Shown: piece after piece, positions 1 to 64,000 of the stretch
Position numbering within the stretch: position 1 is the stretch's first letter
How the letters are laid out: each line of letters begins with the position of its first letter
DNA from: an uncultured Saprospiraceae bacterium
GTDB taxonomy: Bacteria > Bacteroidota > Bacteroidia > Chitinophagales > Saprospiraceae
Length of the DNA stretch: 64,000 nucleotides
Direction: 5' to 3'
Assembly: GCA_937923345.1 (NCBI GenBank)
Contig: CAKZVJ010000164.1
Location: 4,052 to 68,051, forward strand
Program-made: the position numbers and the translations under genes
The notes under the pieces: model-generated
What the model was told of the DNA's origin: nothing
The model's database searches: none
What the model saw: only the letters and a program-made list of their open reading frames with translations

Positions 1-193
1 TACACACATACTACAACAGATATTTTGGGTTCCTTCATTTAGTTGAGAGGTTCGGCAATTTTTGTAAATCATGTATTTCAGCCAAGTTATCATTTGATCA
101 ACTGAAAGTTGTAAAATTATTCATTCGGATCTAATATGCTGTATTTCAGAGCGATAAACTTATTGTCGGGCTATTACTTATTATTGAGCAGCA

Positions 194-1786
194 TTATTGC
201 TCACAATCCAGCACAAGATAATCATTGGTGGGATTTCTACTTTTTATCTGGTCAATCTTTTTGCAAGATTCTCTGGGAATTGGTGAAATGAAAAGTCCAG
301 CTTTGAATTCATCTGTTGCTTTAACAATCATTTTTGTTTCACGTGTCAGATAGTAAGAATTGCCTCTGAATAAGCCTTCAGGAGGGCAAAAGAGGGGCTG
401 GCCAGCATACTTTTGAGCAGCTTCAATTGTAGACTTTCTGACTTCGTTGGCGTAGTCGTTGGCATTTCTGTGAGGTAAAACAAAGAAGTCGAATCCAATC
501 CTAAATACAATCATCATCAGAAAGATGTAGAGTAATCTGAAAGTAGGGGCAGCATAAAGGAGATATATGGCGCCACCGCCAAGGACAAGCAATGTGGTTG
601 CCTTGATGTATCCGTAAGATACAAAGGCTATGCTCTCTACGAAATATAAACTAATGATGCCGGTACCAATCAATCCCACGAGCCCCAATAATATCCACTT
701 TATGATTTTATATTGTATGGTATTTCCGATTTGATTATGTCTATGCAAATAATACAAGGGAGCAAAAATTAAAGGAGGAAACATCAGCAGGTATCTCCCA
801 TAGACTTGTGGTGAAGTCCAGTATAAAACAATGTTTACAAGGAGTAAGAGGATATTCATGCGCAAAAACGGATTGTCCCAGATTAATCTAAAGGCTGACT
901 TGCTTGTCAAATAAATTACCAAGATTGTCCATGGTAAAAAATGAAAGATAAGCTCAAAAGGGAAGGTGAAAAGATGGGCTATCGTTTTCCATATTCCAAA
1001 TTTTACAACAGTTCTGTCTGATGACTCTGTTAGCATCTTGGTGAATAATGCTACTATATCATGGTCTACACTGTATGCAACATAGTAGGACCCCACTATA
1101 AGCAAGAATACACCTATGCCTATAAAATGACCTAGTCTAAAAAACTGCTTAAATTGTTTTTCGTAAATACAAATCAGCAATAAACTCAAGGCCAGAAATA
1201 CTATAGCAGGAAGTGTTTTGAGCATAAAGCCAACAGCGGCTAAGGTATAAGCAAATACAAACATTTTTGTCCATTGCTCCTTGCGCGCCAAAAGGTAGGT
1301 GCCTATCATCAAACTAAACATGCACATCGAAAAACACATATCTATAAGCCCTAAAAAGGAGTCATAAAAAAATATTCTACCACAGGTCAAAGTGAGCAAG
1401 GCAATACTAGCAGCTCCTAGTTTGCCCATGTCTTCTCGATATAAGTGATATACTAATACACCATACATAAGAGTAAAAATGACCGTTGGTAAGCGAAGAC
1501 TGAATTCATTCGCTTGGCCGCATAAGGTGTAACTAAGCAGGATTATCCAATTATACAGTGGTGGCTTATTGTAATAAGGGGTTCCATTAATGGTCGGCGC
1601 AATGTAGTCTCCTCCGTACCACATTTCCAGGGCAACCAAGGCCCGAATGGCTTCATCCTCCAATACGGCTAGCAAGCCAAGGTTGACGAGTAGAGCAGGG
1701 ATAAGCAGTAAAATGCATAAGCCAATAGCTAGTTTTTCATGCTTGTTCAGCTTGTCATTTCCTATTATTTTATTAGTGCTAGGCAT
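194..1786 (-). CDS. GT-C fold glycosyltransferase, family 39 / ArnT-PMT-like integral membrane protein
   Basis: 530-aa ORF with ATG start. Many hydrophobic helices. N-terminal loop has an acidic pair (LEDEAIRA) and YNKPPLYNW, typical of lipid-linked sugar transferases. Confidence 0.65.
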   Translation of the reverse strand: MPSTNKIIGNDKLNKHEKLAIGLCILLLIPALLVNLGLLAVLEDEAIRALVALEMWYGGDYIAPTINGTPYYNKPPLYNWIILLSYTLCGQANEFSLRLPTVIFTLMYGVLVYHLYREDMGKLGAASIALLTLTCGRIFFYDSFLGLIDMCFSMCMFSLMIGTYLLARKEQWTKMFVFAYTLAAVGFMLKTLPAIVFLALSLLLICIYEKQFKQFFRLGHFIGIGVFLLIVGSYYVAYSVDHDIVALFTKMLTESSDRTVVKFGIWKTIAHLFTFPFELIFHFLPWTILVIYLTSKSAFRLIWDNPFLRMNILLLLVNIVLYWTSPQVYGRYLLMFPPLIFAPLYYLHRHNQIGNTIQYKIIKWILLGLVGLIGTGIISLYFVESIAFVSYGYIKATTLLVLGGGAIYLLYAAPTFRLLYIFLMMIVFRIGFDFFVLPHRNANDYANEVRKSTIEAAQKYAGQPLFCPPEGLFRGNSYYLTRETKMIVKATDEFKAGLFISPIPRESCKKIDQIKSRNPTNDYLVLDCEQ

Positions 1787-1900
1787 CGGCAGCGAAGATA
1801 GGAATTCATGCTTTGAAGTATAATAGATGCTCTATAATATTAATGGGATTGTAGTATTTTAAAAAATAATACCGCTGTCTGCTCTTTTATTTTGTTTATT

Positions 1901-2048
1901 GCGATCCTGCTTTTTGCAGGGAGCCTAGATTGGATGAGGGGTGGTAGCGGCATCCGTATGATATACAGACGCATTGATATGTGTCTATATCATACGGATA
2001 CAGCGGACGACCCGACCCTGAGCGAAGCGAATGGGTCAGCCCCACACC
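1901..2048 (+). repeat. GC-rich multi-hairpin interspersed element, type A, copy E1
   Basis: ATGAGGGGT box (1934-1942). GGTGGTAGCGGCA (1940-1952) and TACAGCGGACGAC (1999-2011) bracket an imperfect 17-19 bp hairpin. GACCC/GGGTC stem (2014-2018 / 2033-2037) encloses GCGAAGC. Ends in GCCCC. Confidence 0.8.
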
Positions 2049-2060
2049 AGTCTTAGGAAT

Positions 2061-2774
2061 TTATTTCAAACGCATCTCTGCTTTAATAATATTTTCGTTG
2101 GGTTTGTCGAAGTCAATTTTACCATCTACTAATCGGACGATACGATGTGCATGTTCGGCAATGTCGGGCTCGTGAGTCACGATGATTATAGTGTTTCCTT
2201 CGTTGTGTAATTGCTCCATAATCCCCATGATCTCGACGGAAGTTTTGGTATCCAGATTACCGGTGGGTTCATCGGCCAAGATAATAGAAGGCCTGTTGAC
2301 CAAAGCGCGAGCAATGGCTACACGCTGTCTTTGACCACCTGAAAGTTCATTAGGTTTGTGGTGAATACGGTCCCCTAAGCCAACGGATGTTAGCGCTTCT
2401 TCTGCTCGGTCAAGTCGCTCTGATTTGCTGTAACCAGCATAGATCAACGGCAAGGCCACATTGTCTAAAGAAGTGGACCTCGGTAGTAGGTTGAATGTCT
2501 GAAAAATGAAGCCGATTTCCTTATTTCGAATCTCCGCTAGTTCATTATCATCCAAGGTAGCCACGTTGTTTTCATTCAAAATGTAGTCACCGGAGGTAGG
2601 TGTATCGAGGCAGCCCAATAGGTTCATCAGTGTTGATTTGCCGGAGCCAGATGGGCCCATCAAGGCAACATATTCGTTCTTATGAATATTCAAATCTATA
2701 CCTTGTAACGCGTGAACTTTCTCGCTGCCCATGGTATATGTCTTTCGCAAATTTTCTACTTGTATGAGTGCCAT
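2061..2774 (-). CDS. ABC transporter ATP-binding protein (MacB/LolD/FtsE-type, stand-alone ATPase)
   Basis: Walker [10 protein letters not shown], signature LSGGQRQR, Walker [10 protein letters not shown]-loop VTHE. Lies 3 nt downstream of gatC. No permease gene is adjacent. Confidence 0.95.
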
Positions 2775-2777
2775 AGA

Positions 2778-3068
2778 TTACAGATCGATTACTTTTGGTA
2801 TGGTGATAAAATCATCATTGTGGTTTGGTGCATTAGACAAGGCATCTTTCTTTTTAAGCTGGCCGTCTATAAGATCTGGACGGGTCGAGTGGACTGGCTC
2901 ATTGATATAGACTAAAGGGGCTACACCTTCTGTGTCTACGCTTTCTAGCTGCTTGACCATATTTAACATGTTTTCCAAATCCTGCTTGAGTTTTTCTCTT
3001 TCTTGTGGTTGAAAATCTAGTTTTGCTAAATTTTCTAATTTCGAAAATAGAGAATCATTGATCTGCAT
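2778..3068 (-). CDS. gatC: Asp-tRNA(Asn)/Glu-tRNA(Gln) amidotransferase subunit C
   Basis: 96 aa. LAKLDF...E..KL..DL..ML..V..L..VDT.GV.P pattern typical of GatC. Confidence 0.85.
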   Translation of the reverse strand: MQINDSLFSKLENLAKLDFQPQEREKLKQDLENMLNMVKQLESVDTEGVAPLVYINEPVHSTRPDLIDGQLKKKDALSNAPNHNDDFITIPKVIDL

Positions 3069-3235
3069 AATTATTATTTAGATAAGCGTGGTAAATTCAT
3101 CGTCCAATGTACAAAATATCTAATTGTGATGGGTCGATTTTCATTTGATTTGGAGCGCTAGGGAGGCATTTTTAACTGGGTATGATTCTTCTAGAAATAA
3201 ATAATAGAAAAGTATAATCTGTTGATATAGAATTG

Positions 3236-3243
3236 TACTTTTG
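3236..3243 (+). promoter_or_regulatory. Bacteroidota-type -7 box (TACTTTTG) upstream of the deoxynucleoside kinase gene
   Basis: Exact TAnnTTTG match. No convincing -33 TTTG at the expected spacing. Confidence 0.35.
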
Positions 3244-3276
3244 TTCAGACACTATAACAATAAATACCCTCCCTCT

Positions 3277-3909
3277 GTGAAGAAAATTAAGTACGTCGGA
3301 ATTGCCGGCAACATCGGTGCAGGTAAGACGACCTTATGCGAAAAGCTCGCCAAGCATTTTGGATGGACAGTCCAATATGAATCTACTGATAATAATCCTT
3401 ACTTAGCTGACTTTTATGAGGACATGAAACGATGGTCGTTCAATCTCCAGATATATTTTCTGAACAATAGATACCGTCAAATTTTGAATATTCTAAATGG
3501 GGAGGAGACCATCGTACAAGACCGAACCATCTATGAGGATGCAAATATCTTCGCGCCCAATCTACATGACATGGGACTGATGAGTGCTAGAGATTTTCAA
3601 AATTATCAAGATTTGTTTGAGCTCATGACTTCAAATGTGCAATCGCCTGATTTGTTGATTTATCTTAAAGCTAGTGTTCCTACGCTAGTTGATCATATTC
3701 ATTCTCGTGGTCGGGATTATGAAGGAAGCATAAGTATAGATTATTTGAAAAAACTGAATGAACGCTATGATAAGTGGATAGATGGGTATACCGATGGTAA
3801 GCTCGTGGTGATCAATTCGGATAATCTTGACTTCAAAAATAATCCTGAAGATCTTGGGCAGATTATCAATACGGTGCAGGGTCAGATGCACGGCTTGTTT
3901 GATTTTTAA
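3277..3909 (+). CDS. deoxynucleoside kinase
   Basis: P-loop GIAGNIGAGKTT close to the N-terminus, DRTIYED motif, dNK-family length. The ORF track starts at TTG 3241, but a TACTTTTG -7 box overlaps that codon, so GTG 3277 (MKKIKYVGIAGN...) seems more likely. Confidence 0.8.
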   Translation: MKKIKYVGIAGNIGAGKTTLCEKLAKHFGWTVQYESTDNNPYLADFYEDMKRWSFNLQIYFLNNRYRQILNILNGEETIVQDRTIYEDANIFAPNLHDMGLMSARDFQNYQDLFELMTSNVQSPDLLIYLKASVPTLVDHIHSRGRDYEGSISIDYLKKLNERYDKWIDGYTDGKLVVINSDNLDFKNNPEDLGQIINTVQGQMHGLFDF

Positions 3910-3957
3910 AAGAGCTTCTCTTATTAAATAATTACCTGCCAGTACTAAGATGTATGC

Positions 3958-5214
3958 TTAGCGAATGGGCGCCAAGTTCTGGTCTAGGTAGTTTACATTG
4001 TTTTCCAACCTAAGCGCGTCAATGTTGTCAAGGGTATTGATATATTGCTGATATATCTCTTCTTCAACTTCTAGTAATTCTATCTTCCGATCTATTATCA
4101 TCAACTCAAGGTTGAGCAATGGGACAGGGGCCAATTGGTCTGAAGCGAGGTACTCTTTTTTAAGGAGCTCGAGATTTTCTTCAACAAAAAGATTTTTGAG
4201 AAAGGAGTGTTTGTCGATGAGTTGCATCAGTTCTGTTCTTTCCGCATTGAGTTCAGATTGTAAGGATTGAATAATATCGTTTTGTTTTATTTGTTCTTCT
4301 AGCTTTTCAATTTCTATTTTTGTCAAGCTGGCTTGATCGACTTGCTTATATGGAATGACGATGCTGACTCCAAAAGAGAGTTCGCGTTGTATTGGTAGTT
4401 CATCGTCAATTTTATATTTGATCTGCGCAAAATCAAAAATATTGTCCACGTCGTTTTGCTCCACAACATACTCTTGATTAAGCAAAGCGATTCTGTCCTT
4501 CTGAATGCCTAGGTCTGGATGGGAGTCAAATGCCATATCAATTTTAGCGATGACATTCTTTATCTGTTCTACACCTATCCAATTTCCATCAGATAAGACA
4601 GCAGAGGTGTCTTTAATGCTGAATTGTGTAAATATGTTTAGCCTATCATTAGTGAGTGCATAAAGATCTGTTTTGATTTCCTTGAGTCGATCATTGACCT
4701 TGAGCACATCATTGAAATTTAGATTTTCATCATCTCTAAATAGGGCCATTTCAAGCTTGTTTTTATCCTCAATGAGCTTTACTTTTTTTGAGTATAAGGG
4801 TTGTTTTTTTTGTACAAAGTACCAATCTACGATGCCCTCATAATATGCAGCAGCTTGATCATCTCTACTCAGCCTTGATTCATTGGCTATTTGATTAAGT
4901 TGCATTTCAAATAACTTATTTTGCTGTTGTCTTAGTTTGTCATTTTTGAAACGCATACGAAAGGTGTACTCTTGCTGAACCAAATCTAATTCATTGAATT
5001 CGGTACGAAATTCCATCTGATCAATCCATTGTTTTTGAGGAAGGTTAGGAGTTTTTATACTAGTTAAAGAAGTTCCCAATGAGTTGACTGCTTTTTGTAA
5101 GATAGATTGACTAGAGTAGTTTTGCTGAGCCATAGCCCCACTACAGATGGATAATCCTAATAAAAAGAAAAAGGATGTTTGTGAAAATAAACGCAAAAGA
5201 AAAGATCTAAACAT
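3958..5214 (-). CDS. TolC-like outer-membrane efflux protein (tentative)
   Basis: 418 aa with a signal peptide ending AMAQQ and long heptad-like helical repeats. Starts 8 nt after the stop of a HlyD-like gene. Family assignment rests on composition and context only. Confidence 0.45.
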   Translation of the reverse strand: MFRSFLLRLFSQTSFFFLLGLSICSGAMAQQNYSSQSILQKAVNSLGTSLTSIKTPNLPQKQWIDQMEFRTEFNELDLVQQEYTFRMRFKNDKLRQQQNKLFEMQLNQIANESRLSRDDQAAAYYEGIVDWYFVQKKQPLYSKKVKLIEDKNKLEMALFRDDENLNFNDVLKVNDRLKEIKTDLYALTNDRLNIFTQFSIKDTSAVLSDGNWIGVEQIKNVIAKIDMAFDSHPDLGIQKDRIALLNQEYVVEQNDVDNIFDFAQIKYKIDDELPIQRELSFGVSIVIPYKQVDQASLTKIEIEKLEEQIKQNDIIQSLQSELNAERTELMQLIDKHSFLKNLFVEENLELLKKEYLASDQLAPVPLLNLELMIIDRKIELLEVEEEIYQQYINTLDNIDALRLENNVNYLDQNLAPIR

Positions 5215-5222
5215 GCACTATG

Positions 5223-6260
5223 CTATTTAAAAAAGGAAGAAAAGAAATTACCTTCGCTGCGATCACTGGAATTTAGGGTAACTTTTTCCTTTTGTAAAAA
5301 TGGATTGTCAGCAGGTATTTTTATTAACACCTCTCGACCATAGGTCTTCTGTTCTGGTATTTTTCGCAGTCGTTCAGGGATCTCAACTATCCTGGTGCCA
5401 AGTCCAATGATTTTACCATTAACCTCATGGTTAGGATGTTGGCTAGAGCTGACCGTGAGCTTGGCATCCGTTTTTACTTCCAAGATGAGCTTTTCATGAA
5501 CAAATCCTTTTACTAAAGTAGGATTCCTTTCATAGAAGGATATAAGGGTGTTAAAAGAGGAGACGTGTTCGCCATCTATGCAGTGTATGTTACCGATCAA
5601 ACCATCTGAGGGTGCAAAAATCTGAAGTTTTTCTTTTTCAATGCCTATTAGTTCCTTTTCTTTATTTAGACGCTGGCGTTGCAAAATTTGTGGTTGACCA
5701 ACTTTTTTCAATTGCGCGTTAAGAATTTGAATTTGTCTGTTGTAGGGAGCTTCTACTTCGATCTTTCGTGCTAATAACTCATTCAGTTCTATTCTGGCTG
5801 ATTTATTAATAGTGCCTTTATCGGGTACGCTTATACTGCTGATTTGATCAAACAGTTTCTCATTTAATTCTATTTTTGATTGAAGACTCCGTATCTCAGT
5901 GTCTAGTTCATTGATTTCTGCTTGTTTTCGGATCTCTAGTTGTGCGATATTATTAGTAAGCTTTGCCTTTTCTATCTCTGTATTTATTTGCTGTTCCTTG
6001 AGATCATATTCGAGGTCATTCAATTTTATGTCATATTTTGCCTGACTGGCCTCGAGTAATAGCTGTCCTTCTTTCACTTCTTCTCCTGGACTTACATGTA
6101 CCTTGGCAATTAGACAATCTACATCCAAGTTGAGCTCGGTTTCTTTATTCTCTGCGAACCCGTAAAAAAAAGCACCTTCTGTTTTAAAATTGCTTCCAGC
6201 CAAATAGAGTAGGTAGGCACAAGGAATGATCAGTATGTATAGAATATTAAAACCCTTCAT
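5223..6260 (-). CDS. HlyD-family periplasmic adaptor (membrane fusion protein)
   Basis: N-terminal TM helix, lipoyl-like hairpin (VHVSPGEEVKEGQLLLE), long coiled coil, then a C-terminal beta domain. Confidence 0.65.
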   Translation of the reverse strand: MKGFNILYILIIPCAYLLYLAGSNFKTEGAFFYGFAENKETELNLDVDCLIAKVHVSPGEEVKEGQLLLEASQAKYDIKLNDLEYDLKEQQINTEIEKAKLTNNIAQLEIRKQAEINELDTEIRSLQSKIELNEKLFDQISSISVPDKGTINKSARIELNELLARKIEVEAPYNRQIQILNAQLKKVGQPQILQRQRLNKEKELIGIEKEKLQIFAPSDGLIGNIHCIDGEHVSSFNTLISFYERNPTLVKGFVHEKLILEVKTDAKLTVSSSQHPNHEVNGKIIGLGTRIVEIPERLRKIPEQKTYGREVLIKIPADNPFLQKEKVTLNSSDRSEGNFFSSFFK

Positions 6261-6263
6261 GTG

Positions 6264-6965
6264 CTATATATTATCAAAAGTTGCGTTTGTAAAACTAAGT
6301 CCAGACACTTGTACATCGTCTCCCAATTGATTTATAGCCTCTTTCATATCGGAAGCATCTTCTAAACTTCTCAATCGTATTTTGTAGGTGTGTTCTTGTA
6401 GATGCAGTTTCTCTACATTATTATTGTATATCTTATAATTGGTAAATACCTTATTGGTGCAGTATTTTTTCAGTACCAGTTCAATTTTCTGCTTATAGTC
6501 TGATCGTAGTGCTGTTTCGACTCGCAATGTACCTACTATATTGTTTTCTTGACTAAATGGTGTCCACCTCAATATAAATGCAATCACACAAAACGTTAAG
6601 GTCCCCACAATTGCTATGGTAAATCCTAGAACACCACAAGCGATACCTGCTGCTAAAGAGGCAAACATAAAGGCAATATTCCTTGGATTGCGAAGGGTAG
6701 TTCTAAATCGTATGATAGACAGCGCTCCTAACATTCCTAGGCCTCTAGCAACACTGTCTCCAATGGCTTGCATAATAGTAGCGGCCACAATTGAGATTAA
6801 GACTAAAGTTTGTAAAAAATGTATAGGTTTGGTAATATCTCTATGCGTTTTATCATATGTAAACGCCAAAATTCCTCCCAAAATAAAGGACAATACGACA
6901 GTAAAGGAAATCGCTAGTAGGGTGGGATTTTCAGAATTATATTGAAGTGATGATAAATCAAACAT
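6264..6965 (-). CDS. DUF4956-like integral membrane protein
   Basis: 233 aa with 4 TM helices. GMLGALSIIRFRTTLRNPRNIAFMF matches my recollection of the DUF4956 signature. Has a soluble C-terminal domain of about 100 aa. Confidence 0.55.
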   Translation of the reverse strand: MFDLSSLQYNSENPTLLAISFTVVLSFILGGILAFTYDKTHRDITKPIHFLQTLVLISIVAATIMQAIGDSVARGLGMLGALSIIRFRTTLRNPRNIAFMFASLAAGIACGVLGFTIAIVGTLTFCVIAFILRWTPFSQENNIVGTLRVETALRSDYKQKIELVLKKYCTNKVFTNYKIYNNNVEKLHLQEHTYKIRLRSLEDASDMKEAINQLGDDVQVSGLSFTNATFDNI

Positions 6966-7090
6966 ACTTTTTCATTGTGCTGCCTTATAAATCGTTAGAA
7001 TTTGCGATGCAATTATAGCTACTAAACCATAGTTTAAGTTAAATATTGGCGTTTTATTAAAAAAAATGTGGCTATTACGGTCATTTGCGT

Positions 7091-7120
7091 TTTGAAGCTA
7101 GATGATATTGCTTATATTTG
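7091..7120 (+). promoter_or_regulatory. Bacteroidota-type promoter (-33 TTTG, -7 TATATTTG) for the 76-aa ORF
   Basis: TTTG at 7091-7094, 18-nt spacer, TATATTTG at 7113-7120, ATG at 7140. Confidence 0.55.
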
Positions 7121-7139
7121 AAAAGCCAAAACCACCACA

Positions 7140-7370
7140 ATGAAAAACAAAGTTAAAGCTATCAGTCTTATAATTAGTCTTAGTTTTAGCATTTTTTGCT
7201 TCTGCTATCTAAACTTTGAGACTCCTGTTCCTATTGATCCATCATCCATGCCGCCTATCTCTGAGTCTGTTGCAGAAGCCGATTCAAAATCCAAGGAAAT
7301 TCTTCTGCCAGATTTACGCTTTGTGGAGCGGGTTAGTGACTTTGCAATAAGGTTGTTTAAAGCATTATAA
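7140..7370 (+). CDS. small hypothetical membrane/secreted protein (76 aa)
   Basis: ATG start 20 nt after a good TTTG/TATATTTG promoter match. Hydrophobic N-terminal segment. No family recognised. Confidence 0.45.
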   Translation: MKNKVKAISLIISLSFSIFCFCYLNFETPVPIDPSSMPPISESVAEADSKSKEILLPDLRFVERVSDFAIRLFKAL

Positions 7371-7561
7371 GGTCATAACTTTTGGGATTGCTTAATAGAA
7401 GATTCGATCTAATATTCGTACCAATATTTAAGTACACTCTTATTCTTACCGTTTATTACTTCAATTGTTTCTATTGGTGTTTTATAGTTGAGAGAGCTTT
7501 CTAATTCTATAATATGCGTTAATGTTGTTCATGCGTTTTCCATATAATTTTAGCCGTGTTA

Positions 7562-7589
7562 TTGAAAATATCAAAGATTACTACTTTTG
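7562..7589 (+). promoter_or_regulatory. Bacteroidota-type promoter for the YD-repeat protein gene
   Basis: TTG at 7562-7564, 17-nt spacer, TACTTTTG at 7582-7589, ATG at 7610. Confidence 0.5.
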
Positions 7590-7609
7590 TGAGATTGAAT
7601 ACCTTATTA

Positions 7610-8428
7610 ATGAAGTATAGCAAGGGAATACTGTTTATATTTTTTCTTTTTACTGCATATCAAGTACTAGGTCAATCGCGTTCGCCTGTCTTTAAGGCAA
7701 TTCATGTCGCAGAGTATAACGCGCAACGAGAACCAAATTTGCCCAGGGAGAAAGCGCTATCGGAATGGATAAGTGAAAAAAAAAGGTACGATGAATCGGG
7801 TAATCTAAAGGAGCAAATCAAGTATCAATCTACAGACATGGTGTATGAAACTAAAAAAATCTCATGGTCGGAGGATAGCTTGATGCAAACTACCATCACC
7901 TTCGATGGAGATAAAAACATCAAAGGAGTTTGGACTGCCAAATGGAACGAGGAAGGAATTTTGTTGGAAGCCACTAACAAGAATGAGAAAGGGGAAGTAA
8001 CAGTAAAGCAGTCTAATGAATATGATACGGTTGGCAATCTAGTCCTTAGAAAAATGGAGAATGTTGGAAGTGATAAGATAGGTACTACCTCATTTGTTTA
8101 TGATGCAGCCGGAAATGTAAAGGAAGAAATCAAATACAATCCTTACAGAGATCGGATCGTGAAAAGGACTTTTCAGTATGACCAAGCTGGAAATGAAATT
8201 GTACAAGAAATATTCAAAGGCTCTGGTAATTATACCAAGTTGGTTTCTGAGAATGACATCCATGGAAATTTAGTGGAACAGTGTTGGTATGACAAAGCAG
8301 GGGAGCTGAAAAGTCAAACTTCATTTTCTTATATCTACGATGAATATAATAACTGGACCACAAAAATAAGATTAACCAATCAAGTGCTTAGCTATATTTG
8401 GGAAAGAGAAATTATATATTGGCCATAA
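7610..8428 (+). CDS. secreted protein with about 7 YD-type repeats
   Basis: Signal peptide MKYSKGILFIFFLFTAYQVLGQ. Repeats include RYDESGNL, EYDTVGNL, VYDAAGNV, QYDQAGNE, DIHGNL, YDKAGEL and YDEYNNW. Start moved to ATG 7610 because a TACTTTTG -7 box lies inside the 5' extension in the ORF track. Confidence 0.6.
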   Translation: MKYSKGILFIFFLFTAYQVLGQSRSPVFKAIHVAEYNAQREPNLPREKALSEWISEKKRYDESGNLKEQIKYQSTDMVYETKKISWSEDSLMQTTITFDGDKNIKGVWTAKWNEEGILLEATNKNEKGEVTVKQSNEYDTVGNLVLRKMENVGSDKIGTTSFVYDAAGNVKEEIKYNPYRDRIVKRTFQYDQAGNEIVQEIFKGSGNYTKLVSENDIHGNLVEQCWYDKAGELKSQTSFSYIYDEYNNWTTKIRLTNQVLSYIWEREIIYWP

Positions 8429-8482
8429 CAGACTCGCAAATAATCCTTGAATTACTCATATTTATATTAAACAAGATACGTA

Positions 8483-8941
8483 ATGAAATTGAAAGCAGAC
8501 ACTGTGGATGAATATTTAGAAGCTATTCCAGACGAGCGCAAGCCTTATTTCAATAAATTGAGAGAGACCATTCTGAAGAACATTCCTAAAGGCTTTGAAG
8601 AATGTCTTTCTTATGGGATGATAGGATATGTGGTACCGCTTTCTGCTTATCCAGATGGCTATCATTGCAATCCCAAATTGCCCTTACCTTTTGTCAATAT
8701 TGCATCTCAGAAGAATTTTATAGCCTTATACCACTCAGGTATTTATGCTGATAAGGAAGTTTATGATTGGTTTGTAGCGGAATATCCAAAGCACTGTGAT
8801 CGAAAACTAGATATGGGTAAAAGTTGTGTTCGTTTCAAAAAAGCTGAAGAAATCCCTTTCAAGCTAATTGCTCAATTGATGAAGAAATTCAAAATGAAGC
8901 AGTGGATTGACTTGTATGAAAAAAATATCAAGAAGAAGTAG
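8483..8941 (+). CDS. DUF1801 (YdhG-like) domain protein
   Basis: 152 aa. N-terminal TVDEYLEAIPDERKPYFNKLRETI pattern typical of DUF1801. Confidence 0.55.
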   Translation: MKLKADTVDEYLEAIPDERKPYFNKLRETILKNIPKGFEECLSYGMIGYVVPLSAYPDGYHCNPKLPLPFVNIASQKNFIALYHSGIYADKEVYDWFVAEYPKHCDRKLDMGKSCVRFKKAEEIPFKLIAQLMKKFKMKQWIDLYEKNIKKK

Positions 8942-9611
8942 CTAAGACTAAGTTGTCAATGATATTTACTAGGACATCAGTCAGATTTACTAGGGCTTCA
9001 TTGATTTTCCAATTGTCTTTATTTCTGGGTTCTACGTAGTTGGATATTGCTCTGAGTTGCAAAAATCTTTTTCGCTGACTTAAACAAACCTGAAAAAATG
9101 CAGCCCCTTCCATATTTTCTATATCTACTGCGAAGGCATCCTCTATCAACTCGATACTCTGTTTGCTACCCGAAACTTTGTTTACGCTAATAGAACTTGC
9201 CTTTGGAAGAAAGGAAAACTCATGTGCCGAAGGATTGATTAGTTTACCATTTTGGAATGGAGGTTTATCTGCTGGAATGAGTTCTAAATCATGAATGGAC
9301 AACAAACGGCCATTTTGATCTTCTGCGCCCAGATCACCGTATGCCTCTTCCGTAACGTTGACTACAGTTCCAATCTCAAACGCACGATTAAATGTACCAG
9401 CTAAGCCTATCAATATCATTAAGTCACTATCATTTTGAGCGATACGACTTGTATGGATGGCTGTATTGACCAAACCCACTCCACAGACTGAAAGAGAAAT
9501 GGAAAGATTTTGCTTCTTGTATACCCCTTTCTCTAAAGTAAAGTGTTGTTCAAGATGATTTAGTAAGGCGGCAGATTCAAATATGGTAGGGGAGAGTATA
9601 GCTAAATGCAC
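8928..9611 (-). CDS. mqnB: futalosine hydrolase / nucleoside phosphorylase-I family
   Basis: 227 aa. GVGLVNTA and IENMEGAAFF motifs of the MTA-nucleosidase/MqnB fold. The 3' end overlaps the convergent DUF1801 gene by 14 nt. Confidence 0.6.
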   Translation of the reverse strand: MHLAILSPTIFESAALLNHLEQHFTLEKGVYKKQNLSISLSVCGVGLVNTAIHTSRIAQNDSDLMILIGLAGTFNRAFEIGTVVNVTEEAYGDLGAEDQNGRLLSIHDLELIPADKPPFQNGKLINPSAHEFSFLPKASSISVNKVSGSKQSIELIEDAFAVDIENMEGAAFFQVCLSQRKRFLQLRAISNYVEPRNKDNWKINEALVNLTDVLVNIIDNLVLATSS

Positions 9612-9614
9612 TGT

Positions 9615-10448
9615 CTATTTTTTAGAGGGAAAATCATATCGGATACCTATTCCAGGTGTAATACCTAATATAGTTTGATAGGCTGTTGCTATATCAATTT
9701 TAAAATTGTCACCTAGCTTTAAGCCAACTCCAAGGCTAATGGAGGTAGGTTCTGTATGTGCACCTATACGCAAATTGAATATCTCGGAAAAAGAATAATC
9801 TATCCCTATCTTGTACCTAGGCGTAAAGTCAAGTTCTGCTTCTACATCAGCCAACAATGTTAGATTTTTTGAAGGTCTATAATTCAAGCCGAAACTAAGA
9901 ATGCTTTCTAAGGGTTCATCTTCAATGCCTCTATCTACTCCTAGTGGGTTGAAGAAATGTGCTCCAATGTCCATCTGTTGGCTGATTGAGGCAAGAATGC
10001 CTAACTCAACAGTATAGGTATTTGCGTTTCCGAATTCATTAATTCGCGTTCCGATATAGTCGAACTGAGCTCCAAAGCTGAATCTTTTTCCTAGTTGTCT
10101 AGCATATGCGAGTCCTATCTTTTGCTCATTGAATTCGCTAAATCCAAAGTAGTTGACTACCAAGCCAAATGTTCCTGCTTCTGTAGGAGTGGCGAATCCA
10201 ACAGTATGTCTACTCAACTCACCAATGTTAAACCTTCGTTCCGTATTAACACTCACGCTTGAACTGTTGAGAGAAGTTAGGCCTGCTTGATTACCAAACA
10301 AAGCATTTATATCTTTTCTTGCAAATGCAGTTTCTCCCATACTCAGCATTTCTGCAGATTGGGAAATCGCCAGAAAAGGAATGCAGAGTATTAAAATTGA
10401 ATATAATATTTTACTCATATATGCCCTAAAGATACAACTAAACTTCAA
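9615..10448 (-). CDS. outer-membrane beta-barrel protein (family unresolved)
   Basis: Signal peptide, alternating beta-strand pattern and C-terminal aromatic residue (IRYDFPSKK). Overlaps the upstream GH1 gene by 11 nt. Confidence 0.6.
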   Translation of the reverse strand: MKFSCIFRAYMSKILYSILILCIPFLAISQSAEMLSMGETAFARKDINALFGNQAGLTSLNSSSVSVNTERRFNIGELSRHTVGFATPTEAGTFGLVVNYFGFSEFNEQKIGLAYARQLGKRFSFGAQFDYIGTRINEFGNANTYTVELGILASISQQMDIGAHFFNPLGVDRGIEDEPLESILSFGLNYRPSKNLTLLADVEAELDFTPRYKIGIDYSFSEIFNLRIGAHTEPTSISLGVGLKLGDNFKIDIATAYQTILGITPGIGIRYDFPSKK

Positions 10449-11616
10449 TACTGTTGCTTTTGCATATAGAGTTATAGAATCGGCCAGCCGTCGTAATGGT
10501 TCTATCTCTGGTTTCTAGGTCAACAGAGGCTAAACCAAATTGATAGGTAGGTCCTAGGTTCCATTCAAAGTTATCAAAAGTGCTCCAGTGAATATACCCT
10601 TTGATATCAACGCCATTGGCAATCAATGTATGGATAATGCTGAGGTAGTCCTTTAGACATTGTATTCGAGCTTCAGGGTCAGGAGAACAGATACCATTCT
10701 CCGTGATGATTACAGGCTTTTTATACTTATCGTATAACCTTTGGATATTATACCCTAGACCCTTTGGTTTGTAGGCCCACATACCATCGTGAGGATAGCC
10801 CATTTCTGCTAGTTTCCCAGGCTGATCTATTTCGGTAATTGCACCCGGTTTGAATAAAATATGCGCGTAGTAGCTTATGCCTAAGTAATCCACTTTTTTG
10901 AATAAGTCTGCAGTTTGTTTTACAAACCACCAGTCAGTGAATCTAGCCAGCAATTTTCCAAAAAAGTTTAGCCCTTCAAACAAAGCAGTGTTTAAGGAGA
11001 TACCGACTTGTTTCTCAGGGGTAGCTTCTTTAATGTACGGATAAATTTTGTCATGCGCTTTAGCCATATTTTTAAGCGCGCGTGTTCCTTTAAAAATATT
11101 TTGCTGTTGGGGTGGAAAATTACCAGTGATATAAGCATTCAAACAGAATACATTGGGTTCATTAAACGTATTCCAGTTAAAGACAAAATCTTTGAAATGT
11201 AGTACACACTTTTTTGCAAAATCAATGTAAACATCAATGTTGTCAGGATTTAACCAGGCATTCGTTTTCTCAAACCAGAGTGGGTGTGTAAAATGATGAA
11301 TTACAAACATAATTTGTATTCCTCTATCATTAAGCTTTTGAAAAAAATCTGTATATTCTTTTACCACCTCTACATCAAAAAGACCATAGGCATGAGTTTG
11401 TAGCCTAGCCCAATCTACACCGCATCTATAGACCGTGCCAAAGGCTGCAATAATATCAATATCCTCATCACGTCTTAACTCATGATCCGCAGTTCTATCA
11501 AATATATGCCCATCCTTGGATTTGAACCCTTTCCAATTATGATCTGAGGCTGTTTCTATTTGCGCAGATGCGGTTGAGGTACCCCATAAAAAATCGTCTG
11601 GAAAATCTAGTCTCAT
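10438..11616 (-). CDS. glycoside hydrolase family 1 (beta-glucosidase-like)
   Basis: FLWGTSTASAQIE N-terminus, acid/base NEP (TFNEPNVF), nucleophile ITENG. No signal peptide. Confidence 0.85.
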   Translation of the reverse strand: MRLDFPDDFLWGTSTASAQIETASDHNWKGFKSKDGHIFDRTADHELRRDEDIDIIAAFGTVYRCGVDWARLQTHAYGLFDVEVVKEYTDFFQKLNDRGIQIMFVIHHFTHPLWFEKTNAWLNPDNIDVYIDFAKKCVLHFKDFVFNWNTFNEPNVFCLNAYITGNFPPQQQNIFKGTRALKNMAKAHDKIYPYIKEATPEKQVGISLNTALFEGLNFFGKLLARFTDWWFVKQTADLFKKVDYLGISYYAHILFKPGAITEIDQPGKLAEMGYPHDGMWAYKPKGLGYNIQRLYDKYKKPVIITENGICSPDPEARIQCLKDYLSIIHTLIANGVDIKGYIHWSTFDNFEWNLGPTYQFGLASVDLETRDRTITTAGRFYNSICKSNSIEV

Positions 11617-11793
11617 ACTCTATCTTAATGATTCTGTAATTTTCGAAATATATTAAATCAAATTCCGGTAAGCCTATGCGTAATATTTAAACATGAATCT
11701 AATTATGTTATCTTTATATAGCTGGTATACAGCGAATAAAAATTTACTACTAAGGTACGAGTTCGCTACTTTCCAGAGTGGATTCAACCCTCG

Positions 11794-12498
11794 TTAATAA
11801 ACAAATGCTGGAATTTGATGCTTGTCGTTTTGATAGGTAAAATGCAAACCAAGACCCAGGCCATTGGCATCTCCAACGCGTATTGAGGCAGGATTGATTT
11901 GCATACTAATGTCCTCTGATACGTCAAATGAATTTAGATGAGCATCTACAAAAGCATCCACGGAGTTCAAGATCCAAGCGAGGGTGAAAAATATATATGC
12001 TTGTTGCCTCTGTTTATTGAATCTATCTCTCAGAGTCAAATGACCGCTTTCACTTAAGGTGGCAAAGGGGCTTACCGTATCCACTTCATTATCCACCACA
12101 GCGAGATAAGCATCTCTGAAAGTACGATAGTCTTTTGTGCTTTCTATAGCATAGAATCCGAGACCCCCTAAGGCACCGTACACAATAGGTAGCTTCCATA
12201 ATTTCTTATTGTAAATTTGCCCGCTTCCTGGTAGTAGTAGACTCATGGCAGCGGCTCTATTTGGATTGGGATATTTATTGTCTAGAATAGACTTAATAAG
12301 TTTAAAACGGACTTTTTCAATGGTATCTAAACGAGCTACTTGCGTACTATCTCCAAGGGCTTCTTTTTGTTTGTAAAAGGCTCCTTCTTCTTCTGCAGTC
12401 GTATCGGGTACATCCAATGTACTAGGTTGTTGAGCGCTTGCTGTAATGCAGGTCAGTAAGCAGAGCAAACAAAAAATAAGACGAAATACGAATGGCAT
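11794..12498 (-). CDS. DUF5683 domain protein
   Basis: LLLPGSGQIYNKKLWKLPIVYGALGG motif and the usual Bacteroidota position immediately downstream of parB. Confidence 0.65.
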   Translation of the reverse strand: MPFVFRLIFCLLCLLTCITASAQQPSTLDVPDTTAEEEGAFYKQKEALGDSTQVARLDTIEKVRFKLIKSILDNKYPNPNRAAAMSLLLPGSGQIYNKKLWKLPIVYGALGGLGFYAIESTKDYRTFRDAYLAVVDNEVDTVSPFATLSESGHLTLRDRFNKQRQQAYIFFTLAWILNSVDAFVDAHLNSFDVSEDISMQINPASIRVGDANGLGLGLHFTYQNDKHQIPAFVY

Positions 12499-12502
12499 TG
12501 AT

Positions 12503-13393
12503 TTATTCTTCTATCATTTCGAGAATACGATTAAAATCATCGACATCAGAAAATGGGATTACAATTTGGCCTTTATGACGGCCTTTCAGCTTGATATCCA
12601 CCTTAGCGCCTAATTGCTTTCTTAGATTGCGTTGAACATCGCGATATTCAATAGAAAGCTCTTTTGCTGCCGAATTTCCTGATCCTGGCTTCAAGTTTTT
12701 AAGCTTAACTGCCTTTTCAGTATCTCTAACAGAGAGGTTTTCTTTGATTATCTTATGAAAGAGGGCCAATTGCTGGTCAACGGTTGTAAGGCCATGTATA
12801 GCTTTTGCGTGTCCAACCGATATTTGCCTTGTTCTTAAGCCAGTTTGTATACTAGGAGGCAATTCTAGCATTCTTAAAGAATTGGTAATGGTACTTCTCT
12901 TTTTGCCGACACGAGTCGCCATTTCTTCATGTGTCAGGTCAAATTCCGATAAAAGTCTGCTGTAAGAAAGCGCCACTTCCAAAGGATTGAGATCCTCTCT
13001 TTGTATATTCTCAATGAGTGCCATTTCTAGCAGTTCCTGGTCATTGGCTATCCTAACGTATGCAGGTACCTCTGAAAGTCCTGCGAGTTGAGAAGCTCTG
13101 AACCTTCTTTCTCCACTTATTATTTCATACTTGTCTTCGCCAATTGACCGCAGCGTAAGGGGTTGGATGATACCGTGTGCCTTAATAGATGCAGCTAATT
13201 CTGATAAAGCTTCTGGCTCAAAATCTGTTCTTGGCTGATTTGCATTAGCAGTGATTTGCTCGATTGGTATCATCGCCGTGGTGGAAGATAGAGATTTTAC
13301 AAATTTTGCATTTTCTTCCTTGGTTTGCGGCTCCTTATTGCCTAATAGTGCTCTGATTCCTAATCCTAATTCCTTCTTTTTTACCTTAGCCAT
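12503..13393 (-). CDS. parB: chromosome partitioning protein ParB
   Basis: IQPL..R......YEIISGERRFRASQLAG ParB box, HTH region, C-terminal dimerisation segment. Confidence 0.9.
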   Translation of the reverse strand: MAKVKKKELGLGIRALLGNKEPQTKEENAKFVKSLSSTTAMIPIEQITANANQPRTDFEPEALSELAASIKAHGIIQPLTLRSIGEDKYEIISGERRFRASQLAGLSEVPAYVRIANDQELLEMALIENIQREDLNPLEVALSYSRLLSEFDLTHEEMATRVGKKRSTITNSLRMLELPPSIQTGLRTRQISVGHAKAIHGLTTVDQQLALFHKIIKENLSVRDTEKAVKLKNLKPGSGNSAAKELSIEYRDVQRNLRKQLGAKVDIKLKGRHKGQIVIPFSDVDDFNRILEMIEE

Positions 13394-13414
13394 ATCTGTC
13401 TACGTTTATATGCT

Positions 13415-13446
13415 CAAAAATAGATAAAAGGAAGGACATTCAGCAA
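13415..13446 (-). promoter_or_regulatory. Bacteroidota-type promoter for parB
   Basis: Minus-strand TATTTTTG (plus-strand CAAAAATA, 13415-13422) lies 22 nt upstream of the parB ATG. Minus-strand TTG (13444-13446) sits 21 nt further upstream. Confidence 0.45.
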
Positions 13447-13527
13447 GTAGGGGACCGCTAAATACCTACTCCAAACTAGAATGCCCAGATTTAATCTATT
13501 TATCAATTAAGAAACAGTCTAAAACCA

Positions 13528-16500
13528 TTACATCCCAGCTTTTTTCTCCAATGTACTAATTCTGGCGTCATATTGGGCTCTTATCTTATCGGCCTCAGCA
13601 TTAGCTTTTTCATTTATTTTGTTAGTAGTTTGACTCACTTTGTTTAGAGAGGCTTGATGAATATCATCAGCTTTCTTCTTTGCGAGCTTGGCGCCTTCCT
13701 GCGCAGCTAACTTTTTAAATGGATTACCACCTGCTTTTTCAACTAGTTTGTCTGCTTCAGCGTAGGCTATATCCCTTGCTTGATCAGCTCGTTTTTTTAC
13801 TTCGGCTCTAGCTTTATCCACCTGTATTTTGGCATTATCTTTTATCCGCTTAATTTTCGCATCTGCTTCTGCTTCCAGTCTAGCTTTTTCTGCAGCTAGC
13901 TTCTCCTTTGAATCATCCACTACCTTCGTGACTACCTTCGTGACCGTATCTCTTACTGTTTCCTTGACTTGATTCACGACATTAGCAGCTACATCTTTGA
14001 CGGATTGTCCTTCTGCACCAGTAGGCGTTATTTTAATTTTTGGACTTGCCATGGTTCCTGAAATATCCACCAGCACATTTACAAAATCTCCATTGGCAAT
14101 ATTAACTCCTAACTTGGAGGCTTCTTTATTGAGAAAATCTAAACCTTTATTAGCCGCTTGTACTGCAGCATTGTTACCCATCAATTCCTTAGGAATTTTA
14201 GCCTTTATCGTATAAGCCATATCACTGTCAAAGCCATGCGTTCCTCCTACCAACATTTCTATATTTCTGATTTTATGTTTTGATTCTTCAAGGACTACTT
14301 TGCCATCTTGGATGCTAAACCAATTTTTAGAGTCATCAATTGTGATTTTTCTTAACCATTTGATATCTAGTTTTTCACCAACTTTGGTCAAAGGATCAAA
14401 ATTATTTAAAATGGCATTGAAAGTTTGAATGAAGCCCTCGGCGTTTAAGGTGTTTAGGTTAGGCAACATATCCTTTCCTAATAAGCCATTAAAGCTCAAA
14501 TTAGTTGAAAAATCACCATCTAAGAACTTGGCCATTGGCATTAAGGCTTTAAAAGTGTTTAATTTTTCAAAGGTCTCTCTAAAGTTTAGTCGATCTACAC
14601 TGTAATCCAATTCGAACTTAGGCTCATCGGTGTCTTTTGAGTCATATAGACCAGAGACGTTCATATTACCTCCTAAAGTCTGCATGTTGACCTTGTCCAT
14701 TTTCATGGCCTCATCTTCAATTTCTACAAGTCCTTTAACTTTTTTCAACTCGAGATCCGTATATAGCAATTTGCCAATATCTGCAGTGAGGTCAATGTCA
14801 ATATTTTCAGGCACTTTGAAAGGCTCAACATCGTCTTCGTTGGCCATAGCTTTAGCTTGTCCTTCGGTGGTTGTTTCAATCATGAATTGATTTGCATCAA
14901 TAAAATCACTATTCAATGAAATCGCCCCATCTAAGACTTCGTTATCAAACAAATAGCCGAACACGTTGCTTATCTTTCCACGTCCTTTAAAATCGCTTTT
15001 GCCAATCTCGGTTTGAAAGTTATCAAGACTGATAGCATTCGGAGTGAAGTGTCCCTTCATTACATTGTTGCGTAGGTCATAGCCTGCATATTTTATCTTG
15101 TCTACTTTTGTATCTAGAGTAAAATCAAACCGATCAAATACTTCTGTATCCGCAATGTCCTCTTTGGTATCTGTGTTTAGAGTCGTCGTCGTAGTCGTTT
15201 CAATAGTCTCCGTCATCCATTCATCAGCGTCAAAGAATGTGGAGCTGATTACCATTTCCCCCTTCATCGTTTTTTCGGGAGAGAACCAGGCTAGAAAATT
15301 ATCAATCTTACCACTTGCCTTTATATCACTTTTACCGAGTTGTGCATCAAATTGGTTAATTTTTAAAAATTGGGGTATAAAATCTACTTGCATTTGATTA
15401 ATAGAAATAGGAGGGCTGTCCTTGGCCTCGTAATTCATATCGCGGATAGCCAACTTACCTCTCATATCTGCATCTGAATACGCACCCTTATCTAGAGTGG
15501 ACATCTTAGTGGTGATTTCGAAGTCGGTGTCAATGATTCCGTTAATTTTCTCTACGCCTTCCATGGGGAAAGCTTTAGCAAATTGAGAAAGATCTATGAC
15601 GCCTTTCATTTTAGTATCAATATCTGGATCAGATAATGGCGTCTTGAGAAGCAACCTACCTTCGAATGGTTCATTTCCAACTTTCAAATTGATTTGCTTG
15701 ATATTCAGCACCATATCGTCAAAGTCGCTGGTAGGACTTTTAACTGATATATCGGAATTGATGGCACTAAGACCTAGCGGTAAATCTGGATATTTAAGAT
15801 TACCATCTGTGATGTCAATATCGAATGCAAATTCTGGATATATTTCTTTCACTTCATTGTAGGTGCCCTTGGTAAAACCTTTGAAGCTAACGGCTCCAGT
15901 GGCTTCTACTTCATCATAGTCCGCTGTATATGCTCCTGGAACGAAAGAAATTAGTTCCTTCAAGGAATTCGTAGGTGTCGAAAAGACCAAATCCATTTTG
16001 ATATCACTTTCTGTGGTTTGAACAAAACCATCAGCTTTCATTTTCAATGCATTCAAAAGCAGATTATTTTCTTTTAGCGTGTATTTAGATTGATCAAGAT
16101 CAATATTGAAAATAGCATCTAGTTTCATATTGGCTTTGCTGATATAATTGATTCCGCCAGTACTGAATATTACATTATTGGCTGTCGTTTTAGTGATTAG
16201 GTCAAAAATACTGGTTGTGAAATTTCCTGTACCATCGTGGTTAATGGATTCAGCATGCATGTACAATCCCGATGCTTTGTCTATGTAGCTGAAAATGCCA
16301 TTTTCGATTTCGTATTGTTCTAAATTTAATTCGTAGGCAGAGCTCTCGTCTGTTGTAGTCTCAGCTTCTTCGCTGGGCTTGGCAATATCGTAGTTTGCTT
16401 TTCCATTTTTCGCAACAACAATGTTTAAGTTTGGCTCCTCAAAGTAGACTGACTTTACTTTGATGGATGTTGACTTATTGAGCACGGACCATAGATGGGC

Positions 16501-16776
16501 GTTTATACAAAGAGATTTTCCCTTAGCCAGTGGAATCCCTTCAAACTCATTAATTCCCTGAATAGTATAGTCTTCCAGACAAACGGTAAAATCAGGGAAA
16601 GACTTGATAAGTGATACGTTGACATCATCAAAAGTCAAGGTAGCGTTGATATTCTTGTTTATTTCATTGGCAGCGAGATCTTGTAGTTGCCCTTTGAAAA
16701 GTACAGGAACAAGGACTATTGCAACTATTATTAATACAAAGAGTACTAAAACAAAGTAAATCAGCCGTTTAAGCAT
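13528..16776 (-). CDS. AsmA-family protein with a charged helical C-terminal tail
   Basis: About 1080 aa. Single N-terminal TM helix (start taken at ATG 16776, MLKRLIYFVLVLF) and a long beta-rich body typical of AsmA/TamB-like proteins. The last 150 aa or so are K/A/E/D-rich. Confidence 0.65.
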   Translation of the reverse strand: MLKRLIYFVLVLFVLIIVAIVLVPVLFKGQLQDLAANEINKNINATLTFDDVNVSLIKSFPDFTVCLEDYTIQGINEFEGIPLAKGKSLCINAHLWSVLNKSTSIKVKSVYFEEPNLNIVVAKNGKANYDIAKPSEEAETTTDESSAYELNLEQYEIENGIFSYIDKASGLYMHAESINHDGTGNFTTSIFDLITKTTANNVIFSTGGINYISKANMKLDAIFNIDLDQSKYTLKENNLLLNALKMKADGFVQTTESDIKMDLVFSTPTNSLKELISFVPGAYTADYDEVEATGAVSFKGFTKGTYNEVKEIYPEFAFDIDITDGNLKYPDLPLGLSAINSDISVKSPTSDFDDMVLNIKQINLKVGNEPFEGRLLLKTPLSDPDIDTKMKGVIDLSQFAKAFPMEGVEKINGIIDTDFEITTKMSTLDKGAYSDADMRGKLAIRDMNYEAKDSPPISINQMQVDFIPQFLKINQFDAQLGKSDIKASGKIDNFLAWFSPEKTMKGEMVISSTFFDADEWMTETIETTTTTTLNTDTKEDIADTEVFDRFDFTLDTKVDKIKYAGYDLRNNVMKGHFTPNAISLDNFQTEIGKSDFKGRGKISNVFGYLFDNEVLDGAISLNSDFIDANQFMIETTTEGQAKAMANEDDVEPFKVPENIDIDLTADIGKLLYTDLELKKVKGLVEIEDEAMKMDKVNMQTLGGNMNVSGLYDSKDTDEPKFELDYSVDRLNFRETFEKLNTFKALMPMAKFLDGDFSTNLSFNGLLGKDMLPNLNTLNAEGFIQTFNAILNNFDPLTKVGEKLDIKWLRKITIDDSKNWFSIQDGKVVLEESKHKIRNIEMLVGGTHGFDSDMAYTIKAKIPKELMGNNAAVQAANKGLDFLNKEASKLGVNIANGDFVNVLVDISGTMASPKIKITPTGAEGQSVKDVAANVVNQVKETVRDTVTKVVTKVVDDSKEKLAAEKARLEAEADAKIKRIKDNAKIQVDKARAEVKKRADQARDIAYAEADKLVEKAGGNPFKKLAAQEGAKLAKKKADDIHQASLNKVSQTTNKINEKANAEADKIRAQYDARISTLEKKAGM

Positions 16777-16991
16777 AGAGTTGTGTGTTTTAAATTTGTT
16801 GAAATTAAAGACCAAAATAGGCGTCTAATACTATAAATGTAACGTAAAACTAAAGACTTTAGTTAAATTAAGTTTTTTGCTAATACATATTTTTAAAATG
16901 GGTCAATAATTTATACTTTCATATGCTTTTTGAATGAGTTGAATTATTTATAGCCACAACTATTGATCAGATTTAGTTAGAATTAAGAGGA

Positions 16992-18182
16992 ATGAGTCAT
17001 GTATATATAGACGATCAAAAGAGTCTAAAGAAATTTTTAAAAGATAATGCCGATATAAAATGGATGGGTTTTGATACTGAGTTCGTTGGTGAAAATCGAT
17101 ATACAACATTATTGTGCCTAATCCAGATACAAACTGTTCATGGATCTTATCTAATCGATACCATTGCTCTTAAGGCCATAACGGGCTTACTAAAGATGAT
17201 ATCCAATCCAAATATCTTGGTGATATCCCATGCAGGCGTAAACGATTACCATATTCTTTACAAACTTTACGGAATTTTACCAAAAAACGTTTTTGATACG
17301 CAAGTAGCAGCGGGTTTTGTCGGATATAGGTATCCAGTGAGTTTTCAAAAGCTTTTAAAGAAGGAGTTAGGGATTAACATATCGAAATCTTACACGGTCA
17401 CCAATTGGGAAAAGCGTCCATTAGGAGCTAAACAGGTACAATATGCCATAAATGATATTCTGCATCTACAAGACTTGTATAAATCCTTAAGCAAGCAGCT
17501 CAAGGACAAAAAGCTTACTAAATGGGCCAATGTAGAAATGAAAAGATTGGAAAGCGAAGAATACTATACAAGAGATAAATACCATGAAGCAAGGCAGAAT
17601 AAACTTATGAAGAATTTGTCTACTCGAGAGAGAATATTCTTAATGCGATTATATATATGGAGAGATGAACTGGCTGAAGAGAAAAATAAAACTAAAGAAC
17701 AGATTCTACCAAAACGTTTGATGGCTGCCATAGTAAAGAATATAAAATCTGGCAAGGAAGCCTTGAAAGACAATAGAACCATATCCAATCGATCGATTGA
17801 GCGAAATTGGAATGCCTTCAAAAAAATGTTTGATAAAGAAGCAACAAAGGAAGAACAGGAAGTGGCCCAGAGCATTCAGTTCATAGATGAGATAAATGAT
17901 GAAATGGTGCTTACTAATGAAATGTTGTTCATACTAGTAAAACAAAAGTGTGCTGAATTTGGTATTTCGCAGTCCTTAATCCTACAAAAAAGTCAGTTAT
18001 CTAAAGCTCAATTAGGGGACACAAGCCTTGGATTCATGAAAGGTTGGAGACGTACTTTTCTTGGAGACGACTTTATCAAATTATTACTTAAACCTGGGTC
18101 AATGAAAATGGAACTCACAGGCAGAAAGTGTATCGTAAATTTCACAGATAGCACTAAAGATTCCATTAAATCAAAAACTTAA
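16992..18182 (+). CDS. rnd: ribonuclease D
   Basis: DEDD 3'-5' exonuclease motifs GFDTEF, HAGVNDYH and YAINDILHL, followed by an HRDC-like region. Confidence 0.8.
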   Translation: MSHVYIDDQKSLKKFLKDNADIKWMGFDTEFVGENRYTTLLCLIQIQTVHGSYLIDTIALKAITGLLKMISNPNILVISHAGVNDYHILYKLYGILPKNVFDTQVAAGFVGYRYPVSFQKLLKKELGINISKSYTVTNWEKRPLGAKQVQYAINDILHLQDLYKSLSKQLKDKKLTKWANVEMKRLESEEYYTRDKYHEARQNKLMKNLSTRERIFLMRLYIWRDELAEEKNKTKEQILPKRLMAAIVKNIKSGKEALKDNRTISNRSIERNWNAFKKMFDKEATKEEQEVAQSIQFIDEINDEMVLTNEMLFILVKQKCAEFGISQSLILQKSQLSKAQLGDTSLGFMKGWRRTFLGDDFIKLLLKPGSMKMELTGRKCIVNFTDSTKDSIKSKT

Positions 18183-18220
18183 GCATAATTAGATATCAAA
18201 GTGCAGCGCCTTAGATCATT

Positions 18221-18247
18221 TTTGTATCTAAGGGTTAGTTATATTTG
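18221..18247 (+). promoter_or_regulatory. Bacteroidota-type promoter for the 18276 beta-barrel gene
   Basis: TTTG at 18221-18224, a rather short 15-nt spacer, TATATTTG at 18240-18247, ATG at 18276. Confidence 0.4.
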
Positions 18248-18275
18248 CAGTCTTAAAAGATCCGAACAATTAATA

Positions 18276-18968
18276 ATGATAAGATATTTTTGGTGTTTCC
18301 TCTGTGTATGTATGTTTCCATTTTATGGGCTAGCTCAGGAATTAGATAGCATAGCACAACGTGAAATACGTACCGGTTTTCATACAGTCGGAGAAAACAT
18401 AAGTGAGGCAGTTCTGAAAGGTAATAATGGATTTGGATTTGAGGTGGGTGCATACCAAGAGCGAAAACTTTTAGATAAAGTATCCTTTTCTTATGAAGCA
18501 GGGTTTCGATACAAATCATATGAGGAACAAGTATTTGTCATTGATAGTTCGGCTGTTTTACTTGACCCAGTACCCGACACTGCAATCATTGCAGATAGTT
18601 ATAATGTGAGACATGATGATTTAAAATTAACTACTCTTGTGTCTGTGCGATTTGTCTACTTAGAGAACCCTAATGTGTATTTTATACTAGGAGTGGGACC
18701 AGAATTTACCTTCAGACAGAGAATAGATGAAACCTATCTTAATTCAAGGTTTTTTAATCGAGACGGGGAATTGCTTTCAGAAAATGTGCTAGATCTGCCG
18801 CCAGATGTAGGGGATGACATATTTAGAAATTCAGTGGTAAATTTGCGTATAGATTTAGGCATAGGAATCGAGCTTAAGAAATTTAATATAGAGCTCGTAC
18901 ATCGGACGGATAATACCCAAAATTTGGGATTGCGCATTCGATACACTTTCGATACCCTTATTTATTAA
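18276..18968 (+). CDS. hypothetical outer-membrane beta-barrel protein
   Basis: Signal peptide MIRYFWCFLCVCMFPFYGLAQ, beta-strand periodicity, C-terminal ...YTFDTLIY. Start moved to ATG 18276, downstream of a TATATTTG box. Confidence 0.5.
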   Translation: MIRYFWCFLCVCMFPFYGLAQELDSIAQREIRTGFHTVGENISEAVLKGNNGFGFEVGAYQERKLLDKVSFSYEAGFRYKSYEEQVFVIDSSAVLLDPVPDTAIIADSYNVRHDDLKLTTLVSVRFVYLENPNVYFILGVGPEFTFRQRIDETYLNSRFFNRDGELLSENVLDLPPDVGDDIFRNSVVNLRIDLGIGIELKKFNIELVHRTDNTQNLGLRIRYTFDTLIY

Positions 18969-18989
18969 GAATTTGCTTAATTTTCACCG

Positions 18990-19952
18990 ATGATTAAGCA
19001 GTTTATTAGAAAATTTAAACCTAGTTACGAGCTTTACAATTTGTTTAAGCGTTCCGAATTGGAGCATAACTTGAGCAAATACAAAAAGTATGGCCTTTCA
19101 AAAAAGTACTACTCATCTGTTTCTAGCCAAGATTTTGAAGGTCTAAACAGCCCACTTAATATCCATGATAGACTTGACACTCGAGATACCCTTCCAACTC
19201 AATTAGAGTTTCAAAATCTTTCCGTACAAAGGCAAAACGAATTATTGACTTGGTCTGAAAAAGGGTATGTTATTTTGAAGCATTTCTTCTCTCCCGAGAG
19301 GGTCCAGCAAATAAATACTGAGGTTGAAAATTTAAACAGAACGGGAAAAGCAAAGTGGGTAGGCAACAAGATGATGTTTGCGATTCATTATTCCGATATT
19401 ATGCTTCAAGCGAGTGCGGATCCAGAATTGATGAAGATTATCAATCTCATCATGGGAAAAAAAATGGAGCTTTTTCAAAGCATCAATTTTTTGACTGGAA
19501 GTGAACAAAGAACGCATTCTGACTCCTTTCATATGTCAACCTTTCCGTATGGCAATATCATAGCAGCCTGGATAGCCTTAGAAGAAACTAGCGCAGAAAA
19601 CGGTCCATTACACTACTATGAAGGCTCTCATAAATTGCCTTATATCGTAAATAAAGACTTTGGTAATGCTGGTACCTCTCTATTTTTAGGGAATAAACTG
19701 TACAGTGATTATGAAGATAAAATAGCGAGTATACTAGAGCAACATAATTTTGAAAGAAAAATATTGCTAGCTGAACCAGGAGATGTATTGCTATGGCATT
19801 CTAATCTATTGCATGGAGGAGAGCCCCACCGCAATAAAGAACTTACGCGAAAGTCTCTCGTAACGCATTACTATGCAGAGGATGCTATCTGCTTTCATGA
19901 AGTGACGCAAAGACCCACTTTGAAGCGCAAGTTAGAATTTCCCAGTCTCTAG
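18990..19952 (+). CDS. phytanoyl-CoA dioxygenase (PhyH) family Fe(II)/2-oxoglutarate oxygenase
   Basis: HSDSFH...AAWIALEETSAENGPLHYYEGSHKL...WHSNLLHGG gives the HxD...H facial triad and PhyH-like pattern. Confidence 0.7.
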   Translation: MIKQFIRKFKPSYELYNLFKRSELEHNLSKYKKYGLSKKYYSSVSSQDFEGLNSPLNIHDRLDTRDTLPTQLEFQNLSVQRQNELLTWSEKGYVILKHFFSPERVQQINTEVENLNRTGKAKWVGNKMMFAIHYSDIMLQASADPELMKIINLIMGKKMELFQSINFLTGSEQRTHSDSFHMSTFPYGNIIAAWIALEETSAENGPLHYYEGSHKLPYIVNKDFGNAGTSLFLGNKLYSDYEDKIASILEQHNFERKILLAEPGDVLLWHSNLLHGGEPHRNKELTRKSLVTHYYAEDAICFHEVTQRPTLKRKLEFPSL

Positions 19953-19993
19953 GTATTTAATTTAAGTAGATCAAATATGTTGTGTTTTCTTGA

Positions 19994-20187
19994 ATCGCGA
20001 CTCGCCGAAGGCGTCCAAGCTCGACAAAGCTTGTCCCGACTGGAGTGTAACGGAATGTCGGGGCGAAGTGCGTAAGGGGCAAACGGTGGAAGCGGCACCC
20101 AGAATATACGCATGGCAATGCGTATATTCTGGGTACAGCGGACGACGTGGTTCCGTCCTGATTTTTCATCAGGATCGGGATGACCCC
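19994..20187 (+). repeat. GC-rich multi-hairpin interspersed element, type A, copy E2
   Basis: GGTGGAAGCGGCA (20085-20097) and TACAGCGGACGAC (20134-20146) bracket a perfect 16-bp hairpin (20098-20133). At least four further hairpins. Ends in GATGACCCC. Confidence 0.8.
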
Positions 20188-20287
20188 TGATAAATATAAT
20201 CTCCTAACCAATATATTTTGACACTACAGAGAGAAAAATTATTAAACTAATGCCTTCTTTTGTTGTTCGATTCACAAACAATATTTA

Positions 20288-21325
20288 ATGAATAAGAAGG
20301 GAAAAATAGGCGTACTTGTCGTAAATCTGGGGACGCCAGACTCTCCAGGGAGGTACGATGTATATAAATACCTCAAACAATTTTTGCTAGATAGGAGAGT
20401 TATCGACATTCCATGGATATTCAGACAACTGCTCGTGAGAGGTTTCATCGCTCCGTTTAGATCTGGAAGTTCAGGAAAACTATATAAGAAGCTATGGACT
20501 GAAAATGGGTCTCCGTTAAAATATTATGGAGAGCAGTTAGTGGACGGTGTAAGTGCTGAGTTGGGTAGTGATTATGTGGTAGAGTTAGCGATGCGTTATC
20601 AGAATCCAAGTATTGAATCTGCCATTGAAAAATTGACGCGCCACAATGTACATGAAATCATCGTCTTGCCATTGTTTCCGCACTATGCTTCTGCATCTAC
20701 TGGATCTGTGCATGAAGAAGTCATGCGAATAGTGGGCAAGCAGTTGGCCATTCCAAATATCAAAATGATTAATTCTTTTTGGGACAATGAAGATATGATC
20801 AATGTCTTTGTGAAAAATGCAAAACAGTTTGATTTAAAGTCCTACGATCATATTCTTTTCTCTTATCACGGACTGCCTCAAAGCCAGTTGAGAAAAACGG
20901 ACAATTGTAACCACTGTTTGAAGGTTGATAACTGTTGTAGCACCATTTCAGAAAAGAACCAATTCTGTTATTCAGCGCAATGTCACGGGACAGCTCATAT
21001 CATTGCTGATAAATTAGGCTTGGATCAAAAGGATTATACCATTTGCTATCAATCTCGTTTAGGTCCAGATCCATGGGTTCAGCCCTATACCATAAAAGTA
21101 TTAGAAGAGTTGGCCAATAATGGTGCGAAAAGATTGTTGGTGTTTAGTCCAGCGTTTGTAGCGGATTGTTTGGAGACTACTATAGAAATAAGTGATGAGT
21201 ACCAAGAAGAATTTGAAGAGTGGGGAGGTGAGCACATCGACTTGGTTCCTAGTCTAAATGACGATCCAGAATGGATAAAAGGGGTGACTAAAATGATTAG
21301 GCAGGAATCAATGGTGCATGCTTAG
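20288..21325 (+). CDS. hemH: ferrochelatase
   Basis: GVLVVNLGTPDSP, YLKQFLLDRRVIDIP, LPLFPHYASASTGS and the C-terminal CLET motif region. Confidence 0.92.
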   Translation: MNKKGKIGVLVVNLGTPDSPGRYDVYKYLKQFLLDRRVIDIPWIFRQLLVRGFIAPFRSGSSGKLYKKLWTENGSPLKYYGEQLVDGVSAELGSDYVVELAMRYQNPSIESAIEKLTRHNVHEIIVLPLFPHYASASTGSVHEEVMRIVGKQLAIPNIKMINSFWDNEDMINVFVKNAKQFDLKSYDHILFSYHGLPQSQLRKTDNCNHCLKVDNCCSTISEKNQFCYSAQCHGTAHIIADKLGLDQKDYTICYQSRLGPDPWVQPYTIKVLEELANNGAKRLLVFSPAFVADCLETTIEISDEYQEEFEEWGGEHIDLVPSLNDDPEWIKGVTKMIRQESMVHA

Positions 21326-21349
21326 CTAGAAATCGCATGATATACCCAA

Positions 21350-21400
21350 TAAAAAAAACAGGAGGCATTCTTATTTGAAATGCCTCCTGTTTTCGTTTTG
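21350..21400. terminator. bidirectional intrinsic terminator between convergent hemH and the VWA gene
   Basis: A8 run, 12-bp stem ACAGGAGGCATT / AATGCCTCCTGT (21358-21390), then a T-rich tail. Confidence 0.75.
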
Positions 21401-21417
21401 ATATATAACAAGATTAT

Positions 21418-22518
21418 CTAACGATGTCTTCTAGATTTGTTGTTTTTATAATCCTTGAATACAAATTCGCCTAATCCATTCAATCCACTATAATATGCTT
21501 TTCCTTGATTGGCTTTCGTGAATTGTTCCACAAAGTTCATCAAGTAAGGATCGCTGGCTATCATAAAAGTGGTAATAGGTACCTGCATTTTTCTACAAGA
21601 AGAAGCTAGGGCTAGCGTTCGATTAATAATCTTACGATCCAGACCAAAACTATTCTTGTAATATTTCTTACCCTTTTTCATGCAAGTCGGTTTGCCATCT
21701 GTAATCATAAAAATCTGCTTGTTGGGATTCTTTCTTTTACGCAGAAGATCCATAGCCAATTCGAGGCCTGCAATCGTATTGGTATGGTATGGGCCTACTT
21801 CTAAGTAAGGCAAATCTTTTATTTCTATTGTCCATGCATCGTTTCCGAATACCAGTATGTCCAAAGTATCTTTTGGGTATCTTGTAGTAATGAGTTCAGA
21901 AAGCGCCATAGCTACTTTCTTGGCAGGGGTAATTCTATCCTCGCCATATAAAATCATGGAGTGTGAAATATCGATCATGAGGACAGTACTCATTTGACTT
22001 TGATAATAGGTCTCTCTTACCTCTAGGTCTTCATTGGTAAGATTGAATCCCTCAATGCCATGATTGATCTGTGCATTCTTTATGGACTCAGAGATGGCTA
22101 TATTTTCCAAACTATCTCCGAATTCGTAGGGCTTTAAATCAGAAGTAAATTCTTCTCCTTGTCCAGTTGTTTTGGTGCTGTGATTACCGCGCCCAGATTT
22201 CCGAATCATACCAAATACGTCCTCCAGTGCTTTTTGGCGAAGTGCGATTTCCATTTTCTTAGACGGTCTGAATCCACCCTCCTGGTCTTTCGGATTTTGG
22301 ATATACCCTTGATCTATTAGATCTTGAATAAAATCTGCCATTCCATACTCCTCATTAGTAAGGTTGTATTGTTTATCAAGTTCAGTTAGCCACGATAGCG
22401 CTTCACTCACATCACCTGAAGTATGTACAAGTAGTTCCTTGAACAGCTTCAGAAGTTTTTCAAAGGTTGAACCAGCTAAGTCCGTGGGAATAAAGTCAGT
22501 AAATCGTAAGCCTATCAT
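21418..22518 (-). CDS. VWA (von Willebrand factor A) domain protein, CoxE-like
   Basis: MIDAS-type DISHSM...TDG pattern (VLMIDISHSMILYG ... IFMITDGKPT) preceded by a helical N-domain of about 170 aa. Confidence 0.75.
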   Translation of the reverse strand: MIGLRFTDFIPTDLAGSTFEKLLKLFKELLVHTSGDVSEALSWLTELDKQYNLTNEEYGMADFIQDLIDQGYIQNPKDQEGGFRPSKKMEIALRQKALEDVFGMIRKSGRGNHSTKTTGQGEEFTSDLKPYEFGDSLENIAISESIKNAQINHGIEGFNLTNEDLEVRETYYQSQMSTVLMIDISHSMILYGEDRITPAKKVAMALSELITTRYPKDTLDILVFGNDAWTIEIKDLPYLEVGPYHTNTIAGLELAMDLLRKRKNPNKQIFMITDGKPTCMKKGKKYYKNSFGLDRKIINRTLALASSCRKMQVPITTFMIASDPYLMNFVEQFTKANQGKAYYSGLNGLGEFVFKDYKNNKSRRHR

Positions 22519-22633
22519 GGGAAATGAAAAGTTTGTTAAATAAAAGAGTAAGAGTTCTTTTCTTTCAAGTGCGTTTGGGTACTTAAATAATGTTGTCTGT
22601 AATGTAGATATATTTTTGGTAATCTATGGCAGT

Positions 22634-23164
22634 CTAACGGACAAGACAACATTCAATAAGATGCAGATAGTCTGGTTTATCTGAGGCAACATTATGGATG
22701 TAACTTTCTAAAATTTTACCATCTAGAATATGAAAAATTCCAGGCATCTGAGTTGCATCGCCCAAACTTTTAGAAATCTCAAGTTTATTCTCTTTATTTT
22801 CTGGAGCGAAACCTCTAAACCAAGTAGACAGTCCATATAGCTGTGTAAATGAACCTTTACGCAAACCAAAGGCTTGATAGTGATTTTTTTCTGGATCGCT
22901 AATGTGCTTGACTCCAGCAAGATTAAATTCCTTAAAGTATTTTTCTGCTATTTCGTTACTAGCCATATGCACGAATACAATCTCACCACCTAAGTTTTCT
23001 ATTTTTGCCTTTTGAGCGGCTAGGTCACGCATAGCTTCTTTGCAAAACACACACCCAAAGTGCCTTAGAAAAACTAAGAGTACCGGTTGTCCCTGAGAAT
23101 AATCATATAGATTGTTTCCCGTATTCAAGAGCATCCTTTTTTGTACATCCTGGGCTACATACAT
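22634..23164 (-). CDS. peroxiredoxin-like / AhpC-TSA family redox protein
   Basis: Thioredoxin-fold LVFLRHFGCVFCKEAMRDL (CxxC) motif. 176 aa. Confidence 0.6.
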   Translation of the reverse strand: MYVAQDVQKRMLLNTGNNLYDYSQGQPVLLVFLRHFGCVFCKEAMRDLAAQKAKIENLGGEIVFVHMASNEIAEKYFKEFNLAGVKHISDPEKNHYQAFGLRKGSFTQLYGLSTWFRGFAPENKENKLEISKSLGDATQMPGIFHILDGKILESYIHNVASDKPDYLHLIECCLVR

Positions 23165-23436
23165 ATATTTCTCGATTTTATGAAGCTTTTATGGAACGCT
23201 TCGTGTTAGTACGTACAACATGAATTTTGAACATATAGTTTAATGTACGAAATATATTCAATTTTTTCCATATAAAATAGACTGTTTAGCCAAGTAAAAC
23301 ACTATCTTTTCCCTCTCTTAGTCTGTCGAAAAAGAGCTTATATTCATTCCTATAAACCTTTTTATTAGTAAAATATACGCTATTTGTACGTAATCACCTT
23401 TGGTGTAGCTATTTACAGTTATTAATAAAAATTTAT

Positions 23437-25101
23437 ATGATGCAGAAGAATTACCAAATCTTTACCCTTTTCATTTTATTATTATTCGCCGCAAGCATGG
23501 GTGCCCAATCTTTTGACAGACCCAATGGATTTGGCGGTCAAATCTTGATTATTGATCATGCTTCTTTTCAAGAGGATACTAATTTTGGATTAAGTGGTTT
23601 GACCACTGGCTTTGAATTTTCTTATAGCCGCCATTTTAATAAATTTCTCAGCTTGAGAGTACCTTTCAAAGGGGGAATTATTGGAGCGCAGGAATTTGAC
23701 TTTGCCAAAAATCGATCTTTTGTTGGCGTAGACTTAACTGTACAACTATCTTACTTTGGTAATGAGAATAAAATTGCACCCTTTGTTTATGGTGGATTTG
23801 GAGGAACAAAAGAGGAGTCTATGGATATATACAATCAAATTCCTGTAGGGGCTGGTCTGAATTTCAGAATCGGACCTTGGGGATTTTTTCAGACTAAAGT
23901 AGAATACCGAGCGGATCTTAATAACGAAGTAGAAAGAACCAATTTACAATATGGTCTTGGACTTGTAGCTGTGGTAGGGCCGACGGCTACGACTAAAGAA
24001 CTAGAGAAACTACTTTCAGATACAGACGGAGATGGGATAGATGATGACCTGGATCGTTGTCCAGATATCCCAGGCAAAAAACAATTTGGTGGCTGCCTTG
24101 ATTCTGACAATGATGGCATCGGGGATGCGGATGATAGCTGTCCACAGGACGTTGGCTTGAAAGCCCTCAATGGCTGCCCTGATGCGGATGCCGATGGAGT
24201 GGCGGACATAGTAGACAATTGCCCTGATATACCTGGGACCGCCAACGGCTGTCCAGATGCAGATCAAGATGGAGTAGCGGATACAGAGGACAAATGTCCA
24301 GATCTACCAGGTGGTAAAGAAGGCTTTGGCTGCCCAGAGGCGGTATTAGACAACAGCGATATTGCCATGGAGGATAACGTAATGGATGATGACATGACCA
24401 GTAAAGGAGAATCCGCAGTAGTCAATGATGCGGATGGTGACGGTTTTGTGTTAGCAGAGGATGATTGTCCAGATATGGCTGGGCCGGCAAATGGTTGCCC
24501 AGATGCTGATGGTGATGGCGTGGCGGATAAATTTGATGCTTGTCCAGATGCTGTCGGCCCATTAGCGGGTTGCCCAGATAGTGATAACGATGGAATAGCG
24601 GATTACAAAGACAGTTGCCCAAATATAGCTGGCAAAGCGTCTTCCTTTGGTTGTCCAGAGACGAATGTTTCCACAGGGTCTCCAGACTCTTATACCAATA
24701 GTACCTACACCGAATCATACACTAATACGACAATTACAAAATCAGCGCTTACTCTAATGTCTGATGCAACAAAGACGGTACAGTTCAAAACATTGAGTGA
24801 TGATTTGACGAGTTCTTCTTTTGATGTACTCAATGAAGTAGTCCAGTTGATGATTGCTAATCCAAATTATAGACTAAAAGTGTCTGGCCATACCGATGAT
24901 AGAGGTGAAGATTCTGTCAATCAAAGGCTTTCTGAAAAGAGAGCACGTGCCTGTGTGAGACATCTTCGCAATCAGGGTGTGCCTGAAATTCAAATGAGTT
25001 ACATGGGCTATGGGGCTAGACTTCCAGTCACTGACAATGACACAGAGTACGGCCGTAGTCAAAACAGAAGAGTAGAATTCGAATTGTATATAATTAACTA
25101 A
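23437..25101 (+). CDS. OmpA-family outer-membrane protein with thrombospondin type-3 repeats
   Basis: Signal peptide and N-terminal beta-barrel. About 10 D-x-D-x-D-G-[IV]-x-D Ca-binding repeats (DSDNDGIGDADDSCP and similar). C-terminal OmpA domain GHTDDRG...NRRVEFEL. Confidence 0.9.
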   Translation: MMQKNYQIFTLFILLLFAASMGAQSFDRPNGFGGQILIIDHASFQEDTNFGLSGLTTGFEFSYSRHFNKFLSLRVPFKGGIIGAQEFDFAKNRSFVGVDLTVQLSYFGNENKIAPFVYGGFGGTKEESMDIYNQIPVGAGLNFRIGPWGFFQTKVEYRADLNNEVERTNLQYGLGLVAVVGPTATTKELEKLLSDTDGDGIDDDLDRCPDIPGKKQFGGCLDSDNDGIGDADDSCPQDVGLKALNGCPDADADGVADIVDNCPDIPGTANGCPDADQDGVADTEDKCPDLPGGKEGFGCPEAVLDNSDIAMEDNVMDDDMTSKGESAVVNDADGDGFVLAEDDCPDMAGPANGCPDADGDGVADKFDACPDAVGPLAGCPDSDNDGIADYKDSCPNIAGKASSFGCPETNVSTGSPDSYTNSTYTESYTNTTITKSALTLMSDATKTVQFKTLSDDLTSSSFDVLNEVVQLMIANPNYRLKVSGHTDDRGEDSVNQRLSEKRARACVRHLRNQGVPEIQMSYMGYGARLPVTDNDTEYGRSQNRRVEFELYIIN

Positions 25102-25125
25102 CTACATCGTTACATTTATAACATA

Positions 25126-25166
25126 AAAGCCCAGGGTTTTGCGCTGTCTATACCTTGGGCTTTTGT
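25126..25166 (+). terminator. putative intrinsic terminator after the ompA-family gene
   Basis: AAAGCCCAGG ... CCTTGGGCTTTT stem with one bulge and a 17-nt loop, followed by TTTT. Confidence 0.5.
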
Positions 25167-25232
25167 ATTATTAAGTCTCAATTAATCCACTATTTACGCA
25201 CTCACTTTCTCTATAAAGTGTAATTTTGTAGC

Positions 25233-26801
25233 ATGCTAAATCTACAAATTGCAGATACTTTTTCCAAAGAATTACCTGCTGACCCTATTTTAGAAAACTC
25301 TAGACGACAAGTATCCAATGCCTGTTTTTCATACGTCACCCCACGTATACCCAGCAGCCCTTCTCTAGTCCATGTAGCGAACGAGGTGGCTGATATGTTG
25401 GGGCTGTCCACGGAGGATACCAAGAGTCAAGACTTTTTAGACCTCTTTTCTGGAGCCAAGGTATTTCCAGGATCACAGCCATATGCGATGTGTTACGGAG
25501 GTCATCAATTTGGGCATTGGGCGGGACAATTGGGAGACGGTCGAGCGATCAATTTGATGGAGATCATGGCCAGAGACAAGCGTTGGGCACTTCAGCTCAA
25601 GGGGGCAGGGGAGACACCATACTCTAGGTCGGCGGATGGACTAGCCGTATTGCGATCCTCTATCAGAGAGCATCTTTGTAGTGAAGCCATGTTTCATTTG
25701 GGCGTGCCCACCACGCGTTCGCTCTCCCTTTGTTTGAGCGGAGATATGGTGATGCGCGACATGATGTACGATGGCAATCCAGCCAATGAAAAAGGCGCTA
25801 TCGTTTGTCGAGTAGCAGAAAGTTTTATACGATTTGGAAATTTTCAGATACTAGCCAGTCGCGAAGATACAGACGCGCTCAAGCAATTGGTAGAGTATAC
25901 CATAAAGCATTTCTTCCCGAGCATAAAGACGAAAGGAGAAAAAGCCTATCAGCAATTTTTTGATGAAGTAGTAACTAGCACTTTAGTTATGTTAATCGAA
26001 TGGCAGCGCGTAGGATTTGTACATGGTGTGATGAATACCGACAACATGTCTATCCTGGGGCTCACTATTGACTATGGTCCCTACGGTTGGCTAGAGGGCT
26101 ATGATAAAGGCTGGACGCCCAACACCACCGACCGTCAACATAAACGATACCAATATGGTCAGCAACCCACAGTAGGACTTTGGAATCTTTTCCAACTCGC
26201 AAATGCATTAGCGCTTATTATCGAAGATGTCAAGCCACTCGAACAATCCTTAGAGCGCTTCAAAGTTCAGTTTGCGCAAGGATACACCCGTATGATGGCA
26301 CTCAAGCTGGGATTGACAAAAGCTACACAAGCAGATCTACTCTTGATCAAAAGCTTAGAAGATAATCTGAGTATGGTAGAGACTGATATGACCATTTTCT
26401 TCAGACTACTGAGTACCGTTCAAAAGAAAGACAAAGCAAGTGAAGCCTTCGCACGTATAGCAGATGCATTCTATGATATCGAGGCCCTAGCCGAAACAGA
26501 ATTGAAAAAATGGTTAGATTGGTTTACAGCTTATCTGCGTAGATTACAAGAAGAGCTAGCTACAGATTACGAACGAAAGATTCGGATGAACATGTACAAT
26601 CCAAAATACGTGTTGCGAAACTACATGGCTCAGATAGCTATTGATGACGCGGATAAAGGAGACTACACTATGATAGATACCTTTTATAAAATGCTTCAAA
26701 AGCCTTACCATGAGCAACCAGAATATGAAAAATGGTTTGCCAAGCGTCCAGAATGGGCGAGAAATAAGGTAGGCTGCTCTATGCTTTCCTGTAGTTCTTA
26801 A
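25233..26801 (+). CDS. selO: protein adenylyltransferase SelO (YdiU/UPF0061)
   Basis: YGGHQFGHWAGQLGDGRAI, LKGAGETPYSR and HGVMNTDNMSILGLTIDYGPYG motifs. Confidence 0.9.
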   Translation: MLNLQIADTFSKELPADPILENSRRQVSNACFSYVTPRIPSSPSLVHVANEVADMLGLSTEDTKSQDFLDLFSGAKVFPGSQPYAMCYGGHQFGHWAGQLGDGRAINLMEIMARDKRWALQLKGAGETPYSRSADGLAVLRSSIREHLCSEAMFHLGVPTTRSLSLCLSGDMVMRDMMYDGNPANEKGAIVCRVAESFIRFGNFQILASREDTDALKQLVEYTIKHFFPSIKTKGEKAYQQFFDEVVTSTLVMLIEWQRVGFVHGVMNTDNMSILGLTIDYGPYGWLEGYDKGWTPNTTDRQHKRYQYGQQPTVGLWNLFQLANALALIIEDVKPLEQSLERFKVQFAQGYTRMMALKLGLTKATQADLLLIKSLEDNLSMVETDMTIFFRLLSTVQKKDKASEAFARIADAFYDIEALAETELKKWLDWFTAYLRRLQEELATDYERKIRMNMYNPKYVLRNYMAQIAIDDADKGDYTMIDTFYKMLQKPYHEQPEYEKWFAKRPEWARNKVGCSMLSCSS

Positions 26802-26807
26802 TTTTTT

Positions 26808-26940
26808 GGGCATGACCCAGATACTGCGCAGAAAAAGCGCCGCATCTGGGTCGGGCCATCCATGACTCCGTATTCACTTCGGACCATCCCTTGAGGGTCT
26901 GGTCTGCTCCTTACCGTCGCATCATTTCTACCCCTCATGC
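26808..26940 (-). repeat. GC-rich multi-hairpin element, diverged type A, inverted copy E3
   Basis: The reverse complement carries ATGAGGGGT (26930-26938 on the plus strand) and CCCGACCCAG...CTGGGTCATGCCC, which matches the E1 3' module CCCGACCCTG...GGGTCAGCCCC. Confidence 0.6.
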
Positions 26941-27072
26941 AGTTGGATAATTATCACGATGAAATAATTAGTAATTCACCTTGACCAATACACTTAAACA
27001 ATCATTTTCTCTCTTATTATTCGCAATTGAAAGTAATAATTGCTAGTTTTAGTCATACTAAATTCAAACACT

Positions 27073-27477
27073 GTGTCAATTAGAACTTCTATACTCGATT
27101 TTGCAAGATTTAGCTGCCTTGGACTAATCTTATTATGTTGCTTTTCTAATACCGTTTCAGCTAGTAGTGTTGACTATGCTTATCATACGCTACAAGTTGA
27201 TATCCACGATGATTTTGACATAGAGAAAATAAAGCAAGAACTCAGCGGGCTAATGAATGAATATACAAAGTCCAGCGATAAGCAGCATCAAAAGCAAGTA
27301 GTACGCACTTTGGAGTCCAAATTGTTATCACAAATCAATGCATACCCAAAGCATGAGGGTGAAATCTTGGAGGCTGCCAGAACGATGATCAAAAAGGCAA
27401 ATCACAATTGGATTATTCTGAGGAATGAAACGCAGCTAAAAATAAATGTGAGGGAAATTGCCCAAAGTAAGGAGTAA
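27073..27477 (+). CDS. hypothetical small secreted helical protein
   Basis: The only ORF in a repeat-rich spacer. Signal-like N-terminus if started at GTG 27073. No family recognised, and it may not be expressed. Confidence 0.3.
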   Translation: MSIRTSILDFARFSCLGLILLCCFSNTVSASSVDYAYHTLQVDIHDDFDIEKIKQELSGLMNEYTKSSDKQHQKQVVRTLESKLLSQINAYPKHEGEILEAARTMIKKANHNWIILRNETQLKINVREIAQSKE

Positions 27478-27557
27478 ATTGAAGAAAGAATTTATACGCT
27501 GAACCTAAGTGATTCTGTGGCGTATTTTCAGTACTTTTTGTTGAAATTATCAGATAA

Positions 27558-27616
27558 GATGGGCTACACCCATCGCTTTGTTGCATCGTGCCTTCAGCGC
27601 TAAAAGTACCTGGTAG
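27558..27616. repeat. possible degenerate fragment of the GC-rich element family (E4)
   Basis: GATGGGCTACACCC...GGTAGCC with GGCTAC/GTAGCC pairing. Resembles the ATGGGTAG 5' box of E8. Weak. Confidence 0.25.
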
Positions 27617-27676
27617 CCATTCATTTTCTTACCAATTTATTTTCTGAACATGCTTAATTCATAATCATTCATTTTG

Positions 27677-27795
27677 GAATGTTCAGAAATATCATATTTC
27701 GATGAGGTTAAACCTTCTTCACCTAAAAATCTCTAAATGATTACATCAATTTTAATATTATTACTTTAAAAACGGGGTGATTCTTTGATTCAATT
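27677..27795 (+). repeat. 119-nt AT-rich interspersed repeat, copy A
   Basis: Gapless 119-nt alignment to the reverse complement of 40981-41099 with 18 mismatches by my hand count. Identical blocks are ATGTTCAGAAATATCATATTTCG, AAAATCTCTAAATGATTA and TTAAAAACGGGGTGAT. Confidence 0.85.
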
Positions 27796-27825
27796 TGTCA
27801 TGATTTTTAAAAGAAAATCACGCCA

Positions 27826-27897
27826 AATTGGTCCCTGCTGCGCTAATACCCAGGGTTGTCACCCTGGGCTTTAATAAGGTCACCCCCTCTGGGGGTT
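27826..27897. repeat. possible short member of the GC-rich element family (E5)
   Basis: GCGCTAATACCCAGGG-ttgtca-CCCTGGG and GGTCACCCCCTCTGGGGG hairpins. The GCGCTAAT box resembles the GCTATKC box of type B. Confidence 0.35.
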
Positions 27898-28086
27898 CTT
27901 TTCTAACTTCTGAATATCCCTCATTTTGTTCTCGATTATTATAATATAAGCTAGCGTGTGCGAAACCACCACAGTAATCCAAAGTCAAAGCTCACTGATA
28001 CAAATCACCAGAGTATTTTATGGTGTCTTGTATAAATGAGAATGCTATAGTGAACTCCCTAATTCATAACTCATAATTCATAATTC

Positions 28087-28229
28087 CCTTCCTTCGTGTG
28101 AGCGATAGTAAGGGCAGCTGCTTCAGCAGCTGGTCCCGATTTTTTTCAATCGGGACGGGAGCGACAGCGCACCCCTGCATAGCGCGACATGGACCGACAC
28201 CTTTTTCGGTGGAGGGGAGTGGCACACCC
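28087..28229 (-). repeat. GC-rich multi-hairpin interspersed element, type B, inverted copy E6
   Basis: The reverse complement reads GGGTGTGCC...GCGCTATGCAGGGGTGC...GTCCCGAT-tgaaaaaa-ATCGGGAC...CAGCTGC-tgaa-GCAGCTG...CCCTTACTATCGCTCACACGAAGG. It is collinear with E7. Confidence 0.75.
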
Positions 28230-28263
28230 AAAAAATCCGAACTAATATTATTACCTGTCAAAT

Positions 28264-28314
28264 AAAAAAAAAGGACTGATCAATAATGTTTGACCAATCC
28301 TTTGTTTTTTTTTT
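28264..28314. terminator. putative bidirectional terminator downstream of fadA
   Basis: A9 run, imperfect 12-bp stem AGGACTGATCAA / TTGACCAATCCT with two mismatches, then a T-rich run. Confidence 0.45.
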
Positions 28315-28370
28315 ATTTTGAGCTAATAGCAAAGGCTAACAGCTAAAGGCTTTTTGCCAACAGCTAATAC

Positions 28371-29537
28371 CTAATTAAGCAACTCATAGATACCAGCGAT
28401 ACCTTGACCACCACCTACGCAGGCAGTCACCATACCGTACTTGTCACCTCGTCTACGCATCTCATTGAAGAGTTGTGTCGAAAGTTTCGCGCCCGTACAG
28501 CCTAAAGGATGTCCTAAAGCAATAGCGCCTCCATTTACATTCACCTTGCTAGGATCTAAACCCGTTTGCTTTATGACAGCTAAGGCCTGAGTAGCGAACG
28601 CCTCATTGAGCTCTATTAAGTCAATGTCATCTTGTTTCAGGCCAGCTTGCTTAAGTGCCTTAGGAATAGCTGCGCAAGGTCCAATACCCATGTACAGTGG
28701 ATCTACACCCGCAACTGCACAATTGACCATTCTTGCGATAGGCTTTAGATTATATTTCTTTACGATTTCTTCACTTACTACGAGTACAAAAGATGCTCCG
28801 TCAGAAGTCTGAGACGAATTACCAGCCGTAACTACACCTCCGTTTTTGAACACTGCTCTTAAGCCACCTAGAGCTTCTACAGTCGTGCTTCTACGAACGC
28901 CTTCATCCATAGTGAAGTCAAACTCTTTCTCCTGACGCTTATCGTCTTTGACAAATACCTCCTTCACTTTGATAGGCACTATCTCGTCGTTGAATTTACC
29001 CGCATCGATGGCAGCAGCAGCTTTCACATGAGAATTGTAAGCAAACTCATCCGCTTGATCTCTGGTCACTTCGTACTTGTCTGCAACCGCTTCTGCAGTG
29101 GCTCCCATACTCACCATGTAGTTTGGTGTAGAGACAGCTACCTTATATGAAGGAGCAAACTTGTATCCCGTCATAGGAATCATGCTCATGCTTTCTGTAC
29201 CACCAGCGATGTAGATATGCCCCATACCTGCAGCAATCTTACCAGTAGCCATAGCGATAGCCTCTAGACCAGAAGCACAGTATCTATTGATCGTGATACC
29301 TGGCACTTCCTTTCCAAGCGCTCTTACAGAAATCATTCTTCCGATCTGTAAGCCTTGTTCTCCTTCAGGATTAGCACAACCCACAATCACGTCATCCACC
29401 AACTCTTTCGCAATCTCAGGCACCTGTTCCATCATGTGTGAAATAACCTCCACGGCTAAATCATCAGAACGGTAGTTTTTCAAGCTACCTCTGCCAGCTT
29501 TACCGACTGGACTTCTATATGCTTTTATGATATACAT
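28371..29537 (-). CDS. fadA: acetyl-CoA C-acyltransferase (3-ketoacyl-CoA thiolase)
   Basis: Active-site NRYCASGLEA, GHPLGCTGA and CVGGGQGIA motifs. Confidence 0.9.
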   Translation of the reverse strand: MYIIKAYRSPVGKAGRGSLKNYRSDDLAVEVISHMMEQVPEIAKELVDDVIVGCANPEGEQGLQIGRMISVRALGKEVPGITINRYCASGLEAIAMATGKIAAGMGHIYIAGGTESMSMIPMTGYKFAPSYKVAVSTPNYMVSMGATAEAVADKYEVTRDQADEFAYNSHVKAAAAIDAGKFNDEIVPIKVKEVFVKDDKRQEKEFDFTMDEGVRRSTTVEALGGLRAVFKNGGVVTAGNSSQTSDGASFVLVVSEEIVKKYNLKPIARMVNCAVAGVDPLYMGIGPCAAIPKALKQAGLKQDDIDLIELNEAFATQALAVIKQTGLDPSKVNVNGGAIALGHPLGCTGAKLSTQLFNEMRRRGDKYGMVTACVGGGQGIAGIYELLN

Positions 29538-29585
29538 TATATTATTTTTTCTTTTGAGTAAATAAATTTCAAACGACTAGGGCGA

Positions 29586-32036
29586 TTAATTTCTTAATGG
29601 CTTGTTCGTTTGCAACATGTGCTGAATACGCTCTTGCGTTTTCTTTTCACCAGCTAGAGACATGAATGCTTCTCTCTCTAGGTCTAATAGATAACGCTCA
29701 GATACTTGCTGCTGACCAGTCAAGTCACCACCACAGATAACGCTTGCTAATTTTTGCGCGATCTTTACATCGTGCTCAGAAGCATACTTTCCAAGAATCA
29801 ATTCATTCGCTGCAGAGTAAATTGCTGCCATCCCAGAACGTCCTAGCACGGTGATGTCCTTACGCATGATAGGCTGCTTATAATTTCTAGCCAATTCTAG
29901 CACCCGTACTTTAGCTTCTTTGATATTGCGTTTAGCGTTCATGATTACTTCATCCTTTTCCTCTAGTAGGTATCCCATACCGAAGGCTTGTGGAGCAGAA
30001 GTAGCTACCTTAGCTTGTGCTATTGTCAATGTCTTATCTATTAAGGTTGGCATCTGTACATCTCCCTTGAAGAAAGCGTCAGAAGCTCTCAAGGCAAACT
30101 CTTTCGTTCCTGCACCACCAGGTATCAATCCGACACCTACTTCCACTAGTCCGATATAACTTTCCGCAGCACACATAGCCGCATCACAGTGCATCACCAT
30201 TTCACATCCACCACCAAATACATACCCTTGCGTAGCCGCTACCACTGGAATAGCAGAATATCTACATCGCATCACGGTATCTTGGAATGTCTTCACGGCA
30301 AGATTCATTTGATCCCACTCTTGTTGGAATGCAAACATGCCAATCATCATTAGATTTGCCCCCACCGTAAAGTTGGTAGAGTTATTACCGATGACTAATC
30401 CTTTCCAGCCTTCTTCTTCTGCGATGGTTATCGCTTCGTTTATTCCCTTCAATACGCCTTCTCCGATAGAGTTCATCTTAGAAGTAAACTCTAAGCAAAG
30501 TACCCCATCCCCCAGATCATGCAAGATAGATTCACTTGTTTTGTTGACAGGGGTCTTGCTACGCAGGTTGTCCAAGATGATAAAGTCATCTGCACCTGGC
30601 AATTCTTTATAGGCCTTATCGGATACTGAATAGTAGTGAGATTTATTATCTTCTACTTTATAGAATGAAGTCACACCAGCAGCTACCATATCCGTCACCC
30701 AAGTAGCAACAGTCTGTCCATCCGCCTTAGCCAATTCTATTCCTTTTTCAAGCCCAACCATATCCCAGTATTGGAATGGTCCTACATCCCATGCAAAACC
30801 TGCACGTAAGGCATCATCTATACTGTATGTATCATCCGCTATCTCAGGGATTCTGTTACTTACATAAGCGAAAAGACCACCGAGCGAACGTCTAACCAAT
30901 TCTCCACCTTTGTCATCCGCTTCCACAAATGCTTGGATTCGCTTCTTCAGACTATCCATTCCTTTCACAGTAGCTAAAGAGGGTAGTGAAGGCTTGGTAG
31001 TAGGCTTGTATTCAAGCGTCTCTAGATCTAGACCTAAGATAATCTTGCGACCCTTATCATCTTTCTCCTTTGTCTTTTTATAAAATCCCTGTCCAGACTT
31101 GTCCCCAAAAAACTTATTGTCCAATAAGAATTGGAAGTAGGGAGGAATGACAAATGTATTGGCTTGCTCATCATCAGGACAGTTGTCTTTGATACCCGCT
31201 ATTACTTTAGCAGAAGTATCATGGCCCACTAGATCACCCAAACGGAAAGTTCCAGTCTTTGGACGTCCGATGGCAGGACCCGTTAATTTATCTACTTCTG
31301 ATATAGATAAACCTAACTCACTCGTCAAGGCGTATATCTTAGACATTGCATACACACCAACTCTATTGGCGACGAATGCAGGTGTATCTTTGGCTAATAC
31401 AGTTTGCTTTCCAAGATACTTGTCTCCATACTTCATGAAGAAATCAATAACAGCTGGATCTGTCTCAGGAGAAGGAATCACCTCAAACAATCTCATATAT
31501 CTAGGAGGATTGAAAAAGTGTGTTCCGCAGAAATGCTTCTTGAAATCATCTGATCTACCATCCAGCATCATGTGAATCGGAATACCAGACGTATTAGAAG
31601 TGATTAGAGAGCCGGGTTTTCTATACTTTTCTACATTATCAAACACTTGCTTCTTGATATCTAGTCGTTCAACGACAACCTCAATGATCCAATCGCTATC
31701 CGCAATCTTTTGCATGTCATCATCAAAATTACCAGTTGTGACTCTCGAGGCAAACATCTTATCATAGAAAGGTTCAATACGCTTAGACTTAAGTGCGGCT
31801 TTTACAGCAGCATTTGCTAGCTTATTACGCATAGCGGGTACTTTCTTTTGCTCATCTGTCAAGTCAAATGGAACGATGTCTAATAGTAAAACTTCTACAC
31901 CAACATTGGCGAGATGTGCAGCGATACCCATTCCCATCAGTCCAGATCCGAGTACAGTCGCTTTCTTAATGTTTCTAGGCTTAGTCTTGTGCTTCACCCC
32001 ATTACTGGGTTGATTAGCTACCTGGTTTTCAATCAT
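29586..32036 (-). CDS. multifunctional 3-hydroxyacyl-CoA dehydrogenase / enoyl-CoA hydratase
   Basis: N-terminal NAD Rossmann VLGSGLMGMGIAAH and C-terminal crotonase fold (GYVFGGGCEMVMHCD). This is the domain order common in Bacteroidota. Directly upstream of the thiolase. Confidence 0.9.
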   Translation of the reverse strand: MIENQVANQPSNGVKHKTKPRNIKKATVLGSGLMGMGIAAHLANVGVEVLLLDIVPFDLTDEQKKVPAMRNKLANAAVKAALKSKRIEPFYDKMFASRVTTGNFDDDMQKIADSDWIIEVVVERLDIKKQVFDNVEKYRKPGSLITSNTSGIPIHMMLDGRSDDFKKHFCGTHFFNPPRYMRLFEVIPSPETDPAVIDFFMKYGDKYLGKQTVLAKDTPAFVANRVGVYAMSKIYALTSELGLSISEVDKLTGPAIGRPKTGTFRLGDLVGHDTSAKVIAGIKDNCPDDEQANTFVIPPYFQFLLDNKFFGDKSGQGFYKKTKEKDDKGRKIILGLDLETLEYKPTTKPSLPSLATVKGMDSLKKRIQAFVEADDKGGELVRRSLGGLFAYVSNRIPEIADDTYSIDDALRAGFAWDVGPFQYWDMVGLEKGIELAKADGQTVATWVTDMVAAGVTSFYKVEDNKSHYYSVSDKAYKELPGADDFIILDNLRSKTPVNKTSESILHDLGDGVLCLEFTSKMNSIGEGVLKGINEAITIAEEEGWKGLVIGNNSTNFTVGANLMMIGMFAFQQEWDQMNLAVKTFQDTVMRCRYSAIPVVAATQGYVFGGGCEMVMHCDAAMCAAESYIGLVEVGVGLIPGGAGTKEFALRASDAFFKGDVQMPTLIDKTLTIAQAKVATSAPQAFGMGYLLEEKDEVIMNAKRNIKEAKVRVLELARNYKQPIMRKDITVLGRSGMAAIYSAANELILGKYASEHDVKIAQKLASVICGGDLTGQQQVSERYLLDLEREAFMSLAGEKKTQERIQHMLQTNKPLRN

Positions 32037-32313
32037 TGTGTGCGCTTTATAGCTTTTAGAAATTAATGAATAGTAGACCTAAGTCTAACTCTGTATATAT
32101 GTAACGGTATAGTGTTGAGTGAGGTTGTGGCTCCAAAGGCCAATTAAGCTCTAAACTAGCGAAAATTCGCTTATTTGATATAATAAAAATAATTAATCTG
32201 TCAAATATTAAATTTATTTCTCATCAATTAATAATTTGTGCGCAATTACGAGCGTTCTTAATGCCCATAGTAGGAACGTTTTATTTCACTACAGTTTTCA
32301 AACTATACATTCT

Positions 32314-33015
32314 ATGAAATTTCAGCCCATCTATTTATTCTTTCAAGGCGCTTCTAAATTAAAGGACGCAGAAGCTGAAGAAGTATCACAAAGTGTTTTG
32401 GATGTCATCCTTGGCAGTGGACCACTAGGAATTGCGATTCTTGCGATTCTTATTTTTCTTTCCGCAATAGGAACATACATATTTCTTGAACGCCTATTCA
32501 CGATAAAAAAAGCTACTGCGGTTGATCAAAACTTTATGAATAATATTCGCTCTAGCGTACTCGCTGGTAATATCCCAGGAGCCAAAGCGCTATGTGGTTC
32601 TACAAATACGCCAGTGGCTAGAATGGTAGAAAAAGGCCTCCAACGGATCGGTAAACCACTACGTGATATCGATGCCGCTATTGAGAATGTAGGCAACTTA
32701 GAGATATTCAAGTTGGAGAAAAACTTATCTACCCTAGCTTCTATCGCAGGTGCCGCGCCGATGATTGGTTTCTTTGGTACCGTGACGGGTATGATCCTCG
32801 CATTTTATGAGATGTCAACTGCGGATAACGTTGGTCCTCAAGTACTTGCGGGAGGTATCTATCAAGCACTCTTGACAACAGCATTTGGCTTGTTGATTGG
32901 TATTTTTGCTTTTGTGGGCTATAATTATTTGGTAGGTAAGGTAGAACATGCGGTATACAATATGGAGCGTTCTACGACGGAGTTTATGGATTTATTACAA
33001 GAACCTTCTGCATAA
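32314..33015 (+). CDS. exbB: MotA/TolQ/ExbB proton-channel protein
   Basis: 3 TM helices and GAAPMIGFFGTVTGMI...AL.TTAFGL motif. Start taken at ATG 32314. Confidence 0.85.
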   Translation: MKFQPIYLFFQGASKLKDAEAEEVSQSVLDVILGSGPLGIAILAILIFLSAIGTYIFLERLFTIKKATAVDQNFMNNIRSSVLAGNIPGAKALCGSTNTPVARMVEKGLQRIGKPLRDIDAAIENVGNLEIFKLEKNLSTLASIAGAAPMIGFFGTVTGMILAFYEMSTADNVGPQVLAGGIYQALLTTAFGLLIGIFAFVGYNYLVGKVEHAVYNMERSTTEFMDLLQEPSA

Positions 33016-33026
33016 AAAACGCCAGC

Positions 33027-33440
33027 ATGGGCTTGAAAAAAAGAGGTAAAGTAAGTGCCGAATTTAGTATGTCGTCATTGACGGACATCATATTTTTGTT
33101 GTTGATATTTTTTATGTTGACATCAAAACTGGTGGTCATTGACCCGTACGAACTGCCAGAGTCAGATTCTACCACTGTAGCACCTACAAATATTATTGCA
33201 CAAGTAAGAACTACCGGCAAAATCCAGTTGAACGTAGATGGTAAGGAATCTATGGTCACCTCTACGAGAGAGATTGTGAGAAAAGTAAAGCCAGCCTTAG
33301 GTACTATTGAGAATAGAGACAATGCAACGCTCACCATTGTAGCAGAGGTCGGCGTCCCTTTTAAAAAAGTATCTATGCTGATGGCTGCTGCCGCTGAGTT
33401 AAGGATGAAAGCCATTATTGCAACACAACCTGTAGAATAA
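33027..33440 (+). CDS. exbD: ExbD/TolR biopolymer transport protein (paralogue 1)
   Basis: SLTDIIFLLLIFFM TM segment containing the conserved Asp, plus a periplasmic domain. Confidence 0.85.
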   Translation: MGLKKRGKVSAEFSMSSLTDIIFLLLIFFMLTSKLVVIDPYELPESDSTTVAPTNIIAQVRTTGKIQLNVDGKESMVTSTREIVRKVKPALGTIENRDNATLTIVAEVGVPFKKVSMLMAAAAELRMKAIIATQPVE

Positions 33441-33446
33441 AAGATT

Positions 33447-33836
33447 ATGGGACTTAAAAAAAGAGGTAAGGTAAGCGCTGAATTTAGTATGTCCTCATTG
33501 ACGGACATCATATTTTTGTTGCTTATATTTTTTATGCTGACATCGTCTTTGGTATCGCCCAATGCCCTCAATCTCAAGATGCCAGGTAAGGAAAGTGTCA
33601 AGAGCTCTACTGCAAATAACTTACAAAAAATTTCGATCACCAAGACAGGTTCATTCTTGTTTGAGGGAGTTGCGGTAAGTAACAACGCCATCAGTGATCT
33701 GATGAAAGGCATGAAAGGGGAGACCATCATAGTAGCTCCTCATCGCGATGCGCCGATTGAGAAGGTAGTCCGCATCATGGACCTTTCTATGCGTTACAAA
33801 ATCGAGACGGTGCTAGCGGCCTCAGACGACAGATAG
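33447..33836 (+). CDS. exbD: ExbD/TolR biopolymer transport protein (paralogue 2)
   Basis: First 33 aa are identical to paralogue 1. The periplasmic domain is divergent. Confidence 0.85.
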   Translation: MGLKKRGKVSAEFSMSSLTDIIFLLLIFFMLTSSLVSPNALNLKMPGKESVKSSTANNLQKISITKTGSFLFEGVAVSNNAISDLMKGMKGETIIVAPHRDAPIEKVVRIMDLSMRYKIETVLAASDDR

Positions 33837-33870
33837 ATTTTACAAGATCAAGATATTTACCATGGTTACA

Positions 33871-34067
33871 ATGAGGGTGTGCCCCCTGATGGCCTCTCAA
33901 CGCCTCAAAAAAGAGGCCTTTAGAGGCCATCAGGCGTCGGGCTATTGCGGGGTGCCCGTTCCGATAGTTTTTTCTGATAGGTAGTTGTTTCTGTAAAACT
34001 GCAGCTAGTCAATAAAAAATCGGAACCGCCAAGAAGATTCGGCGCCCTATCTATCCCTCACACGAAG
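33871..34067 (+). repeat. GC-rich multi-hairpin interspersed element, type B, copy E7
   Basis: ATGAGGGTGTGCC. Perfect 13-bp stem 33885-33897 / 33922-33934 with a nested GCCTC/GAGGC hairpin. GGGCTATTGCGGGGTGC. GTTCCGAT (33958-33965) pairs with ATCGGAAC (34019-34026) across a 53-nt AT-rich loop. Ends in GCCCTATCTATCCCTCACACGAAG. Confidence 0.75.
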
Positions 34068-34306
34068 ACCTATTACCGAGAATAAAGTGTAAACTACTTA
34101 CAAAATAGGACTATGTTTAACGAACTAGATCTGTAGGTAGAAAACCACGTAAGCTAGACTCGTATTCATATAAAGAGTAAAAATGAAAGCGCTTTAAAAA
34201 TATCTAAGAACGTACATTTTTACGCATTATTTAATTTTAATATATATCTTTACAACAGACATAGTCGTTAAGTAATCAAAAACATAGCCTCTGTGGAATC
34301 TAAATC

Positions 34307-35245
34307 ATGAACAATTTTATCAACATAGAAATAAAAGACAAGCGTAAGGCACGTATCTACACGGGCATTATTATGGCTATTTTTTTCATTATTATTGTTT
34401 TCCTTCCTTTATTTTCATACCAAAATCCACCTCCAGGTCAGGAAGGTGTACTGGTTAGTTTTGGCCAAGTCAACCAAGGGCAAGGCAATGAAGCTCCAGC
34501 AGAAAACAAACCTTCTAAATCAGAAGAGACTAAACCAAAACCTCAAAAGAAAGAAAAGGTAGAACCAAAACCGAAGCCTAAAGCAAAACCAACTCCTAAG
34601 GAACCTAAACCTAAAAAGGTAAAACCACAAGTTGATAAAAAAGTAATCGAAGCGCGTAATGCGGAAATTGCTTTAGCAAAAGAGAAGGCTGAACAAGTAG
34701 AAAAAGAAAAAGCTAGAAAAGCGGCTGAGGTAGCAGAACGCTTAGCAAAAGCCGAAGCTGCAGCAGAAAAAAGACGTGCAGAAGAAGAGGCAAAAGCCAT
34801 AGCAGCAGCGGCTGCAGCAAAGAAAAAGAAAGATGCTTTAGATTTTAAGAATAGTCTCGCGGACTCATTTAAAAAGGGTAAGGGTACTGGCCAAGGAGAT
34901 GGTGGTGTCCCCGGTAATCAAGGCGACCCAGACGGTGATCCTAATTCTGAAGTGCTAAAAGGACTGAGCACTGGCGTAGGGGTGATCGGAGGAGGTCTGC
35001 AAGGACGCGGCGGAAAAGGACCTGGTATCACCGACAATAGTAATAAAACAGGTGTCGTGGTGGTATATTTATGCATAGATGCTAGAGGCAATGTCAATTC
35101 TGCTAGATACATCCTGAAAGGCTCCACCACCTCCGATCCACAATTGCAAAAATTGGCCGTAGAAAACGCCAAGAAGTGGAATTTCAACCCAGGCACAACC
35201 GATGAGACCTGTGGTACAATCACCTATCAGTTTAAGGTGAAATAG
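34307..35245 (+). CDS. TonB-like energy transducer
   Basis: N-terminal TM helix, K/P/E-rich spacer (KPKPQKKEKVEPKPKPKAKPTPKEPKPKK), Ala/Glu-rich helix and a C-terminal beta domain of about 80 aa. Lies downstream of exbB-exbD-exbD. Confidence 0.6.
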   Translation: MNNFINIEIKDKRKARIYTGIIMAIFFIIIVFLPLFSYQNPPPGQEGVLVSFGQVNQGQGNEAPAENKPSKSEETKPKPQKKEKVEPKPKPKAKPTPKEPKPKKVKPQVDKKVIEARNAEIALAKEKAEQVEKEKARKAAEVAERLAKAEAAAEKRRAEEEAKAIAAAAAAKKKKDALDFKNSLADSFKKGKGTGQGDGGVPGNQGDPDGDPNSEVLKGLSTGVGVIGGGLQGRGGKGPGITDNSNKTGVVVVYLCIDARGNVNSARYILKGSTTSDPQLQKLAVENAKKWNFNPGTTDETCGTITYQFKVK

Positions 35246-35345
35246 TTGAGGCTACTCTAGGCCGAGGCTTATCTAATTAGTGCCTTTCAAAATTCATGGG
35301 TGTACGTCTCATTTCATATCTTTATAGCATATTTAAATCAACACC

Positions 35346-36668
35346 TTGGCTATAAACACCTACAAAGAAGTACTCGACTTTCTCTATCAACAGCTACCCA
35401 TGTTTCAAAGACAAGGAGCAGTGGCATTCAAAAAAGACTTAACCAATATCAAGCTGCTTTGTGATGCCATAGGTAATCCTGAAAGGAAATTTAAGGCCAT
35501 CCATGTAGCTGGCACAAATGGCAAAGGAACCACCTCGCATATTTTGTCATCGATCTTTCATGCAGCAGGGTATCAAGTTGGTCTATATACCTCACCACAT
35601 TACCTAGACCTAAGAGAACGGATCAAAATCAATCGAAAGCTAATTTCAGAAGCGGCAATCCTAGATTTTATCAATCGCAACCGAGAACAAATAGATAAGA
35701 TCCAACCCTCCTTTTTTGAATTGATGGTGGCCTTGTCTTTTGACCATTTTGCCAAGGAAAAAGTGGATCTAGCAATTATCGAAACGGGCTTAGGCGGGCG
35801 ATTAGATTCTACAAATATAATTAGCCCAGCGCTTTCCGTAATCACCAACATAAGTTACGACCATCAAGACATGCTAGGGGACACCTTACCCGAAATAGCA
35901 GGTGAAAAGGCAGGCATCATCAAAGCGAATACGCCAGTCGTTATCGGTCAGACACAAGCAGAGGTCCAGTCTGTATTTGATCAAAAAGCCAATGAGATGG
36001 ATACTACTCTTAGTTTCGCAGATCAGCGTTGGCATTACAGCATTCAAAAGGAGAGCATAGACCACTATCACTTAGATATATTCCAAGACGATTCACTGTT
36101 TTTAGACAATTGCAGAGTGGACTTGAAAGGTGAAGTCTTTCTCAAAAACATGATCACCGCAATGGAGACTATCCATGTTTGGAACGAGTGTAATGAACAT
36201 GTTTATAAAGAACATATCCAAGAAGGCTTATCCAATATCAAGCAGAGAACGTACTTCCTCGGTAGAATGCACGTAATACAATCCAAACCGCTCTTGATTG
36301 CGGATAGTGCGCATAATGAAGATGGTCTAAAAGCGCTGTTTACTGAAGTAGAGAAACTGCAGTATGAAAAGCTGCATATCGTTTTTGGAATGGTCTCAGA
36401 TAAGCCCCTTAGCAAGGTTCTTCATCTATTACCTACAAAAGCGACCTACTACGCGGTAGCGGCCAATATACCTCGCGCCAAGGCCTCTACTACTTTGTAT
36501 GAGGAACTTCATGCGGCTGGATTGGTCGTAAAAGAAGCACATTCTGTCGAAAAGGGCAAAAATCTAGCTTTAAGTGAAGCAAATGCTACAGATTTGGTGT
36601 TAGTATGTGGAAGCATCTTTGTAGTTGCAGAGATTGCAGAAATTGCCTTATCTTTAGGACGAGACTGA
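35346..36668 (+). CDS. folC: bifunctional folylpolyglutamate synthase / dihydrofolate synthase
   Basis: Mur-ligase P-loop HVAGTNGKGTT, LPMFQRQG N-terminus, IETGLGGRLDSTN. TTG start. Confidence 0.85.
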   Translation: MAINTYKEVLDFLYQQLPMFQRQGAVAFKKDLTNIKLLCDAIGNPERKFKAIHVAGTNGKGTTSHILSSIFHAAGYQVGLYTSPHYLDLRERIKINRKLISEAAILDFINRNREQIDKIQPSFFELMVALSFDHFAKEKVDLAIIETGLGGRLDSTNIISPALSVITNISYDHQDMLGDTLPEIAGEKAGIIKANTPVVIGQTQAEVQSVFDQKANEMDTTLSFADQRWHYSIQKESIDHYHLDIFQDDSLFLDNCRVDLKGEVFLKNMITAMETIHVWNECNEHVYKEHIQEGLSNIKQRTYFLGRMHVIQSKPLLIADSAHNEDGLKALFTEVEKLQYEKLHIVFGMVSDKPLSKVLHLLPTKATYYAVAANIPRAKASTTLYEELHAAGLVVKEAHSVEKGKNLALSEANATDLVLVCGSIFVVAEIAEIALSLGRD

Positions 36669-36684
36669 TAGTACACAAAACAAC

Positions 36685-37362
36685 ATGGAAAACAAAAGTG
36701 CTTTACAACTAATCTTAGCTATCATAGGTGCTGTTTTTGCATTTGTGTTGCTTCGTTTTCCATTCCCAGCCAATATGATTGCGCTCTTCATATTGATAGT
36801 GGCCATTACGGCCTACTATTCTTACAACGAGTACTTAGAAAGAAAAGCGAAAACGGAGTTCGCCAATTCTTTAGTTGGTCAAATGAATGAAAAGCGATTA
36901 GACTGTCAGTTGAAGATCTCTCAATTACAAAAAGAAATTAGCCTCATCCAAGGAAATATTGATGATTTACAAGCTAAGCTCAATGCAAATCCCCAAGCGA
37001 CCCCAGCGGCAATTGTAGAGACCAATAAATTGATGGCTGGTTTTCAAGAGGAGAAGAAGTTACGACAATCCAAAATTTCATTCTACGAACTAGCACTCAA
37101 TAAATTTAACCAAATCATCAAAAACCACCAGCTCACTGAAGACCTCAAACTGAAAAGAGAAAAACTAGAGGCTCTCATGGAAAACAATGTCGAAGAGGTC
37201 GCGGACATGGAAGGGGTAAAAACTTTCTTAGACTACGAAAAAACCTATATCGAAACCATAGATGAGCTATCCCTCAAAATGCTAGAGAGCAGAAGTGTTG
37301 CTAATGCAGAGGTGCTTAAGCTAGAGTTGGTAGAAATGACCAAGGAGCTGAGAGAATTGTAA
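36685..37362 (+). CDS. hypothetical membrane-anchored coiled-coil protein
   Basis: Two N-terminal TM helices followed by about 160 aa of heptad-like helix. 16 nt after the folC stop. Confidence 0.5.
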   Translation: MENKSALQLILAIIGAVFAFVLLRFPFPANMIALFILIVAITAYYSYNEYLERKAKTEFANSLVGQMNEKRLDCQLKISQLQKEISLIQGNIDDLQAKLNANPQATPAAIVETNKLMAGFQEEKKLRQSKISFYELALNKFNQIIKNHQLTEDLKLKREKLEALMENNVEEVADMEGVKTFLDYEKTYIETIDELSLKMLESRSVANAEVLKLELVEMTKELREL

Positions 37363-37426
37363 AGAGAGCTATTAGGTATTGGCTATAAGCTGTTAGGCGT
37401 CTACAATTTTTAAACTGAAACAAGAA

Positions 37427-38395
37427 ATGAGTGTAAGAAAATATCTACTATTTATAATAGTTAACTCTCCTTTATTAATTTATGCCCAAATAAACGATAG
37501 TCTGAAGATTATTTGTGATTCGATTCAAGTAAAGCAAGACAGTACCTGCTGGTCTTGTGATGCTTTAATAAGAAGTAAAGACTATGATATAAAAGTAATT
37601 GATGATAGTATTTGTATTAATATCAGTTCCATCGATAGTCTCAAATTTTCAAAGAGCCAAGATGTCTACACATCAATTGATGAATATAAATTAAGTATCA
37701 ATGATATTGATCGCATAGAATATATCATTGTGCCTAAAAAGCTCTACGAATTGGAATGGAGCGAATCTTATATTGAATTTACTGCTTTAAGATTTCAGCC
37801 ATTATTCAAACATAGAAATAATACCAAAAAATTTGAAGAGGCTTCTGTCAGACTGTTATTAACCAATCAAAAGGATTCAACTCATTTCAAACATCTTTAT
37901 CGCTTATTAAAGGATAATATAGATGTAAGCCAAAACCATCTTTTGGCTAGTTGCGCAAGGGATAAATTTCATGAGTGGAGTGGAAAAGAAATTGATGCTA
38001 TTAGTATTACTGATTTAGAAGTTCCTATAAACCTTAATGGAGAAGCTTGTACCGAAAAAGGTATAGAAAAACTCCTTCTAAAATATCTAGTAGATCAAAA
38101 CATTAAAGGAGTTCTTGGTTATTTAGTGATCGATGAAAATAATCAGATGGAATTAATATGGACTGAGCAAAATAAGCTCTACAAACAATTGAATGATGAC
38201 TATCAATCATATCCTGGGATTAAAACTATGGTAGAGAATATTGGTCTGATTTCAGATAAACAAATCAAGGATATAATTCAACTTTTAGAAAAGCAAAATT
38301 GGAAATCTAGGCAATGTGAAAACAAAAACGAAAGATCATATATTGACATATTTATAAAGAACGAAAAATTTCAAGTCCTTGGACAAAACAAGTAA
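37427..38395 (+). CDS. hypothetical secreted protein
   Basis: Signal peptide (LLIYAQ). Very AT-rich coding sequence. No motif recognised. Confidence 0.5.
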   Translation: MSVRKYLLFIIVNSPLLIYAQINDSLKIICDSIQVKQDSTCWSCDALIRSKDYDIKVIDDSICINISSIDSLKFSKSQDVYTSIDEYKLSINDIDRIEYIIVPKKLYELEWSESYIEFTALRFQPLFKHRNNTKKFEEASVRLLLTNQKDSTHFKHLYRLLKDNIDVSQNHLLASCARDKFHEWSGKEIDAISITDLEVPINLNGEACTEKGIEKLLLKYLVDQNIKGVLGYLVIDENNQMELIWTEQNKLYKQLNDDYQSYPGIKTMVENIGLISDKQIKDIIQLLEKQNWKSRQCENKNERSYIDIFIKNEKFQVLGQNK

Positions 38396-38481
38396 TAAGT
38401 GTAAGTCCCATTAGACAAATTCTGTCCATCATAAGGTTTTTTTCCTTTGAAGTTTTTCTGCATGGATTTTTTTTAATCGCA

Positions 38482-39630
38482 TCAAAATAACTTCACAAAT
38501 CTTCCTTCTTCAAACTTAAGGACATTGCCATCGTCCATTGCGAACCATAGCTCACCATTCTTCGCCTGATAGATGTGCCAAATATGCATGCATGTAAGAC
38601 CATCCATGTAGGTGTAATTTTTCATGGTTTGACCATCATATCTCCAGGCACCGGTATCCCGATCTCCAAACCACATATTGCCCTCGGCATCCTCTCCAAT
38701 AGCGAAGATGTGTTCGAGTAGCAGATTAGATTCTTTGGTGATGCCTTTGAATACAGAATTCGCACTGGTTAAACCTTTGAGTTGCGAGAAATTGATGAAT
38801 TGATCACCCTCTTGCTTGAGGATTCCAATACCATTGTTGCCTATCCACATATTGCCTTTACTATCTTCGAAAAGTGCGCGGACGTGTAGTCCATTATTGA
38901 CATTCGGCTCCTCTGGGAGTTTGAGGTATTCATTATTGATGTAGGTGAATTCTTTGCCGTCATAACCTATCACCGCATTATAGGTCCCAAACCAGGTAGT
39001 GCCGTCCTTAGCTTTGAGAAATGGGGTGGATACGGACAGGCCCCAAGGGTCAATACCGCCTATAAAATCCTTTGGAAAGTGATGATAGTTTAATGATTTA
39101 CCGTCATAGCAGTACACTCCGATACTGCCTTCCTCTTCACTATGTCCAGTGCCCATGTCTGGTTTGAACCAGAGTGCATCTTTAGGAAATTTCCAGCGGG
39201 TTGGATTAGCGTAATTTCTTTCCTTTGGTGTGATAAGCTCAGTTCCATCATAGTAGCTCAACCCGTATCCCCCTTCAAACCAAATTTCACCATTAGCGTG
39301 TTCGTAGATGCTCCGTATTTGATTGCTACAGAGACCATCATCATAATCAAAGTAAGTGAATGAATTTCCATCATATTTGCATACGCCTTCCTTATCTGAG
39401 GCGATCCAGGTATTGCCTTGGCTATCTTTTAAGATATGTCTTATCCCAGATGTGAATTTCAAATATTTGGTACGATTAAAATGAAGATCAGAAACAAGTG
39501 ATTTGTACACATTGGATAATTTATTCCTTTTAGGTGATTCAACTTCAATTGGGCTACATGATAATAAGATGTATAGCGCTAGTAAAAAGAAGCAAGTTTG
39601 TTTTATGATCCATTTCATTAATAATATCAA
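38482..39630 (-). CDS. beta-propeller protein with two-component-regulator-propeller type repeats
   Basis: Repeated G[NE][IM]W[FI]G blades (GNTWIAS, GEIWFEG, GTTWFGT, GNMWIGN, GNMWFGD, GELWFAM). Lipoprotein-like signal ending LLSCS. Confidence 0.6.
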   Translation of the reverse strand: MILLMKWIIKQTCFFLLALYILLSCSPIEVESPKRNKLSNVYKSLVSDLHFNRTKYLKFTSGIRHILKDSQGNTWIASDKEGVCKYDGNSFTYFDYDDGLCSNQIRSIYEHANGEIWFEGGYGLSYYDGTELITPKERNYANPTRWKFPKDALWFKPDMGTGHSEEEGSIGVYCYDGKSLNYHHFPKDFIGGIDPWGLSVSTPFLKAKDGTTWFGTYNAVIGYDGKEFTYINNEYLKLPEEPNVNNGLHVRALFEDSKGNMWIGNNGIGILKQEGDQFINFSQLKGLTSANSVFKGITKESNLLLEHIFAIGEDAEGNMWFGDRDTGAWRYDGQTMKNYTYMDGLTCMHIWHIYQAKNGELWFAMDDGNVLKFEEGRFVKLF

Positions 39631-39977
39631 TTTTAAGTTGATAATGACATAAGCTAATCTTATGCGTTGAAATTGTTTAGTGAGTCCAGCAAATTATGTA
39701 TTTTGAGAACCAGATGAAGCAAAAACTAGAATGCGGTTTAAATTAACTAGTTAAAGCAAAGATTTCTATGGATCTCTACTAGATAGTGTAGACTTATCTT
39801 ACAAATATTCTCGTCAAGATTAATAGTTTACTAAATTATCTTTATTTGCAGGACATTTTCATTTCTTTTAGTAAAATATGAATAATAGATTCACCAATTA
39901 AAAGTAAGGAAAATGCTATAGTATTTTTTTCAAATTTATCTTTTGCGTAAGATTTAATAATAAAAAACAAATTAACA

Positions 39978-40982
39978 ATGGAGAGATTACAAATTTATGT
40001 GTCGATGATATTTCTACTTTCAATGTACACTTATACCATCAATGCGCAAACCCCTTTGTTTCCAAATTCGGTGGTGAGTAATGATATTGATTACATATTT
40101 GAATCGGATCCTGATTCTTTCGTTGGGAATATTTTCCTTGGTCGAGAAGATAGAGAAACACCTGGTGCTCCAGATGGGAGCAGCTTGTTTGATGTAGATA
40201 CTTATATTTTTGAAGCAAATTTTACAGACGGAGAAACAATCGAAATTTGGTGCCACAGTTCTTTTGAAAGTCAAGATGCTGCCCAAGAGTTTGCTGATAA
40301 ACTAGGGCCTAGACTCGGTAAGTTACCTATATTTCAAAGAAACATGTTAAACCACGTAGTAATTCATAATGGGGATGGTGGTGCTTTTGCCGAAATAGAA
40401 GGTCAATTTTTTATCCTTTATTCCGAAAATATGGATGCGAGAATTAGTACTAATGATTTGGAAGAAACTGTCTTTCATGAATCGGTACATTCTTCGTATC
40501 AGTTTATGTATCAAAATCATCCTGATTGGCTCGCTGCACAGGCAGCTGATCTTTCATTTGTTACGACCTTTGGGGAGAATAATCCTACCTTGGAGGATAT
40601 TGCCGAGTCTGCTCTTTTTGCTTATACATATCTCACCTATCCAGGAAGACTTGATGAAAGTATTGAAACTTGGTTGGAAGAAAACAATGCCAATAGATTA
40701 GAATTTTTTGGTAAGTTTTATGGTCAAACTACTAATGTAAGTGAAGTAGATTTACTCCAAGATCTAAGGATTAGCCCTAATCCTTCTAGAGGTAAATTTA
40801 CCTTGCATTCGGATGGAGCTTTAAATGGGGTAGTAAATATTATTAGCCTAGATGGGACCATTCTAAATTCACTACGGGTTGATAAGGAAAGTGAGTATAC
40901 CATAGATTTGAGCTCTTATGAAAATGGATTATATCTGATTTCAATACCAGGATATAAAGACGCAAAAGTTTTAAAATATTAA
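39978..40982 (+). CDS. T9SS C-terminal-sorting-domain protein with an HExxH motif
   Basis: Signal peptide. FHESVH (HExxH) in the N-terminal domain. C-terminal tail of about 80 aa, ISPNPSRGKFTL...GLYLISI...KVLKY, typical of type-A Por secretion tails. Confidence 0.65.
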   Translation: MERLQIYVSMIFLLSMYTYTINAQTPLFPNSVVSNDIDYIFESDPDSFVGNIFLGREDRETPGAPDGSSLFDVDTYIFEANFTDGETIEIWCHSSFESQDAAQEFADKLGPRLGKLPIFQRNMLNHVVIHNGDGGAFAEIEGQFFILYSENMDARISTNDLEETVFHESVHSSYQFMYQNHPDWLAAQAADLSFVTTFGENNPTLEDIAESALFAYTYLTYPGRLDESIETWLEENNANRLEFFGKFYGQTTNVSEVDLLQDLRISPNPSRGKFTLHSDGALNGVVNIISLDGTILNSLRVDKESEYTIDLSSYENGLYLISIPGYKDAKVLKY

Positions 40983-41099
40983 TTGAATCTGAGTATCACC
41001 CCGTTTTTAATTCAATAATCTTAAAAATGAATTAATCATTTAGAGATTTTAAGATGTAGAATGTTTTATCTCAACGAAATATGATATTTCTGAACATCC
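40981..41099 (-). repeat. 119-nt AT-rich interspersed repeat, copy B (inverted)
   Basis: Reverse complement aligns to 27677-27795. Begins inside the TAA stop codon (40980-40982) of the T9SS cargo gene. Confidence 0.85.
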
Positions 41100-41253
41100 C
41101 TACTTTGTCATGGTTTCTCTCAATAAGCAAAACAACCTGGAGCTATCTATAGCTCAGTTATTTTATTCTGAGAGTTGAGAGCTAGTAAAAAATAAAAACG
41201 ATAACCAATTCAACATTCAACCTACGACATAACGTTTATGCTAGATCCTACAT

Positions 41254-41290
41254 AAAAAAAGGGACGGATAATATCTCCGTCCCTTTTGTG
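41254..41290. terminator. bidirectional intrinsic terminator between the T9SS cargo gene and the thioredoxin-fold gene
   Basis: A7, GGGACGGA-taatatc-TCCGTCCC (41261-41284), TTTT. Confidence 0.7.
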
Positions 41291-41329
41291 CTGAGTTGAA
41301 CCCAAAACACTATTTACATTACCTAAATA

Positions 41330-41884
41330 TTATTCACCTTTTTGTGTAGCCATGAATTCATTAAAGTTTGAATTCTTGTAGTGCTCTTCTGCTGCAAACT
41401 TAAGCTCATTATACATCATAGGCGCCTCTTTGAAGCCGGGAGAAATCGCTATGCGCTCAAATTTTTCATTCAGCGTAACCACTGTAGGATAGCTCATTTT
41501 CCCTTCTAGCAGTGAATAAGCTAACATGTGTATTCCACCACGTCTAGAACCTTCTATTTCAACAAATTCAAATTTGTCTCCTCTGAAATTAATAGCATCA
41601 CGAGATTCTGCATCTAACTTCACTGCGTAAAAGTGTTCTTTTAGGTATGCAGCTACCTTAGGGTCAGTAAACGTCTTTTTGTCCATTACTTTGCACCAAC
41701 CGCACCAGCTTGTATATACGTCTACAAAAATCTTTTTAGGATTGGTCTCGTTGCGTTTAGCAGCTTCCTCCCAAGATAACCACTCTACTTTAGCTACCGT
41801 ATCATTGGCGGTAAAACTTGTTAAAGCCATTCCTGCAAAAACGATAAGGGCTAAAAAACTTATATATTTATAAACTTTCATCAA
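41330..41884 (-). CDS. thioredoxin-fold protein (secreted)
   Basis: Signal peptide and an SWCGWCK CxxC active site. Confidence 0.7.
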   Translation of the reverse strand: MMKVYKYISFLALIVFAGMALTSFTANDTVAKVEWLSWEEAAKRNETNPKKIFVDVYTSWCGWCKVMDKKTFTDPKVAAYLKEHFYAVKLDAESRDAINFRGDKFEFVEIEGSRRGGIHMLAYSLLEGKMSYPTVVTLNEKFERIAISPGFKEAPMMYNELKFAAEEHYKNSNFNEFMATQKGE

Positions 41885-42059
41885 TGCTGTTTATTTTTAT
41901 TGAAGACAAAGTAAGCTAAATCAATATGAGATGGTCGTATTCATCTCAGTTTAACAATATTTTAATCCAATAACTAAAAACAGCGACACACATAATAAAG
42001 TTGTTACATCGCAACAAAAGTCGCTTATTTTCATTTATACATGGTTGAAAGAGACAGAT

Positions 42060-42620
42060 ATGAAAAATAAAATTGTAGTAGCAATAGGCGGTTCTAGCGG
42101 TGCTTTGTATGCAAAAGTACTCCTAGATAAGTTGGTAAAAATGTCGTCTCAAATCGAAGCGGTAGGGATCGTAATGAGCGATAATGCCAAATACAATTGG
42201 CAATTAGAGGTGGGCGAAGATTCCTACAAGGAGTATCCCTTCACTATCTACGCTAAAAATGACTTCAATGCCCCTTTTGCTTCTGGTTCTGCCCAATATA
42301 ACACTATGATCGTTTGCCCATGCTCCATGGGTGTCCTGGGTCGAATAGCGAGTGGGGTCTCTGATGACTTGACGACACGATCAGCAGATGTTATCCTCAA
42401 AGAAAGACGGCGCTTAATCCTGGTGCCACGTGAAACCCCCTTAAGTCTTATTCATATTGAAAATATGAAGACAGTAACTTTGGCAGGGGGTATTATTTGT
42501 CCGGCAGTGCCTTCTTTTTATAGTCAGCCAAAAACCGCAGAAGAAATAGTCGCTACTGTCGTTGACAGAATACTTGATCTTGCTCAACTCGATGTGGAAA
42601 CTTACCGGTGGAATAGCTAG
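42060..42620 (+). CDS. ubiX: flavin prenyltransferase UbiX family
   Basis: IVVAIGGSSGALYA, CPCSMGVLGRIASG and LILVPRETPLS motifs. ATG 42060 preferred over the upstream TTG 42045. Confidence 0.9.
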   Translation: MKNKIVVAIGGSSGALYAKVLLDKLVKMSSQIEAVGIVMSDNAKYNWQLEVGEDSYKEYPFTIYAKNDFNAPFASGSAQYNTMIVCPCSMGVLGRIASGVSDDLTTRSADVILKERRRLILVPRETPLSLIHIENMKTVTLAGGIICPAVPSFYSQPKTAEEIVATVVDRILDLAQLDVETYRWNS

Positions 42621-42851
42621 TGCGCGTTTTTTATTTTTCTCTTAGATTACATTCATTCTTGGCTATCAAGCTGGTACATATTCATACTTATATATAGCCA
42701 CAAAAAACGTGGTTGACCATTTTTTTGAGGGAACTATTCTCTCTCAAGACTGGTTTCTTACTGTATAGTGACTGAAATATAACAGGCAGTCATACCTCCT
42801 TTCCTTCCCCTCGGGAACCCCTTTTTTTTAGATATTCGCTCCGACAGACTT

Positions 42852-43772
42852 ATGAACAAATCATTACTTGCGTTAGCCTGCATGGTATTCTGGCTATCGA
42901 CTGCTGCTCAAAATTTTAGTAAAAAGGTATTCTCACTTGGCGCTATACCGTCAAGCATAAAGTCAAAGGCGGTTGTGGATGTAGATGCCATGACACCATT
43001 CAAACTTGTAGGTGGGCTCACTTTTGTAGAAGGCATGCAAAATGGACAACGAGCCACTTATATATTGGATACTGGTGCTCCAGGGCTTATCCTGAATAAC
43101 AAACTGCAAGAGGCGGAATCTGCTGATCATTACATCGCAAGCGGTCTCACTGGCAATACGAGCATTGGCGAATATGTGGTAGATGAATTCAGAATATTGA
43201 ATATAACCAAACGTGGAATGCCAGCTCATCAGATGGATTTGGAACATATCGAAGACGAAATCTTACATCGTTTTGAAGGGCTAGTGGGGAGTGACATTTT
43301 CAATCAATCTATATTAATACTTGATTATAAAAATCAATTGTGGGGTACAGCTAGCGAAGCACCCCGTAAGCGTTTAGATGTGAGTATTCCATTTACATTA
43401 CAAGAACATTTCATAGTTATGGAGATCTCTATAGGGGGTAGGGATTTGAGGATGATCCTAGATACAGGTGCAGAGATAAGTATCATGGATGGTATGTCGT
43501 CTATCTGTTTAAAGGCAAAATTACTAAAAGACTCTGGATTCACTTCCATTCAAAGTGCTAGCAGTGAAAATACAGAGAGTAAGAATGTGGTAGTCAGTAA
43601 GTTTTTCATGGGTAAACATGTAGAGCGCAATCATGAGTTTTCCATTTTGGATTTTGACTTTATCAATGAAGGAATGTCCAATAAGCTAGATGGACTAATT
43701 GGGTTCCCTTTTCTAGAAGGTAAGAAAATTGCAATCGATTTTCCAAATCGCAAGATTCATATCTACAAATAA
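42852..43772 (+). CDS. secreted retropepsin-like aspartic protease with two DTG lobes
   Basis: Signal peptide and two catalytic-type motifs, YILDTGAPGLIL and MILDTGAEISIM, about 125 aa apart. Confidence 0.6.
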   Translation: MNKSLLALACMVFWLSTAAQNFSKKVFSLGAIPSSIKSKAVVDVDAMTPFKLVGGLTFVEGMQNGQRATYILDTGAPGLILNNKLQEAESADHYIASGLTGNTSIGEYVVDEFRILNITKRGMPAHQMDLEHIEDEILHRFEGLVGSDIFNQSILILDYKNQLWGTASEAPRKRLDVSIPFTLQEHFIVMEISIGGRDLRMILDTGAEISIMDGMSSICLKAKLLKDSGFTSIQSASSENTESKNVVVSKFFMGKHVERNHEFSILDFDFINEGMSNKLDGLIGFPFLEGKKIAIDFPNRKIHIYK

Positions 43773-43805
43773 TAGGAATTATACATTTCGTACCTTCGCC
43801 AGTAA

Positions 43806-45038
43806 ATGAAGCCGAATCCGATCAACACATATTTGACGAAACAGGCCAACTATCCCGCTATGATAACTGCGGCAGTTGATGAAGACTTGAGTTTAATTGT
43901 TGTTATTCCTTGTTTTAATGAACCGGCAATCACGGATACTTTGGATAGTCTGTCAGTATGTACTATTGAAGGAATCAAAGTAGAAGTTATTGTAGTAGTT
44001 AATCAAGGTGAAGAGGTAACACCAGACATCCACGCTCAAAATCAAAGGAGTCTATCTGAGCTCAAAGCCTGGTCCGCGTCCAATCAAGTATTTGAATTGT
44101 ATTCTTTACATATAGACAATATACCAGCTAAAAAAGCTGGTGTTGGTTACGCGCGAAAGACGGGCATGGATGAAGCGTTGCGGCGTTTAGCGAAAAGTCA
44201 ATCTTCTCATCGGATTATAGTTTGCCTTGATGCAGATAGCACTGTATCCACTAACTATTTAGAGGCTATTTATACCTATTTTAGTCATTATCCAAAATGC
44301 CCCGCAGCTGCAATCCATTATGAGCATCCATTTAATAATACTAACCATAAAGTCAATCAAGCCATTCTTGAGTATGAGCTACATTTGAGATATTATGTAT
44401 TAGCTCAGCGATGGGCAGGCTTACGATACGCACACCAAACCGTGGGGAGTTCTATGGCAGTGCGCGCTGAAGCATATGCTGCACAGGGGGGTATGAATAC
44501 TCGAAAGGCTGGAGAGGATTTTTATTTTATTCACAAGTTTACACATTACGCAGAATTTGGAAATATCTCAACAGCAAGCGTCTATCCTTCTGCTAGAATT
44601 TCTGATCGGGTACCATTTGGTACAGGTCGTGCGATGCACAATCTGCTATCAACTGAGGAATCGCTAATGAGCTATGCACCACAATCTTTTGGAGCCATTG
44701 CTAAACTGGTAAATCAATTACCGAATCTTTATGTTGGGAAAGCAATAAAGTCTTCAGAACCTATGTCATTTTTCCTAGGTAATCAAAACTACAAGCATAA
44801 AATAGAAGAATTGAGAAATAATACTTCCGATTACATAGCGTTTGAAAAGCGGTTCTTTAGATGGTTTGATGCATTTTTGTGCATGAAGTTTTTGCACTTT
44901 AGTCGGGATCAGTTTCACCCCAATATTCCTATTCTAGAAGCCGCTCAATGGTTAAATCAGATTTACTTTAAGGGTGACAATACACTAGGAGAGTTAGAAT
45001 TATTGACTAAATTTAGGTCAGAATCAAAAGCCTACTAA
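43806..45038 (+). CDS. glycosyltransferase family 2
   Basis: LIVVIPCFNEP N-terminal GT-A signature and the CLDADS (DxD) motif. Confidence 0.65.
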   Translation: MKPNPINTYLTKQANYPAMITAAVDEDLSLIVVIPCFNEPAITDTLDSLSVCTIEGIKVEVIVVVNQGEEVTPDIHAQNQRSLSELKAWSASNQVFELYSLHIDNIPAKKAGVGYARKTGMDEALRRLAKSQSSHRIIVCLDADSTVSTNYLEAIYTYFSHYPKCPAAAIHYEHPFNNTNHKVNQAILEYELHLRYYVLAQRWAGLRYAHQTVGSSMAVRAEAYAAQGGMNTRKAGEDFYFIHKFTHYAEFGNISTASVYPSARISDRVPFGTGRAMHNLLSTEESLMSYAPQSFGAIAKLVNQLPNLYVGKAIKSSEPMSFFLGNQNYKHKIEELRNNTSDYIAFEKRFFRWFDAFLCMKFLHFSRDQFHPNIPILEAAQWLNQIYFKGDNTLGELELLTKFRSESKAY

Positions 45039-45496
45039 TGAAAAAGATTGCTGTATTTCCAGGTTCCTTCGACCCAATCACTACGGGGCATGAAGATTTA
45101 GTAAAACGCGCAGTGCCTTTGTTCGATAAGATAATTGTAGCAGTAGGCGTAAACTCGTCCAAAAAGTATCTCTTTCCGTTAGAACAACGCTTGAAGTGGC
45201 TCGAAAAGGTATTCGAAAGTGAGCCAACAGTCGAGGTAAGTTATTTTAAAGGTCTAACAGCTAATTTCTGCACTTCTGTGCACTCAAATTATTTACTCCG
45301 TGGTTTGCGTAATGCAAGCGACTTTGATTATGAGAAAACTATATCACAACTCAACAATATCGTAGGGGATGGCTTAGAAACTATTTTCTTGATTTCTAGA
45401 CCAGAATTTTCTCATATCAGTAGCACCATAGTACGAGAAATCATCAAGGGTAAAGGGGATGTAAGTCCTTTTGTGCCCTCAGGGATTAAAATTTGA
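45038..45496 (+). CDS. coaD: pantetheine-phosphate adenylyltransferase
   Basis: FPGSFDPITTGHEDL and ISSTIVREI motifs. The start overlaps the upstream stop (TAATG). Confidence 0.95.
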   Translation: MKKIAVFPGSFDPITTGHEDLVKRAVPLFDKIIVAVGVNSSKKYLFPLEQRLKWLEKVFESEPTVEVSYFKGLTANFCTSVHSNYLLRGLRNASDFDYEKTISQLNNIVGDGLETIFLISRPEFSHISSTIVREIIKGKGDVSPFVPSGIKI

Positions 45497-45804
45497 GTTT
45501 GCATACGCCTATGCTCATAATATGACCCACATAAATTCTTTTTGTAGTAACCAGAATTGATAGAGGTGCCTTAAAATTATTTAAAAATATCTCCCTTATA
45601 CATCTAAAGGGGCTGCGCTTTGTTTGCTATATGCAAGTTTTATTTTCTCTTGATACCATGCCTAAGTAGTTTCAATGCACAAAGGCTTATTCAATAAGGC
45701 ACTTATCTTATAATGCCGTACTTATCATTCAAACTATTCTAAGCAAGGAGGTGTTGTATGTGAGTATTAGATTGAGCACTTACAAAATATTGTTTATACT
45801 ACAC

Positions 45805-45835
45805 TTTGTACGTCCGCTTAATAAAGTTACTTTTG
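45805..45835 (+). promoter_or_regulatory. Bacteroidota-type promoter for pruA
   Basis: TTTG at 45805-45808, 19-nt spacer, TACTTTTG at 45828-45835, ATG at 45862. Confidence 0.55.
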
Positions 45836-45861
45836 CAACCTAAATTAAAAATCAAAGAAAG

Positions 45862-47493
45862 ATGGCAAACGCATATTTTGAAGTACCCATGGCATATAAC
45901 GAACCTGTGTTTGATTATGCTCCTGGCAGTCCAGAAAGAACAGCTGTAAAATCAGCTCTCGCCGCTCTCAAGAAAAAGGAGCTAGATATTCCAATGATTA
46001 TCAATGGAAAGAAAGTTAAAACTAAAAAGAAAATCGCGATTCACCCTCCCCATGATACTAAGCACGTTTTAGGCCATTTCAATAAAGGAGAAGGTAAACA
46101 CGTAAAAGATGCCATTAATGCTGCACTTAAAGCTAAGAGCGCATGGGAAGAAATGCCTTGGCAGCATAGAGCAAACATATTCTTAAAAGCTGCAGATTTG
46201 TTAGCTGGTCCATATAGAGCTAAAATGAACGCCGCTACTATGTTGGCCCAATCTAAGAACATCTATCAGGCCGAGATAGATGCGGTTGCTGAGCTATGTG
46301 ATTTTTTTAGATTCAACGCACAGTATATGACTGAAATCTATACGCAACAGCCAGAAAGTGTACCAGGTATTTGGAATAGATTAGAATTTAGAGCTTTAGA
46401 AGGATTTCTATTTGCTATTACACCTTTCAATTTTACTAGTATTGCTGGTAATCTTCCGTGTGCACCTGCAATGATGGGCAATACTGTGATATGGAAAGCT
46501 GCTGAAACACAAATTTACTCCGCTATAGTAATTATGGAGATTTTGGAAGAAGCTGGCTTACCTCCAGGGGTTATTAACTTGATTCATGTTGATGGTCCAG
46601 TTGCAGGAGATATTATTTTTTCTCATGAAGATTTTGCAGGACTACACTTTACTGGTTCTACCAAAATATTTAATTCTCTTTGGTCTACAATTGGTAATAA
46701 CCTTTCTAAATATAAGACCTATCCAAGGATAGTAGGGGAGACTGGAGGTAAAGATTTTGTCATAGCACACTCATCAGCAGACGCAAAACAAGTGGCTACA
46801 GCATTGAGTAGAGGTGCATTTGAATACCAAGGCCAAAAATGTTCCGCTGCCAGTAGAGCCTATATTCCTAAAAACTTATGGAAGAGCGTAGAAAAGCATT
46901 TGTTAGCTGATTTGGAGACTATGAAAATGGGGTCACCAGAAGACTTCTCTAACTTCATTAATGCAGTTATAGACGAAAGAGCATTTGATAAGATAAGCCA
47001 CTTTATCGCGCAAGCAAAGAAAGCTAAGAAGGCTAAAATTATAGCTGGAGGCGGATACAGCAAGTCAAAAGGATACTTCGTAGAGCCAACAGTTATAGTC
47101 ACTACTGATCCAAACTATGACAGCATGGAAAAAGAAATCTTCGGACCTGTATTGACCATCTATGTCTACGATCCAAAGAAGTTTGACAAGATGCTAGAGA
47201 AAGTGGATTCTACTTCTCCTTATGCCTTGACAGGAGCCATCTTTGCTAAAGATAGATATGCGATTGAAGAAGCCGAAAGAGCGCTAAAAAATGCAGCGGG
47301 TAACTTCTATATCAATGATAAGCCAACTGGCGCTGTAGTAGGACAACAACCTTTCGGAGGGGCAAGAGCTTCGGGTACAAATGATAAAGCAGGGTCTATA
47401 TTGAATTTATTTAGATGGGTTTCTCCTCGTACGATCAAAGAGAACTTTAATCCACCTACAAACTATAGATATCCGTTTTTAGAAAAAGCATAA
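45862..47493 (+). CDS. pruA: L-glutamate gamma-semialdehyde (1-pyrroline-5-carboxylate) dehydrogenase
   Basis: Aldehyde dehydrogenase fold with ETGGKDF and GQKCSAASR catalytic Glu/Cys motifs. Length and N-terminus are typical of PruA/RocA. Confidence 0.9.
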   Translation: MANAYFEVPMAYNEPVFDYAPGSPERTAVKSALAALKKKELDIPMIINGKKVKTKKKIAIHPPHDTKHVLGHFNKGEGKHVKDAINAALKAKSAWEEMPWQHRANIFLKAADLLAGPYRAKMNAATMLAQSKNIYQAEIDAVAELCDFFRFNAQYMTEIYTQQPESVPGIWNRLEFRALEGFLFAITPFNFTSIAGNLPCAPAMMGNTVIWKAAETQIYSAIVIMEILEEAGLPPGVINLIHVDGPVAGDIIFSHEDFAGLHFTGSTKIFNSLWSTIGNNLSKYKTYPRIVGETGGKDFVIAHSSADAKQVATALSRGAFEYQGQKCSAASRAYIPKNLWKSVEKHLLADLETMKMGSPEDFSNFINAVIDERAFDKISHFIAQAKKAKKAKIIAGGGYSKSKGYFVEPTVIVTTDPNYDSMEKEIFGPVLTIYVYDPKKFDKMLEKVDSTSPYALTGAIFAKDRYAIEEAERALKNAAGNFYINDKPTGAVVGQQPFGGARASGTNDKAGSILNLFRWVSPRTIKENFNPPTNYRYPFLEKA

Positions 47494-47537
47494 ACAAGAA
47501 CAACGTTTCTTGTTCTTGAGTATCGATAGGTACTAAT

Positions 47538-47594
47538 AAAAAAATTATGGTCAGCAATGAGGTCCTTCGGGGCTGAGTTGCTGACCTTTTTTTT
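47538..47594. terminator. bidirectional intrinsic terminator between pruA and the anti-sigma gene
   Basis: A7, GGTCAGCAA (47549-47557) / TTGCTGACC (47578-47586) with an inner GC-rich hairpin, then T8. Confidence 0.75.
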
Positions 47595-47633
47595 GGGACA
47601 TAGGTTTCCTCTTAATAGATACCTTATGTTAAC

Positions 47634-48320
47634 CTACTGCTCATTTCGGAAATTCACTAGTTTGATAATAGATGGCGTAAGCGTATCGATTGGCATTTGG
47701 AGCTTATAATCTAGCTCAGGAAGCATGTAGATCTTGTTAAAAGAGTTACCGTGACGGTAATAGTAAGAAGTGCCAGTGCTGGCAAACATACTTTCATCAG
47801 GCAGCATATTGGCTGGCTCTAGTAACGTAGCGATAAGCATAGAATCTACTTCAGAAGTAATGTCATCATCATCTGCGAGTATAATATCTAACAATCTCTT
47901 TTGCTTCGCTTCTTTTTTCTTACGTCTCTTTTTGATTTTCTTCTTTTCAGTTTTCACGACTGGAGTGACGATATCTAGTGATAGAATAGGGGCATCTTCA
48001 CAGATATTGTAAACCATATTCTGACAGACATCTATACTGTTGCCGAAAGCCGTGAAGTCATATTGGGTGGAAGCCTTATCATCTGAAATGATAAAGAACA
48101 CCAAGGCTAAAGAAGCCGCTACTGCAGCGATTCGCCTGCCATATCTAGGTTGTGGTTTGCGCATCTTGCTTTGTATAGCATGCCAGTTTTCTGCAGCTGG
48201 TGTTGCCACAAAATCGCCGAACTTAGCACTTAGATGTTCAAAAGAGCGATCTTCGTCTAGCTTATTTTTTATGTCTTGCCAATTCTCTTTCCTTGGCTGC
48301 TTTTTGTAATTGTCAAACAT
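47634..48320 (-). CDS. putative anti-sigma factor (single-pass membrane protein)
   Basis: Overlaps the upstream ECF sigma gene by 8 nt. One central TM helix (IAAVAASLALVFFII). No other motif. Confidence 0.4.
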   Translation of the reverse strand: MFDNYKKQPRKENWQDIKNKLDEDRSFEHLSAKFGDFVATPAAENWHAIQSKMRKPQPRYGRRIAAVAASLALVFFIISDDKASTQYDFTAFGNSIDVCQNMVYNICEDAPILSLDIVTPVVKTEKKKIKKRRKKKEAKQKRLLDIILADDDDITSEVDSMLIATLLEPANMLPDESMFASTGTSYYYRHGNSFNKIYMLPELDYKLQMPIDTLTPSIIKLVNFRNEQ

Positions 48321-48900
48321 ATCCTAAACTATAGCTTCTAGCATGTTGCAAAGATTGCTCTTCACTTGCTCGTTGCGCAATGATTAATTTGCGTAAATAT
48401 TTTTTGGCTCTTGCGAGTTGAGACTTTGATGTCCCAAGGTTAACTTGAAGTTTTTCTGCAATCTCTTGATGCGAAAATCCTTCTATAACATATAAGTTGA
48501 ATACAAGGCGATATCCATCTGGCAATTGCTGTATCAAACTTAATAATTCGTCTCTCTCTAAGTTAATCAATTGTATATCTTCAATTGATTTATCTAGTAC
48601 TACATCGAGAGGGGAGAATCTAAATGATCGTGTCTTTTTTCTATAATACTCAATCGCAGTATTGACAATAATGCGCCTTATCCAACCTTCAAGAGATCCT
48701 TCGTTTTTAAAGTTAGGAATGTTCTTGAACACTTTGACAAAGCCATCTTGTAATATATCCTCTGCCGTGTGATAATCCGATCCATATCTTAGGCATATAC
48801 CAAACATAGTAGGGGAAAAGTGATGATACAAGCCTTCTTGAGCTTTGGCATTACCACTTTTGCATCCTCTAAGTAATTTTTCTTCAGTATTAAAACTCAC
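48313..48900 (-). CDS. ECF-type RNA polymerase sigma-70 family factor
   Basis: Region 2 (DILQDGFVKVF...WIRRIIVNTAI) and region 4 HTH (SHQEIAEKLQVNLGTSKSQLARAKKYL). Confidence 0.85.
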   Translation of the reverse strand: MSFNTEEKLLRGCKSGNAKAQEGLYHHFSPTMFGICLRYGSDYHTAEDILQDGFVKVFKNIPNFKNEGSLEGWIRRIIVNTAIEYYRKKTRSFRFSPLDVVLDKSIEDIQLINLERDELLSLIQQLPDGYRLVFNLYVIEGFSHQEIAEKLQVNLGTSKSQLARAKKYLRKLIIAQRASEEQSLQHARSYSLGYV

Positions 48901-49478
48901 AACATGTTTTTTAAATATTGAATAAGCTGAGCTACAGCTTTGCCACGATGGCTGATTTGGTTCTTTACACGAGGTGATAATTGACCAAAAGATAAGGAAT
49001 AATTTTCAGGTATAAAAATCGGATCATACCCAAAACCTCCTTCTCCCGATTTCTTTTCTGCGATATGCCCTCTACAAATTCCTTCAAAAAATTGCTGTTC
49101 TCCATTTAGAATAAGCGTGATAACTGTTCTGAACTGTGCCGATCTTTTCATCTCTCCATCCATCTTCTTTAACAAGAGAGCCATATTGTCAGATGCATTT
49201 TTATGTTCTCCAGCATAAATGGCGCTATCTACACCTGGCTCCCCATTTAGTATATCGACCTCTAGACCAGTATCTTCTGCAAAACAATTGATACCTAGCT
49301 TTTCAAATACAGTATTTGCTTTCTGCAATGAATTACCTTGGATCGTACCAGTTGTCTCTGGAATTTCGTTTGTCCATCCTACCTCCTCAAGTCCTATCAA
49401 TTGGATAGTATCACCGAGTATAGCTTTTATTTCTTTGACTTTATTCTGATTTCCAGTTACGAATAACAACTTCTCCAT
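48897..49478 (-). CDS. rdgB: non-canonical purine NTP pyrophosphatase (RdgB/HAM1)
   Basis: LLFVTGNQNKVKEI, EDTGLEV and GGFGYDPIF motifs. Confidence 0.9.
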   Translation of the reverse strand: MEKLLFVTGNQNKVKEIKAILGDTIQLIGLEEVGWTNEIPETTGTIQGNSLQKANTVFEKLGINCFAEDTGLEVDILNGEPGVDSAIYAGEHKNASDNMALLLKKMDGEMKRSAQFRTVITLILNGEQQFFEGICRGHIAEKKSGEGGFGYDPIFIPENYSLSFGQLSPRVKNQISHRGKAVAQLIQYLKNML

Positions 49479-49481
49479 TTT

Positions 49482-49922
49482 TTATTCTTTTAAAAAGATT
49501 TGCTGCAAATTTCCCCATAGTGCCTTTTTTTTGTTTGCGTCTTTGTTTAAGGTGGATAGCGTATCCGCAAAAACAAAAGTCAATCCACCGACATGCATTG
49601 GTTGATAAAGCGCATTTGTAAAATTGAGTGCTACATCTTTTGGCTGCACCCCAAAACAAATAACTTTATCAATGTTTAAATCTTTTATTGTATTTATGAT
49701 GTTTATTGGATGATATGGTTCAGCAGTTTTTACCAAGCAAACATCTTTTGATATGTCGATATGTATGGCGGCTAGGATTTTGGCCAGTAATCCATCAAGA
49801 AGACTTTTATCTTCTTGGGCTTTTAAGACAACCATTACTTTGAATAAGTGATTTGTAGGATGGCTCAATTGCTCATTTGCTTGTATTGATTGAGCTATAA
49901 GATTAAACGTATGGAACCCCAT
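49482..49922 (-). CDS. hypothetical protein
   Basis: 146-aa ORF, first gene of a tightly packed 4-gene minus-strand block. No motif recognised with confidence. Confidence 0.5.
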   Translation of the reverse strand: MGFHTFNLIAQSIQANEQLSHPTNHLFKVMVVLKAQEDKSLLDGLLAKILAAIHIDISKDVCLVKTAEPYHPINIINTIKDLNIDKVICFGVQPKDVALNFTNALYQPMHVGGLTFVFADTLSTLNKDANKKKALWGNLQQIFLKE

Positions 49923-50020
49923 GGATGAAATATTATTTGGATTGAGTGCCTTGCAATAGTATTTAATACTGTTTGAGTGTATTTAGCACCTCTATAATAA
50001 AATATAATTTATAAAAGACC

Positions 50021-50028
50021 TATATTTG
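50021..50028 (+). promoter_or_regulatory. -7 box (TATATTTG) upstream of ilvE
   Basis: Exact TAnnTTTG match 41 nt before the ATG. No clear -33 element. Confidence 0.35.
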
Positions 50029-50068
50029 GCAAATAATTACCAAATGTTAACCTTCTTAAACCTTATGT

Positions 50069-51142
50069 ATGAGTAATATAAACATTACCAAAGTTAGCCA
50101 TTCCAGAGTAGATCAGGTAGATTTTGACAATATACCTTTTGGCCAAACTTTTTCTGATCACATGTATGTTGCAGATTACATTGATGGCAAATGGACTAAC
50201 CATTCTATTGTTCCATTTGGTAATCTTTCTCTAAGCCCAGTAAATCTCGCTCTTCATTATGGACAGTCCATTTTTGAGGGCATGAAAGCGTTCAAAAAGA
50301 AAGATGGTACTCCTTCATTATTTAGACCTGAGCAGCATGTGATAAGGTTAAATGCTTCTGCTAGAAGAATGATGATGCCTGAGATTTCCAAAGAAATGTT
50401 TTTGGAAGCAGTACACGCGATTGTAGATATGGAGCAAAATTGGATTCCTAAGTCTAAAGGCTCGGCGCTATATTTACGGCCCGTCATGTTTGCTACGGAA
50501 GCTAAGCTCGGTGTCAAAGTATCGACTACTTACAAATTCATAATCATTACTGGCCCAGTTGGACCTTACTATCCTAAGCCAGTCAGATTATTAGCTGAGA
50601 CAGAATATACAAGAGCTGCACAAGGTGGTGTAGGTGAAGCAAAAACAGCAGGAAATTACGCTGCCTCATTATTGCCAGCCCAGTTGGCTAAGGAAAAAGG
50701 ATTTGACCAAGTGATTTGGTTAGATGCCAAGGAATACAAATACGTACAAGAAGTAGGCACCATGAATTTATTCTTTGTTTTCAAAGATAAAGTGGTCACA
50801 CCTGAGACTTCCGGTAGTATATTAAAAGGAATCACTAGAAAATCAATTATTGAGATTTTGAAGGCAGATGGTGTCACAGTAGAGGAAAGACTCATTAGTA
50901 TGGACGAAGTAGTTTCTGCACATGAGAGCGGCGAACTGCTAGAAATGTTTGGGTCAGGTACCGCTGCAGTGGTGGCCAATGTCAGTGAATTTAGTTACAG
51001 GGATAAGTTATACAAATTAGCTGACGTATCCACTCATTCCACAGCCAATGGCTTAAGAGATAAGATCAATGCGCTTAGAGCTGGAGAAATTGAAGATACC
51101 TTTGGTTGGGTTGTGGACGTTAAGAGCACAGTAAAAGTGTAG
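50069..51142 (+). CDS. ilvE: branched-chain amino acid aminotransferase
   Basis: Class IV aminotransferase with YGQSIFEGMKAF and GVGEAKTAGNYAASL (PLP lysine region). Confidence 0.9.
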   Translation: MSNINITKVSHSRVDQVDFDNIPFGQTFSDHMYVADYIDGKWTNHSIVPFGNLSLSPVNLALHYGQSIFEGMKAFKKKDGTPSLFRPEQHVIRLNASARRMMMPEISKEMFLEAVHAIVDMEQNWIPKSKGSALYLRPVMFATEAKLGVKVSTTYKFIIITGPVGPYYPKPVRLLAETEYTRAAQGGVGEAKTAGNYAASLLPAQLAKEKGFDQVIWLDAKEYKYVQEVGTMNLFFVFKDKVVTPETSGSILKGITRKSIIEILKADGVTVEERLISMDEVVSAHESGELLEMFGSGTAAVVANVSEFSYRDKLYKLADVSTHSTANGLRDKINALRAGEIEDTFGWVVDVKSTVKV

Positions 51143-51172
51143 CACGTTGCAAACTGAATAAGATATAATTAT

Positions 51173-51203
51173 AAAAGCTGTTCATTATTGGGCAGCTTTT
51201 TTT
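51173..51203 (+). terminator. weak putative terminator after ilvE
   Basis: AAAAGCTG / CAGCTTTT stem with a 12-nt loop and a T-run. Immediately precedes element E8. Confidence 0.4.
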
Positions 51204-51346
51204 ATGGGTAGTATGGTTTGGCGGATCCACTTGCCAAGCTAGGCTACAAGGCTCGGCAGCAAGTGGCCAGGCTATTCGCAGCTCGGTCCCGAAAGAAAAT
51301 ATTCGGGACTGGTCTCTACCGAGCCCACTGCTACTATCCTTATCCG
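51204..51346 (+). repeat. GC-rich multi-hairpin interspersed element, type B, copy E8
   Basis: ATGGGTAG..., CCACTTGCC/GGCA(GC)AAGTGG stem, GGCTATTCGCAG, GTCCCGAA-agaaaata-TTCGGGAC inside CTCGG/CCGAG, ending in CTACTATCCTTATCCG. Confidence 0.65.
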
Positions 51347-51474
51347 AAAAAAGAATGCCTTTTAGATTGTTCCCTGAATTCAAATCTTACAGCAATAAAA
51401 CCTATAGAGAAAATTAAAAAGGGGAGGCCATATAGCATGACTTCCCCTTTTTGATTGATAGGACTCTAATCAAA

Positions 51475-52458
51475 CTACCATTGCGGAGGCACAGGCTTGT
51501 TGTTCAAAATGCCTTCTATTTTTTCACATACTTCCTCTGTAAGCAAAGCAAGGTCGCTGACTGATTTTAGCGTTTCTTCCAGATGATTCTTTTTGCTGGC
51601 CCCTAAAATGACTGTGCTTACATTTGGATTTTTGAGACACCAAGCAGTAGCTAGCCTAGGAAGACTTGTATCTAATGACAGTGCCAACTCATTGAGCGAT
51701 CTGGTTTTCTCCAATCTCTCAGCGGATAGAGAACGCTCCTTTAGCCATTCTAATCCTTCCATCCCAAGTCTAGTTCCTTTTGGAAACTTTCCCAAATACT
51801 TGTCTGTCAAAACACCAGAACATAATGGAGACCATATGGTAGTGCCTAAGCCTACGGTCTTGTAGATTTGGCTAAACTCAACTTCGACTTTATCTCTGTG
51901 AAACATATTGTACTGTGGTTGCTCCATGACTGGGCCTATAAGGTTTAATCTTTGCGCGCACATATGAGCTTCCATGATCTCTTGTGCAGACCATTCTGAA
52001 GTACCCCAATAGAGAATCTTGCCTTGCTGAATTAGGTGATTCATAGCCCAGACGGTCTCTTCTATGGGCGTAGTCTTATCAGGTCTATGACAAAAGAAAA
52101 GATCCAGATACTCTACCTGTAGTCTTTTTAGAGCAGCATGACAAGCTTCAAACAAATGCTTTCTACTAAGACCAGTTTGGTTAGGTAATTTACCCCCATC
52201 TCCAAAGTACGCTTTACTAGAAACAATATATGTATCTCTGCGCCATTTTGCCTTTTTGAGTATTTTGCCCATTACTATTTCTGACTTGCCCGAAGCGTAG
52301 ATTTCTGCATTGTCAAAGAAGTTAACTCCCTTGTCATAAGCCAGATGCATCAACTTTTCAGCCATAGCATCGCTAATTTGTTTTCCAAAAGTGAGCCAAG
52401 ATCCTAGAGAGAGGGCACTGACCTGTAAACCCGACTTACCTAAATTTCTATATTCCAT
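51475..52458 (-). CDS. aldo/keto reductase (Kv-beta-like subfamily)
   Basis: GVNFFDNAEIYASGKSE, LDLFFCHRPD and WGTSEW motifs. Confidence 0.85.
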   Translation of the reverse strand: MEYRNLGKSGLQVSALSLGSWLTFGKQISDAMAEKLMHLAYDKGVNFFDNAEIYASGKSEIVMGKILKKAKWRRDTYIVSSKAYFGDGGKLPNQTGLSRKHLFEACHAALKRLQVEYLDLFFCHRPDKTTPIEETVWAMNHLIQQGKILYWGTSEWSAQEIMEAHMCAQRLNLIGPVMEQPQYNMFHRDKVEVEFSQIYKTVGLGTTIWSPLCSGVLTDKYLGKFPKGTRLGMEGLEWLKERSLSAERLEKTRSLNELALSLDTSLPRLATAWCLKNPNVSTVILGASKKNHLEETLKSVSDLALLTEEVCEKIEGILNNKPVPPQW

Positions 52459-52690
52459 ACTAAGTGTTAATTATTTTGCTTGTACAAATAAAACCAATTA
52501 AATTAGGATTTCAATGCTTCAAGTATAAATTTAAAAGCTCATAAAACAAAACTATCAAAGCTAGTGTGGATGATTACCCATGTTTTATATACCAAGCATC
52601 CACTCTTATTATAAATTATAAACAATCAATCACCATTGCACTTGTTTATGGTATTTACTAGCTATTAATCTATACGCTAAATCTTTCTTT

Positions 52691-53368
52691 ATGGATAAAT
52701 ACTTACTCTCGATTTTATTTGTTTTTGCAGCAATGTCTATATCTGCGCAGAAAAGCATGAATTTTCAATACTTGCATACTATTCCAGTAGGAGCGTTTCA
52801 AGATAATCTGATGCATCGACCTAGTGGTATCGCCTTTGAGTATTTGTTTAGCCCTGCTAAGGTAAAGAGTTTGCAGTTAGGCGCTGCTTTCAGTGTATCC
52901 ATGTACCAAAATGAGGATCATAGTGGGGAGATTGCTGTCAGTTCCTCACAAAGTGCTTATGTAGCTACTAACGAAGATGATTGCTTTTATACTTATCAAG
53001 GAATTGCTAGATATTACCTAAGTGATCAGGAGAGTTTTTTGAGACCCTATATTCAAGGGCAATTAGGAGGGGCTACCTTTTTTAGTACACTTACTTTGAC
53101 AGAAGATCCTGAAGAAGCATTTGCCAGTGATACCAGATCTCATGGTACAGCATGGCTGGCTGGCCTAGGAGGTGGATTAGCCTTTAAGGTATGCGACCTA
53201 TTTTACTTAGATGCTAGTATGACCTACAATGAAAGTAGCGTGACGAACTATCGGACATCTCCAGAAAGCAATCCAGGCGCACAATATAGAATAGACCTAC
53301 AAAGTCATCAAAATAGATCCAAAGTAAATCACTTGGCATTAAAACTCGGAATGAACATGCTGTTTTAG
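52691..53368 (+). CDS. hypothetical outer-membrane beta-barrel protein
   Basis: Signal peptide ending ISAQK, alternating strand pattern and a terminal LKLGMNMLF. Confidence 0.5.
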   Translation: MDKYLLSILFVFAAMSISAQKSMNFQYLHTIPVGAFQDNLMHRPSGIAFEYLFSPAKVKSLQLGAAFSVSMYQNEDHSGEIAVSSSQSAYVATNEDDCFYTYQGIARYYLSDQESFLRPYIQGQLGGATFFSTLTLTEDPEEAFASDTRSHGTAWLAGLGGGLAFKVCDLFYLDASMTYNESSVTNYRTSPESNPGAQYRIDLQSHQNRSKVNHLALKLGMNMLF

Positions 53369-53500
53369 GATGATTCGGGTAGATAGTGTTAAAGTTATCT
53401 AAACAGCACAGCAATATTTAGTACCAGCTCGTTATACTTCAAACTATGGGTATTGCATAAAGCCCAAATTGGTTTTAGTTGGTTTTGTTTGTTAGATAAT

Positions 53501-53536
53501 AAAGGATATAGATGCTCTATCTATATCCTTTTTTAA
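53501..53536 (+). terminator. putative intrinsic terminator downstream of the 52691-53368 gene
   Basis: 13-bp stem AAAGGATATAGAT / ATCTATATCCTTT with a 5-nt loop, followed by a T-run. Confidence 0.6.
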
Positions 53537-53744
53537 TTTCTTGTCATCTTTTTATAAAGCTCCATCCTAATTTTTTATTTCATACTTCTGTAAAAATTAA
53601 ACTTTTCGGGTTTTTATTCATTATTTAAAGTGATAATATTACGCTTTGCATTAAGGTTTGTGATCTCTTTTACTAGATCCCGCAATAGCCTTAAAAGTAA
53701 GTTGTATAAGACTTTGTATAATTAAAAATTCAAATTTCACTTAA

Positions 53745-54311
53745 ATGACTATTGATCAAATTGTAAACAGACTTCAAGAAGGTAATAATAGATTTGTTGC
53801 TGACAAATTGGATGGTAAACTACAGGATAGCGCTAGAAGAGGAGAGCTTACTACTGGACAATCTCCCGATACAATCGTATTGAGTTGTGCAGATAGTAGA
53901 GTTGTACCAGAATTTGCTTTTGATGCAGGTCTAGGAGAATTGTTTGTGGTAAGAGTTGCAGGTAATGTGGCTAATAGTTCTAGTATGGCAAGTATGGAAT
54001 ACGCTGTTGCTCATGTTGGTTCTAAAGTTATCGTTGTATTGGGTCACCAGAGTTGCGGTGCAGTTACTGCGGCTATCGCAGGCGGAGACAATGGACCTAA
54101 CTTGAATCACCTATTAGGGCATATCAAACCAGCTATCGATGCAAGTGCAGAGGGAGCGGATGTGAATGACATAGTAAAGATGAACGCTAAAATGACAGCA
54201 GAAGCATTAAAGGCTAATTCAAAAATTATCGGAGATGCGGCAGCTTCAGGTCAAATCAGTATCGTGCCTGCATACTATAACTTAGATACAGGAAAGGTAG
54301 ACTTCTTATAA
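53745..54311 (+). CDS. beta-class carbonic anhydrase
   Basis: Zinc ligand motifs CADSRV (CxDxR) and HQSCGA (HxxC). Confidence 0.85.
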   Translation: MTIDQIVNRLQEGNNRFVADKLDGKLQDSARRGELTTGQSPDTIVLSCADSRVVPEFAFDAGLGELFVVRVAGNVANSSSMASMEYAVAHVGSKVIVVLGHQSCGAVTAAIAGGDNGPNLNHLLGHIKPAIDASAEGADVNDIVKMNAKMTAEALKANSKIIGDAAASGQISIVPAYYNLDTGKVDFL

Positions 54312-54335
54312 AATAACTTTTTGAAATTTGTTCTT

Positions 54336-54559
54336 CAGGCGGAAGCGGAACGCTGGAGCCCGTCGCTCGGTGAGCGCAAGGACAAAGAATCGAAACGGCA
54401 TACCCTATGTGCTGCGATGCATCAACTGCGTCGCAGCACATTTTTTTTTTACCAATATCTACCTTGCGGAATTCATACCTCAAGCACATAGGGTATATAG
54501 TGGAGAGTCTGGTGCCGTGCTGATGCAGGCTCTGCCTAAATCAGGATCGGTATGGCCCC
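54336..54559 (+). repeat. GC-rich multi-hairpin element, type A-like, copy E9 (encloses a terminator)
   Basis: GGCGGAAGCGGAA (54338-54350). 14-bp long-range stem 54400-54413 / 54483-54496. 3' module TCAGGATCGGTATGGCCCC matches TCAGGATCGGGATGACCCC in E2. Confidence 0.6.
54409..54450 (+). terminator. intrinsic terminator of the carbonic anhydrase gene, nested in element E9
   Basis: GTGCTGCGA (54409-54417) / TCGCAGCAC (54431-54439), followed by A then T10 (54441-54450). Confidence 0.8.
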
Positions 54560-54590
54560 AAAGTAAACTCTATGCGAAGAAAAAATCCAA

Positions 54591-55442
54591 TCAGAATAAA
54601 ATCCAAATGAGTAATGGGAGGTACATGGCCCCATCTATGCCGCCCGTATAAAACCAATCATGCTGCTTGCGAAAGGCTAGTATAATGAGTCCCAGCGTGA
54701 GCACATTGGTAGTATAATACACGATGGGGGTGCCAAAATATCCTAAGCCCAAGTAGGAGAGATAGACGTTCAGAAGGGTACAAATCACCAATAAAATCAG
54801 GCAAAGAAGTAGGGTATATCTCATCCCAATTCTAGCGGCTATGGTCTTTACGCCTGACACTTGATCAGCCTCTTTATCGCGGATGTCGAAAGGAAGCGTG
54901 ATGGCGAAAATATAGATAAATCGTTCTAAAAATAAAATCAAAGTGATGGTATCTAGCGTGGAGTAAGTGTCAATCGCTGCCGGTAATAATGCTGTGAGGC
55001 CTGCCCATACAAAGGAGATAACAAATATCTTGATATAGTTGAAATCCCTGAGTCGTGCACCATTTTTGAATACCGGAAGGACATATAGTAGGGATAGCAA
55101 GCCCGGAAGAAGGAGGACTACAACTTGACTCCATGGCAAGGTAAAGAACAAGACAACGGAGCAGACAAAAGCAAAAATACTGACTCCAAGAATGAGTTGC
55201 TGTAGCTTTTTAATTTTGTAAAAGCGATTCTCTTCGTCTACTAATTTAACTTTTTGCAAGCCAATAAATCTATGCAGAGAATATAACCAAGTGCAATTGG
55301 CTAAGAGAAAGAGAGCGGTATTGTCTATTGCTAGACTTCCAGTCAACAGATGCTTGGTATACAGGTAAAGACTCATAGCAGCGCCAGCTATCCATACATT
55401 GGTATACAAAATGATGTCAAGGACTCTGCTCAATATTCCCAT
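54591..55442 (-). CDS. UbiA-superfamily-like polytopic membrane protein (atypical)
   Basis: 8-9 TM helices and a second Asp-rich motif FDIRDKEAD. The first NDxxDxxxD motif is not visible. Confidence 0.4.
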   Translation of the reverse strand: MGILSRVLDIILYTNVWIAGAAMSLYLYTKHLLTGSLAIDNTALFLLANCTWLYSLHRFIGLQKVKLVDEENRFYKIKKLQQLILGVSIFAFVCSVVLFFTLPWSQVVVLLLPGLLSLLYVLPVFKNGARLRDFNYIKIFVISFVWAGLTALLPAAIDTYSTLDTITLILFLERFIYIFAITLPFDIRDKEADQVSGVKTIAARIGMRYTLLLCLILLVICTLLNVYLSYLGLGYFGTPIVYYTTNVLTLGLIILAFRKQHDWFYTGGIDGAMYLPLLIWILF

Positions 55443-55464
55443 TGAGATATTTAATCAAAATGGT

Positions 55465-56544
55465 TTAAAAATATTTGAAGTTATGGTCTTTTTTGATGGA
55501 TAATAACACTTCGTAAATCAGTTTGATAACGTTTTCTACATCCGACTTGTCAGCCATCTCAACCGTAGTATGCATATACCTTAAGGGTAACGAAATTAGT
55601 GCTGATGGTACTCCGCCATTGGAATACGCGAAGGCGTCTGTATCCGTCCCTGTAGATCTTGAGGCTGCTTCTCTTTGAAAAGGGATTGATTTTTTATTAG
55701 CCGTCTGTACTATAAGTTTGAGCAGGTTGTTGTGTACCGCGGGTCCATATGTTAGGCTAGGTCCACCTCCGCATTTGATATCCCCCGCTTTCTTTGGACT
55801 TACCAAGGGGGTGTTAGAATCGTGTGTCACATCCGTTACGATGGCCACATTTGGCTGGATAGTATTTGCAATCATTTCGGCTCCTCGGAGACCAACTTCT
55901 TCTTGAACTGCATTGACGATGTACAATGTAAAAGGTAATTTCTTCTTCTTAGCTTTCAGCAAGCGGGCTACCTCAGCGATGCAAAATCCACCCATCTTGT
56001 TATCTAGCGCCTTACCCACGTAGTACTTATCATTGAGCACCATCATCTCGTCTTCGTAGGTAATTACGCAACCTACATGTACACCCATTTTCTCCACTTC
56101 CTCTTTGGAATTCGCTCCAATATCGATAAAGATATTGTCTGTAGATGGACCCGTCACAGCGTTTTTACCTTTTCTGGTATGTATCGCAGGCCAGCCAAAA
56201 ACACCTTTCACAATGCCTTTTTCAGTGTGGATATCTACACGCTTAGAAGGGGCTATTTGATGATCTGAGCCACCATTCCTGATGACAGATATGAATCCTT
56301 TATCTGAGATATAATGAACGAACCATGAGATTTCATCTGCGTGTGCCTCGATAACCACCTTATAGTCTTTGCCTGGGTTCACTACTGCGTAGGCAGTGCC
56401 ATAGTTGTCGATTTCCCATTCATCTACGTACGGCTTGATGTAGTCAAGCCAGAGCTTCTGACCAGATGCTTCAAAGCCAGTAGGTGAAGCATTGTTAAGG
56501 TATTTTGTCAAAAACGCCTCTGATTGTTTATTTATGATTGCCAT
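55465..56544 (-). CDS. M42 family metallopeptidase (glutamyl aminopeptidase-like)
   Basis: IEAHADEI, GKALDNKMG, QEEVGLRGA and MHT motifs of the M42/M20 co-catalytic fold. Confidence 0.8.
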   Translation of the reverse strand: MAIINKQSEAFLTKYLNNASPTGFEASGQKLWLDYIKPYVDEWEIDNYGTAYAVVNPGKDYKVVIEAHADEISWFVHYISDKGFISVIRNGGSDHQIAPSKRVDIHTEKGIVKGVFGWPAIHTRKGKNAVTGPSTDNIFIDIGANSKEEVEKMGVHVGCVITYEDEMMVLNDKYYVGKALDNKMGGFCIAEVARLLKAKKKKLPFTLYIVNAVQEEVGLRGAEMIANTIQPNVAIVTDVTHDSNTPLVSPKKAGDIKCGGGPSLTYGPAVHNNLLKLIVQTANKKSIPFQREAASRSTGTDTDAFAYSNGGVPSALISLPLRYMHTTVEMADKSDVENVIKLIYEVLLSIKKDHNFKYF

Positions 56545-56584
56545 TGTAGTCTCTTCGATTAATAATTACTTGAAAGATATTAGC

Positions 56585-57229
56585 TTATGAAACGCGAGTA
56601 TCTAGCCATTGTTTTGGATTTTGTCGCCAGTTTTGAATCGTTTCCAAGTCAGAATCCTCAATGTAGTTCGCCTTTATCGCTTCTTCTAACATGACTGGGA
56701 AGCTAGACAGGGTTTTAAAACTGCAATTGTGTTCTGCAAAGTTTTGATCCGCTTGGTCAAAACCATAGCTAAATATGGCTAATACACCGACGACCTCTAA
56801 TCCATCTTCTCGGAGATTCTCTACTGCTTTGAGGCAGCTCCCGCCGGTAGAAATCAAGTCTTCGATAACGAGTACTTTTTGTCCTGCCTCAAACTTACCT
56901 TCTGTCATTTTTTGACGTCCGTGCCCTTTCGCTTTACTACGAACATATACCATAGGTTCATCCGTAGCATCGCTAAGGAGAGTAGCGAATGGAATGCCGC
57001 TGGTAGCTACTCCAGCTACTAAGTCATAATCACCAAAACTAGAACAAGCTTCTTTTAAGGCATTTTTAATACCTGTACGTATCTCTGGAAAAGATAGAAT
57101 CAATCTATTATCACAGTATATGGGAGACTTGATGCCAGAGGCCCAAGTGAATGGATTTTGTGGACTTAGTTTTATTGCATTTATTTGCAATAGGTAAGAA
57201 GCCACATTTCTTGCTATATTGTCTGTCAT
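56585..57229 (-). CDS. pyrE: orotate phosphoribosyltransferase
   Basis: PRPP-binding loop VLVIEDLISTGGS and SGIKSPIYCDNR. Confidence 0.9.
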   Translation of the reverse strand: MTDNIARNVASYLLQINAIKLSPQNPFTWASGIKSPIYCDNRLILSFPEIRTGIKNALKEACSSFGDYDLVAGVATSGIPFATLLSDATDEPMVYVRSKAKGHGRQKMTEGKFEAGQKVLVIEDLISTGGSCLKAVENLREDGLEVVGVLAIFSYGFDQADQNFAEHNCSFKTLSSFPVMLEEAIKANYIEDSDLETIQNWRQNPKQWLDTRVS

Positions 57230-57327
57230 AGCCTTGAGGGAGTGTTTGCATTACCGTTTGTAATATAGAATGTCGACGGTAAGGTTATTCAAAATATCGA
57301 ACAAAGAAACGTAATTTATTAGAATTG

Positions 57328-57963
57328 ATGAAGATTTATATTCAAGAAACACCACTTTATTTGTGTCACAAGGCAGAGGATTTAGGTTTAGATTTAACGA
57401 ATAAGAATATCCTAGTCTCTACCTATACTGGCAAGATCAAGCACCTATTGAACCACATAGACCTGCTAGAGAAGAATGACAAATTACAGGCGGTGATATT
57501 GCAGTACAAAAATATAGAAATACTCACTGGAGATTTTCTCAATCTATATAAAGTATTGCCTGCCGCGGGTGCTCTGGTGAGCAATGAGCATGAAGAGTAT
57601 TTGATGATTCATCGATTGGGCTATTGGGATCTCCCTAAAGGTAAAATTGAGAAGGGGGAGTCGATTATAAAGGCAGCTAAAAGAGAAATAGAGGAAGAGA
57701 CTGGGGCTAAGAAGGTTATTATTGAAAAGTATCTTTTAACCACCTGGCACACTTATAAAATCAAGAAAAAGCGGTATCTCAAAAAGACTTTTTGGTTTGA
57801 GGCCACTGCGCCGAAGCAAGATCTGACGGCACAAGCAGAGGAAAAAATTGAAAAGGCTATTTGGACAAGATTTGATGAAGTAGATGTAAGTGAGGAGCCT
57901 ATATATAATAACATTCTTGATGTCATAGAGGCCTCTTTAGATTCCTCTAAAATCAAACAATAA
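57328..57963 (+). CDS. NUDIX hydrolase with an N-terminal extra domain
   Basis: Nudix box GKIEKGESIIKAAKREIEEETG. Confidence 0.8.
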   Translation: MKIYIQETPLYLCHKAEDLGLDLTNKNILVSTYTGKIKHLLNHIDLLEKNDKLQAVILQYKNIEILTGDFLNLYKVLPAAGALVSNEHEEYLMIHRLGYWDLPKGKIEKGESIIKAAKREIEEETGAKKVIIEKYLLTTWHTYKIKKKRYLKKTFWFEATAPKQDLTAQAEEKIEKAIWTRFDEVDVSEEPIYNNILDVIEASLDSSKIKQ

Positions 57964-58048
57964 AGTCTTTGTATAAACGTTACTCTGCCGTATAATCCCG
58001 TCACAATACCATCGGACATATTTTAAACAAGACACTCAAAATAACATC

Positions 58049-58432
58049 ATGCAGCGCTTAGCACTGACTCTATTAATTAGTTTAACGTCTACCTGTTTTT
58101 GCCTCCAAGCACAGTCCGCATCCTTAGAAATTTCAACCATTTTTACTGAAGTACTCAACAAAAATCCCACTGTATCTGACAGTGATTGGGTTTACTATCA
58201 AGACTTGGAAAATAAATTGTTCTTAATAGACTTTGAATCGATACATCAAAACATAGTTGAAATTGTTTTGCGCAATAGAATAACTAATCAGATAGTATAT
58301 CGTGAAGATGTTTTTGATCTTCCTGTAAATTCGATATATGAATTGGATTATAAGTCCTACTTAAAAGGTAGCTACAGCATTGAGCTCCGTTCTTTTGTAC
58401 GTACCATAGTGCATAACTTGGAGTTTCACTAA
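58049..58432 (+). CDS. hypothetical small secreted protein
   Basis: 127 aa with a signal peptide ending CLQAQS. No family recognised. Confidence 0.45.
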   Translation: MQRLALTLLISLTSTCFCLQAQSASLEISTIFTEVLNKNPTVSDSDWVYYQDLENKLFLIDFESIHQNIVEIVLRNRITNQIVYREDVFDLPVNSIYELDYKSYLKGSYSIELRSFVRTIVHNLEFH

Positions 58433-58720
58433 TCCTTCCTTTTCTTGTCTTTTTAAACAAGCTGTTTGCCATCCTTTTTTACAGTATAGCTAAAATGCTA
58501 TATTTGAGCCGATAAATGTATGAAGGATGCTGAATGTGAAAAGTCATATACCGAAGCGATATAAGTACTTGGTTATCCTACATTTGTAAGGAGATTCACT
58601 GAGATCCTAATCTGCTGACTAGTAGCATATTAAAATTTATTACCGATTCATTGGCTAACAATTCTTTTTTTTCTGAGTATACCATTGAGTCCACTCTTAT
58701 TAGTTTAAAGATAAGCTTGA

Positions 58721-59509
58721 ATGCAGGAAAGGCATAAGAATAGAAAAATATATTTCGAAGAACAAGGTATTACCACTACGCAATATGTGATTCCATACGT
58801 GGAGGAGGTGATGATCGTAGATACCCAAACGCGTGTGCTGGAAATAGGCTGTGGAGAAGGAGGAAACCTGATGCCTTTTGTGAAAAGGGGCTGCGAGGTG
58901 GTTGGAATAGACTTGAATTGTCCCCAAATAGAGCGTGCAAAGCAATATATCAAAGAAGAGAACCCAGATGCTAAAGCGACCTTGATCTGTGAGGACATCT
59001 ACAATATTGATCCCAAAGAACTAGGAAGCTTTGATTTGATTTTTATGAGGGATGTGATTGAGCACATTCACAATCAAGAAAAGTTCATGCCTTTCTTAGC
59101 TCATTTTATAAAACCCACTGGAAAGATATTTTTTGGATTTCCACCTTGGAGAATGCCTTTTGGTGGGCACCAGCAAATATGCAGAAGTGCTTTGTTAAGC
59201 AAGATGCCGTGGCATCATTTATTGCCTATGCCTTTATACAAAGGACTTTTAAAATCATTTGGCGAGCCCGATAAGACGGTCGAAGATTTGGTAGAAATCA
59301 AAGAAACAGGCATAAGTATCCGTCGCTTTGAACGCATTGTTGCCGAGAGTGGGTATGCTTATGACAAAAAGGATTTGTATTTTATTAATCCAAATTACAA
59401 AATCAAGTTTGGTTTACAACCGCGCAAATTAACTTCGCTCATCAAACATGTTCCTTATATCAGAGATTTCTTTACCACTTGTTACTATTGTGTGATTCAT
59501 AAGAATTAG
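58721..59509 (+). CDS. class I SAM-dependent methyltransferase
   Basis: Motif I VLEIGCGEGGNL, motif II-like DLIFMRDVIEH. Confidence 0.7.
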   Translation: MQERHKNRKIYFEEQGITTTQYVIPYVEEVMIVDTQTRVLEIGCGEGGNLMPFVKRGCEVVGIDLNCPQIERAKQYIKEENPDAKATLICEDIYNIDPKELGSFDLIFMRDVIEHIHNQEKFMPFLAHFIKPTGKIFFGFPPWRMPFGGHQQICRSALLSKMPWHHLLPMPLYKGLLKSFGEPDKTVEDLVEIKETGISIRRFERIVAESGYAYDKKDLYFINPNYKIKFGLQPRKLTSLIKHVPYIRDFFTTCYYCVIHKN

Positions 59510-59517
59510 TACTTTTG
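59488..59517 (+). promoter_or_regulatory. Bacteroidota-type promoter for the barnase-barstar pair
   Basis: TTG at 59488-59490, 19-nt spacer, TACTTTTG at 59510-59517 directly after the methyltransferase stop. ATG at 59576. Confidence 0.5.
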
Positions 59518-59575
59518 AGTGTCTTTCAACTAAAGAAGAAAAATATCAATTCACTGTTTTATAAGACTATAGTAA

Positions 59576-59995
59576 ATGGCTAGTAAGAAAAATAAGACGT
59601 CTTCGATTATCTATACGATTATTGCTGTTTTAGCTCTATTCCTATTCAAGCAGTATGAATCTGGCGGATTTCCATTTGGTGGGAGTATTTCAGATATTAC
59701 TGCTTCCTCGACCTTAAAGCAAGGTGAGGTACCTGCCAAAGTTTATGATGTTTTAAACTATGTCAAGGAGAATGGCAAGGCTAAGAAAGGCTATGTAGGT
59801 GGTCGTACTTTTCAGAATCGCGAAAAGATTTTACCGAAAGTAGATGCCAAGGGTCAAAAGATAAAATATCAGGAATGGGATGTCAATCGAAAGATACAAG
59901 GTAAAAATCGCGGGGCAGAAAGGATGGTCACAGGCAGCGATGGCAGGTCCTGGTACACCAGTGACCATTACAAATCATTTACAGAGATAAAATAA
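59576..59995 (+). CDS. secreted/membrane-anchored barnase-family (N1/T1/Sa) ribonuclease
   Basis: N-terminal hydrophobic anchor. FQNREKILP, YQEWDVN (catalytic Glu), RGAERMV and YTSDHYKSFTEI (catalytic His) align with barnase FSNREGKLP / WREADIN / RNSDRIL / TTDHYQTFTKI. Confidence 0.85.
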   Translation: MASKKNKTSSIIYTIIAVLALFLFKQYESGGFPFGGSISDITASSTLKQGEVPAKVYDVLNYVKENGKAKKGYVGGRTFQNREKILPKVDAKGQKIKYQEWDVNRKIQGKNRGAERMVTGSDGRSWYTSDHYKSFTEIK

Positions 59996-59997
59996 CT

Positions 59998-60339
59998 ATG
60001 AAGCCAATAAAACACATACAAGATCCTTTTTTTAGTACTGATAAAACGCACTATGCTTTTATTGATGGAGCAGTATGCCCCACTATAGATAAAGCATACA
60101 ACAAGCTCCAAGAGCAACTTTCCTTCCCTGACTATTTTAGTCATAACTTAGACTCTTTAGATGAAATCCTTTCTGATTTAGAGTGGATAACTAAACCTCG
60201 GATAAGACTTATTATCACAGATGTGCCTAGTCTTTTGACTGAGGAGGATATGGACAGAAAAGAGTCTTTTATGGAGGTCATCAATGAGCATCAAAATGAG
60301 CGATTAGAAGTATACTACATAGGAGTAGCTGCTGTCTAA
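59998..60339 (+). CDS. barstar-family ribonuclease inhibitor
   Basis: LSFPDYFSHNLDSLDEILSDLEW matches the barstar inhibitory helix region [21 protein letters not shown]. Starts 2 nt after the RNase stop. Confidence 0.8.
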   Translation: MKPIKHIQDPFFSTDKTHYAFIDGAVCPTIDKAYNKLQEQLSFPDYFSHNLDSLDEILSDLEWITKPRIRLIITDVPSLLTEEDMDRKESFMEVINEHQNERLEVYYIGVAAV

Positions 60340-60344
60340 TTTCT

Positions 60345-61475
60345 TTACAGTTTAGAAAAATCAACATTGCTAGCAAGTCTTTCAAGATAATATTTGGGAT
60401 TGTTGAGGGCATCTCTTTCATCCTCAGCGACATCCATAATTTCATAAACCTTTGAGATATTTAGTGCTGTAGATTCATCTTTTGTTAAATCGTTTTTACC
60501 AACAAAAAGGAACAGCGGTTTATTATAAGATCTGCATAAGTCGGAGACCCCTTTCACCAATTTACCATCTATGCTTTGCTTATCGACCTTTCCTTCTCCA
60601 GAGATAACTATATCTGCAGATTTAATTTTTTCCTCTAGCCCTGTCAACTCTATAAAGGTTTTTATTCCGCTTTGAAGTTGGGAATCAAACAAGCCAAGTA
60701 GGCAAGCTGGGGTACCGCCCGCCGCACCTACTCCTTTTAGATTAGTCAAATCTTTCCCAGAATAACTTTTGAGTACCTTTTCTAAATGTATTAGGCCATC
60801 GTCTAAATACTTAATCATTTTATGGTCAGCTCCTTTTTGCTTAGCGTACACAAAACTAGCTCCGTTTGGACCATGTAGCGGATTACTTACATCACATAAA
60901 ATGGTAAAATTGACCCTAGAAATGTGTTTAAAACCAGCAGTTTTTTCGATTTTAAAAATCTGGCCTAGGTTTTGGCCTATAGGGGAAAGGGGATTTTTCA
61001 AATTATCAGTAAAGGTATATCCAAGTGCTGAGGCTATTCCCATGCCTCCATCAGTAGTAGCTGATCCACCAAGAAAAAGATAGATTTGCTTAAATCCTTT
61101 GCTAATGGCATCCAGGATAATCGTTCCTGTACCTAGTGTGCTGGTCAAAAGTGGATTGTATTCAGAATCGTTGAGTAAACTTAATCCACTTGCCTTAGCC
61201 AACTCCACGAACGCACTTTTATCTGAAGTATAGTAGTAGGATTGAATCAGCCTACCTAAAGGATCCGTAGTAGAAACTTCATGCTTTTGCACCTCTACAT
61301 ACTGAGCTAAAATATCTATCGATCCATCACCACCATCCGCCAAGGGGTGAATCCATATGTGGTAGTTGCTGCTTTTTCTTGCCAATCCATTACGGATGCT
61401 TTCACAAACTTCTTGAGCAGTTAAAGTACCTTTAAATTTATCTGGAGCAATTAAGATTTTGACTTGGGTTTTCAA
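60345..61475 (-). CDS. glxK: glycerate kinase
   Basis: ILIAPDKFKGTLTA N-terminus, ADGGDGS and ISGEGKVDKQS motifs. Confidence 0.85.
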   Translation of the reverse strand: MKTQVKILIAPDKFKGTLTAQEVCESIRNGLARKSSNYHIWIHPLADGGDGSIDILAQYVEVQKHEVSTTDPLGRLIQSYYYTSDKSAFVELAKASGLSLLNDSEYNPLLTSTLGTGTIILDAISKGFKQIYLFLGGSATTDGGMGIASALGYTFTDNLKNPLSPIGQNLGQIFKIEKTAGFKHISRVNFTILCDVSNPLHGPNGASFVYAKQKGADHKMIKYLDDGLIHLEKVLKSYSGKDLTNLKGVGAAGGTPACLLGLFDSQLQSGIKTFIELTGLEEKIKSADIVISGEGKVDKQSIDGKLVKGVSDLCRSYNKPLFLFVGKNDLTKDESTALNISKVYEIMDVAEDERDALNNPKYYLERLASNVDFSKL

Positions 61476-61494
61476 ATTTTTGCACTTGTGATAA

Positions 61495-63132
61495 TTAAAA
61501 AAGGCTAGGAAGAATGGCCGAGAAAGCTATTATAAAAACAAAGAAGCCTAGCAGTATAAAACTTTCTTTGGTAAGAAAATCCGTAGAAGTAAACTTAGGT
61601 CTATTTAATAATGATTCGTCCTTTGGAGTCGCTGGAAAAACTTTACTCATTAGCCAGGCGATGCTTAGCGCTAGAAAGAAACCCGTAAAGTTCAACCATA
61701 TCCAGAATATGGAAAAGCCAAATTCAAAGCCAAATATGTTTTGTATCGTTTGAGAGAAAATCAAGTTAATCAGTACAGAGATGATAATACCTATTTTCAT
61801 CCCCATAGCACTTATATTCCTTGAAAAGATAGCAAGCAAGAAAGTAGCCAAAACGGGGCCATAAAAAACAGATCCAATAGCGTTTATTATCTCAATCACA
61901 GGACTATCGCTTCCTCCAAAAAGGAATGCGGCACCGATGCACACAACGCCCCAGAAGACTACCATATATTTGGAATACTGGATATAATTAGCATCATTGA
62001 CTATACCTTTGCGTTTGAGAATATCTTCCACCGTCACCGCTGACAGGGAGTTTATGGTGGAGCTGAGCGACGACATGGCAGCAGATAATATACCTACCAT
62101 CAGTAGACCAATCAAGCCATGTGGAAGATATTCTAGGATAAATATGGGCATCATAAGATCTGCTTTCATACCTGATTTAGCATACTCTTCGGGAAAGTGT
62201 AGCTGTGTGGTATCCTCTATCGCAGTTAGAAACTCAGGGCTGGACATGACTAGGGAACCAATAATTAAGCCCATGATACAGTAGACTAGGACTACTGGAA
62301 ATCGTAGTAAACCATTAGCCAACAGTAATTTTTTAATGGTTCCTTCATTTTTGGCGGAAAGCATTCGTTGAGCTTGTGTTTGATCGCAGCCATAATAGGA
62401 TACATATAAAAAGAAACCTCCGATGATCATAGGGAATATGCCATAGGTCTCACCAGCTTGCGTCCCCATATTAAAGTCTATAACCTGCAATCTACTGGGA
62501 TCTGAAATCAAGCTTCCCCCAGTTTCATTCAGAAGGGACCATCCAAAGAAAAGACATACTACTAATCCAAGAAATAAAATTATCATCTGAATAGCATCCC
62601 CCCAAACAACTGCTTTCATGCCCCCTTGCCATGAATAAATAATAGTGATTACACTGATAATGAGAATAGTAATTGAAAAGGGTAGGTTTAAAACGGCTTG
62701 CAGTATAAAGGCAATGGTATAGACCATAACTCCTGTACTCAAGGCCCGATTGATTTGAAAGACAATACTCAGTATCATTCTAGTACTGTAATCAAATCTT
62801 CTTTCCGCATATTCGTAAATACTGACAATCCCGGCCCTAAATAATGGTGGAATAACCACTAGCATGATAAATAGCATCGCGATTGGCACCGCCATTTCGA
62901 AGGTAAGCCACTTCAATCCGCCCCCTAGTTTCAATCCAACAAAAGCTGGTGCTGAAATGAAACTAATAGCAGATAGCTGGGTGGCCATGGTAGACAGGCT
63001 GAGAGGAAACCAGCCCAAAGAATTGCCGCCGAGAAAGTAATCCTTTGAAGATTTATTTTGCTTGAAGAAAAATCCTAGAAAAATAAATCCTATCAGATAG
63101 ATTCCAATGATGATATAGTCTAAATAGTTCAT
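61495..63132 (-). CDS. sodium:solute symporter (SSS) family transporter
   Basis: About 13-14 TM helices with SSS-like organisation (GGNSLGWFPLSLS..., GGMKAVVWGDAIQ). Confidence 0.8.
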   Translation of the reverse strand: MNYLDYIIIGIYLIGFIFLGFFFKQNKSSKDYFLGGNSLGWFPLSLSTMATQLSAISFISAPAFVGLKLGGGLKWLTFEMAVPIAMLFIMLVVIPPLFRAGIVSIYEYAERRFDYSTRMILSIVFQINRALSTGVMVYTIAFILQAVLNLPFSITILIISVITIIYSWQGGMKAVVWGDAIQMIILFLGLVVCLFFGWSLLNETGGSLISDPSRLQVIDFNMGTQAGETYGIFPMIIGGFFLYVSYYGCDQTQAQRMLSAKNEGTIKKLLLANGLLRFPVVLVYCIMGLIIGSLVMSSPEFLTAIEDTTQLHFPEEYAKSGMKADLMMPIFILEYLPHGLIGLLMVGILSAAMSSLSSTINSLSAVTVEDILKRKGIVNDANYIQYSKYMVVFWGVVCIGAAFLFGGSDSPVIEIINAIGSVFYGPVLATFLLAIFSRNISAMGMKIGIIISVLINLIFSQTIQNIFGFEFGFSIFWIWLNFTGFFLALSIAWLMSKVFPATPKDESLLNRPKFTSTDFLTKESFILLGFFVFIIAFSAILPSLF

Positions 63133-63167
63133 TCTGTTTCTGGTTGATTTTTTGTGTAATCACGAAA

Positions 63168-64000
63168 CTACGATTGTTCATGGATCAAATCTAGTATACA
63201 AGCTGCGGTCCAGCTAAAATCAGATCCACCATATCCTTTTTCTAAATTTTTGACAAGGCTTTTCTGGGATTCAAAGTACTCGTGTAGTCCTAACTTGTTT
63301 ACCAATTCAAAAAAATTATTTTTGACAATATTGGCTGTTGCTTCAAATCCGTACGCTTTCAGGCCATGGTATACAATCCAATTCATCTGAGGCCAAATAG
63401 GTCCTCTCCAATATCGTTTAGAGTCAAATAATGCATCTTCTGGATCAAAGGACGGGCAGAGAAAAAAGTCTCTTGCATGTAAGCCCTGAAGGTAATCATT
63501 CAATTTGTTCGCTTTTTCTAAATCGGGAATCTCAGCAAAGAGGGCACATAGTCCTCCTATCTCCTTGTGCTTGATCTGCGTCTGTCCACGCAGATCGTAG
63601 ACTACATAAGTATCGAGGGCATCATACCATAGTTTTTCATTAAACTTTGGAATAGAGGCTTGTTGCCACTCTTCTATCTCTGCAACATCAAATCCTAGAC
63701 GTGTTCCGAGTTGTATTAATGCCTTGTTCGATCGAATAAGAATGGCATTCATTAGCGTGTCTTGGATTAAAAAAGGGCTCTCATCAAAGATGGCTCTTTC
63801 TTCATATTTGTACTTCTTTCCCAATTCTAACAAATACACATATTTATCATATTCATCTGAGGTGGGTCTTTCACTCGCCTCTGAAATACTGGTGTCCTTT
63901 CTCGTATACTTTGGAAGAGTATCTTTGTCAATAATGATTCTAGCCAAAGAGTTATCCCATAGGGGAGAGTTATCTCTTCCAGATTCCCAGGGGTGATATA
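63168..64000 (-). CDS. GH63-like glycoside hydrolase (mannosyl-/glucosyl-glycerate hydrolase-like), N-terminus outside the window
   Basis: The reading frame stays open upstream of the TTG at 63947 to the window edge and encodes YHPWESGRDNSPLWDNS. RYWRGPIWPQMNW lies further on. Both resemble (alpha/alpha)6 GH63/GH37-type motifs. Confidence 0.65.
   Translation of the reverse strand, partial: YHPWESGRDNSPLWDNSLARIIIDKDTLPKYTRKDTSISEASERPTSDEYDKYVYLLELGKKYKYEERAIFDESPFLIQDTLMNAILIRSNKALIQLGTRLGFDVAEIEEWQQASIPKFNEKLWYDALDTYVVYDLRGQTQIKHKEIGGLCALFAEIPDLEKANKLNDYLQGLHARDFFLCPSFDPEDALFDSKRYWRGPIWPQMNWIVYHGLKAYGFEATANIVKNNFFELVNKLGLHEYFESQKSLVKNLEKGYGGSDFSWTAACILDLIHEQS

Follow-up and report, generated by a model that had tools for sequence, protein, structure and literature searches.

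A diverged relative of the Flavo-1 element with a strand-specific fold, dispersed between the genes of a Saprospiraceae genome

The Flavo-1 motif is an element of Bacteroidota that was described by Weinberg et al. (2010, Genome Biol 11:R31; PMC2864571). Its function is unknown, its copies lie sense or antisense to transcripts (PMC9723704), and a review places it among the most abundant entries of the small-RNA class of Rfam (PMC9029176). Its hairpin can be described as an outer stem followed by a 1x1 mismatch, two base pairs, a 3x3 loop, a G-C/C-G step, a second 3x3 loop and a variable stem. The element reported here has the same succession of parts, with two symmetric internal loops, AGCGG on both strands and GC steps whose pairing is borne out by covariation in 47 copies, and it shares with Flavo-1 its Bacteroidota hosts and numerous intergenic copies per genome.

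The element also resembles several other repeat systems. Like the REP, BIME and REPIN sequences with their RAYT genes, it is a short, GC-rich intergenic hairpin repeat in hundreds of copies, lying near the 3′ ends of genes, lineage-specific, often inverted between neighbours, mosaic and long-persisting. Like MITEs and the palindromic elements of IS200/IS605, it is non-coding, non-autonomous, high-copy and structured, and its presence varies among relatives; the IS200/IS605 transposase reads the fold of one DNA strand. Like the attC sites of integrons, which are read as a folded single strand, it has conserved flanking boxes around a centre that is variable in sequence and length yet still pairs. 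However, its boxes are direct repeats on two arms rather than inverted REP copies, its unit is a three-hairpin element of ~145-200 nt, and no cognate Y1/RAYT gene is tied to it. Unlike in MITEs, neither terminal inverted repeats nor target duplications were seen; the IS200/IS605 comparison fails in that its carriers lack TnpB and Y1 is uncorrelated with it; and, unlike attC sites, its copies are dispersed singly instead of in cassette arrays, with boxes that do not look like attC core sites.

The copy under study lies in a stretch of 64,000 nucleotides (the window, meaning the whole stretch of DNA that was analysed) belonging to a Saprospiraceae MAG of 4.47 Mb and 39% GC. At Rfam gathering thresholds nothing in the window was matched. 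A permissive Rfam scan of the spacer that holds this copy gave Flavo-1 (RF01705) as its sole meaningful match, over the full model length with 31.7 bits (E = 4e-5), against a gathering cut-off of 42 bits. The best copy of the window genome reaches 38.9 bits with the Flavo-1 model, so that none attains the cut-off, whereas copies of the same family in genomes of the same genus pass it, with 61, 46 and 44 bits. Because these same-genus copies pass the Rfam cut-off, the family, as judged from model scores, runs continuously into Flavo-1, and the present copy appears as a diverged member missed by the curated model. The identity of the element core (1938-2013) as a diverged form of the Flavo-1 hairpin is secure. 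A covariance model, R1, was built from 47 cores of the window genome and scores this copy at 69.1 bits. A match to GA-cis (21.4 bits, E = 0.024) was discarded as too weak. This copy differs from canonical Flavo-1 in being GC-rich, in its 48-nt central hairpin and in its score under the cut-off; the 76-nt Rfam model lacks the 5′ hairpin, the 19-nt linker, the 3′ hairpin and the CCCC tail that are found here, and in the window genome interiors of at least two further classes, of ~50-65 nt and ~105 nt, are closed by this scaffold as well.

The element occupies ~1899-2043 on the plus strand, a GC-rich island of 145 bases whose limits were set by aligning 12-13 subfamily copies. It begins with TTGCGAT (1899-1905; TCGCGAT in most copies), the point at which similarity starts among 12 subfamily copies drawn from four genomes, namely the window genome and three others of the genus. 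In the predicted fold a 5′ hairpin, H1, follows (1906-1920), with a stem of 1906-1910/1916-1920 around a TTTTT loop. Its stem is paired in 98.8% of alignment cells, with both-sided changes in four of five pairs, a result matched by none of 500 shuffles; it is lengthened by the invariant pairs G1901-C1924 and C1902-G1923, and G1903.A1922 and A1904.G1921 may form tandem G.A pairs extending it further. This covarying hairpin was missing from the initial annotation. The linker GAGCCTAGATTGGATGA (1921-1937), whose family consensus in the 12-13 aligned copies is GAGCCTAGAATGGATGAGG, is near-invariant in the 12 copies and is predicted to be unpaired.

The central part of the element is built from two strands of an irregular helix. 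The 5′ strand of this scaffold (1938-1952) includes the 5′ box GGTGGTAGCGGCA (1940-1952) and pairs with 1999-2013, the 3′ strand, which includes the 3′ box TACAGCGGACGAC (1999-2011) and the 3′ side of the outer stem P1. The pairs are G1938-G1940/C2011-C2013, T1942.G2009, G1943-C2008, G1947-C2004 and C1948-G2003, and between the paired steps lie purine-rich 3x3 oppositions. The helix is thus pseudo-symmetric (5′-GUAGCGG opposite 5′-CAGCGGA), its central G-C/C-G step being flanked by purine-purine oppositions. It closes a variable central hairpin (1952-1999, 48 nt), which is predicted to consist of 13 bp (1952-1964/1987-1999), an AC bulge (1965-1966), 8 bp including one G.U (1967-1974/1979-1986) and a TGAT loop. 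The initial annotation had called this hairpin about 17 bp self-complementary; it is indeed self-complementary, and is longer than had been supposed. Its tip (1967-1986), AGACGCAT-TGAT-ATGTGTCT, is a recurrent module of the family.

On the 3′ side, hairpin H3 (2014-2037) consists of GACCC (2014-2018), a 14-nt loop TGAGCGAAGCGAAT (2019-2032) and GGGTC (2033-2037). The loop, which follows the pattern T-R-AGCG-N-AGCG-M-A-N in the subfamily, contains the word GCGAAGC (GC-GAA-GC, 2022-2028), to which attention had been drawn as a mini-hairpin former. Taken by itself, GCGNAGC shows no enrichment in the window (9 occurrences against an expectation of 12.9), and it owes its significance solely to the constant position that it takes in the 3′ loop of all 13 aligned subfamily copies. 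Both the H3 stem and GC-GNA-GC are invariant in 13 of 13 copies, so that covariation within the subfamily is silent on their pairing; in other subfamilies the equivalent hairpin has different sequences, and in one paralogue the sequence is GTGC-GAA-GCAC, in agreement with the mini-hairpin register. The element ends with the tail AGCCCC (2038-2043), conserved in the 13-copy alignment and followed by an A-rich flank in most of the ~100 copies listed. As a whole, the plus strand is predicted to fold into three hairpins. The RNA fold of the 148-nt stretch 1901-2048 has an energy of -62.8 kcal/mol (z = -5.1 against shuffles), the same stretch gives -31.6 kcal/mol (z = -4.6) with DNA parameters, and the complement strand gives -58.6 kcal/mol (z about -5).

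Every word that had been singled out in the 148-nt stretch was recovered at its position, and the boxes, the enclosed hairpin, the GACCC/GGGTC module and GCGAAGC are present as originally described. Both boxes recur at a second full copy (E2, 20085-20146), and its boxes at 20085-20097 and 20134-20146 are the only other true ones in the window; box-like words number four and three for the two boxes, well over the chance expectation of 0.43 and 0.34. The core of this second copy (20075-20156, plus strand) scores 71.7 bits with model R1, and a third core, weak and diverged, lies on the minus strand (26845-26942; 19.8 bits, E = 0.002). The central hairpins of the two full copies had been thought to share ATATAC only. 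This is not the case: both hold the apical module ACGCAT-NNNN-ATG(C/T)GT.

That the boxes belong to an interspersed family, with hairpin arms that co-vary copy by copy, had been proposed from the window and is borne out by the aligned genome copies. The seven scaffold pairs are 99-100% paired in 47 copies, with compensatory changes in six of the seven. Scaffold helices 1 and 2 are paired in 100% and 98.9% of cells, and 11 of 13 pairs change on both sides, which none of 500 shuffles equals. The idea that the boxes are target-site duplications does not survive these comparisons. They are constant in all copies and pair with each other through the G-C/C-G step flanked by A.G oppositions; in 17 of 47 copies a C-G of the central step is replaced by a compensating U-A; and two short-core copies in one relative keep both boxes around an 11-nt core in which the long hairpin is absent. 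Since the boxes are constant and mutually base-paired, they are a structural scaffold and not target-site duplications.

What the scaffold closes is far from uniform. In the window genome the same covarying scaffold encloses short T-loop hairpins, long hairpins with the recurrent tip AGAC(G/A)C..G(C/T)GTCT, a class of about 50-65 nt, and a class of ~105 nt in which several helices are split by UGAA/UGAG-type purine oppositions and which has conserved unpaired purines. The tip module has about 50 clean copies in the genome, and 46 of these have family boxes no more than 200 nt away. For the ~50-65-nt and ~105-nt classes, Rfam gave no meaningful match at E <= 0.1. Among the loops, many are C(GNA)G triloops or rich in T, and GNRA and UNCG tetraloops are essentially absent.

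The fold is a property of one strand. Over 68 simple central hairpins, G.U pairs number 86 and A.C single mismatches only 5, G.U making up 7% of the pairs in helices. Of 73 copies, 58 have an element strand that folds better than the complement (p = 1e-9). This applies to the 40 copies lying antisense between co-directional genes (-0.39 against -0.34 kcal/mol/nt) just as it does to the 33 sense copies. Antisense copies fold as well as sense copies, and therefore the fold is not kept through read-through from neighbouring genes; it is selected on one strand regardless of the direction of neighbouring transcription.

The distribution of the family was surveyed in 31 genomes with model R1. There are at least 91 copies in the window genome and 67-95 in five genomes of the same genus, all of these being lower bounds limited by how many candidates were scored, and 0-1 copies in two further genomes of that genus. 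Among 23 other genomes of the order, 22 have 0-1 copies, and the exception, in another Saprospiraceae genus, has 9. Box patterns in the window genome reveal over 100 places with the same closing motif, and a pattern-based count that includes some false positives gives 158-183 per genome. Canonical Flavo-1 is patchy as well: of 151 Bacteroidota genomes sampled, 13 carry it, one genus being saturated, and a single genome of the same order has at least 105 copies.

Relative to genes, the copies are oriented at random. Tandem spacers hold 33 sense and 40 antisense copies, convergent spacers 27 and divergent spacers 25, and this mix agrees with the spacer-type background of 57/17/26%. Of 76 tandem spacers, 45 have the core closer to the side of the stop codon, and neighbouring copies no more than 6 kb apart are in opposite orientation in 11 of 13 cases. 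Measured against local GC skew, a replication-strand bias is weak (47 versus 70, p = 0.04), and it is confounded with gene strand; in a complete Flavobacterium-like genome with 27 copies, no clean strand switch was seen. At contig ends, elements are only about two-fold enriched, and another repeat dominates there. AT-rich AATTATRAAT arrays lie beside elements in an only about two-fold excess, on the 3′ side.

Copies come and go at individual loci. The flanks of 20 element loci in two relatives were mapped onto the window genome, and five loci were informative. At two of them the relative has the element and the window genome has a plain AT-rich spacer, with no other obvious change in the compared region; exact empty sites are not alignable because the relatives are ~25% diverged in coding DNA. 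At the other three, both genomes have the element in the same orientation, with hairpins and side modules that are entirely different: the scaffold is retained, and P1 and the central step differ by compensatory changes. Persistence at the same spacers across ~25% divergence, with folds intact, fits a function for the host or an RNA equally as well as homing or gene conversion. The presence/absence polymorphism that the initial annotation had envisaged is thus seen at two of the five informative loci and not at the copy's own spacer, for which the compared genomes provide no empty site. That spacer is 100% identical over its full length in two other assemblies of the same species, and in four genomes of the same genus it is filled by a family member in the same orientation with an interior of another class.

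The copy lies within the 274-nt spacer between an ABC transporter ATPase gene (PF00005; 2061-2774, minus strand) and the next minus-strand gene, for a PMT_2 family membrane glycosyltransferase (194-1786), gene positions here resting on crude ORF calls; it is on the strand opposite to both, and its last conserved base, 2043, is 17 nt from the stop codon of the ABC ATPase gene. With gatC adjoining the ABC ATPase gene on its upstream side, the spacer probably falls within a gatC-ABC-PMT_2 operon. No terminator-like site (a GC-rich hairpin with a T-run) was found on either strand in 1700-2200. The element is not a regulator of the flanking ABC ATPase and PMT_2 genes. The earlier argument against a strand-specific cis-regulatory RNA, made from the orientation of this copy, holds for the family, in which orientation is random and operon-antisense copies fold as well as sense copies.

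Is the element strand transcribed? No promoter-like box (the Bacteroidota -7 box TAnnTTTG) stands at a constant upstream distance among the copies listed. To our knowledge, only one transcriptome study addresses Flavo-1, that on Flavobacterium psychrophilum. This species has 128 Flavo-1 copies, sense or antisense to transcripts, with many outside transcribed regions (PMC9723704). Seven copies were sampled in the array table of that study, and in four of them the sense-strand signal is near background under standard conditions; two of these four (0001 and 0006) face a well-expressed operon spacer on the opposite strand, the same arrangement as that of the window copy. Several copies show a condition-dependent sense-strand signal that rises together in a few conditions, where cross-hybridisation is possible, and one copy is located at the start of the independent transcript Rfp7.

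How could such an element move? Mobilising partners were sought among the known enzymes. A link to RAYT/Y1 was rejected: none of the eight Y1_Tnp matches in the window genome is flanked by the element family, Y1 is absent from two carrier genomes with 77 and 95 copies, and there is no correlation with the element; only one RAYT-like gene was found between inverted repeats, and these belong to another repeat, GTAG-CCCTGGAAGGG. TnpB was rejected likewise, since no carrier genome of the genus has PF07282. In 12 copies with clear limits, the flanks have neither terminal inverted repeats nor target-site duplications, and beyond a 5′ T and A-richness on the 3′ side they show no preference. Neither a longer autonomous version nor a box pair enclosing an ORF was found, a looser pattern being too noisy. 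Genes between head-to-head element pairs, judged by sequence, include no nuclease or transposase, encoding instead lipoproteins, transporters and the like, and the multi-copy proteins of the assembly are just those of a small number of ordinary insertion-sequence genes. BLAST searches of plasmids and phages gave zero matches. In viral contigs, the loose box pattern gave chance matches only (0 of 80 confirmed by model R1), and the strict pattern, with the boxes of this lineage, gave five chance matches in which the hairpin is absent.

High copy number, patchiness within a genus, random orientation and avoidance of the promoter side, together with gain and loss, module swapping, the lack of promoter and terminator and the silent sense strands in the studied relative, lead us to regard the element as a non-autonomous, recombining intergenic repeat of which one strand must fold, with single-stranded DNA a likelier state for it than a dedicated RNA; we assign this reading a probability of roughly 0.5. 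Its lifestyle would be akin to that of REP/BIME or MITE elements: it would spread and persist through the folding of one particular strand when that strand is single-stranded, the AGCG/G.A-rich scaffold would probably be recognised by a putative protein, and hairpin modules would be exchanged among copies by recombination across the conserved boxes. The folded form would be single-stranded DNA arising from replication, repair or transposition, in preference to a dedicated RNA, because the stems are long and near-perfect and the loops are of the C(GNA)G or T-run type instead of GNRA or UNCG. Against this stand helices rich in G.U and a multi-helix interior of ~105 nt, which by analogy look more like RNA than DNA, as well as the conserved unpaired linkers, the persistence at shared spacers and the fact that no candidate enzyme was found.

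These same features make it a serious possibility, though a less likely one, that the family is a structured non-coding RNA, transcribed from the plus strand, perhaps conditionally, with the scaffold serving as a handle for an RNA-binding protein and the interiors as peripheral parts or cargo. Such an RNA would account for the strand-specific, G.U-rich fold, for the many conserved non-Watson-Crick positions of the scaffold and its covariation, for the ~105-nt multi-helix interior on the same scaffold, for conservation of scaffold and linker above that of coding DNA between species, and for copies that persist at shared loci with compensatory changes; the co-rising sense-strand signals of F. 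psychrophilum and the start of Rfp7 at one copy point the same way. It is harder to reconcile with the missing fixed-distance promoter and terminator, with random orientation, including 40 copies antisense within co-directional gene pairs, with patchiness even inside one genus, and with the many F. psychrophilum copies that are untranscribed or silent on their own strand. Near-perfect stems of at least 20 bp, together with missing GNRA and UNCG loops, are also unusual for functional RNAs of bacteria.

A wider and more doubtful proposal takes Flavo-1 as the smallest member of a large superfamily, in which an AGCG/G.A-rich handle for an undiscovered protein would carry interchangeable interiors, be they a simple hairpin, a ~60-nt fold or a ~105-nt multi-helix domain. 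In that case the superfamily might represent a novel mobile element, moving as folded single-stranded nucleic acid and independent of every known transposase family, or else a novel family of ribonucleoproteins whose RNA domains can be plugged in.

It is unlikely that the element acts in cis within transcripts, its hairpins serving in either orientation as a barrier to processing, a stabiliser of mRNA 3′ ends or an intercistronic insulator. REP elements of enterobacteria have been proposed to act likewise. Strong folding of both strands (-62.8 and -58.6 kcal/mol), cores near stop codons, the place of this copy inside a probable gatC-ABC-PMT_2 operon free of a terminator, and the occupation of the same spacer in five genomes of the genus are all consistent with such a role, but a simple hairpin barrier leaves unexplained the conserved non-canonical scaffold, the 86:5 asymmetry of G.U to A.C and the better fold of the element strand in operon-antisense copies, and at two of five loci the element is missing from one genome without other obvious change.

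BIMEs are sites for gyrase and IHF, and a tip module that is a near-perfect palindrome with ~50 occurrences, 4-nt loops of which about one fifth are themselves palindromic (by hand count) and intergenic dispersal in either orientation might suggest that a nucleoid or topology protein binds the element as double-stranded DNA, or that a dimeric regulator reads the palindromic tip AGACGCAT..ATGCGTCT, but this is very improbable, as recognition of a duplex cannot make mismatches so strongly asymmetric between the strands, it leaves unexplained why arms 60 nt apart change in a compensatory way, and many copies lack the tip module and have short T-loop hairpins instead.

For the window alone the message is modest: the proper annotation of the island is that of a repeat, rather than of a leader, a terminator or a gene. 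For Flavo-1 it is broader, as any explanation has to satisfy several constraints. Selection acts on the fold of a single strand. The boxes pair to form a scaffold and are not the scars of insertion. This scaffold closes several unrelated interiors, modules are swapped, copies come and go between species, and no obvious transposase tracks the element. If the partner protein or a single-stranded DNA intermediate of the putative recombining repeat were found, ~1% of the DNA of many Bacteroidota genomes (a rough estimate from copy number and length) would be explained, and hundreds of thousands of 'sRNA' annotations would need to be reclassified.

The copy under study (window positions 1899-2043, plus strand) lies in a head-to-tail series of minus-strand genes, between gatC and the ABC ATPase gene (2061-3068) on one side and the PMT_2 glycosyltransferase gene (194-1786) on the other, and no terminator-like site was found in window positions 1700-2200. 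In one genome of the same genus, an extra gene of 365 aa separates the ATPase gene from the PMT_2 gene. The family model also has a third, weak hit in the window (19.8 bits, E = 0.002), at 26845-26942 on the minus strand in a gene-poor stretch (26.8-28.4 kb); it probably represents a family copy that has decayed or diverged.

Across many contigs of the same genome, family copies less than 6 kb apart are in opposite orientation in 11 of 13 cases, and in eight of the 13 they are head-to-head, with their 5′ ends towards the enclosed genes (p = 0.006 against 25%). These genes look ordinary; examples of such close copies are C34:8705-10805, C56:45400-47810 and C291:7681-7976. Some copies are directly followed on the 3′ side by runs of AATTATRAAT-like AT-rich units, such as those at C50:8720-8830, C16:12810-12860 and C257:3870-3920. 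This association is weak, the runs being found downstream of 20 of 178 copies versus 13 upstream, with about 6% expected, and the copy at 1899-2043 is without one.

The genome also contains other repeats. Outside the window, a RAYT-like Y1 transposase gene encoding 170 aa (C192:3780-4640) is flanked on both sides by an inverted short repeat, GTAG-CCCTGGAAGGG-CGAC, which is the classic REP/RAYT layout; this repeat occurs only 5-9 times genome-wide, and the arrangement bears no relation to the Flavo-1-type family. A different repeat with AAAATCATGACAAATTGA and TTTGGCGTGATTTTCTTTTAAA, located at 30 of 670 contig ends, probably represents an insertion sequence at which the assembly was interrupted.

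For Flavo-1 itself, array data are available from Flavobacterium psychrophilum. In the supplementary table of that study (PMC9723704), several Flavo-1 features share one fine expression cluster, and their sense-strand signal rises jointly from about 5-7 to 10-12 log2 units in a few conditions, a rise on which the article is silent. It could reflect either true co-regulation or cross-hybridisation among repeat copies.

A smaller unit recurs within the family. The genome has about 50 copies of a near-palindromic tip module of 20 nt, AGAC(G/A)C(A)(A/T)-NNNN-(A/T)(T)G(C/T)GTCT (for example, window 1967-1986 and C173:4154-4233), 46 of these within 200 nt of the family boxes, the conserved strands of the helix closing the central hairpin. 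Its placement varies: it caps either the central or the 3′ hairpin, or sits on nested branches, in the manner of a movable sub-module.

Follow-up and report, generated by a model that had tools for sequence, protein, structure and literature searches.

The GC-rich island at 19994–20187 of the DNA analyzed here (a stretch of 64 kb, referred to as the window) is a diverged Saprospiraceae copy of Flavo-1 (Rfam RF01705), the family to which the type-A core (GUGGWAGCGGCA / hairpin / UACAGCGGACGA) belongs, with the element itself occupying 19996–20187. We further show that a larger three-way junction includes the published Flavo-1 hairpin as one of its arms. With moderate confidence, we read the element as a dispersed repeat that is kept by its structure and bound or propagated as a folded single strand, and not as a gene-specific regulator. 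The Flavo-1 family has been known since 2010; an extended structural model and evidence for turnover are added here.

The island lies in the spacer between a PhyH-family gene (18990–19952) and the ferrochelatase gene hemH (20288–21325). It starts 41 nt past the PhyH stop at 19952 and its 3′ end is located ~100 nt upstream of the hemH start. Its GC content is 54%, against 38.6% for the window, in agreement with an earlier sequence-only reading of this DNA, which had described a GC-rich island about 40 nt after the stop of a PhyH-like gene. The calculated fold of the island reaches −86.4 kcal/mol (z = −4.8 versus dinucleotide shuffles), and the five hairpins that had been drawn within it on paper are all found where that reading had placed them (Table 1). 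A search for tRNA and tmRNA genes with ARAGORN returned 0 genes. An open reading frame of 84 aa runs over the island on the minus strand (19957–20211) and is an example of a misleading ORF; in genome annotation, such islands should become neither small-RNA genes nor ORFs.

The long stem of the flagged copy is bracketed by two 13-mers, GGTGGAAGCGGCA (20085–20097) and TACAGCGGACGAC (20134–20146). Both recur, as had been noticed, around a different long hairpin at 1940–2011, the first with one mismatch (1940–1952) and the second identically (1999–2011). This recurrence is above chance: the window contains 5 matches to GGTGGAAGCGGCA at ≤2 mismatches, where 0.84 are expected, and 3 matches to TACAGCGGACGAC, where 0.34 are expected.

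Seven elements are found in the 64-kb window, four on the plus and three on the minus strand, and all seven are intergenic (Table 1). These copies bear out the proposal of a structured interspersed family with conserved unpaired boxes, both orientations, and a high copy number. The adjoining genes are of ordinary housekeeping type (PMT-like, ABC ATPase, PhyH, SelO, thiolase, ExbD, TonB-like, aminotransferase, and aldo-keto reductase). The suspected relatives at 54336–54559 and, inverted, at 26808–26940 have the same scaffold as the flagged copy. In copy 3, the tail CCAAAAAA adjoins the SelO stop codon. The ends of copy 5 are 88% alike to those of copy 4. Copy 7 has a long P2 with an internal AT-rich insert and carries a C-G variant at the covarying arm-base pair.

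A second architecture, type B, had been connected to type A through a shared 5′ box, ATGAGGG(G)TG. This box does not establish the link, since only 3 matches are observed against 2.1 expected and its assignment involved a strand error. The relation between the two types nevertheless stands by way of the common P1/Pa/P3 scaffold described below. What appears at 33871 as ATGAGGGTGTG is the element's 3′ end, GGCACACCC-UCAU, read as its reverse complement. The type-B copies at 33871–34067 and 51204–51346 are thus minus-sense, and only the copy at 28087–28229 is plus-sense.

Table 1. Parts of the flagged element (copy 2) and the other six copies in the window
Feature	Positions	Strand	Sequence, pairing or basis
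Copy 1, short type A	1932–2043	+	P1 GGAUG/CAGCC; Pa GGG/CCC; boxes GUGGUAGCGGCA / UACAGCGGACGA; P3 loop UGAGCGAAGCGAAU
Copy 2, 5′ accessory domain	19996–20075	+	Closing stem CGCGAC (19996–20001) / GUGCG (20068–20072)
Copy 2, hairpin CGCC-GAA-GGCG in 5′ accessory domain	20003–20013	+	GAA triloop; read in island sequence
Copy 2, hairpin CAAGCT/AGCTTG in 5′ accessory domain	20016–20033	+	Read in island sequence
Copy 2, hairpin GTCCCGAC/GTCGGGGC in 5′ accessory domain	20033–20064	+	Loop ACUGGAGUGUAACGGAAUGU; read in island sequence
Copy 2, P1 5′ strand GGGCA	20077–20081	+	Pairs with 20181–20185 (UGACC), central G.A mismatch
Copy 2, junction A	20082	+	Directly 3′ of P1 5′ strand
Copy 2, Pa 5′ strand ACG	20083–20085	+	Pairs with 20146–20148 (CGU)
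Copy 2, 5′ box GUGGAAGCGGCA	20086–20097	+	Forms arm base with 20134–20145; aligns to Rfam Flavo-1 consensus AUUGAAGCGGAA
Copy 2, P2 variable long hairpin	20098–20133	+	Perfect stem of 16–18 bp, loop GGCA
Copy 2, 3′ box UACAGCGGACGA	20134–20145	+	Box recurrence; alignment to Rfam model
Copy 2, Pa 3′ strand CGU and junction GG	20146–20150	+	GA at the junction in flavobacterial copies
Copy 2, P3 variable hairpin	20151–20180	+	UUCCG...CGGGA around CCUGA-UUUUUCA-UCAGG
Copy 2, hairpin CCTGA/TCAGG	20157–20173	+	Read in island sequence
Copy 2, P1 3′ strand UGACC and CC of tail	20181–20187	+	Followed by an A-rich run in most copies
Copy 3, type C	26808–26940	−	P1 GCAUG/CAUGC; Pa GGG/CCC; arm GUAGAAAUGAUG...AGUCAUGGAUGG
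Copy 4, type B1	28096–28229	+	P1 GUGUG/CACAC; Pa GCG/CGC; arm AUAGUAAGGGCA...ACCCCUGCAUAG
Copy 5, type B2	33875–34063	−	P1 GUGUG/CACAC; Pa GGG/CCC; arm AUAGAUAGGGCG...ACCCCGCAAUAG
Copy 6, type B3	51220–51346	−	P1 CGGAU/AUCCG; Pa AGG/CCU; arm AUAGUAGCAGUG...AGCUGCGAAUAG
Copy 7, diverged long type A	54336–54559	+	P1 GGACA/UGGCC; Pa AGA/UCU; boxes AUCGAAACGGCA / UAUAGUGGAGAG

Read on the G.A-bearing strand, all seven window copies share one scaffold, on which at least three arm designs (A, B, and C) are built. The 5′ part of the scaffold is composed of P1 (5 bp), a single A, Pa (3 bp), and then the arm, and the 3′ part of Pa′, GA or GG, P3, 0–1 nt, P1′, CC, and usually an A-rich run. At the arm base, 5′ R-U-R-G-W-A lies opposite 3′ G-S-A-Y-R-R. 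Beyond Pa, the arm has non-canonical pairs at fixed places, in the order R.R, two base pairs, G.A, N.N, A.G, two base pairs, G.A, and onward, and it carries the hypervariable long hairpin P2; P3 is a second hypervariable hairpin. In type A, the distal arm is GCGGCA/UACAGC, followed by P2. The Rfam Flavo-1 model, with 76 positions and one arm, corresponds to Pa and the arm only. Five seed sequences from the 2010 supplement, taken with their flanks, have the same ends as the elements described here (GCGUK-A-GGG ... CCC-GA-P3-N-MACGC-CC-A).

An additional 5′ domain is present only in the Saprospiraceae ‘long’ subtype, to which the flagged copy, the copy at 54336–54559, and several Saprospiraceae relatives belong. 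This domain is closed by a CGCG/GCG stem and contains a hairpin with a GNA triloop as well as one with the conserved loop ACUGGAGUGNAACGGAAY. The accessory domain of the flagged copy is also found in two of the retrieved loci (L002 and L146), where the stems show compensatory changes (GUCCCGAC/GUCGGGGC versus GUCCAGAC/GUCUGGAC) and the loop is conserved.

Covariation was analyzed in 30 elements of all types and in a subset of 23 type-A elements trimmed to the scaffold. The 30-element alignment was parsed by hand, with P1′ taken as the best complement beside a positional anchor. In this set, 95.6% of the cells are paired and double-sided changes occur in 12 of the 13 pairs; the observed pairing was reached by 0 of 500 shuffles, and slid registers gave at most 44%. 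The type-A subset yielded the same result. The assertion that the stems vary yet stay complementary is thereby confirmed as covariation above chance.

P1 is 91–92% paired, with double changes in 5/5 pairs and variants that include GCAUU/AAUGC, GUGUU/AACAC, GCGUA/UACGC, CUGUG/CACAG, GCGCG/CGCGC, GCAUG/CAUGC, and CGGAU/AUCCG. Pa is 98.6–99.3% paired, with the variants GC/AU/CG and GC/CG/UG, and its alignment involved no choice, since its position is fixed next to the boxes, as is that of the arm base. The facing positions of the arm base in the 30 elements are G.A (19) or A.G (8), U.G (22) or U-A (8), G-C (21), A-U (8) or C-G (1), and G.A in all 30. The outer pairs of P3 covary (C-G in 18 elements, U-A in 10, and others; 96% paired), and P2 is always paired though its sequences are unrelated between copies; in L002 it is a loop-less palindrome of 46 nt. 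RNAalifold, applied to six unedited full-length sequences, independently recovered the hairpins P2 and P3 as well as Pa and the pairs of the arm; of 37 pairs, 25 show compensatory changes. The counts of G.U and A.C in P2 and P3, 51 versus 42, are too even to tell the strand or the type of molecule.

A strict descriptor of the scaffold matches exactly seven copies in the window, whereas 200 local shuffles gave 0.99 on average and never more than 5, a test that is partly circular because the descriptor was derived from these same seven copies. A loose descriptor of the scaffold gave about as many matches in the window as in shuffles. A covariance model built from trimmed ‘mini’ sequences, which does not bridge the two long variable arms, returned only fragments at E > 0.4. 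It is the hand-parsed scaffold that places the flagged copy and types B and C in the family, types B and C being best described as putative members.

Flavo-1 was reported by Weinberg et al. in 2010 (Genome Biol 11:R31; PMC2864571) with 239 representatives, rated as likely RNA and not cis-regulatory, and given no function. It is among the most numerous ‘sRNA’ families in Rfam (PMC9029176), where it carries the label ‘Gene; sRNA’. The link to Flavo-1 emerged once relatives had been fetched, after a null Rfam scan of the window. At gathering score, the whole window gave no match to any Rfam model; the flagged copy, searched as 19900–20300, gave none even at E ≤ 10, and types C and B1 had no Rfam match. 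The region of copy 1 (1923–2021) aligns with Flavo-1 over the full length of the model; in a search of 251 nt its score is 31.7 bits (E = 3.5e-5), less than the gathering score of 42, which no window copy reaches. In contrast with these scores, three flavobacterial loci that share the 12-nt boxes of the window score 46.5 (L004), 43 (L018), and 42.3 bits (L126).

The flavobacterial loci with the same boxes match RF01705 and copy 1 aligns with it; the family that the sequence-only reading had called uncharacterized, and could not assign to any named family, is therefore Flavo-1. The Rfam search thus provides an identity at the family level, obtained through the flavobacterial loci (42.3–46.5 bits), and leaves the flagged copy and types B and C unmatched. 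The window boxes, GUGGWAGCGGCA / UACAGCGGACGA, differ from the Rfam consensus, AUUGAAGCGGAA / UGUAGCGGAAAG, by compensatory changes. Pa as the 3-bp outer helix, both AGCGG-type boxes, and P2 are all in register with the model.

Homologs of the ferrochelatase place the window in Saprospiraceae, and the closest contexts are contigs of metagenome-assembled genomes (MAGs) with HemH 84–87% identical. A scan of 185,579 species genomes with the pattern GTGGWAGCGGCA-N30-60-TACAGCGGACGA yielded 18 loci, from Flavobacterium, Thermobacterium, Luteirhabdus, Crocinitomix, Pelobium, and Saprospiraceae, one of them a chance match in coding sequence. A metagenome scan with 19 specified bases gave 120 loci, of which ~13 are true elements and the rest mostly chance coding matches. 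The boxes are near-identical between Flavobacteriia and Saprospiraceae. Across ~20 independent loci, no recurrent neighbor protein family was found and the orientation relative to the neighbors is mixed. No copies of the element were found in viral contigs, phage records, or plasmid records.

Comparison of syntenic spacers reveals that the occupancy of a given site varies. A long type-A element is located upstream of hemH and co-oriented with it in the window and in L020, L146, and L022, with compensatory stems and conserved loops. The PhyH–hemH spacer of L024, L025, and L147 (hemH 84–85% identical) contains a reverse-oriented B-like copy instead. The site after SelO is filled by type C in the window and in L024 (20314–20442, with compensatory changes), and is empty in L022, where the spacer measures 35 nt. 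Similarly, the TonB–thiolase spacer is 894 nt long in the window, where it contains copy 4, versus 113 nt in the homologous spacer of L022. These presence/absence comparisons are between genomes ~15% apart in protein, and gain, loss, and replacement are indistinguishable in them because the flanks no longer align.

A flavobacterial subfamily of five copies (L018, L036, L044, L126, and L128) is, by eye, ~85–90% identical over the element and has unrelated flanks; the similarity ends a few bases 5′ of P1 and, on the 3′ side, at CCCAAA. Orthologous copies differ by compensatory changes (L004 versus L014, window copy 2 (W2) versus L020 and L146, and type C of the window versus L024). Hairpins are also exchanged as a whole. 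Between the orthologs L055 and L135, P3 is replaced wholesale, and a 40-nt palindrome is inserted in the element of L007 relative to L003. Small GC-rich palindromes (CCTGCC...GGCAGG) are inserted into the Flavo-1 arms of L007 and L008.

The family is ancient and structurally constrained, with boxes near-identical between classes of Bacteroidota and pairing kept in place. Together with the dispersed-repeat behavior, these properties therefore favor a structure-dependent repeat. In this mechanism, the active form of the element would be its G.A-bearing sense strand, folded as a single strand and present either as single-stranded DNA (ssDNA) or as co-transcribed RNA, and a putative conserved trans-acting factor would recognize the junction and the mismatch-studded arm. 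The family would colonize and disappear from intergenic spacers in the fashion of REP/BIME or structured MITEs, and selection for pairing would keep every copy folded in place. No near-identical copies are present within the window; its copies are highly diverged, which argues against recent copy-and-paste activity. The element is not a regulator of any particular gene, and the family is probably not one of independently promoted small RNAs.

The elements may be REP/BIME/MITE-like DNA, as had been suggested, but the hallmarks of such elements are missing. Neither terminal inverted repeats nor target duplications are seen at the inspected boundaries, and neither the window nor the 149 loci contain a transposase, reverse transcriptase (RT), or RAYT-like ORF (a search for the HuH...Y motif included).

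The strong covariation, the conserved loops, and the compensatory change in place are also compatible with a functional RNA. The copies could represent a paralogous family of true structured non-coding RNAs, transcribed or processed from read-through, in which the junction binds a protein or is catalytic, and we give this possibility a modest chance of being correct. P1, Pa, P3, and the arm base all display strong covariation, the loops of the 5′ domain are conserved while its stems covary, orthologous copies evolve by compensation in place, and the boxes hardly change from Flavobacteriia to Saprospiraceae, all of which speak for an RNA. In addition, the U.G wobble at the arm base is conserved in 22 of 30 elements, which fixes the functional strand, and the rating given in 2010 was that of a likely RNA (PMC2864571). 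However, transcriptomics of Flavobacterium psychrophilum identified 128 Flavo-1 matches, many of them untranscribed or antisense to the covering transcript (PMC9723704), and this evidence argues against a family of independent small RNAs. No consistent promoter-like sequence upstream or terminator downstream is recognized by eye, and the orientation relative to genes looks random. The P2 and P3 loops are mostly U-rich and not stable RNA tetraloops, and one P2 is a perfect palindrome with no loop. GNA triloops closed by C-G are a hallmark of DNA hairpins and likewise count against a non-coding RNA.

On a more speculative level, Flavo-1 and the B and C forms may constitute one superfamily in which a conserved three-way junction accommodates arms that can be interchanged and hairpins that are hypervariable and often perfectly palindromic, which would indicate structure-dependent propagation or else a ribonucleoprotein (RNP) or ribozyme scaffold. 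We regard this proposal as rather unlikely. If it is true, Bacteroidota would harbor a candidate ssDNA or RNA intermediate together with its enzyme, and new hairpins could arise by snap-back synthesis; alternatively, the scaffold would be that of a new RNP or ribozyme.

It appears improbable that the elements are REP/REPIN-like, that is, non-autonomous ssDNA elements for which a single-copy HUH Y1 transposase (RAYT), encoded at another site in the genome, would do the cutting and moving, with the R-U-R-G foot serving as the GT[AG]G guide. The arm does open with GUGG, AUAG, GUAG, or AUGG right after a short helix, in the manner of the GT[AG]G foot known from REPs (PMC6006769); multiple intergenic copies exist in both orientations, and the GC-rich palindromes inserted into the arms of L007 and L008 would also fit. 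However, the REPs associated with Bacteroidetes subclass-2.6 RAYTs are short GCTAG-type hairpins of 24–35 nt (Table S1 of PMC6006769) and not Flavo-1-like junctions. The copies measure 110–250 nt and are very diverged, unlike REPIN populations, and no RAYT-like gene accompanies them in the sequences searched. The split of four plus and three minus copies displays no strand bias, with seven copies being too few for a test.

Very improbable, finally, is a role of the flagged copy as a cis-regulatory leader (riboswitch-like or attenuator) of hemH: it is co-oriented with hemH, lies 100 nt upstream of its start codon, and has orthologs at the same site in L020, L146, and L022, just as flavobacterial copies are found upstream of pgk in five species, but it is absent from L024, L025, and L147. 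For the remaining six copies of the window and for ~20 loci elsewhere, the neighbors are unrelated and lie in every orientation, and the hemH ribosome-binding site is not reached by any terminator or sequestering helix.

For fifteen years since 2010, Flavo-1 has been without an assigned function or mechanism in the literature. Our analysis extends the family well past Flavobacteriia, in forms that the current Rfam model misses, and reveals that the annotated hairpin is a single arm within a conserved three-way junction whose ends are defined. The junction persists through exchanges of arms and replacements of hairpins, and copies come and go between the syntenic spacers of related Saprospiraceae. 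A model of the full scaffold would enable whole-genome censuses, tests of strand bias, and phyletic matching to candidate enzymes, so that the choice between mobile DNA and functional RNA becomes directly testable.

Several known systems were rejected: retron msr/msd, group II intron fragments, integron attC sites, IS200/IS605 ends, TnpB/IscB omega RNA, hammerhead and other ribozymes, and 5S-like RNA. For all of these, an Rfam match and an adjacent RT or transposase are lacking here, and the architecture does not fit. A housekeeping RNA (tRNA, tmRNA, 5S, or other) is not indicated by ARAGORN or by Rfam at gathering score. An intrinsic terminator is not supported either, since CC and an A-rich run make up the 3′ tail and, on the opposite strand, the T run precedes the hairpins. 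With regard to riboswitches and cis-leaders, neighbors and orientations vary, and orthologous conservation is only local (upstream of hemH and pgk). A weak local match to GA-cis (RF02987) is observed in the 3′ half of copy 1, comprising GACGACC and a hairpin with a GAGCGAAGCGA loop. With 21.4 bits (E = 0.02), it is far under the gathering score of 34.7 and covers part of the element only, making it a lead and not a sign of membership.

Parallels are also found among dispersed repeats. As here, modular structured repeats of Firmicutes and Proteobacteria (pneumococcal BOX, ERIC, and Correia/NEMIS MITEs) have common end modules, variable middles, and stable folds, are intergenic, and are often co-transcribed with their neighbors. 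Unlike the elements described here, they remain alike in sequence from copy to copy and end in terminal inverted repeats, whereas the ends of our elements pair over 5 bp only and covary between copies, and no target duplication is seen. With REP, BIME, and REPIN sequences, the elements share abundance, intergenic location, strong folding, independence of orientation, a purine-rich tetranucleotide at the hairpin foot, and long persistence by vertical descent. In contrast, REPs are simple hairpins of 20–40 nt with a GT[AG]G foot, near-identical within a genome; the elements here are three-way junctions of 110–250 nt, their arms are wholly different between copies, and the R-U-R-G foot is present within the larger fold.

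The likeness to Flavo-1 extends from structure to distribution. Both have a 3-bp outer helix, two internal loops in which each strand bears AGCGG-type boxes, and a variable hairpin at the tip, and both occur in Bacteroidota as many intergenic copies, in either orientation and with no gene association. They differ in that the Rfam model scores the flagged copy and types B and C under its threshold or misses them, that the host here belongs to Saprospiraceae and not to Flavobacteriia, and that an extra 5′ domain is present. The P1/P3 three-way junction and the CC-A tail, unannotated by Rfam and described here, are contained in the seed sequences of 2010.

The P2 hairpin of the Saprospiraceae copy L002, one of the loci fetched from other genomes or metagenomes by pattern scans, is a perfect, loop-less 46-nt palindrome centered on GGTACC, which suggests that hairpins can originate through a palindrome-forming process at the DNA level. 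Relative to the orthologous Thermobacterium copy (L003), the Flavo-1 element of Luteirhabdus pelagi (L007) contains an inserted 40-nt GC-rich palindrome (CCTGCCTGCC...GGCAGGCAGG), and a similar hairpin, CCTGCC...GGCAGG, is found within P2 of a further fetched locus, L008. The palindromes in L007 and L008 look like a separate, small REP-like palindrome invading Flavo-1 arms. In a flavobacterial subfamily (L044 and L126), the 16-nt P2 loop UUGAGCGAAGUCGAAA has its exact reverse complement within P3 of the same elements. This complementarity may reflect long-range loop–loop pairing or an inserted inverted repeat. A related sequence, GAGCGAAGCGAA, forms the P3 loop of the first copy in the window, a short type-A element.

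Among the other loci recovered by the scans, L006 (CALRVY020000046.1), labeled as a Pseudanabaena sp. metagenome-assembled genome, carries a locus near-identical to the Flavobacterium one comprising a T9SS-protein gene, Flavo-1, and pgk, with proteins sharing 87–98% identity with those of the Flavobacterium loci; the Pseudanabaena sp. bin is probably contaminated. The matches to the loose pattern of 19 specified bases used in a metagenome scan include a near-identical sequence (…GTGGTTAGAACCAGCGGCAAAACTACCACAG…AATACAGCGGACGAACCCAGCC…) that recurs in eight contigs (L026, L043, L053, L064, L101, L106, L111, and L139); this sequence lacks the Flavo-1 scaffold.

Coordinates of features in the window and in fetched loci
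Feature	Location	Position (strand)
P3 loop, first window copy	window	2019-2032
Palindrome in L. pelagi element	L007	7263-7302
P2 palindrome	L002	2682-2727
First exbD paralogue	window	33027-33440
Second exbD paralogue (Pfam ExbD match)	window	33447-33836
Element-overlapping ORF	window	19957-20211 (-)
Element-overlapping ORF	window	51120-51383 (-)
Element-overlapping ORF	window	54328-54651 (+)
AT-rich repeat	window	27676-27810 (+)
AT-rich repeat	window	40970-41100 (-)
GC-rich double hairpin	window	27827-27900 (also 27557-27601)

Three mechanically called ORFs of 84–107 aa overlap Flavo-1-type elements in the window; they are most likely artefacts of GC-rich structured sequence, and their annotation as genes should be avoided. 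The tandem exbD paralogues share 90% identity across their first 98 nt.

The window also holds an AT-rich interspersed repeat of ~130 nt, which is unrelated to the Flavo-1-type elements. Both of its copies are intergenic, and their alignment shows 82–85% identity in inverted relative orientation.

The GC-rich double hairpin (CCCAGGGUUGUCACCCUGGG ... CCCC-N-GGGG) matches the Acido-Lenti-1 RNA motif below threshold at 27827-27900: its 24.7 bits fall short of the gathering score (37), with E = 0.0047 when 1.5 kb was searched. A second, weaker sub-threshold match to this motif scores 15.5 bits.

Follow-up and report, generated by a model that had tools for sequence, protein, structure and literature searches.

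Downstream of a thiolase gene on the minus strand (fadA, 28371-29537), ~130 nt away and past a terminator-like hairpin, lies an island at positions 28086-28232 with a GC content of 55-58%, compared to 39% for the genome. An initial annotation of this island described it as an inverted copy of a hairpin-rich repeat, with base-pair changes in both arms relative to two other copies. This raises the question whether the pairing is indeed maintained and, if so, on which strand and in which kind of genetic element. The window (from here: the whole analysed stretch of 64,000 nucleotides, C164:4052-68051) belongs to a 4.47 Mb assembly of 335 contigs (G000), the closest public relatives of which are metagenome-assembled genomes of uncultured Saprospiraceae, order Chitinophagales.

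An alignment of three copies from the window with MAFFT was poor and was replaced by iterative nhmmer searches starting from a single sequence. Seeded with copy 28086-28232 alone, nhmmer found 55 relatives in G000 and converged within five iterations on 251 copies of a family that we call type B. From 26 compact copies of this genome and a structure derived by hand, we built a covariance model (R1) that identifies at least 147 of the 251 (147 of the 150 candidates scored). R1 is specific, because seven related genomes without the family gave no match. Of the copies in G000, an exact pattern with at least 14 specified bases matched a few at most. Type-B elements are 140-200 nt long, GC-rich and intergenic (240 of 251, according to crude ORF-based gene calls, on which the other context figures rest as well). 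Their median pairwise identity is 54% and that between nearest neighbors 73%. No burst of near-identical copies was found in G000 except for duplicates at contig ends; the copies look old. Contig ends are enriched in type-B copies (40 observed, 17 expected), which help to fragment the assembly. Together with the related type A described below, the elements amount to ~370 copies or ~1.3% of the genome. In practical terms, such elements disrupt short-read assemblies and are open to mis-annotation as regulatory RNAs.

Within the window, R1 detects four type-B copies:

28086..28232, minus strand: the copy under study, in the R1 and E7/E8-collinear orientation (R1 match 28090-28232(-), 128.6 bits, E 5e-32)
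26805..26946, plus strand: copy immediately behind the stop codon of ORF 25233-26801 (R1 111.7 bits)
33872..34069, plus strand: copy E7, in the exbD-tonB spacer (R1 64.5 bits)
51217..51352, plus strand: copy E8, just past the terminator of ORF 50069-51142 (R1 77 bits)

R1 thus places the studied copy, E7 and E8 on the strands on which they had been described as collinear. The copy at 26805-26946(+) had earlier been called an inverted, diverged type-A copy and is a strong type-B element according to R1. E7 carries a 53-nt expansion that is confined to the loop of one hairpin (P6, see below). In the orientation of R1, the studied copy starts with TTTGG, extends from one arm of the closing helix P1 to the other and ends with the purine tail GAAGGAAGGG. 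It consists of the following parts:

28223..28227, minus strand: 5' arm of P1, GTGTG, pairing with 28096-28100
28096..28100, minus strand: 3' arm of P1, CACAC, partner of 28223-28227
28188..28221, minus strand: variable hairpin P2, with inner CACC-gaaaaa-GGTG; its outer stem is degraded here
28180..28185, minus strand: 5' arm of P3, GCG-C-TA, Flavo-1-like core (CTATCC box), pairing with 28102-28107
28102..28107, minus strand: 3' arm of P3, TA-T-CGC, partner of 28180-28185
28173..28176, minus strand: 5' arm of P4, AGGG, pairing with 28111-28114 (CCCT)
28111..28114, minus strand: 3' arm of P4, CCCT, partner of 28173-28176
28157..28172, minus strand: short hairpin P5, GTGCG-CTGT-CGCTCC, in which closing and inner pairs covary
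28133..28156, minus strand: hairpin P6, GTCCCGAT-tgaaaaaa-ATCGGGAC, the 8-bp hairpin of the initial annotation
28115..28132, minus strand: hairpin P7, CAGCTGC-tgaa-GCAGCTG, abutting P6 and part of a four-way junction

All sequence boxes and hairpins reported by the initial annotation for 28087-28229, E7 and E8 are present as described. P6 reads GTCCCGAT/ATCGGGAC here, GTTCCGAT/ATCGGAAC in E7 and GTCCCGAA/TTCGGGAC in E8, with the double changes C:G to T:A in E7 and T:A to A:T in E8. The next hairpin, P7, pairs in both of the compared copies although its sequence differs entirely (CAGCTGC-tgaa-GCAGCTG here, CGCC...GGCG in E7). In the studied copy, P3 shows a further compensatory exchange, from GGG/CCC to GCG/CGC, the outer part of P2 is poorly paired with four mismatched pairs, and the plus strand of P5 forms a purine 3x3 internal loop.

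Family-wide, the fold comprises seven helices: the closing helix P1 (5 bp), the long and variable hairpin P2, a stem made of P3 (3 + 2 bp) and P4 (4 bp), and the hairpins P5 (short), P6 and P7 (variable). P1, P2 and P3 meet in a three-way junction, while P4, P5, P6 and P7 abut without any unpaired linker, giving a perfect four-way junction. The P3-P4 stem follows the order 3 bp, A.G, UA:UA, GNA-GNA, and P5 carries a further GAA/GGA purine loop. It is unusual for bacterial repeats that so complex a fold is kept in each of hundreds of highly diverged copies.

Evidence for this fold comes from mutual information with APC correction, computed on the nhmmer match columns, an alignment that was not fitted to any structure. 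Almost all top signals were nested Watson-Crick pairs comprising all four pair types, for instance columns 60:123 (GC86, TA37, CG33, AT21; 98% paired) and 10:138 (CG85, GC38, TA30, AT15), followed by 61:122, 12:136, 13:135, 51:132, 50:133, 63:78 and 62:121. In P5, the pair 63:78 is CG in 105 and GC in 67 copies, and 67:74 and 68:73 covary as well; covariation extends over all seven helices. The covariation observed in alignment A1 was reached by none of 500 column shuffles, and pairing fell from 76% to ~40% when the 3' partner was shifted by 1-3 columns. In an alignment of 20 matches from other genomes, including other classes, pairing was 91% and again none of 500 shuffles reached the observed covariation, with the caveat that this alignment was fitted to the model. 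The P2, P6 and P7 segments fold more stably than their shuffles, with median z scores of -4.4, -2.4 and -1.8, respectively. One column pair, 54:130, covaries outside the Watson-Crick types, from T.T to C.C in R1 orientation; read on the opposite strand, these are A to G changes, by which the A.G mismatch is swapped and a U.G wobble arises.

The initial annotation had proposed that a larger sample be examined for one-sided substitutions occurring as often as double ones. Relative to the commonest pair, both sides had changed with pairing kept in 1025 cases overall, one side alone had changed and broken the pair in 382, and a wobble had arisen in 91; compensated and one-sided changes numbered 287 and 20 in P1, and 373 and 88 in P4. 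These counts refer to sequences and not to events, yet many independent events are required, because identity is only 54% in the median and 73% between nearest neighbors. Anchored positions are paired to ~91% despite this divergence, and G.U wobbles account for only ~1-2% of anchored pairs. Together with the compensatory differences between orthologous copies described next, these results support the view of the initial annotation that pairing is maintained and that the copies are not decaying pseudo-repeats.

E7 has orthologues on two contigs from other samples (L173 and L174), next to an identical ExbD2, at the same site and with the same 3' flank. They differ from E7 by G:C to T:A in P4, T:A to C:G in P6 and C:G to A:T in P7. 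The E8 element is kept in G002, where the protein of ORF 50069-51142 is 88% identical; between the two genomes, P3 changed from A:T to G:C, in addition to further double changes. The spacers downstream of the same ORF in G005 and G007 lack the E8 element and are too diverged to place the exact junctions. Pairing hence outlasts the surrounding spacer, which can no longer be aligned; it is either kept at the site or re-established by conversion with other copies as donors.

Some observations were made alongside at these and neighboring loci. On L173 (2530-3200) and L174 (1075-1750), from samples ERZ6864144 and ERZ6864208, the exbD-tonB spacer measures ~870 nt compared to 470 nt and contains 2-3 tandem units of ~190 nt (AGCTGCAGCGCAGCGACAT...GGGACAAATTGT) that do not occur in the window; an ORF of 142-150 aa is called on the opposite strand. 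The 5' ends of the adjacent exbD paralogues (33027-33124 and 33447-33544) are 90% identical over 98 nt, which suggests that they were recently duplicated or converted. The studied copy (C164:32131-32289 in G000) and one on contig C294 (29663-29809) are ~96% identical over the 3' 96 nt and possess entirely different P2 hairpins, a pattern that points to module swapping or hairpin replacement as the probable origin of the difference. An AT-rich repeat of 120 nt, unrelated to the GC-rich elements, occurs in two inverted copies 13 kb apart (27676-27795 and 40981-41100) that are 85% complementary. At 27849-27897 on the plus strand, a weak, sub-threshold match to the Rfam family Acido-Lenti-1 (24.7 bits, cut-off 37) covers a CCCAGGG...CCCTGGG hairpin and, after it, a second GC hairpin; it is probably merely a terminator-like hairpin. 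Finally, five diverged direct repeats of 50 nt at 24017-24624, within ORF 23437-25101, encode Asp-rich units of calcium-binding, thrombospondin type 3 character.

Folding is strand-specific. Three independent measures, namely the types of mismatches, the folding energy and the strand matched by the Flavo-1 model, point to the complement of the R1/E7/E8 orientation as the favored strand; at 28086-28232, this is the plus strand. Among single mismatches in P2, P6 and P7, with stems defined by Watson-Crick pairs, A.C outnumbers G.T by 47 to 17 in R1 orientation, and pyrimidine pairs (Y.Y) outnumber purine pairs (R.R) by 127 to 29. Read on the complement, these are G.U/G.T and purine-purine mismatches, the least destabilizing kinds. 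The minimum free energy was lower for the complement of R1 in 185 of 208 copies with RNA parameters and in 198 of 208 with DNA parameters. For the studied copy itself, both strands fold about equally (-59.4 and -57.7 kcal/mol). One pointer goes in the opposite direction: in R1 orientation, the 5' TTT faces a 3' purine run (an A-run or G-rich), and U:A or U.G pairs between these ends are possible only on the R1 strand. The designation of the studied copy as inverted therefore holds with regard to E7 and E8, relative to which it lies on the minus strand, whereas the strand that folds better throughout the family is the plus strand at this locus.

Flank logos show sharp element ends, with T..TTTGGG at the 5' end and a C followed by the purine run at the 3' end. 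Outside these ends, information in the logos did not exceed 0.3 bits, with no promoter or terminator at a fixed distance. An intrinsic terminator was not found either, the T-run or A-run being on the wrong side in either orientation. We considered the 5' TnnTTTG as a Bacteroidota -7 promoter box and rejected it: its spacing departs from TAnnTTTG, and transcription starting there would leave out the covarying arm of P1. The ends of the element pair as P1, yet any of the four pair types can stand at its inner 4 bp, which vary freely.

A core resembling that of type B is known from the Flavo-1 motif (Rfam RF01705; Weinberg et al. 2010, PMC2864571), which Rfam classes as Gene; sRNA. A search of 27600-28400 with RF01705 at E values up to 10 left copy 28086-28232 unmatched, and no RF01705 match was obtained in the whole window at the gathering level (42 bits); at neither setting did Rfam assign the studied copy to any family. 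In G000, 14 sub-threshold matches were found, at type-A-like loci and none at type-B copies. An overlap occurs in another family of the class, where an R1 match of 60.8 bits on the minus strand of L160 coincides with an RF01705 match on the plus strand that, at 39.6 bits, falls just short of the 42-bit cut-off; in L159, of the same genus, R1 alone gave a match. On the favored strand, the type-B core reads GGG-A-UA-GGA-AGGA...UCCU-GGA-UA-G-CCC-GAC, and the canonical Flavo-1 core (Rfam consensus, 12 copies) CCG-A-UA-GnA-GU-GGA...AC-GAA-UA-G-CGG-GAAA. The likeness, seen when the complement of R1 is read, spans columns 50-62 and 121-133 and comprises in identical order a 3-bp GC helix, an A.G mismatch, UA:UA, a symmetric 3x3 GNA/GNA loop, a further helix and GA. 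Both are multi-copy intergenic elements of Bacteroidota that have no known function. They differ in that canonical Flavo-1 is a single hairpin of ~78 nt without P1, P2 and the four-way junction, whereas type B measures 140-200 nt, adds the covarying closing helix P1 and the hairpin P2, and has a three-hairpin four-way junction in place of the hairpin tip of Flavo-1. Type B is therefore probably not an isolated new family but a relative of Flavo-1, and we class it as a new and larger variant within a Flavo-1 superfamily and outside RF01705 as now defined. Genomes of genus g90 contain at least 100-150 copies each of canonical Flavo-1, which reaches hundreds of copies in Flavobacterium-like genomes. 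It has been listed in Rfam since 2010 as an unexplained "sRNA"; our results suggest that it is the short form of a far larger superfamily of folded repeats.

Type A, a separate subfamily with 119 copies in G000, is represented in the window by three elements, all in the orientation opposite to R1:

19994..20186, plus strand: type-A element
1919..2025, plus strand: type-A element
54352..54558, plus strand: type-A element

R1 gave one weak match (24.7 bits) on these elements. Three of the 119 copies overlap type-B matches, on opposite strands, and the two types have hairpin modules in common, such as a GTCCCGA...TCGGGAC-like stem.

The arrangement of neighboring genes gives little indication of a function at the transcript level. 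In spacers between co-directional genes, the R1 orientation is the same as that of the genes in 62 cases and opposite in 34, a weak bias; copies are mildly overrepresented in convergent spacers. Pairing, scored at 20 anchored pairs, amounts to 0.90-0.93 in all four classes of gene context and is equally intact in divergent spacers, where read-through is impossible. In the transcriptome of Flavobacterium psychrophilum, Flavo-1 matches lie on either strand relative to transcribed regions, and a large number of them are not transcribed (PMC9723704). Covariation alone does not make the folded molecule an RNA, and the context leans against a function at the level of transcripts.

Features of known mobile elements were sought around the copies. 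The longest word shared between the two flanks measured 5.04, compared to 4.87 in a permuted control, giving no sign of a target-site duplication (TSD); copy-specific complementarity of the flanks and a conserved terminal inverted repeat (TIR) were not found. No internal column covaried with the flank or the purine tail in the manner of a guide. A Y1/RAYT transposase (PF01797) was rejected as a partner, since it shows neither co-occurrence with nor adjacency to the element: PF01797 is present in 109 and the element in 52 of the 151 genomes of the order, without association, some carriers of the element lack Y1 (G111, G032, G075, G080), many genomes have Y1 without the element, and no type-B copy is located next to the Y1 genes of G000. 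A search for multi-copy ORFs in G000 yielded no multi-copy transposase and no IS family. Clustering of neighboring genes revealed no enzyme recurring beside type-B copies; only giant surface-type proteins recur, with 17 of 410 flanking ORFs forming one cluster of repeat-rich proteins of 745-4463 aa, which may reflect a mild enrichment or merely shared repeat domains. BLAST searches of plasmid and phage collections returned no match to the element. Downstream of fadA in G007, where the thiolase is 98% identical, synteny stops at the stop codon; among the relatives, all too diverged, no clean pair of filled and empty sites could be aligned.

The distribution of the family is patchy. R1 matches occur in 52 of 151 genomes and 32 of 83 genera of the order, and in 32 of 301 genomes across the phylum, including other classes. 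Within the genus, G002 and G004-G007 carry at least 121-143 R1 copies each, while the congeners G001 and G003 have none, nor do five sister genera of the same family (G008-G012). The family thus comes and goes between species of one genus, and type A has an identical pattern of presence and absence among 13 related genomes. Such all-or-none, lineage-specific abundance is the pattern of mobile or selfish repeats and not that of a needed host RNA.

We regard it as probable, though well short of certain, that the element is a structure-dependent, non-autonomous selfish intergenic repeat of the mobile type, belonging to a Bacteroidota-wide Flavo-1 superfamily. This reading is based on the high copy number, the sharp ends and the enrichment at contig ends; on covariation throughout the family and compensatory changes between orthologous copies; on the strand asymmetry in folding energy and tolerated mismatches; on the phyletic pattern shared with type A; on the absence of any transcript logic, given the weak orientation bias, the lack of promoter and terminator, pairing that is independent of context and the transcription pattern of Flavo-1 in F. 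psychrophilum (PMC9723704); and on the link to Flavo-1. Diverged copies that keep their fold, combined with an on/off distribution, imply a trans-acting reader of the structure. Such a protein would read the fold on one single strand and would copy, move or protect the element, so that only copies keeping the fold persist. The strand could be read as DNA exposed during replication or repair, toward which we lean, or in an RNA or cDNA intermediate, and a regulatory tie to the neighboring fadA or selO would not be expected. Against the selfish reading count the lack of a mobilizing enzyme, TSD, TIR, clean empty site and plasmid or phage match, the old-looking copies with 73% nearest-neighbor identity, and features of the favored strand that look like RNA, namely purine-rich internal loops and a GNRA-like P5 loop. 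The in-place compensation of orthologues, moreover, also fits a function beneficial to the host.

The last points would suit a multi-copy structured non-coding RNA family with a host function, for example as 3'-end stabilizer, protein sponge or cis/trans regulator, with selection acting on a plus-strand transcript at 28086-28232. Strong covariation in all helices and between orthologues, G.U exceeding A.C on the favored strand, tandem G.A-type GNA/GNA loops, the C(GAAN)G loop of P5, paired 5' and 3' ends as in stable RNAs and the position of many copies just downstream of genes or terminators all speak for it. We nevertheless consider it rather unlikely: the flanks hold no conserved promoter or terminator, and the logos show no such signals at a conserved distance as an independent sRNA gene would have; the folding strand is more often antisense than sense to co-directional neighbors (62 versus 34); structure is equally kept where read-through cannot occur; more than 120 copies in some species and zero in congeners are hard to reconcile with a needed RNA; wobbles are rarer than in typical RNA families; and transcription of Flavo-1 in F. 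psychrophilum is inconsistent (PMC9723704). Near-strict Watson-Crick pairing with few wobbles would in turn agree with a host-domesticated DNA element similar to REP/BIME. Its hairpins or cruciforms would serve as binding sites for a protein of the nucleoid, a topoisomerase or a recombination protein and would influence supercoiling, replication or recombination, and the element would spread by recombination instead of transposition. Such a role also agrees with the high number of GC-rich hairpins between the genes of an AT-rich genome, with the likeness of the perfect four-way junction to a Holliday junction, with the dyad symmetry of the GGATAG core, to which a dimer could bind well, and with the independence from the transcription context. 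It appears less probable still, as a symmetric cruciform would not be expected to show strand asymmetry in mismatches and energy, complete absence from congeners argues against a core chromosome function, and the binding protein is putative. That the copies are neutral, decaying remnants of an old repeat, paired through shared ancestry or chance, is highly improbable. Counts of sequences instead of events, variants shared within some subfamilies and locally degraded hairpins such as P2 of the studied copy would be compatible with decay; all four Watson-Crick types at many positions with 93-98% pairing at 54% identity, the failure of all 500 shuffles, the collapse in the slid controls and the large excess of double over single changes (1025 versus 382) are not.

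Under the selfish reading, the reader enzyme can be searched for by phyletic profiling, with six carriers and seven non-carriers in the family and 52 and 99 in the order. A wider proposal, which we put forward tentatively and consider doubtful at present, is that a single phylum-wide class of non-autonomous mobile elements, lacking TIR and TSD, comprises Flavo-1 as well as types A and B, and that a structure-specific enzyme reads the fold of one strand. Transposition or retention would then require the single-stranded three-way and perfect four-way junctions around the dyad-symmetric GGAUAG/GNA core. In a more speculative variant, the variable terminal purine run would have been added to an RNA intermediate as a tail, without template or by an activity of the PNPase type, and the strand that folds would be the complementary cDNA. 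If this were true, the elements would be bacterial SINE-like retro-elements.

Among known repeat systems, ERIC/IRU of enterobacteria, bcr1 of the Bacillus cereus group and the Correia elements are 100-200 nt long and occur in tens to hundreds of copies. They have predicted conserved folds with compensatory substitutions and are variably present between relatives. Type B is similar to them in size, copy range, compensatory fold and variable presence. These elements possess conserved terminal inverted repeats and target-site duplications, whereas type B has neither, is more diverged and has a more complex fold with a three-way and a four-way junction. The classical hallmarks of DDE-derived MITEs, conserved terminal inverted repeats and TSD, are both missing from type B.

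Like type B, REP/BIME and REPIN-RAYT systems are high-copy intergenic structured repeats with lineage-specific abundance (PMC3733652, PMC6006769), in which structure is maintained and strand-specific and a target-site duplication is lacking. REPs are, however, simple palindromes of 20-40 nt, usually arranged as inverted doublets, while type B has seven helices and its 251 copies include only four adjacent inverted pairs; co-occurrence with or adjacency to Y1 is not seen for type B. PATEs, the miniature elements derived from IS200/IS605 that act as single-stranded DNA (PMC6006769), differ from type B in their link to TnpA/Y1, in the pairing between guide and cleavage site and in having two subterminal hairpins instead of a multi-junction fold. 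In common with type B they have a strand-specific secondary structure without TIR and TSD, and the ends of type B are likewise sharp and asymmetric, with CCCAAAnnA at one end of the folding strand and a pyrimidine-run flank at the other.

Follow-up and report, generated by a model that had tools for sequence, protein, structure and literature searches.

The locus considered here lies in a window of 64,000 nucleotides from an uncultured Saprospiraceae genome and comprises a block of four genes, which are assigned by Pfam to MotA_ExbB, ExbD, ExbD and TonB_C. The second exbD gene (exbD2) and the TonB-like gene are separated by a spacer of 470 nt that is occupied in part by a folded, GC-rich element (Table 1). 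The original prediction had placed an element at positions 33871-34067, between the exbD2 stop at 33836 and the TonB start at 34307, and this gene context holds by Pfam. All boxes, stems and coordinates that it had listed are present in the sequence; these include the 5' box ATGAGGGTGTGCC (33871-33883), the box GGGCTATTGCGGGGTGC, the 3' box (34045-34067) and the GTTCCGAT/ATCGGAAC stem, which encloses exactly 53 nt (33966-34018). The limits of the element require a minor correction: the 197-nt stretch is real, but the family boundary is the GGG at 33875, while the leading ATGA belongs to the flank. A query with TonB found no related loci in a collection of genome contigs, and no encoding contigs either.

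The 197-nt stretch folds better than its dinucleotide shuffles, with z-scores of -5.89 as DNA and -6.59 as RNA, and none of the 200 shuffles folded as well. The proposed membership in a dispersed family of GC-rich multi-hairpin elements was confirmed by its match to a covariance model (R1) that was built without this copy. Thus, the element between exbD2 and tonB, which starts 38 nt past the exbD2 stop, is one old copy of a folded interspersed repeat family, termed type-B. Three type-B copies had been reported for the window; the actual number is four. An open reading frame between the inverted pair 26808/28229 encodes 145 amino acids with a hydrophobic N-terminus and, as judged by eye, no obvious nuclease signature.

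Table 1. Positions of the type-B copies in the window, and of the parts and neighbouring genes of the copy between exbD2 and tonB.
Feature	Position	Strand	Remarks
exbD2, upstream gene	33447..33836	+	Pfam ExbD 4e-20
Type-B copy under study	33875..34063	+	R1 match 37.3 bits, E ~1e-8, model positions 1-133
P1 5' arm GTGTG	33877..33881	+	Partner CACAC 34059-34063
P2 variable hairpin	33885..33934	+	13-bp perfect stem with nested GCCTC-A6-GAGGC hairpin
P2 stem arms CCTGATGGCCTCT / AGAGGCCATCAGG	33885-33897 / 33922-33934	+	Perfect 13 bp
Nested hairpin GCCTC-AAAAAA-GAGGC	33902-33917	+	Read in the sequence
5' core strand GTCGGGCTATTGCGGGGTGCCCGT	33936..33959	+	P3 5' arms and junction nucleotides (helices 2, 3)
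P4 5' arm GTTCCGAT	33958..33965	+	Helix 5; compensatory change relative to the G002 ortholog
Optional P4 extension (53-nt "loop" of the original prediction)	33966..34018	+	Absent in the G002 ortholog
P4 3' arm ATCGGAAC	34019..34026	+	Pairs with GTTCCGAT
P5 hairpin CGCC (34027-34030) / GGCG (34041-34044)	34027..34044	+	Helix 7; double changes at 4/4 pairs
3' core strand CCCTATCTATCCCTCACAC	34045..34063	+	P3 3' arms and P1 3' arm
Conserved AT-rich block with TATCTTTA, candidate tonB promoter	34230..34253	+	Common to G002 and G004
TonB-like gene, downstream	34307..35245	+	Pfam TonB_C 5.9e-5; orthologs in congeners
Type-B copy	26808..26940	+	R1 68.2 bits
Type-B copy, top score in genome	28096..28229	-	R1 135.6 bits
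Type-B copy	51220..51346	+	R1 37.8 bits

Copy number, fold and covariation of type-B

An nhmmer search seeded with six hand-picked relatives retrieved approximately 70 to 100 copies from the 4.47-Mb assembly (about 70 at E<1e-3). For R1, 14 compact copies were aligned, leaving out the copy under study, and the structure was taken from the RNAalifold consensus and the visible outer helix, giving 133 positions and 26 pairs. At E<0.01, R1 identified at least 140 copies in the genome (150 of 947 first-look candidates scored), with a median length of 133.5 nt and a mean G+C content of 57%, compared with 39% for the genome. No Rfam 15 family for type-B was found when the whole window was scanned at the gathering threshold, nor in E-value scans that covered three parts of the window and seven loci of other phyla. 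Literature on repeats of this form in Leptospira and Bacteroidota yielded only Flavo-1 and the generic MRSC class.

The type-B fold consists of an outer helix P1 (GYGTG paired with CACRC), a variable hairpin P2, a long-range helix P3 and a four-way junction. P3 is formed by GGG..TA..GGG and CCC..TA..CCC, contains a conserved internal loop and spans everything in between; it meets P3a, P4 and P5 at the four-way junction, which carries many invariant unpaired nucleotides. In the orientation of R1, the order is TTT, GGG-YGTG-CC, P2 (often with a GAAAAA loop), GTCGGGCTMTNCAGGGGT, P3a (GCGC-N4-GCGC), TCCCGT, P4 (GTCCCGAT-loop-ATCGGGAC), P5 and CCCTTNCTATCCCTCACRC, after which a run of purines is found. 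Between copies, the length of the P2 region varies from 11 to 58 nt.

This fold is supported by extensive covariation. In a model-guided alignment of 87 copies, standard pairs account for 94.6% of 2130 cells compared with 70.1% in shuffles, although the pairing is somewhat inflated because this alignment was fitted to the model. Both-side changes were observed at 23 of the 26 pairs, and double-change cells number 504 as opposed to 117 in shuffles, none of the 500 shuffles being as high. P1 shows double changes at all five of its pairs, with 97.9% of its cells paired. When the partners were slid by one to three columns, pairing fell to 40-49% and the covariation score dropped from 0.576 to 0.107 or less. 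In the seed alignment, made with MAFFT only, compensatory changes are found at 16 of the 21 predicted pairs. The covariation signal is among the strongest obtainable from a single genome.

The exbD2-tonB junction and the persistence of copies

Comparison of this junction in related genomes, which the original prediction had proposed, revealed it to be filled in the congener G002 and empty in G001 and G003. In the latter two, which are devoid of the family, exbD2 and tonB are separated by approximately 60-93 nt without any element. In G002, whose TonB is 81% identical, a type-B copy of 78.8 bits is located 44 nt past exbD2, and the spacer reaches 1019 nt, with unrelated ORF-bearing DNA between the element and tonB. 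The contigs of two further congeners, G005 and G007, end at the exbD2-tonB junction; contig breaks are a common effect of repeats. The long spacer is thus explained by a repeat insertion that is common to the sister species and missing in the basal species.

The G002 copy is orthologous to the copy in the window. Both share position and orientation, both are missing the small P3a hairpin, GTCGGGCTATTGCGGGGTGCCCGT and GCCCTATCTATCCCTCACACGAA are identical, and ACCGAGA is present just downstream of the element in both genomes. Over the core segments 77 of 82 positions are identical (30/32 in segment 33934-33965 and 22/23 in 34045-34067), compared with 82% identity in the neighbouring coding DNA, while the flanks reach only 17/38 and 21/43 (45-49%), and P2 and P5 are identical at 11/30 and 5/13 positions, respectively. 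Among the few differences in the core is a compensatory pair of changes in P4, which reads GTCCCGAT/ATCGGGAC in G002 and GTTCCGAT/ATCGGAAC in the window.

The P4 hairpin had been described as expanded, as if something had been inserted into its loop. It is indeed longer than in most copies: the stem of the G002 ortholog closes a 6-nt GAAAAA loop, to which the window copy adds 47 nt. The expansion is therefore real, but it is not a site-specific foreign insert, since at least six other copies have it. In the model-guided alignment, the median P4 length is 24 nt and the P4 of seven copies is longer than 1.6 times this median; a P4 of 68-70 nt with related sequence (GAT-AG-YTTKTYC.G.CACC ... GGCTRGTYGG-AAAA-ATC) is present in C165, C63, C130, C285, C145 and C323, in addition to the window copy. 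The ortholog of C145 in G004 has the same long form of P4, and another long copy occurs in G002. Because the extension recurs in other copies and in G004 and G002, it is regarded as an old optional module. The ancestor may have been long, with a 47-nt deletion in G002, or short, with a gain by recombination in this genome (G000).

Upstream of tonB, a second conserved feature was detected. Approximately 60 nt before the tonB start, the sequence TTTAATATATATCTTT(A/G)C is shared by G000, G002 and G004, with TATCTTTG as opposed to TATCTTTA in this genome. The published Bacteroidota -7 promoter consensus is TAnnTTTG, which TATCTTTA matches at seven of eight positions. Since the conserved block fits the -7 box, we infer that tonB has a candidate promoter of its own downstream of the element.

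These data bear on the function proposed in the original prediction, according to which the element, if the four genes are co-transcribed, would reside in the exbB-exbD-exbD-tonB mRNA and could determine the ExbBD:TonB ratio through processing, transcript stability or attenuation. Several features are in line with such a role: the element is very stable and lies on the sense strand at a short distance from exbD2, a copy with conserved core is retained in two species, and one weak terminator-like site (CGGGGTGCCCGTTCCG followed by ATAGTTTTTT, 33948-33973) is found inside the copy, partly derived from the P4 extension. However, the T-run of this site is missing from the other long-P4 copies, and the same family occupies at least 140 unrelated loci in both orientations, without orientation bias to genes. 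Furthermore, the basal congeners maintain the same gene block with their short, element-free spacer, G002 has ORF-bearing DNA between element and tonB, and the promoter-like block before tonB is conserved separately from the element. The claimed role in setting the ratio is thus unsupported, and we consider it very unlikely. If the copy influences this ratio at all, it would do so in the way that any stable cluster of hairpins may in an mRNA reading through the spacer, and not as a dedicated device. For the exbBD-tonB block the outcome is deflationary, as no tailored regulator stands behind the long spacer.

Conservation of the core is also seen at other sites. A site near 41.2 kb of the window is filled in G002, G005 and G004, and compensatory changes in P5 and P2 are found among these copies, with G.U intermediates on the strand opposite to R1; in this genome all that is left of the copy is its P2 end, beside an AT-rich repeat of 119 nt. 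In Leptospira, a pair of orthologous copies in L. chreensis and L. vanthielii agrees at 57 of 64 core positions, compared with 47-61% identity in the flanks, and P4 is wholly replaced. At orthologous sites the core is therefore nearly unchanged, and the differences lie in the tips of the hairpins, through replacement or expansion. Over 96 nt, the young copy at 28096-28229 matches another copy with 96% identity. In G007, whose fadA protein is 98% identical, no R1 match is present in the 1.5 kb downstream of fadA; the intergenic DNA of G007 does not align, and no alignable empty site for the young copy was found there. The remnants at 41.2 kb and the lack of a match at fadA in G007 show that type-B copies come and go. 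On the other hand, many copies are old, and orthologous cores evolve more slowly than the adjacent coding genes, which suggests some function in place and points to a behaviour unlike that of a purely neutral or decaying selfish insert.

Distribution, placement and possible mobility

Among seven congeners, five hold 89-103 copies scored by R1, whereas two (G001 and G003) have none; the copy-free genomes are the most distant ones by TonB identity (48-50%). In 23 genomes of other genera or families of the order, R1 gave 0-2 hits. In a set of genomes with one representative for each prokaryotic species, an exact 18-base core pattern matched several uncultured Saprospiraceae MAGs (including G006), Chitinophagales, Chitinophagaceae and another Bacteroidota MAG and, outside the Bacteroidota, at least seven saprophytic Leptospira species, Spirochaetaceae and Spirochaetia MAGs, and Fibrobacterota. 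R1 confirmed these matches, its scores reaching 76 bits in Bacteroidota and 60 bits in Leptospira. At E<=1e-5, R1 counted 108 copies in the Saprospiraceae MAG H3_Bin_203, 89 in Chitinophagales SKYG42, 46 and 44 in two other Bacteroidota MAGs, 10 in a Spirochaetaceae MAG, and 21, 15 and 10 in three Leptospira species. No type-B match was found in plasmid and phage collections. Type-B entered the ancestor of part of this Saprospiraceae genus, in which it expanded to over 100 copies per genome, and its patchy range and the jumps in copy number fit an invasive element.

Within the genome, type-B copies are intergenic and mostly located just beyond gene 3' ends. Their orientation relative to the flanking genes shows no bias (>E> 35, >E< 22, <E> 22, <E< 19), and the gene downstream of the copy points in the same direction in 57 cases and in the opposite direction in 41. 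The median distance is 32-48 nt past a co-directional stop codon, as opposed to 140-225 nt from gene starts, and the placement of the copy behind exbD2 is typical in this respect. Riboswitches or 5' leaders are characterized by a fixed orientation in front of a particular set of genes, which was not observed. Likewise, the seven positions that follow the element (+1 to +7) are rich in purines and not in T, which differs from the hairpin and conserved U-run of a terminator, and no conserved promoter or terminator is attached to the copies. The 5' flanks consist of TTT (73-80%), and the 3' flanks are purine-rich with A-runs or G-runs. Pairing between the TTT and RRR flanks is no commoner than base composition predicts, and no target-site duplication was seen at the copy flanks, as TTT and RRRR are not direct repeats.

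A mobilising enzyme was searched for in several ways. Clustering of the ORFs within 3 kb of 132 copies revealed ordinary paralog families only and no recurrent transposase, integrase or nuclease. In the congener genomes, which are 62-91% complete and fragmented, so that the absence of a gene is not proof, Y1_Tnp (PF01797) does not co-occur with type-B: G005 and G006 contain approximately 100 copies without it, and G003 shows the reverse. Genes for RVT_1 (reverse transcriptase) do not track type-B among the congeners either. Y1_Tnp and reverse transcriptase were both rejected as drivers of type-B, because their presence is uncorrelated with the element among these incomplete assemblies.

Taken together, the element between exbD2 and tonB probably belongs to an invasive, non-autonomous family of structured repeats, has been inherited vertically and is a passenger located before the promoter region of tonB. 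A trans-acting enzyme or a host protein would recognise the type-B fold. Some observations do not sit easily with an invasive repeat, however: neither a mobilising enzyme nor an exact empty site was found, the core at orthologous sites changes at a lower rate than the coding genes beside it, and the few non-Watson-Crick cells described below lean to one strand, which leaves some probability for an RNA role on the strand opposite to R1.

Relation to known elements and possible roles of the fold

Among the described elements that come close to type-B is Flavo-1 (RF01705), a motif with no known function (Weinberg et al. 2010, PMC2864571). Like type-B, it is structured, GC-rich and intergenic, is found in many copies in Bacteroidota and has also been reported from Leptospira (bioRxiv 10.1101/2023.03.29.534852). 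RF01705 has 14 sub-threshold matches in the genome (best 38.9 bits, cut-off 42), which correspond to what had been called type-A; none of them overlaps type-B. RF01705 has no match in the window at the gathering threshold, none at E<=10 on 33700-34400 or 28050-28280 and none to type-B copies even at E<=1 per genome, and R1 does not match the type-A copies. Type-A and type-B are therefore separate families by model. Nonetheless, both Flavo-1 and type-B are multi-copy, orientation-independent and present in Bacteroidota and Spirochaetes, and their base helices are similar. The Flavo-1 base helix reads ccG-A-Uu-GaA-Gc with gC-GgA-aA-G-Cgg, and the reverse strand of type-B has the same layout, GGG-A-UA-GNA-(A)GGG with CCC(U)-GNA-UA-G-CCC. 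In both, a helix of 3 bp is followed by an A.G mismatch, by two pairs (A-U/U-A) and by an internal GNA/GNA loop (3x3) that precedes the next helix, a likeness that comes from comparing consensus sequences and not from a statistical test. In contrast, Flavo-1 has a single hairpin where type-B has the four-way junction with P3a, P4 and P5, and type-B adds the outer P1 and P2, amounting to about 130 nt versus the 76 positions of the Flavo-1 model. Because of the shared base helix and the shared range, type-B is treated as a larger, junctioned sister of Flavo-1 and not as a member.

The types of base pairs bear on whether the fold acts as DNA or as RNA. In type-B helices, Watson-Crick pairs fill 94% of the cells, G.T 0.56% and A.C 1.6%. 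The tRNA stems of this genome, by comparison, have 8.5% G.U pairs and no A.C. The raw minimum free energy is better on the opposite strand in 113 of 132 copies; however, z-scores against dinucleotide shuffles are alike on both strands (-2.45 and -2.26), so that the preference is an effect of base composition, and raw folding energy was discarded as a means of choosing the strand. Since the helices are kept almost exclusively by Watson-Crick pairs and the copies occur in either orientation to genes, the fold is most likely of importance in single-stranded DNA or on both strands.

An alternative explanation is that type-B is a multi-copy functional RNA, e.g., a protein-binding RNA, a small RNA or a ribozyme, with the junction as the active part and transcribed from the strand opposite to R1, which corresponds to the Flavo-1 orientation. 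The non-Watson-Crick cells are skewed in this direction, as there are 35 A.C versus 12 G.T cells in the R1 orientation, of which 16 are C.A cells at the single pair 105-384, equal to U.G on the opposite strand. On that strand the A.C excess reads as G.U wobbles, and the conserved internal loop of P3 becomes a tandem of G.A/A.G mismatches, as in the Flavo-1 consensus. Because of this skew and this loop, an RNA role on the strand opposite to R1 is conceivable; the G.U intermediates of the 41.2-kb orthologs, the invariant unpaired nucleotides of the junction and the conservation of the core at orthologous loci in two phyla point in the same direction. Yet wobble pairs do not exceed 1.6% as compared with the tRNA value, the copies have neither an orientation bias nor a promoter or terminator of their own, no match to an Rfam ribozyme or RNA family was obtained, and the related Flavo-1 is found in sense, in antisense or outside of transcribed regions in the Flavobacterium psychrophilum transcriptome (PMC9723704). 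Overall, a functional RNA is an unlikely explanation.

Type-B, seen as an invasive repeat, also resembles the REP/BIME/REPIN elements, which likewise occur in intergenic DNA as dozens to hundreds of copies, lie closely behind the 3' ends of genes in both orientations, keep their structure by Watson-Crick pairing and are long-lived as individual copies. REPs are single imperfect palindromes of 20-40 nt that often form inverted doublets and are associated with a RAYT transposase. Type-B differs from REPs by its multi-helix junction of about 130 nt with at least five helices, and only four inverted pairs with a distance of up to 600 nt exist among 132 copies. Unlike in the REPIN-RAYT system, no co-occurrence with a cognate Y1 (RAYT) gene was detected among the congeners, whose assemblies are incomplete.

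For REP/BIME elements, a role as sites of host-protein binding or extrusion has been proposed. By analogy, type-B copies could be DNA sites for binding or extrusion by nucleoid, topoisomerase or replication proteins, which are kept for their use by the host and not for mobility. The strand-symmetric, strictly Watson-Crick pairing, the position at gene 3' ends and the longevity of individual copies with their conserved core would agree with this. The patchy phylogeny with copy numbers from 0 to about 100 within one genus is difficult to reconcile with a host function, copies can decay, as at 41.2 kb, where G002, G004 and G005 are filled and only remnants persist here, and no candidate binding protein was found. 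We therefore regard such host-used sites as improbable.

Two further classes share features with type-B. MITEs, such as Correia/NEMIS, RUP and ERIC, are likewise small, non-coding, non-autonomous and amplified. They can be located in operon spacers and be co-transcribed. In type-B, no long terminal inverted repeats were seen, the only inverted segment at the ends being the 5-bp P1, and no parent IS with matching ends was found. The operational class of mobile/repeat sequence candidates (MRSC; Narunsky et al. 2024, PMC11109978) fits type-B as a covarying structured motif with many copies and inconsistent gene orientation. However, the published example, MRSC-65-2, is a single long stem that is sometimes found near transposases, while type-B has a junctioned fold and no transposase association.

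Type-B is missing from Rfam 15. Several uncultured Bacteroidota have over 100 copies per genome, and saprophytic Leptospira have 10-21. It is conceivable, and we put this forward tentatively, that type-B represents an undescribed, cross-phylum structured nucleic acid, a sister of Flavo-1, whose four-way-junction core is under purifying selection at single loci on account of an activity in place, so that it would be more than a decaying selfish insert. If so, this core would be either the recognition fold of an enzyme system acting on single-stranded DNA or RNA, or a catalytic or protein-binding RNA. Type-B and Flavo-1 together may belong to one unrecognised mobilisation or maintenance system, an idea that is accessible to bench experiments because saprophytic Leptospira can be cultivated.

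A decayed type-B site near 41 kb

At one position of the window, a type-B copy is present in the counterpart regions of the sister species G002 and of the congeners G005 and G004; G000, the genome of the window, retains only the end that contains P2, the variable hairpin close to the 5' end of the repeat. The remainder of the G000 site is AT-rich and adjoins a 119-nt repeat, which occurs a second time in inverted orientation at 27676-27795. In the intact copies of the relatives, P2 contains a hairpin bordered by A7 and T7, and this hairpin looks like a bidirectional terminator.

Features and their positions
Feature	Source	Position
Type-B site, remnant	window	40981-41240
Type-B site, intact	relative, L035	9947-10107
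Type-B site, intact	relative, L034	16923-17084
Type-B site, intact	relative, L036	4851-4948
Inverted type-B pair	G000, C280	16787-17135
Inverted type-B pair	G000, C212	2802-3567
Inverted type-B pair	G000, C168	10747-11190
Inverted type-B pair	G000, C257	23402-24223
Reverse-transcriptase gene (RVT_1, 1.5e-40)	G000, C217	5411-6010
92-aa ORF with hydrophobic stretches, in extra spacer DNA	G002, L026	712-990

Arrangement, flanks and range of type-B copies

Most type-B copies in G000 are solitary and a few form inverted pairs, with 30-534 nt between the members. The segment at 26808-26940, earlier described as a diverged type-A element, is assigned to type-B by the covariance model R1 (68.2 bits). 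The upstream flanks of 126 copies display a weak 3-nt A/T periodicity from -13 to -1 that closes with TTT just ahead of the element; the A positions are -13, -10, -7 and -4, and the T positions are -12, -9, -6 and -3. The reverse-transcriptase gene is confined to G000 among the eight congeners searched and showed no connection with type-B in this set. R1 also gave one or few matches each (40-43 bits) in a Pirellulales MAG (L127) and two Fibrobacterota MAGs (L131, L132), from phyla distant from Bacteroidota and Spirochaetota; the actual type-B range may be broader than the sample covered.

The exbD2-tonB junction and the tandem exbD genes

Compared with the window, the spacer of G002 contains ~850 nt of additional DNA between the type-B element and tonB; the exbD2-tonB junction is a site that accommodates large insertions. 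The first 98 nt of the tandem exbD genes (33027-33124 and 33447-33544) are 90% identical, and a cross-match over the gene starts is also seen in relatives. Because these opening nucleotides are far more alike than the remainder of the genes, the pattern suggests gene conversion between the paralogs.
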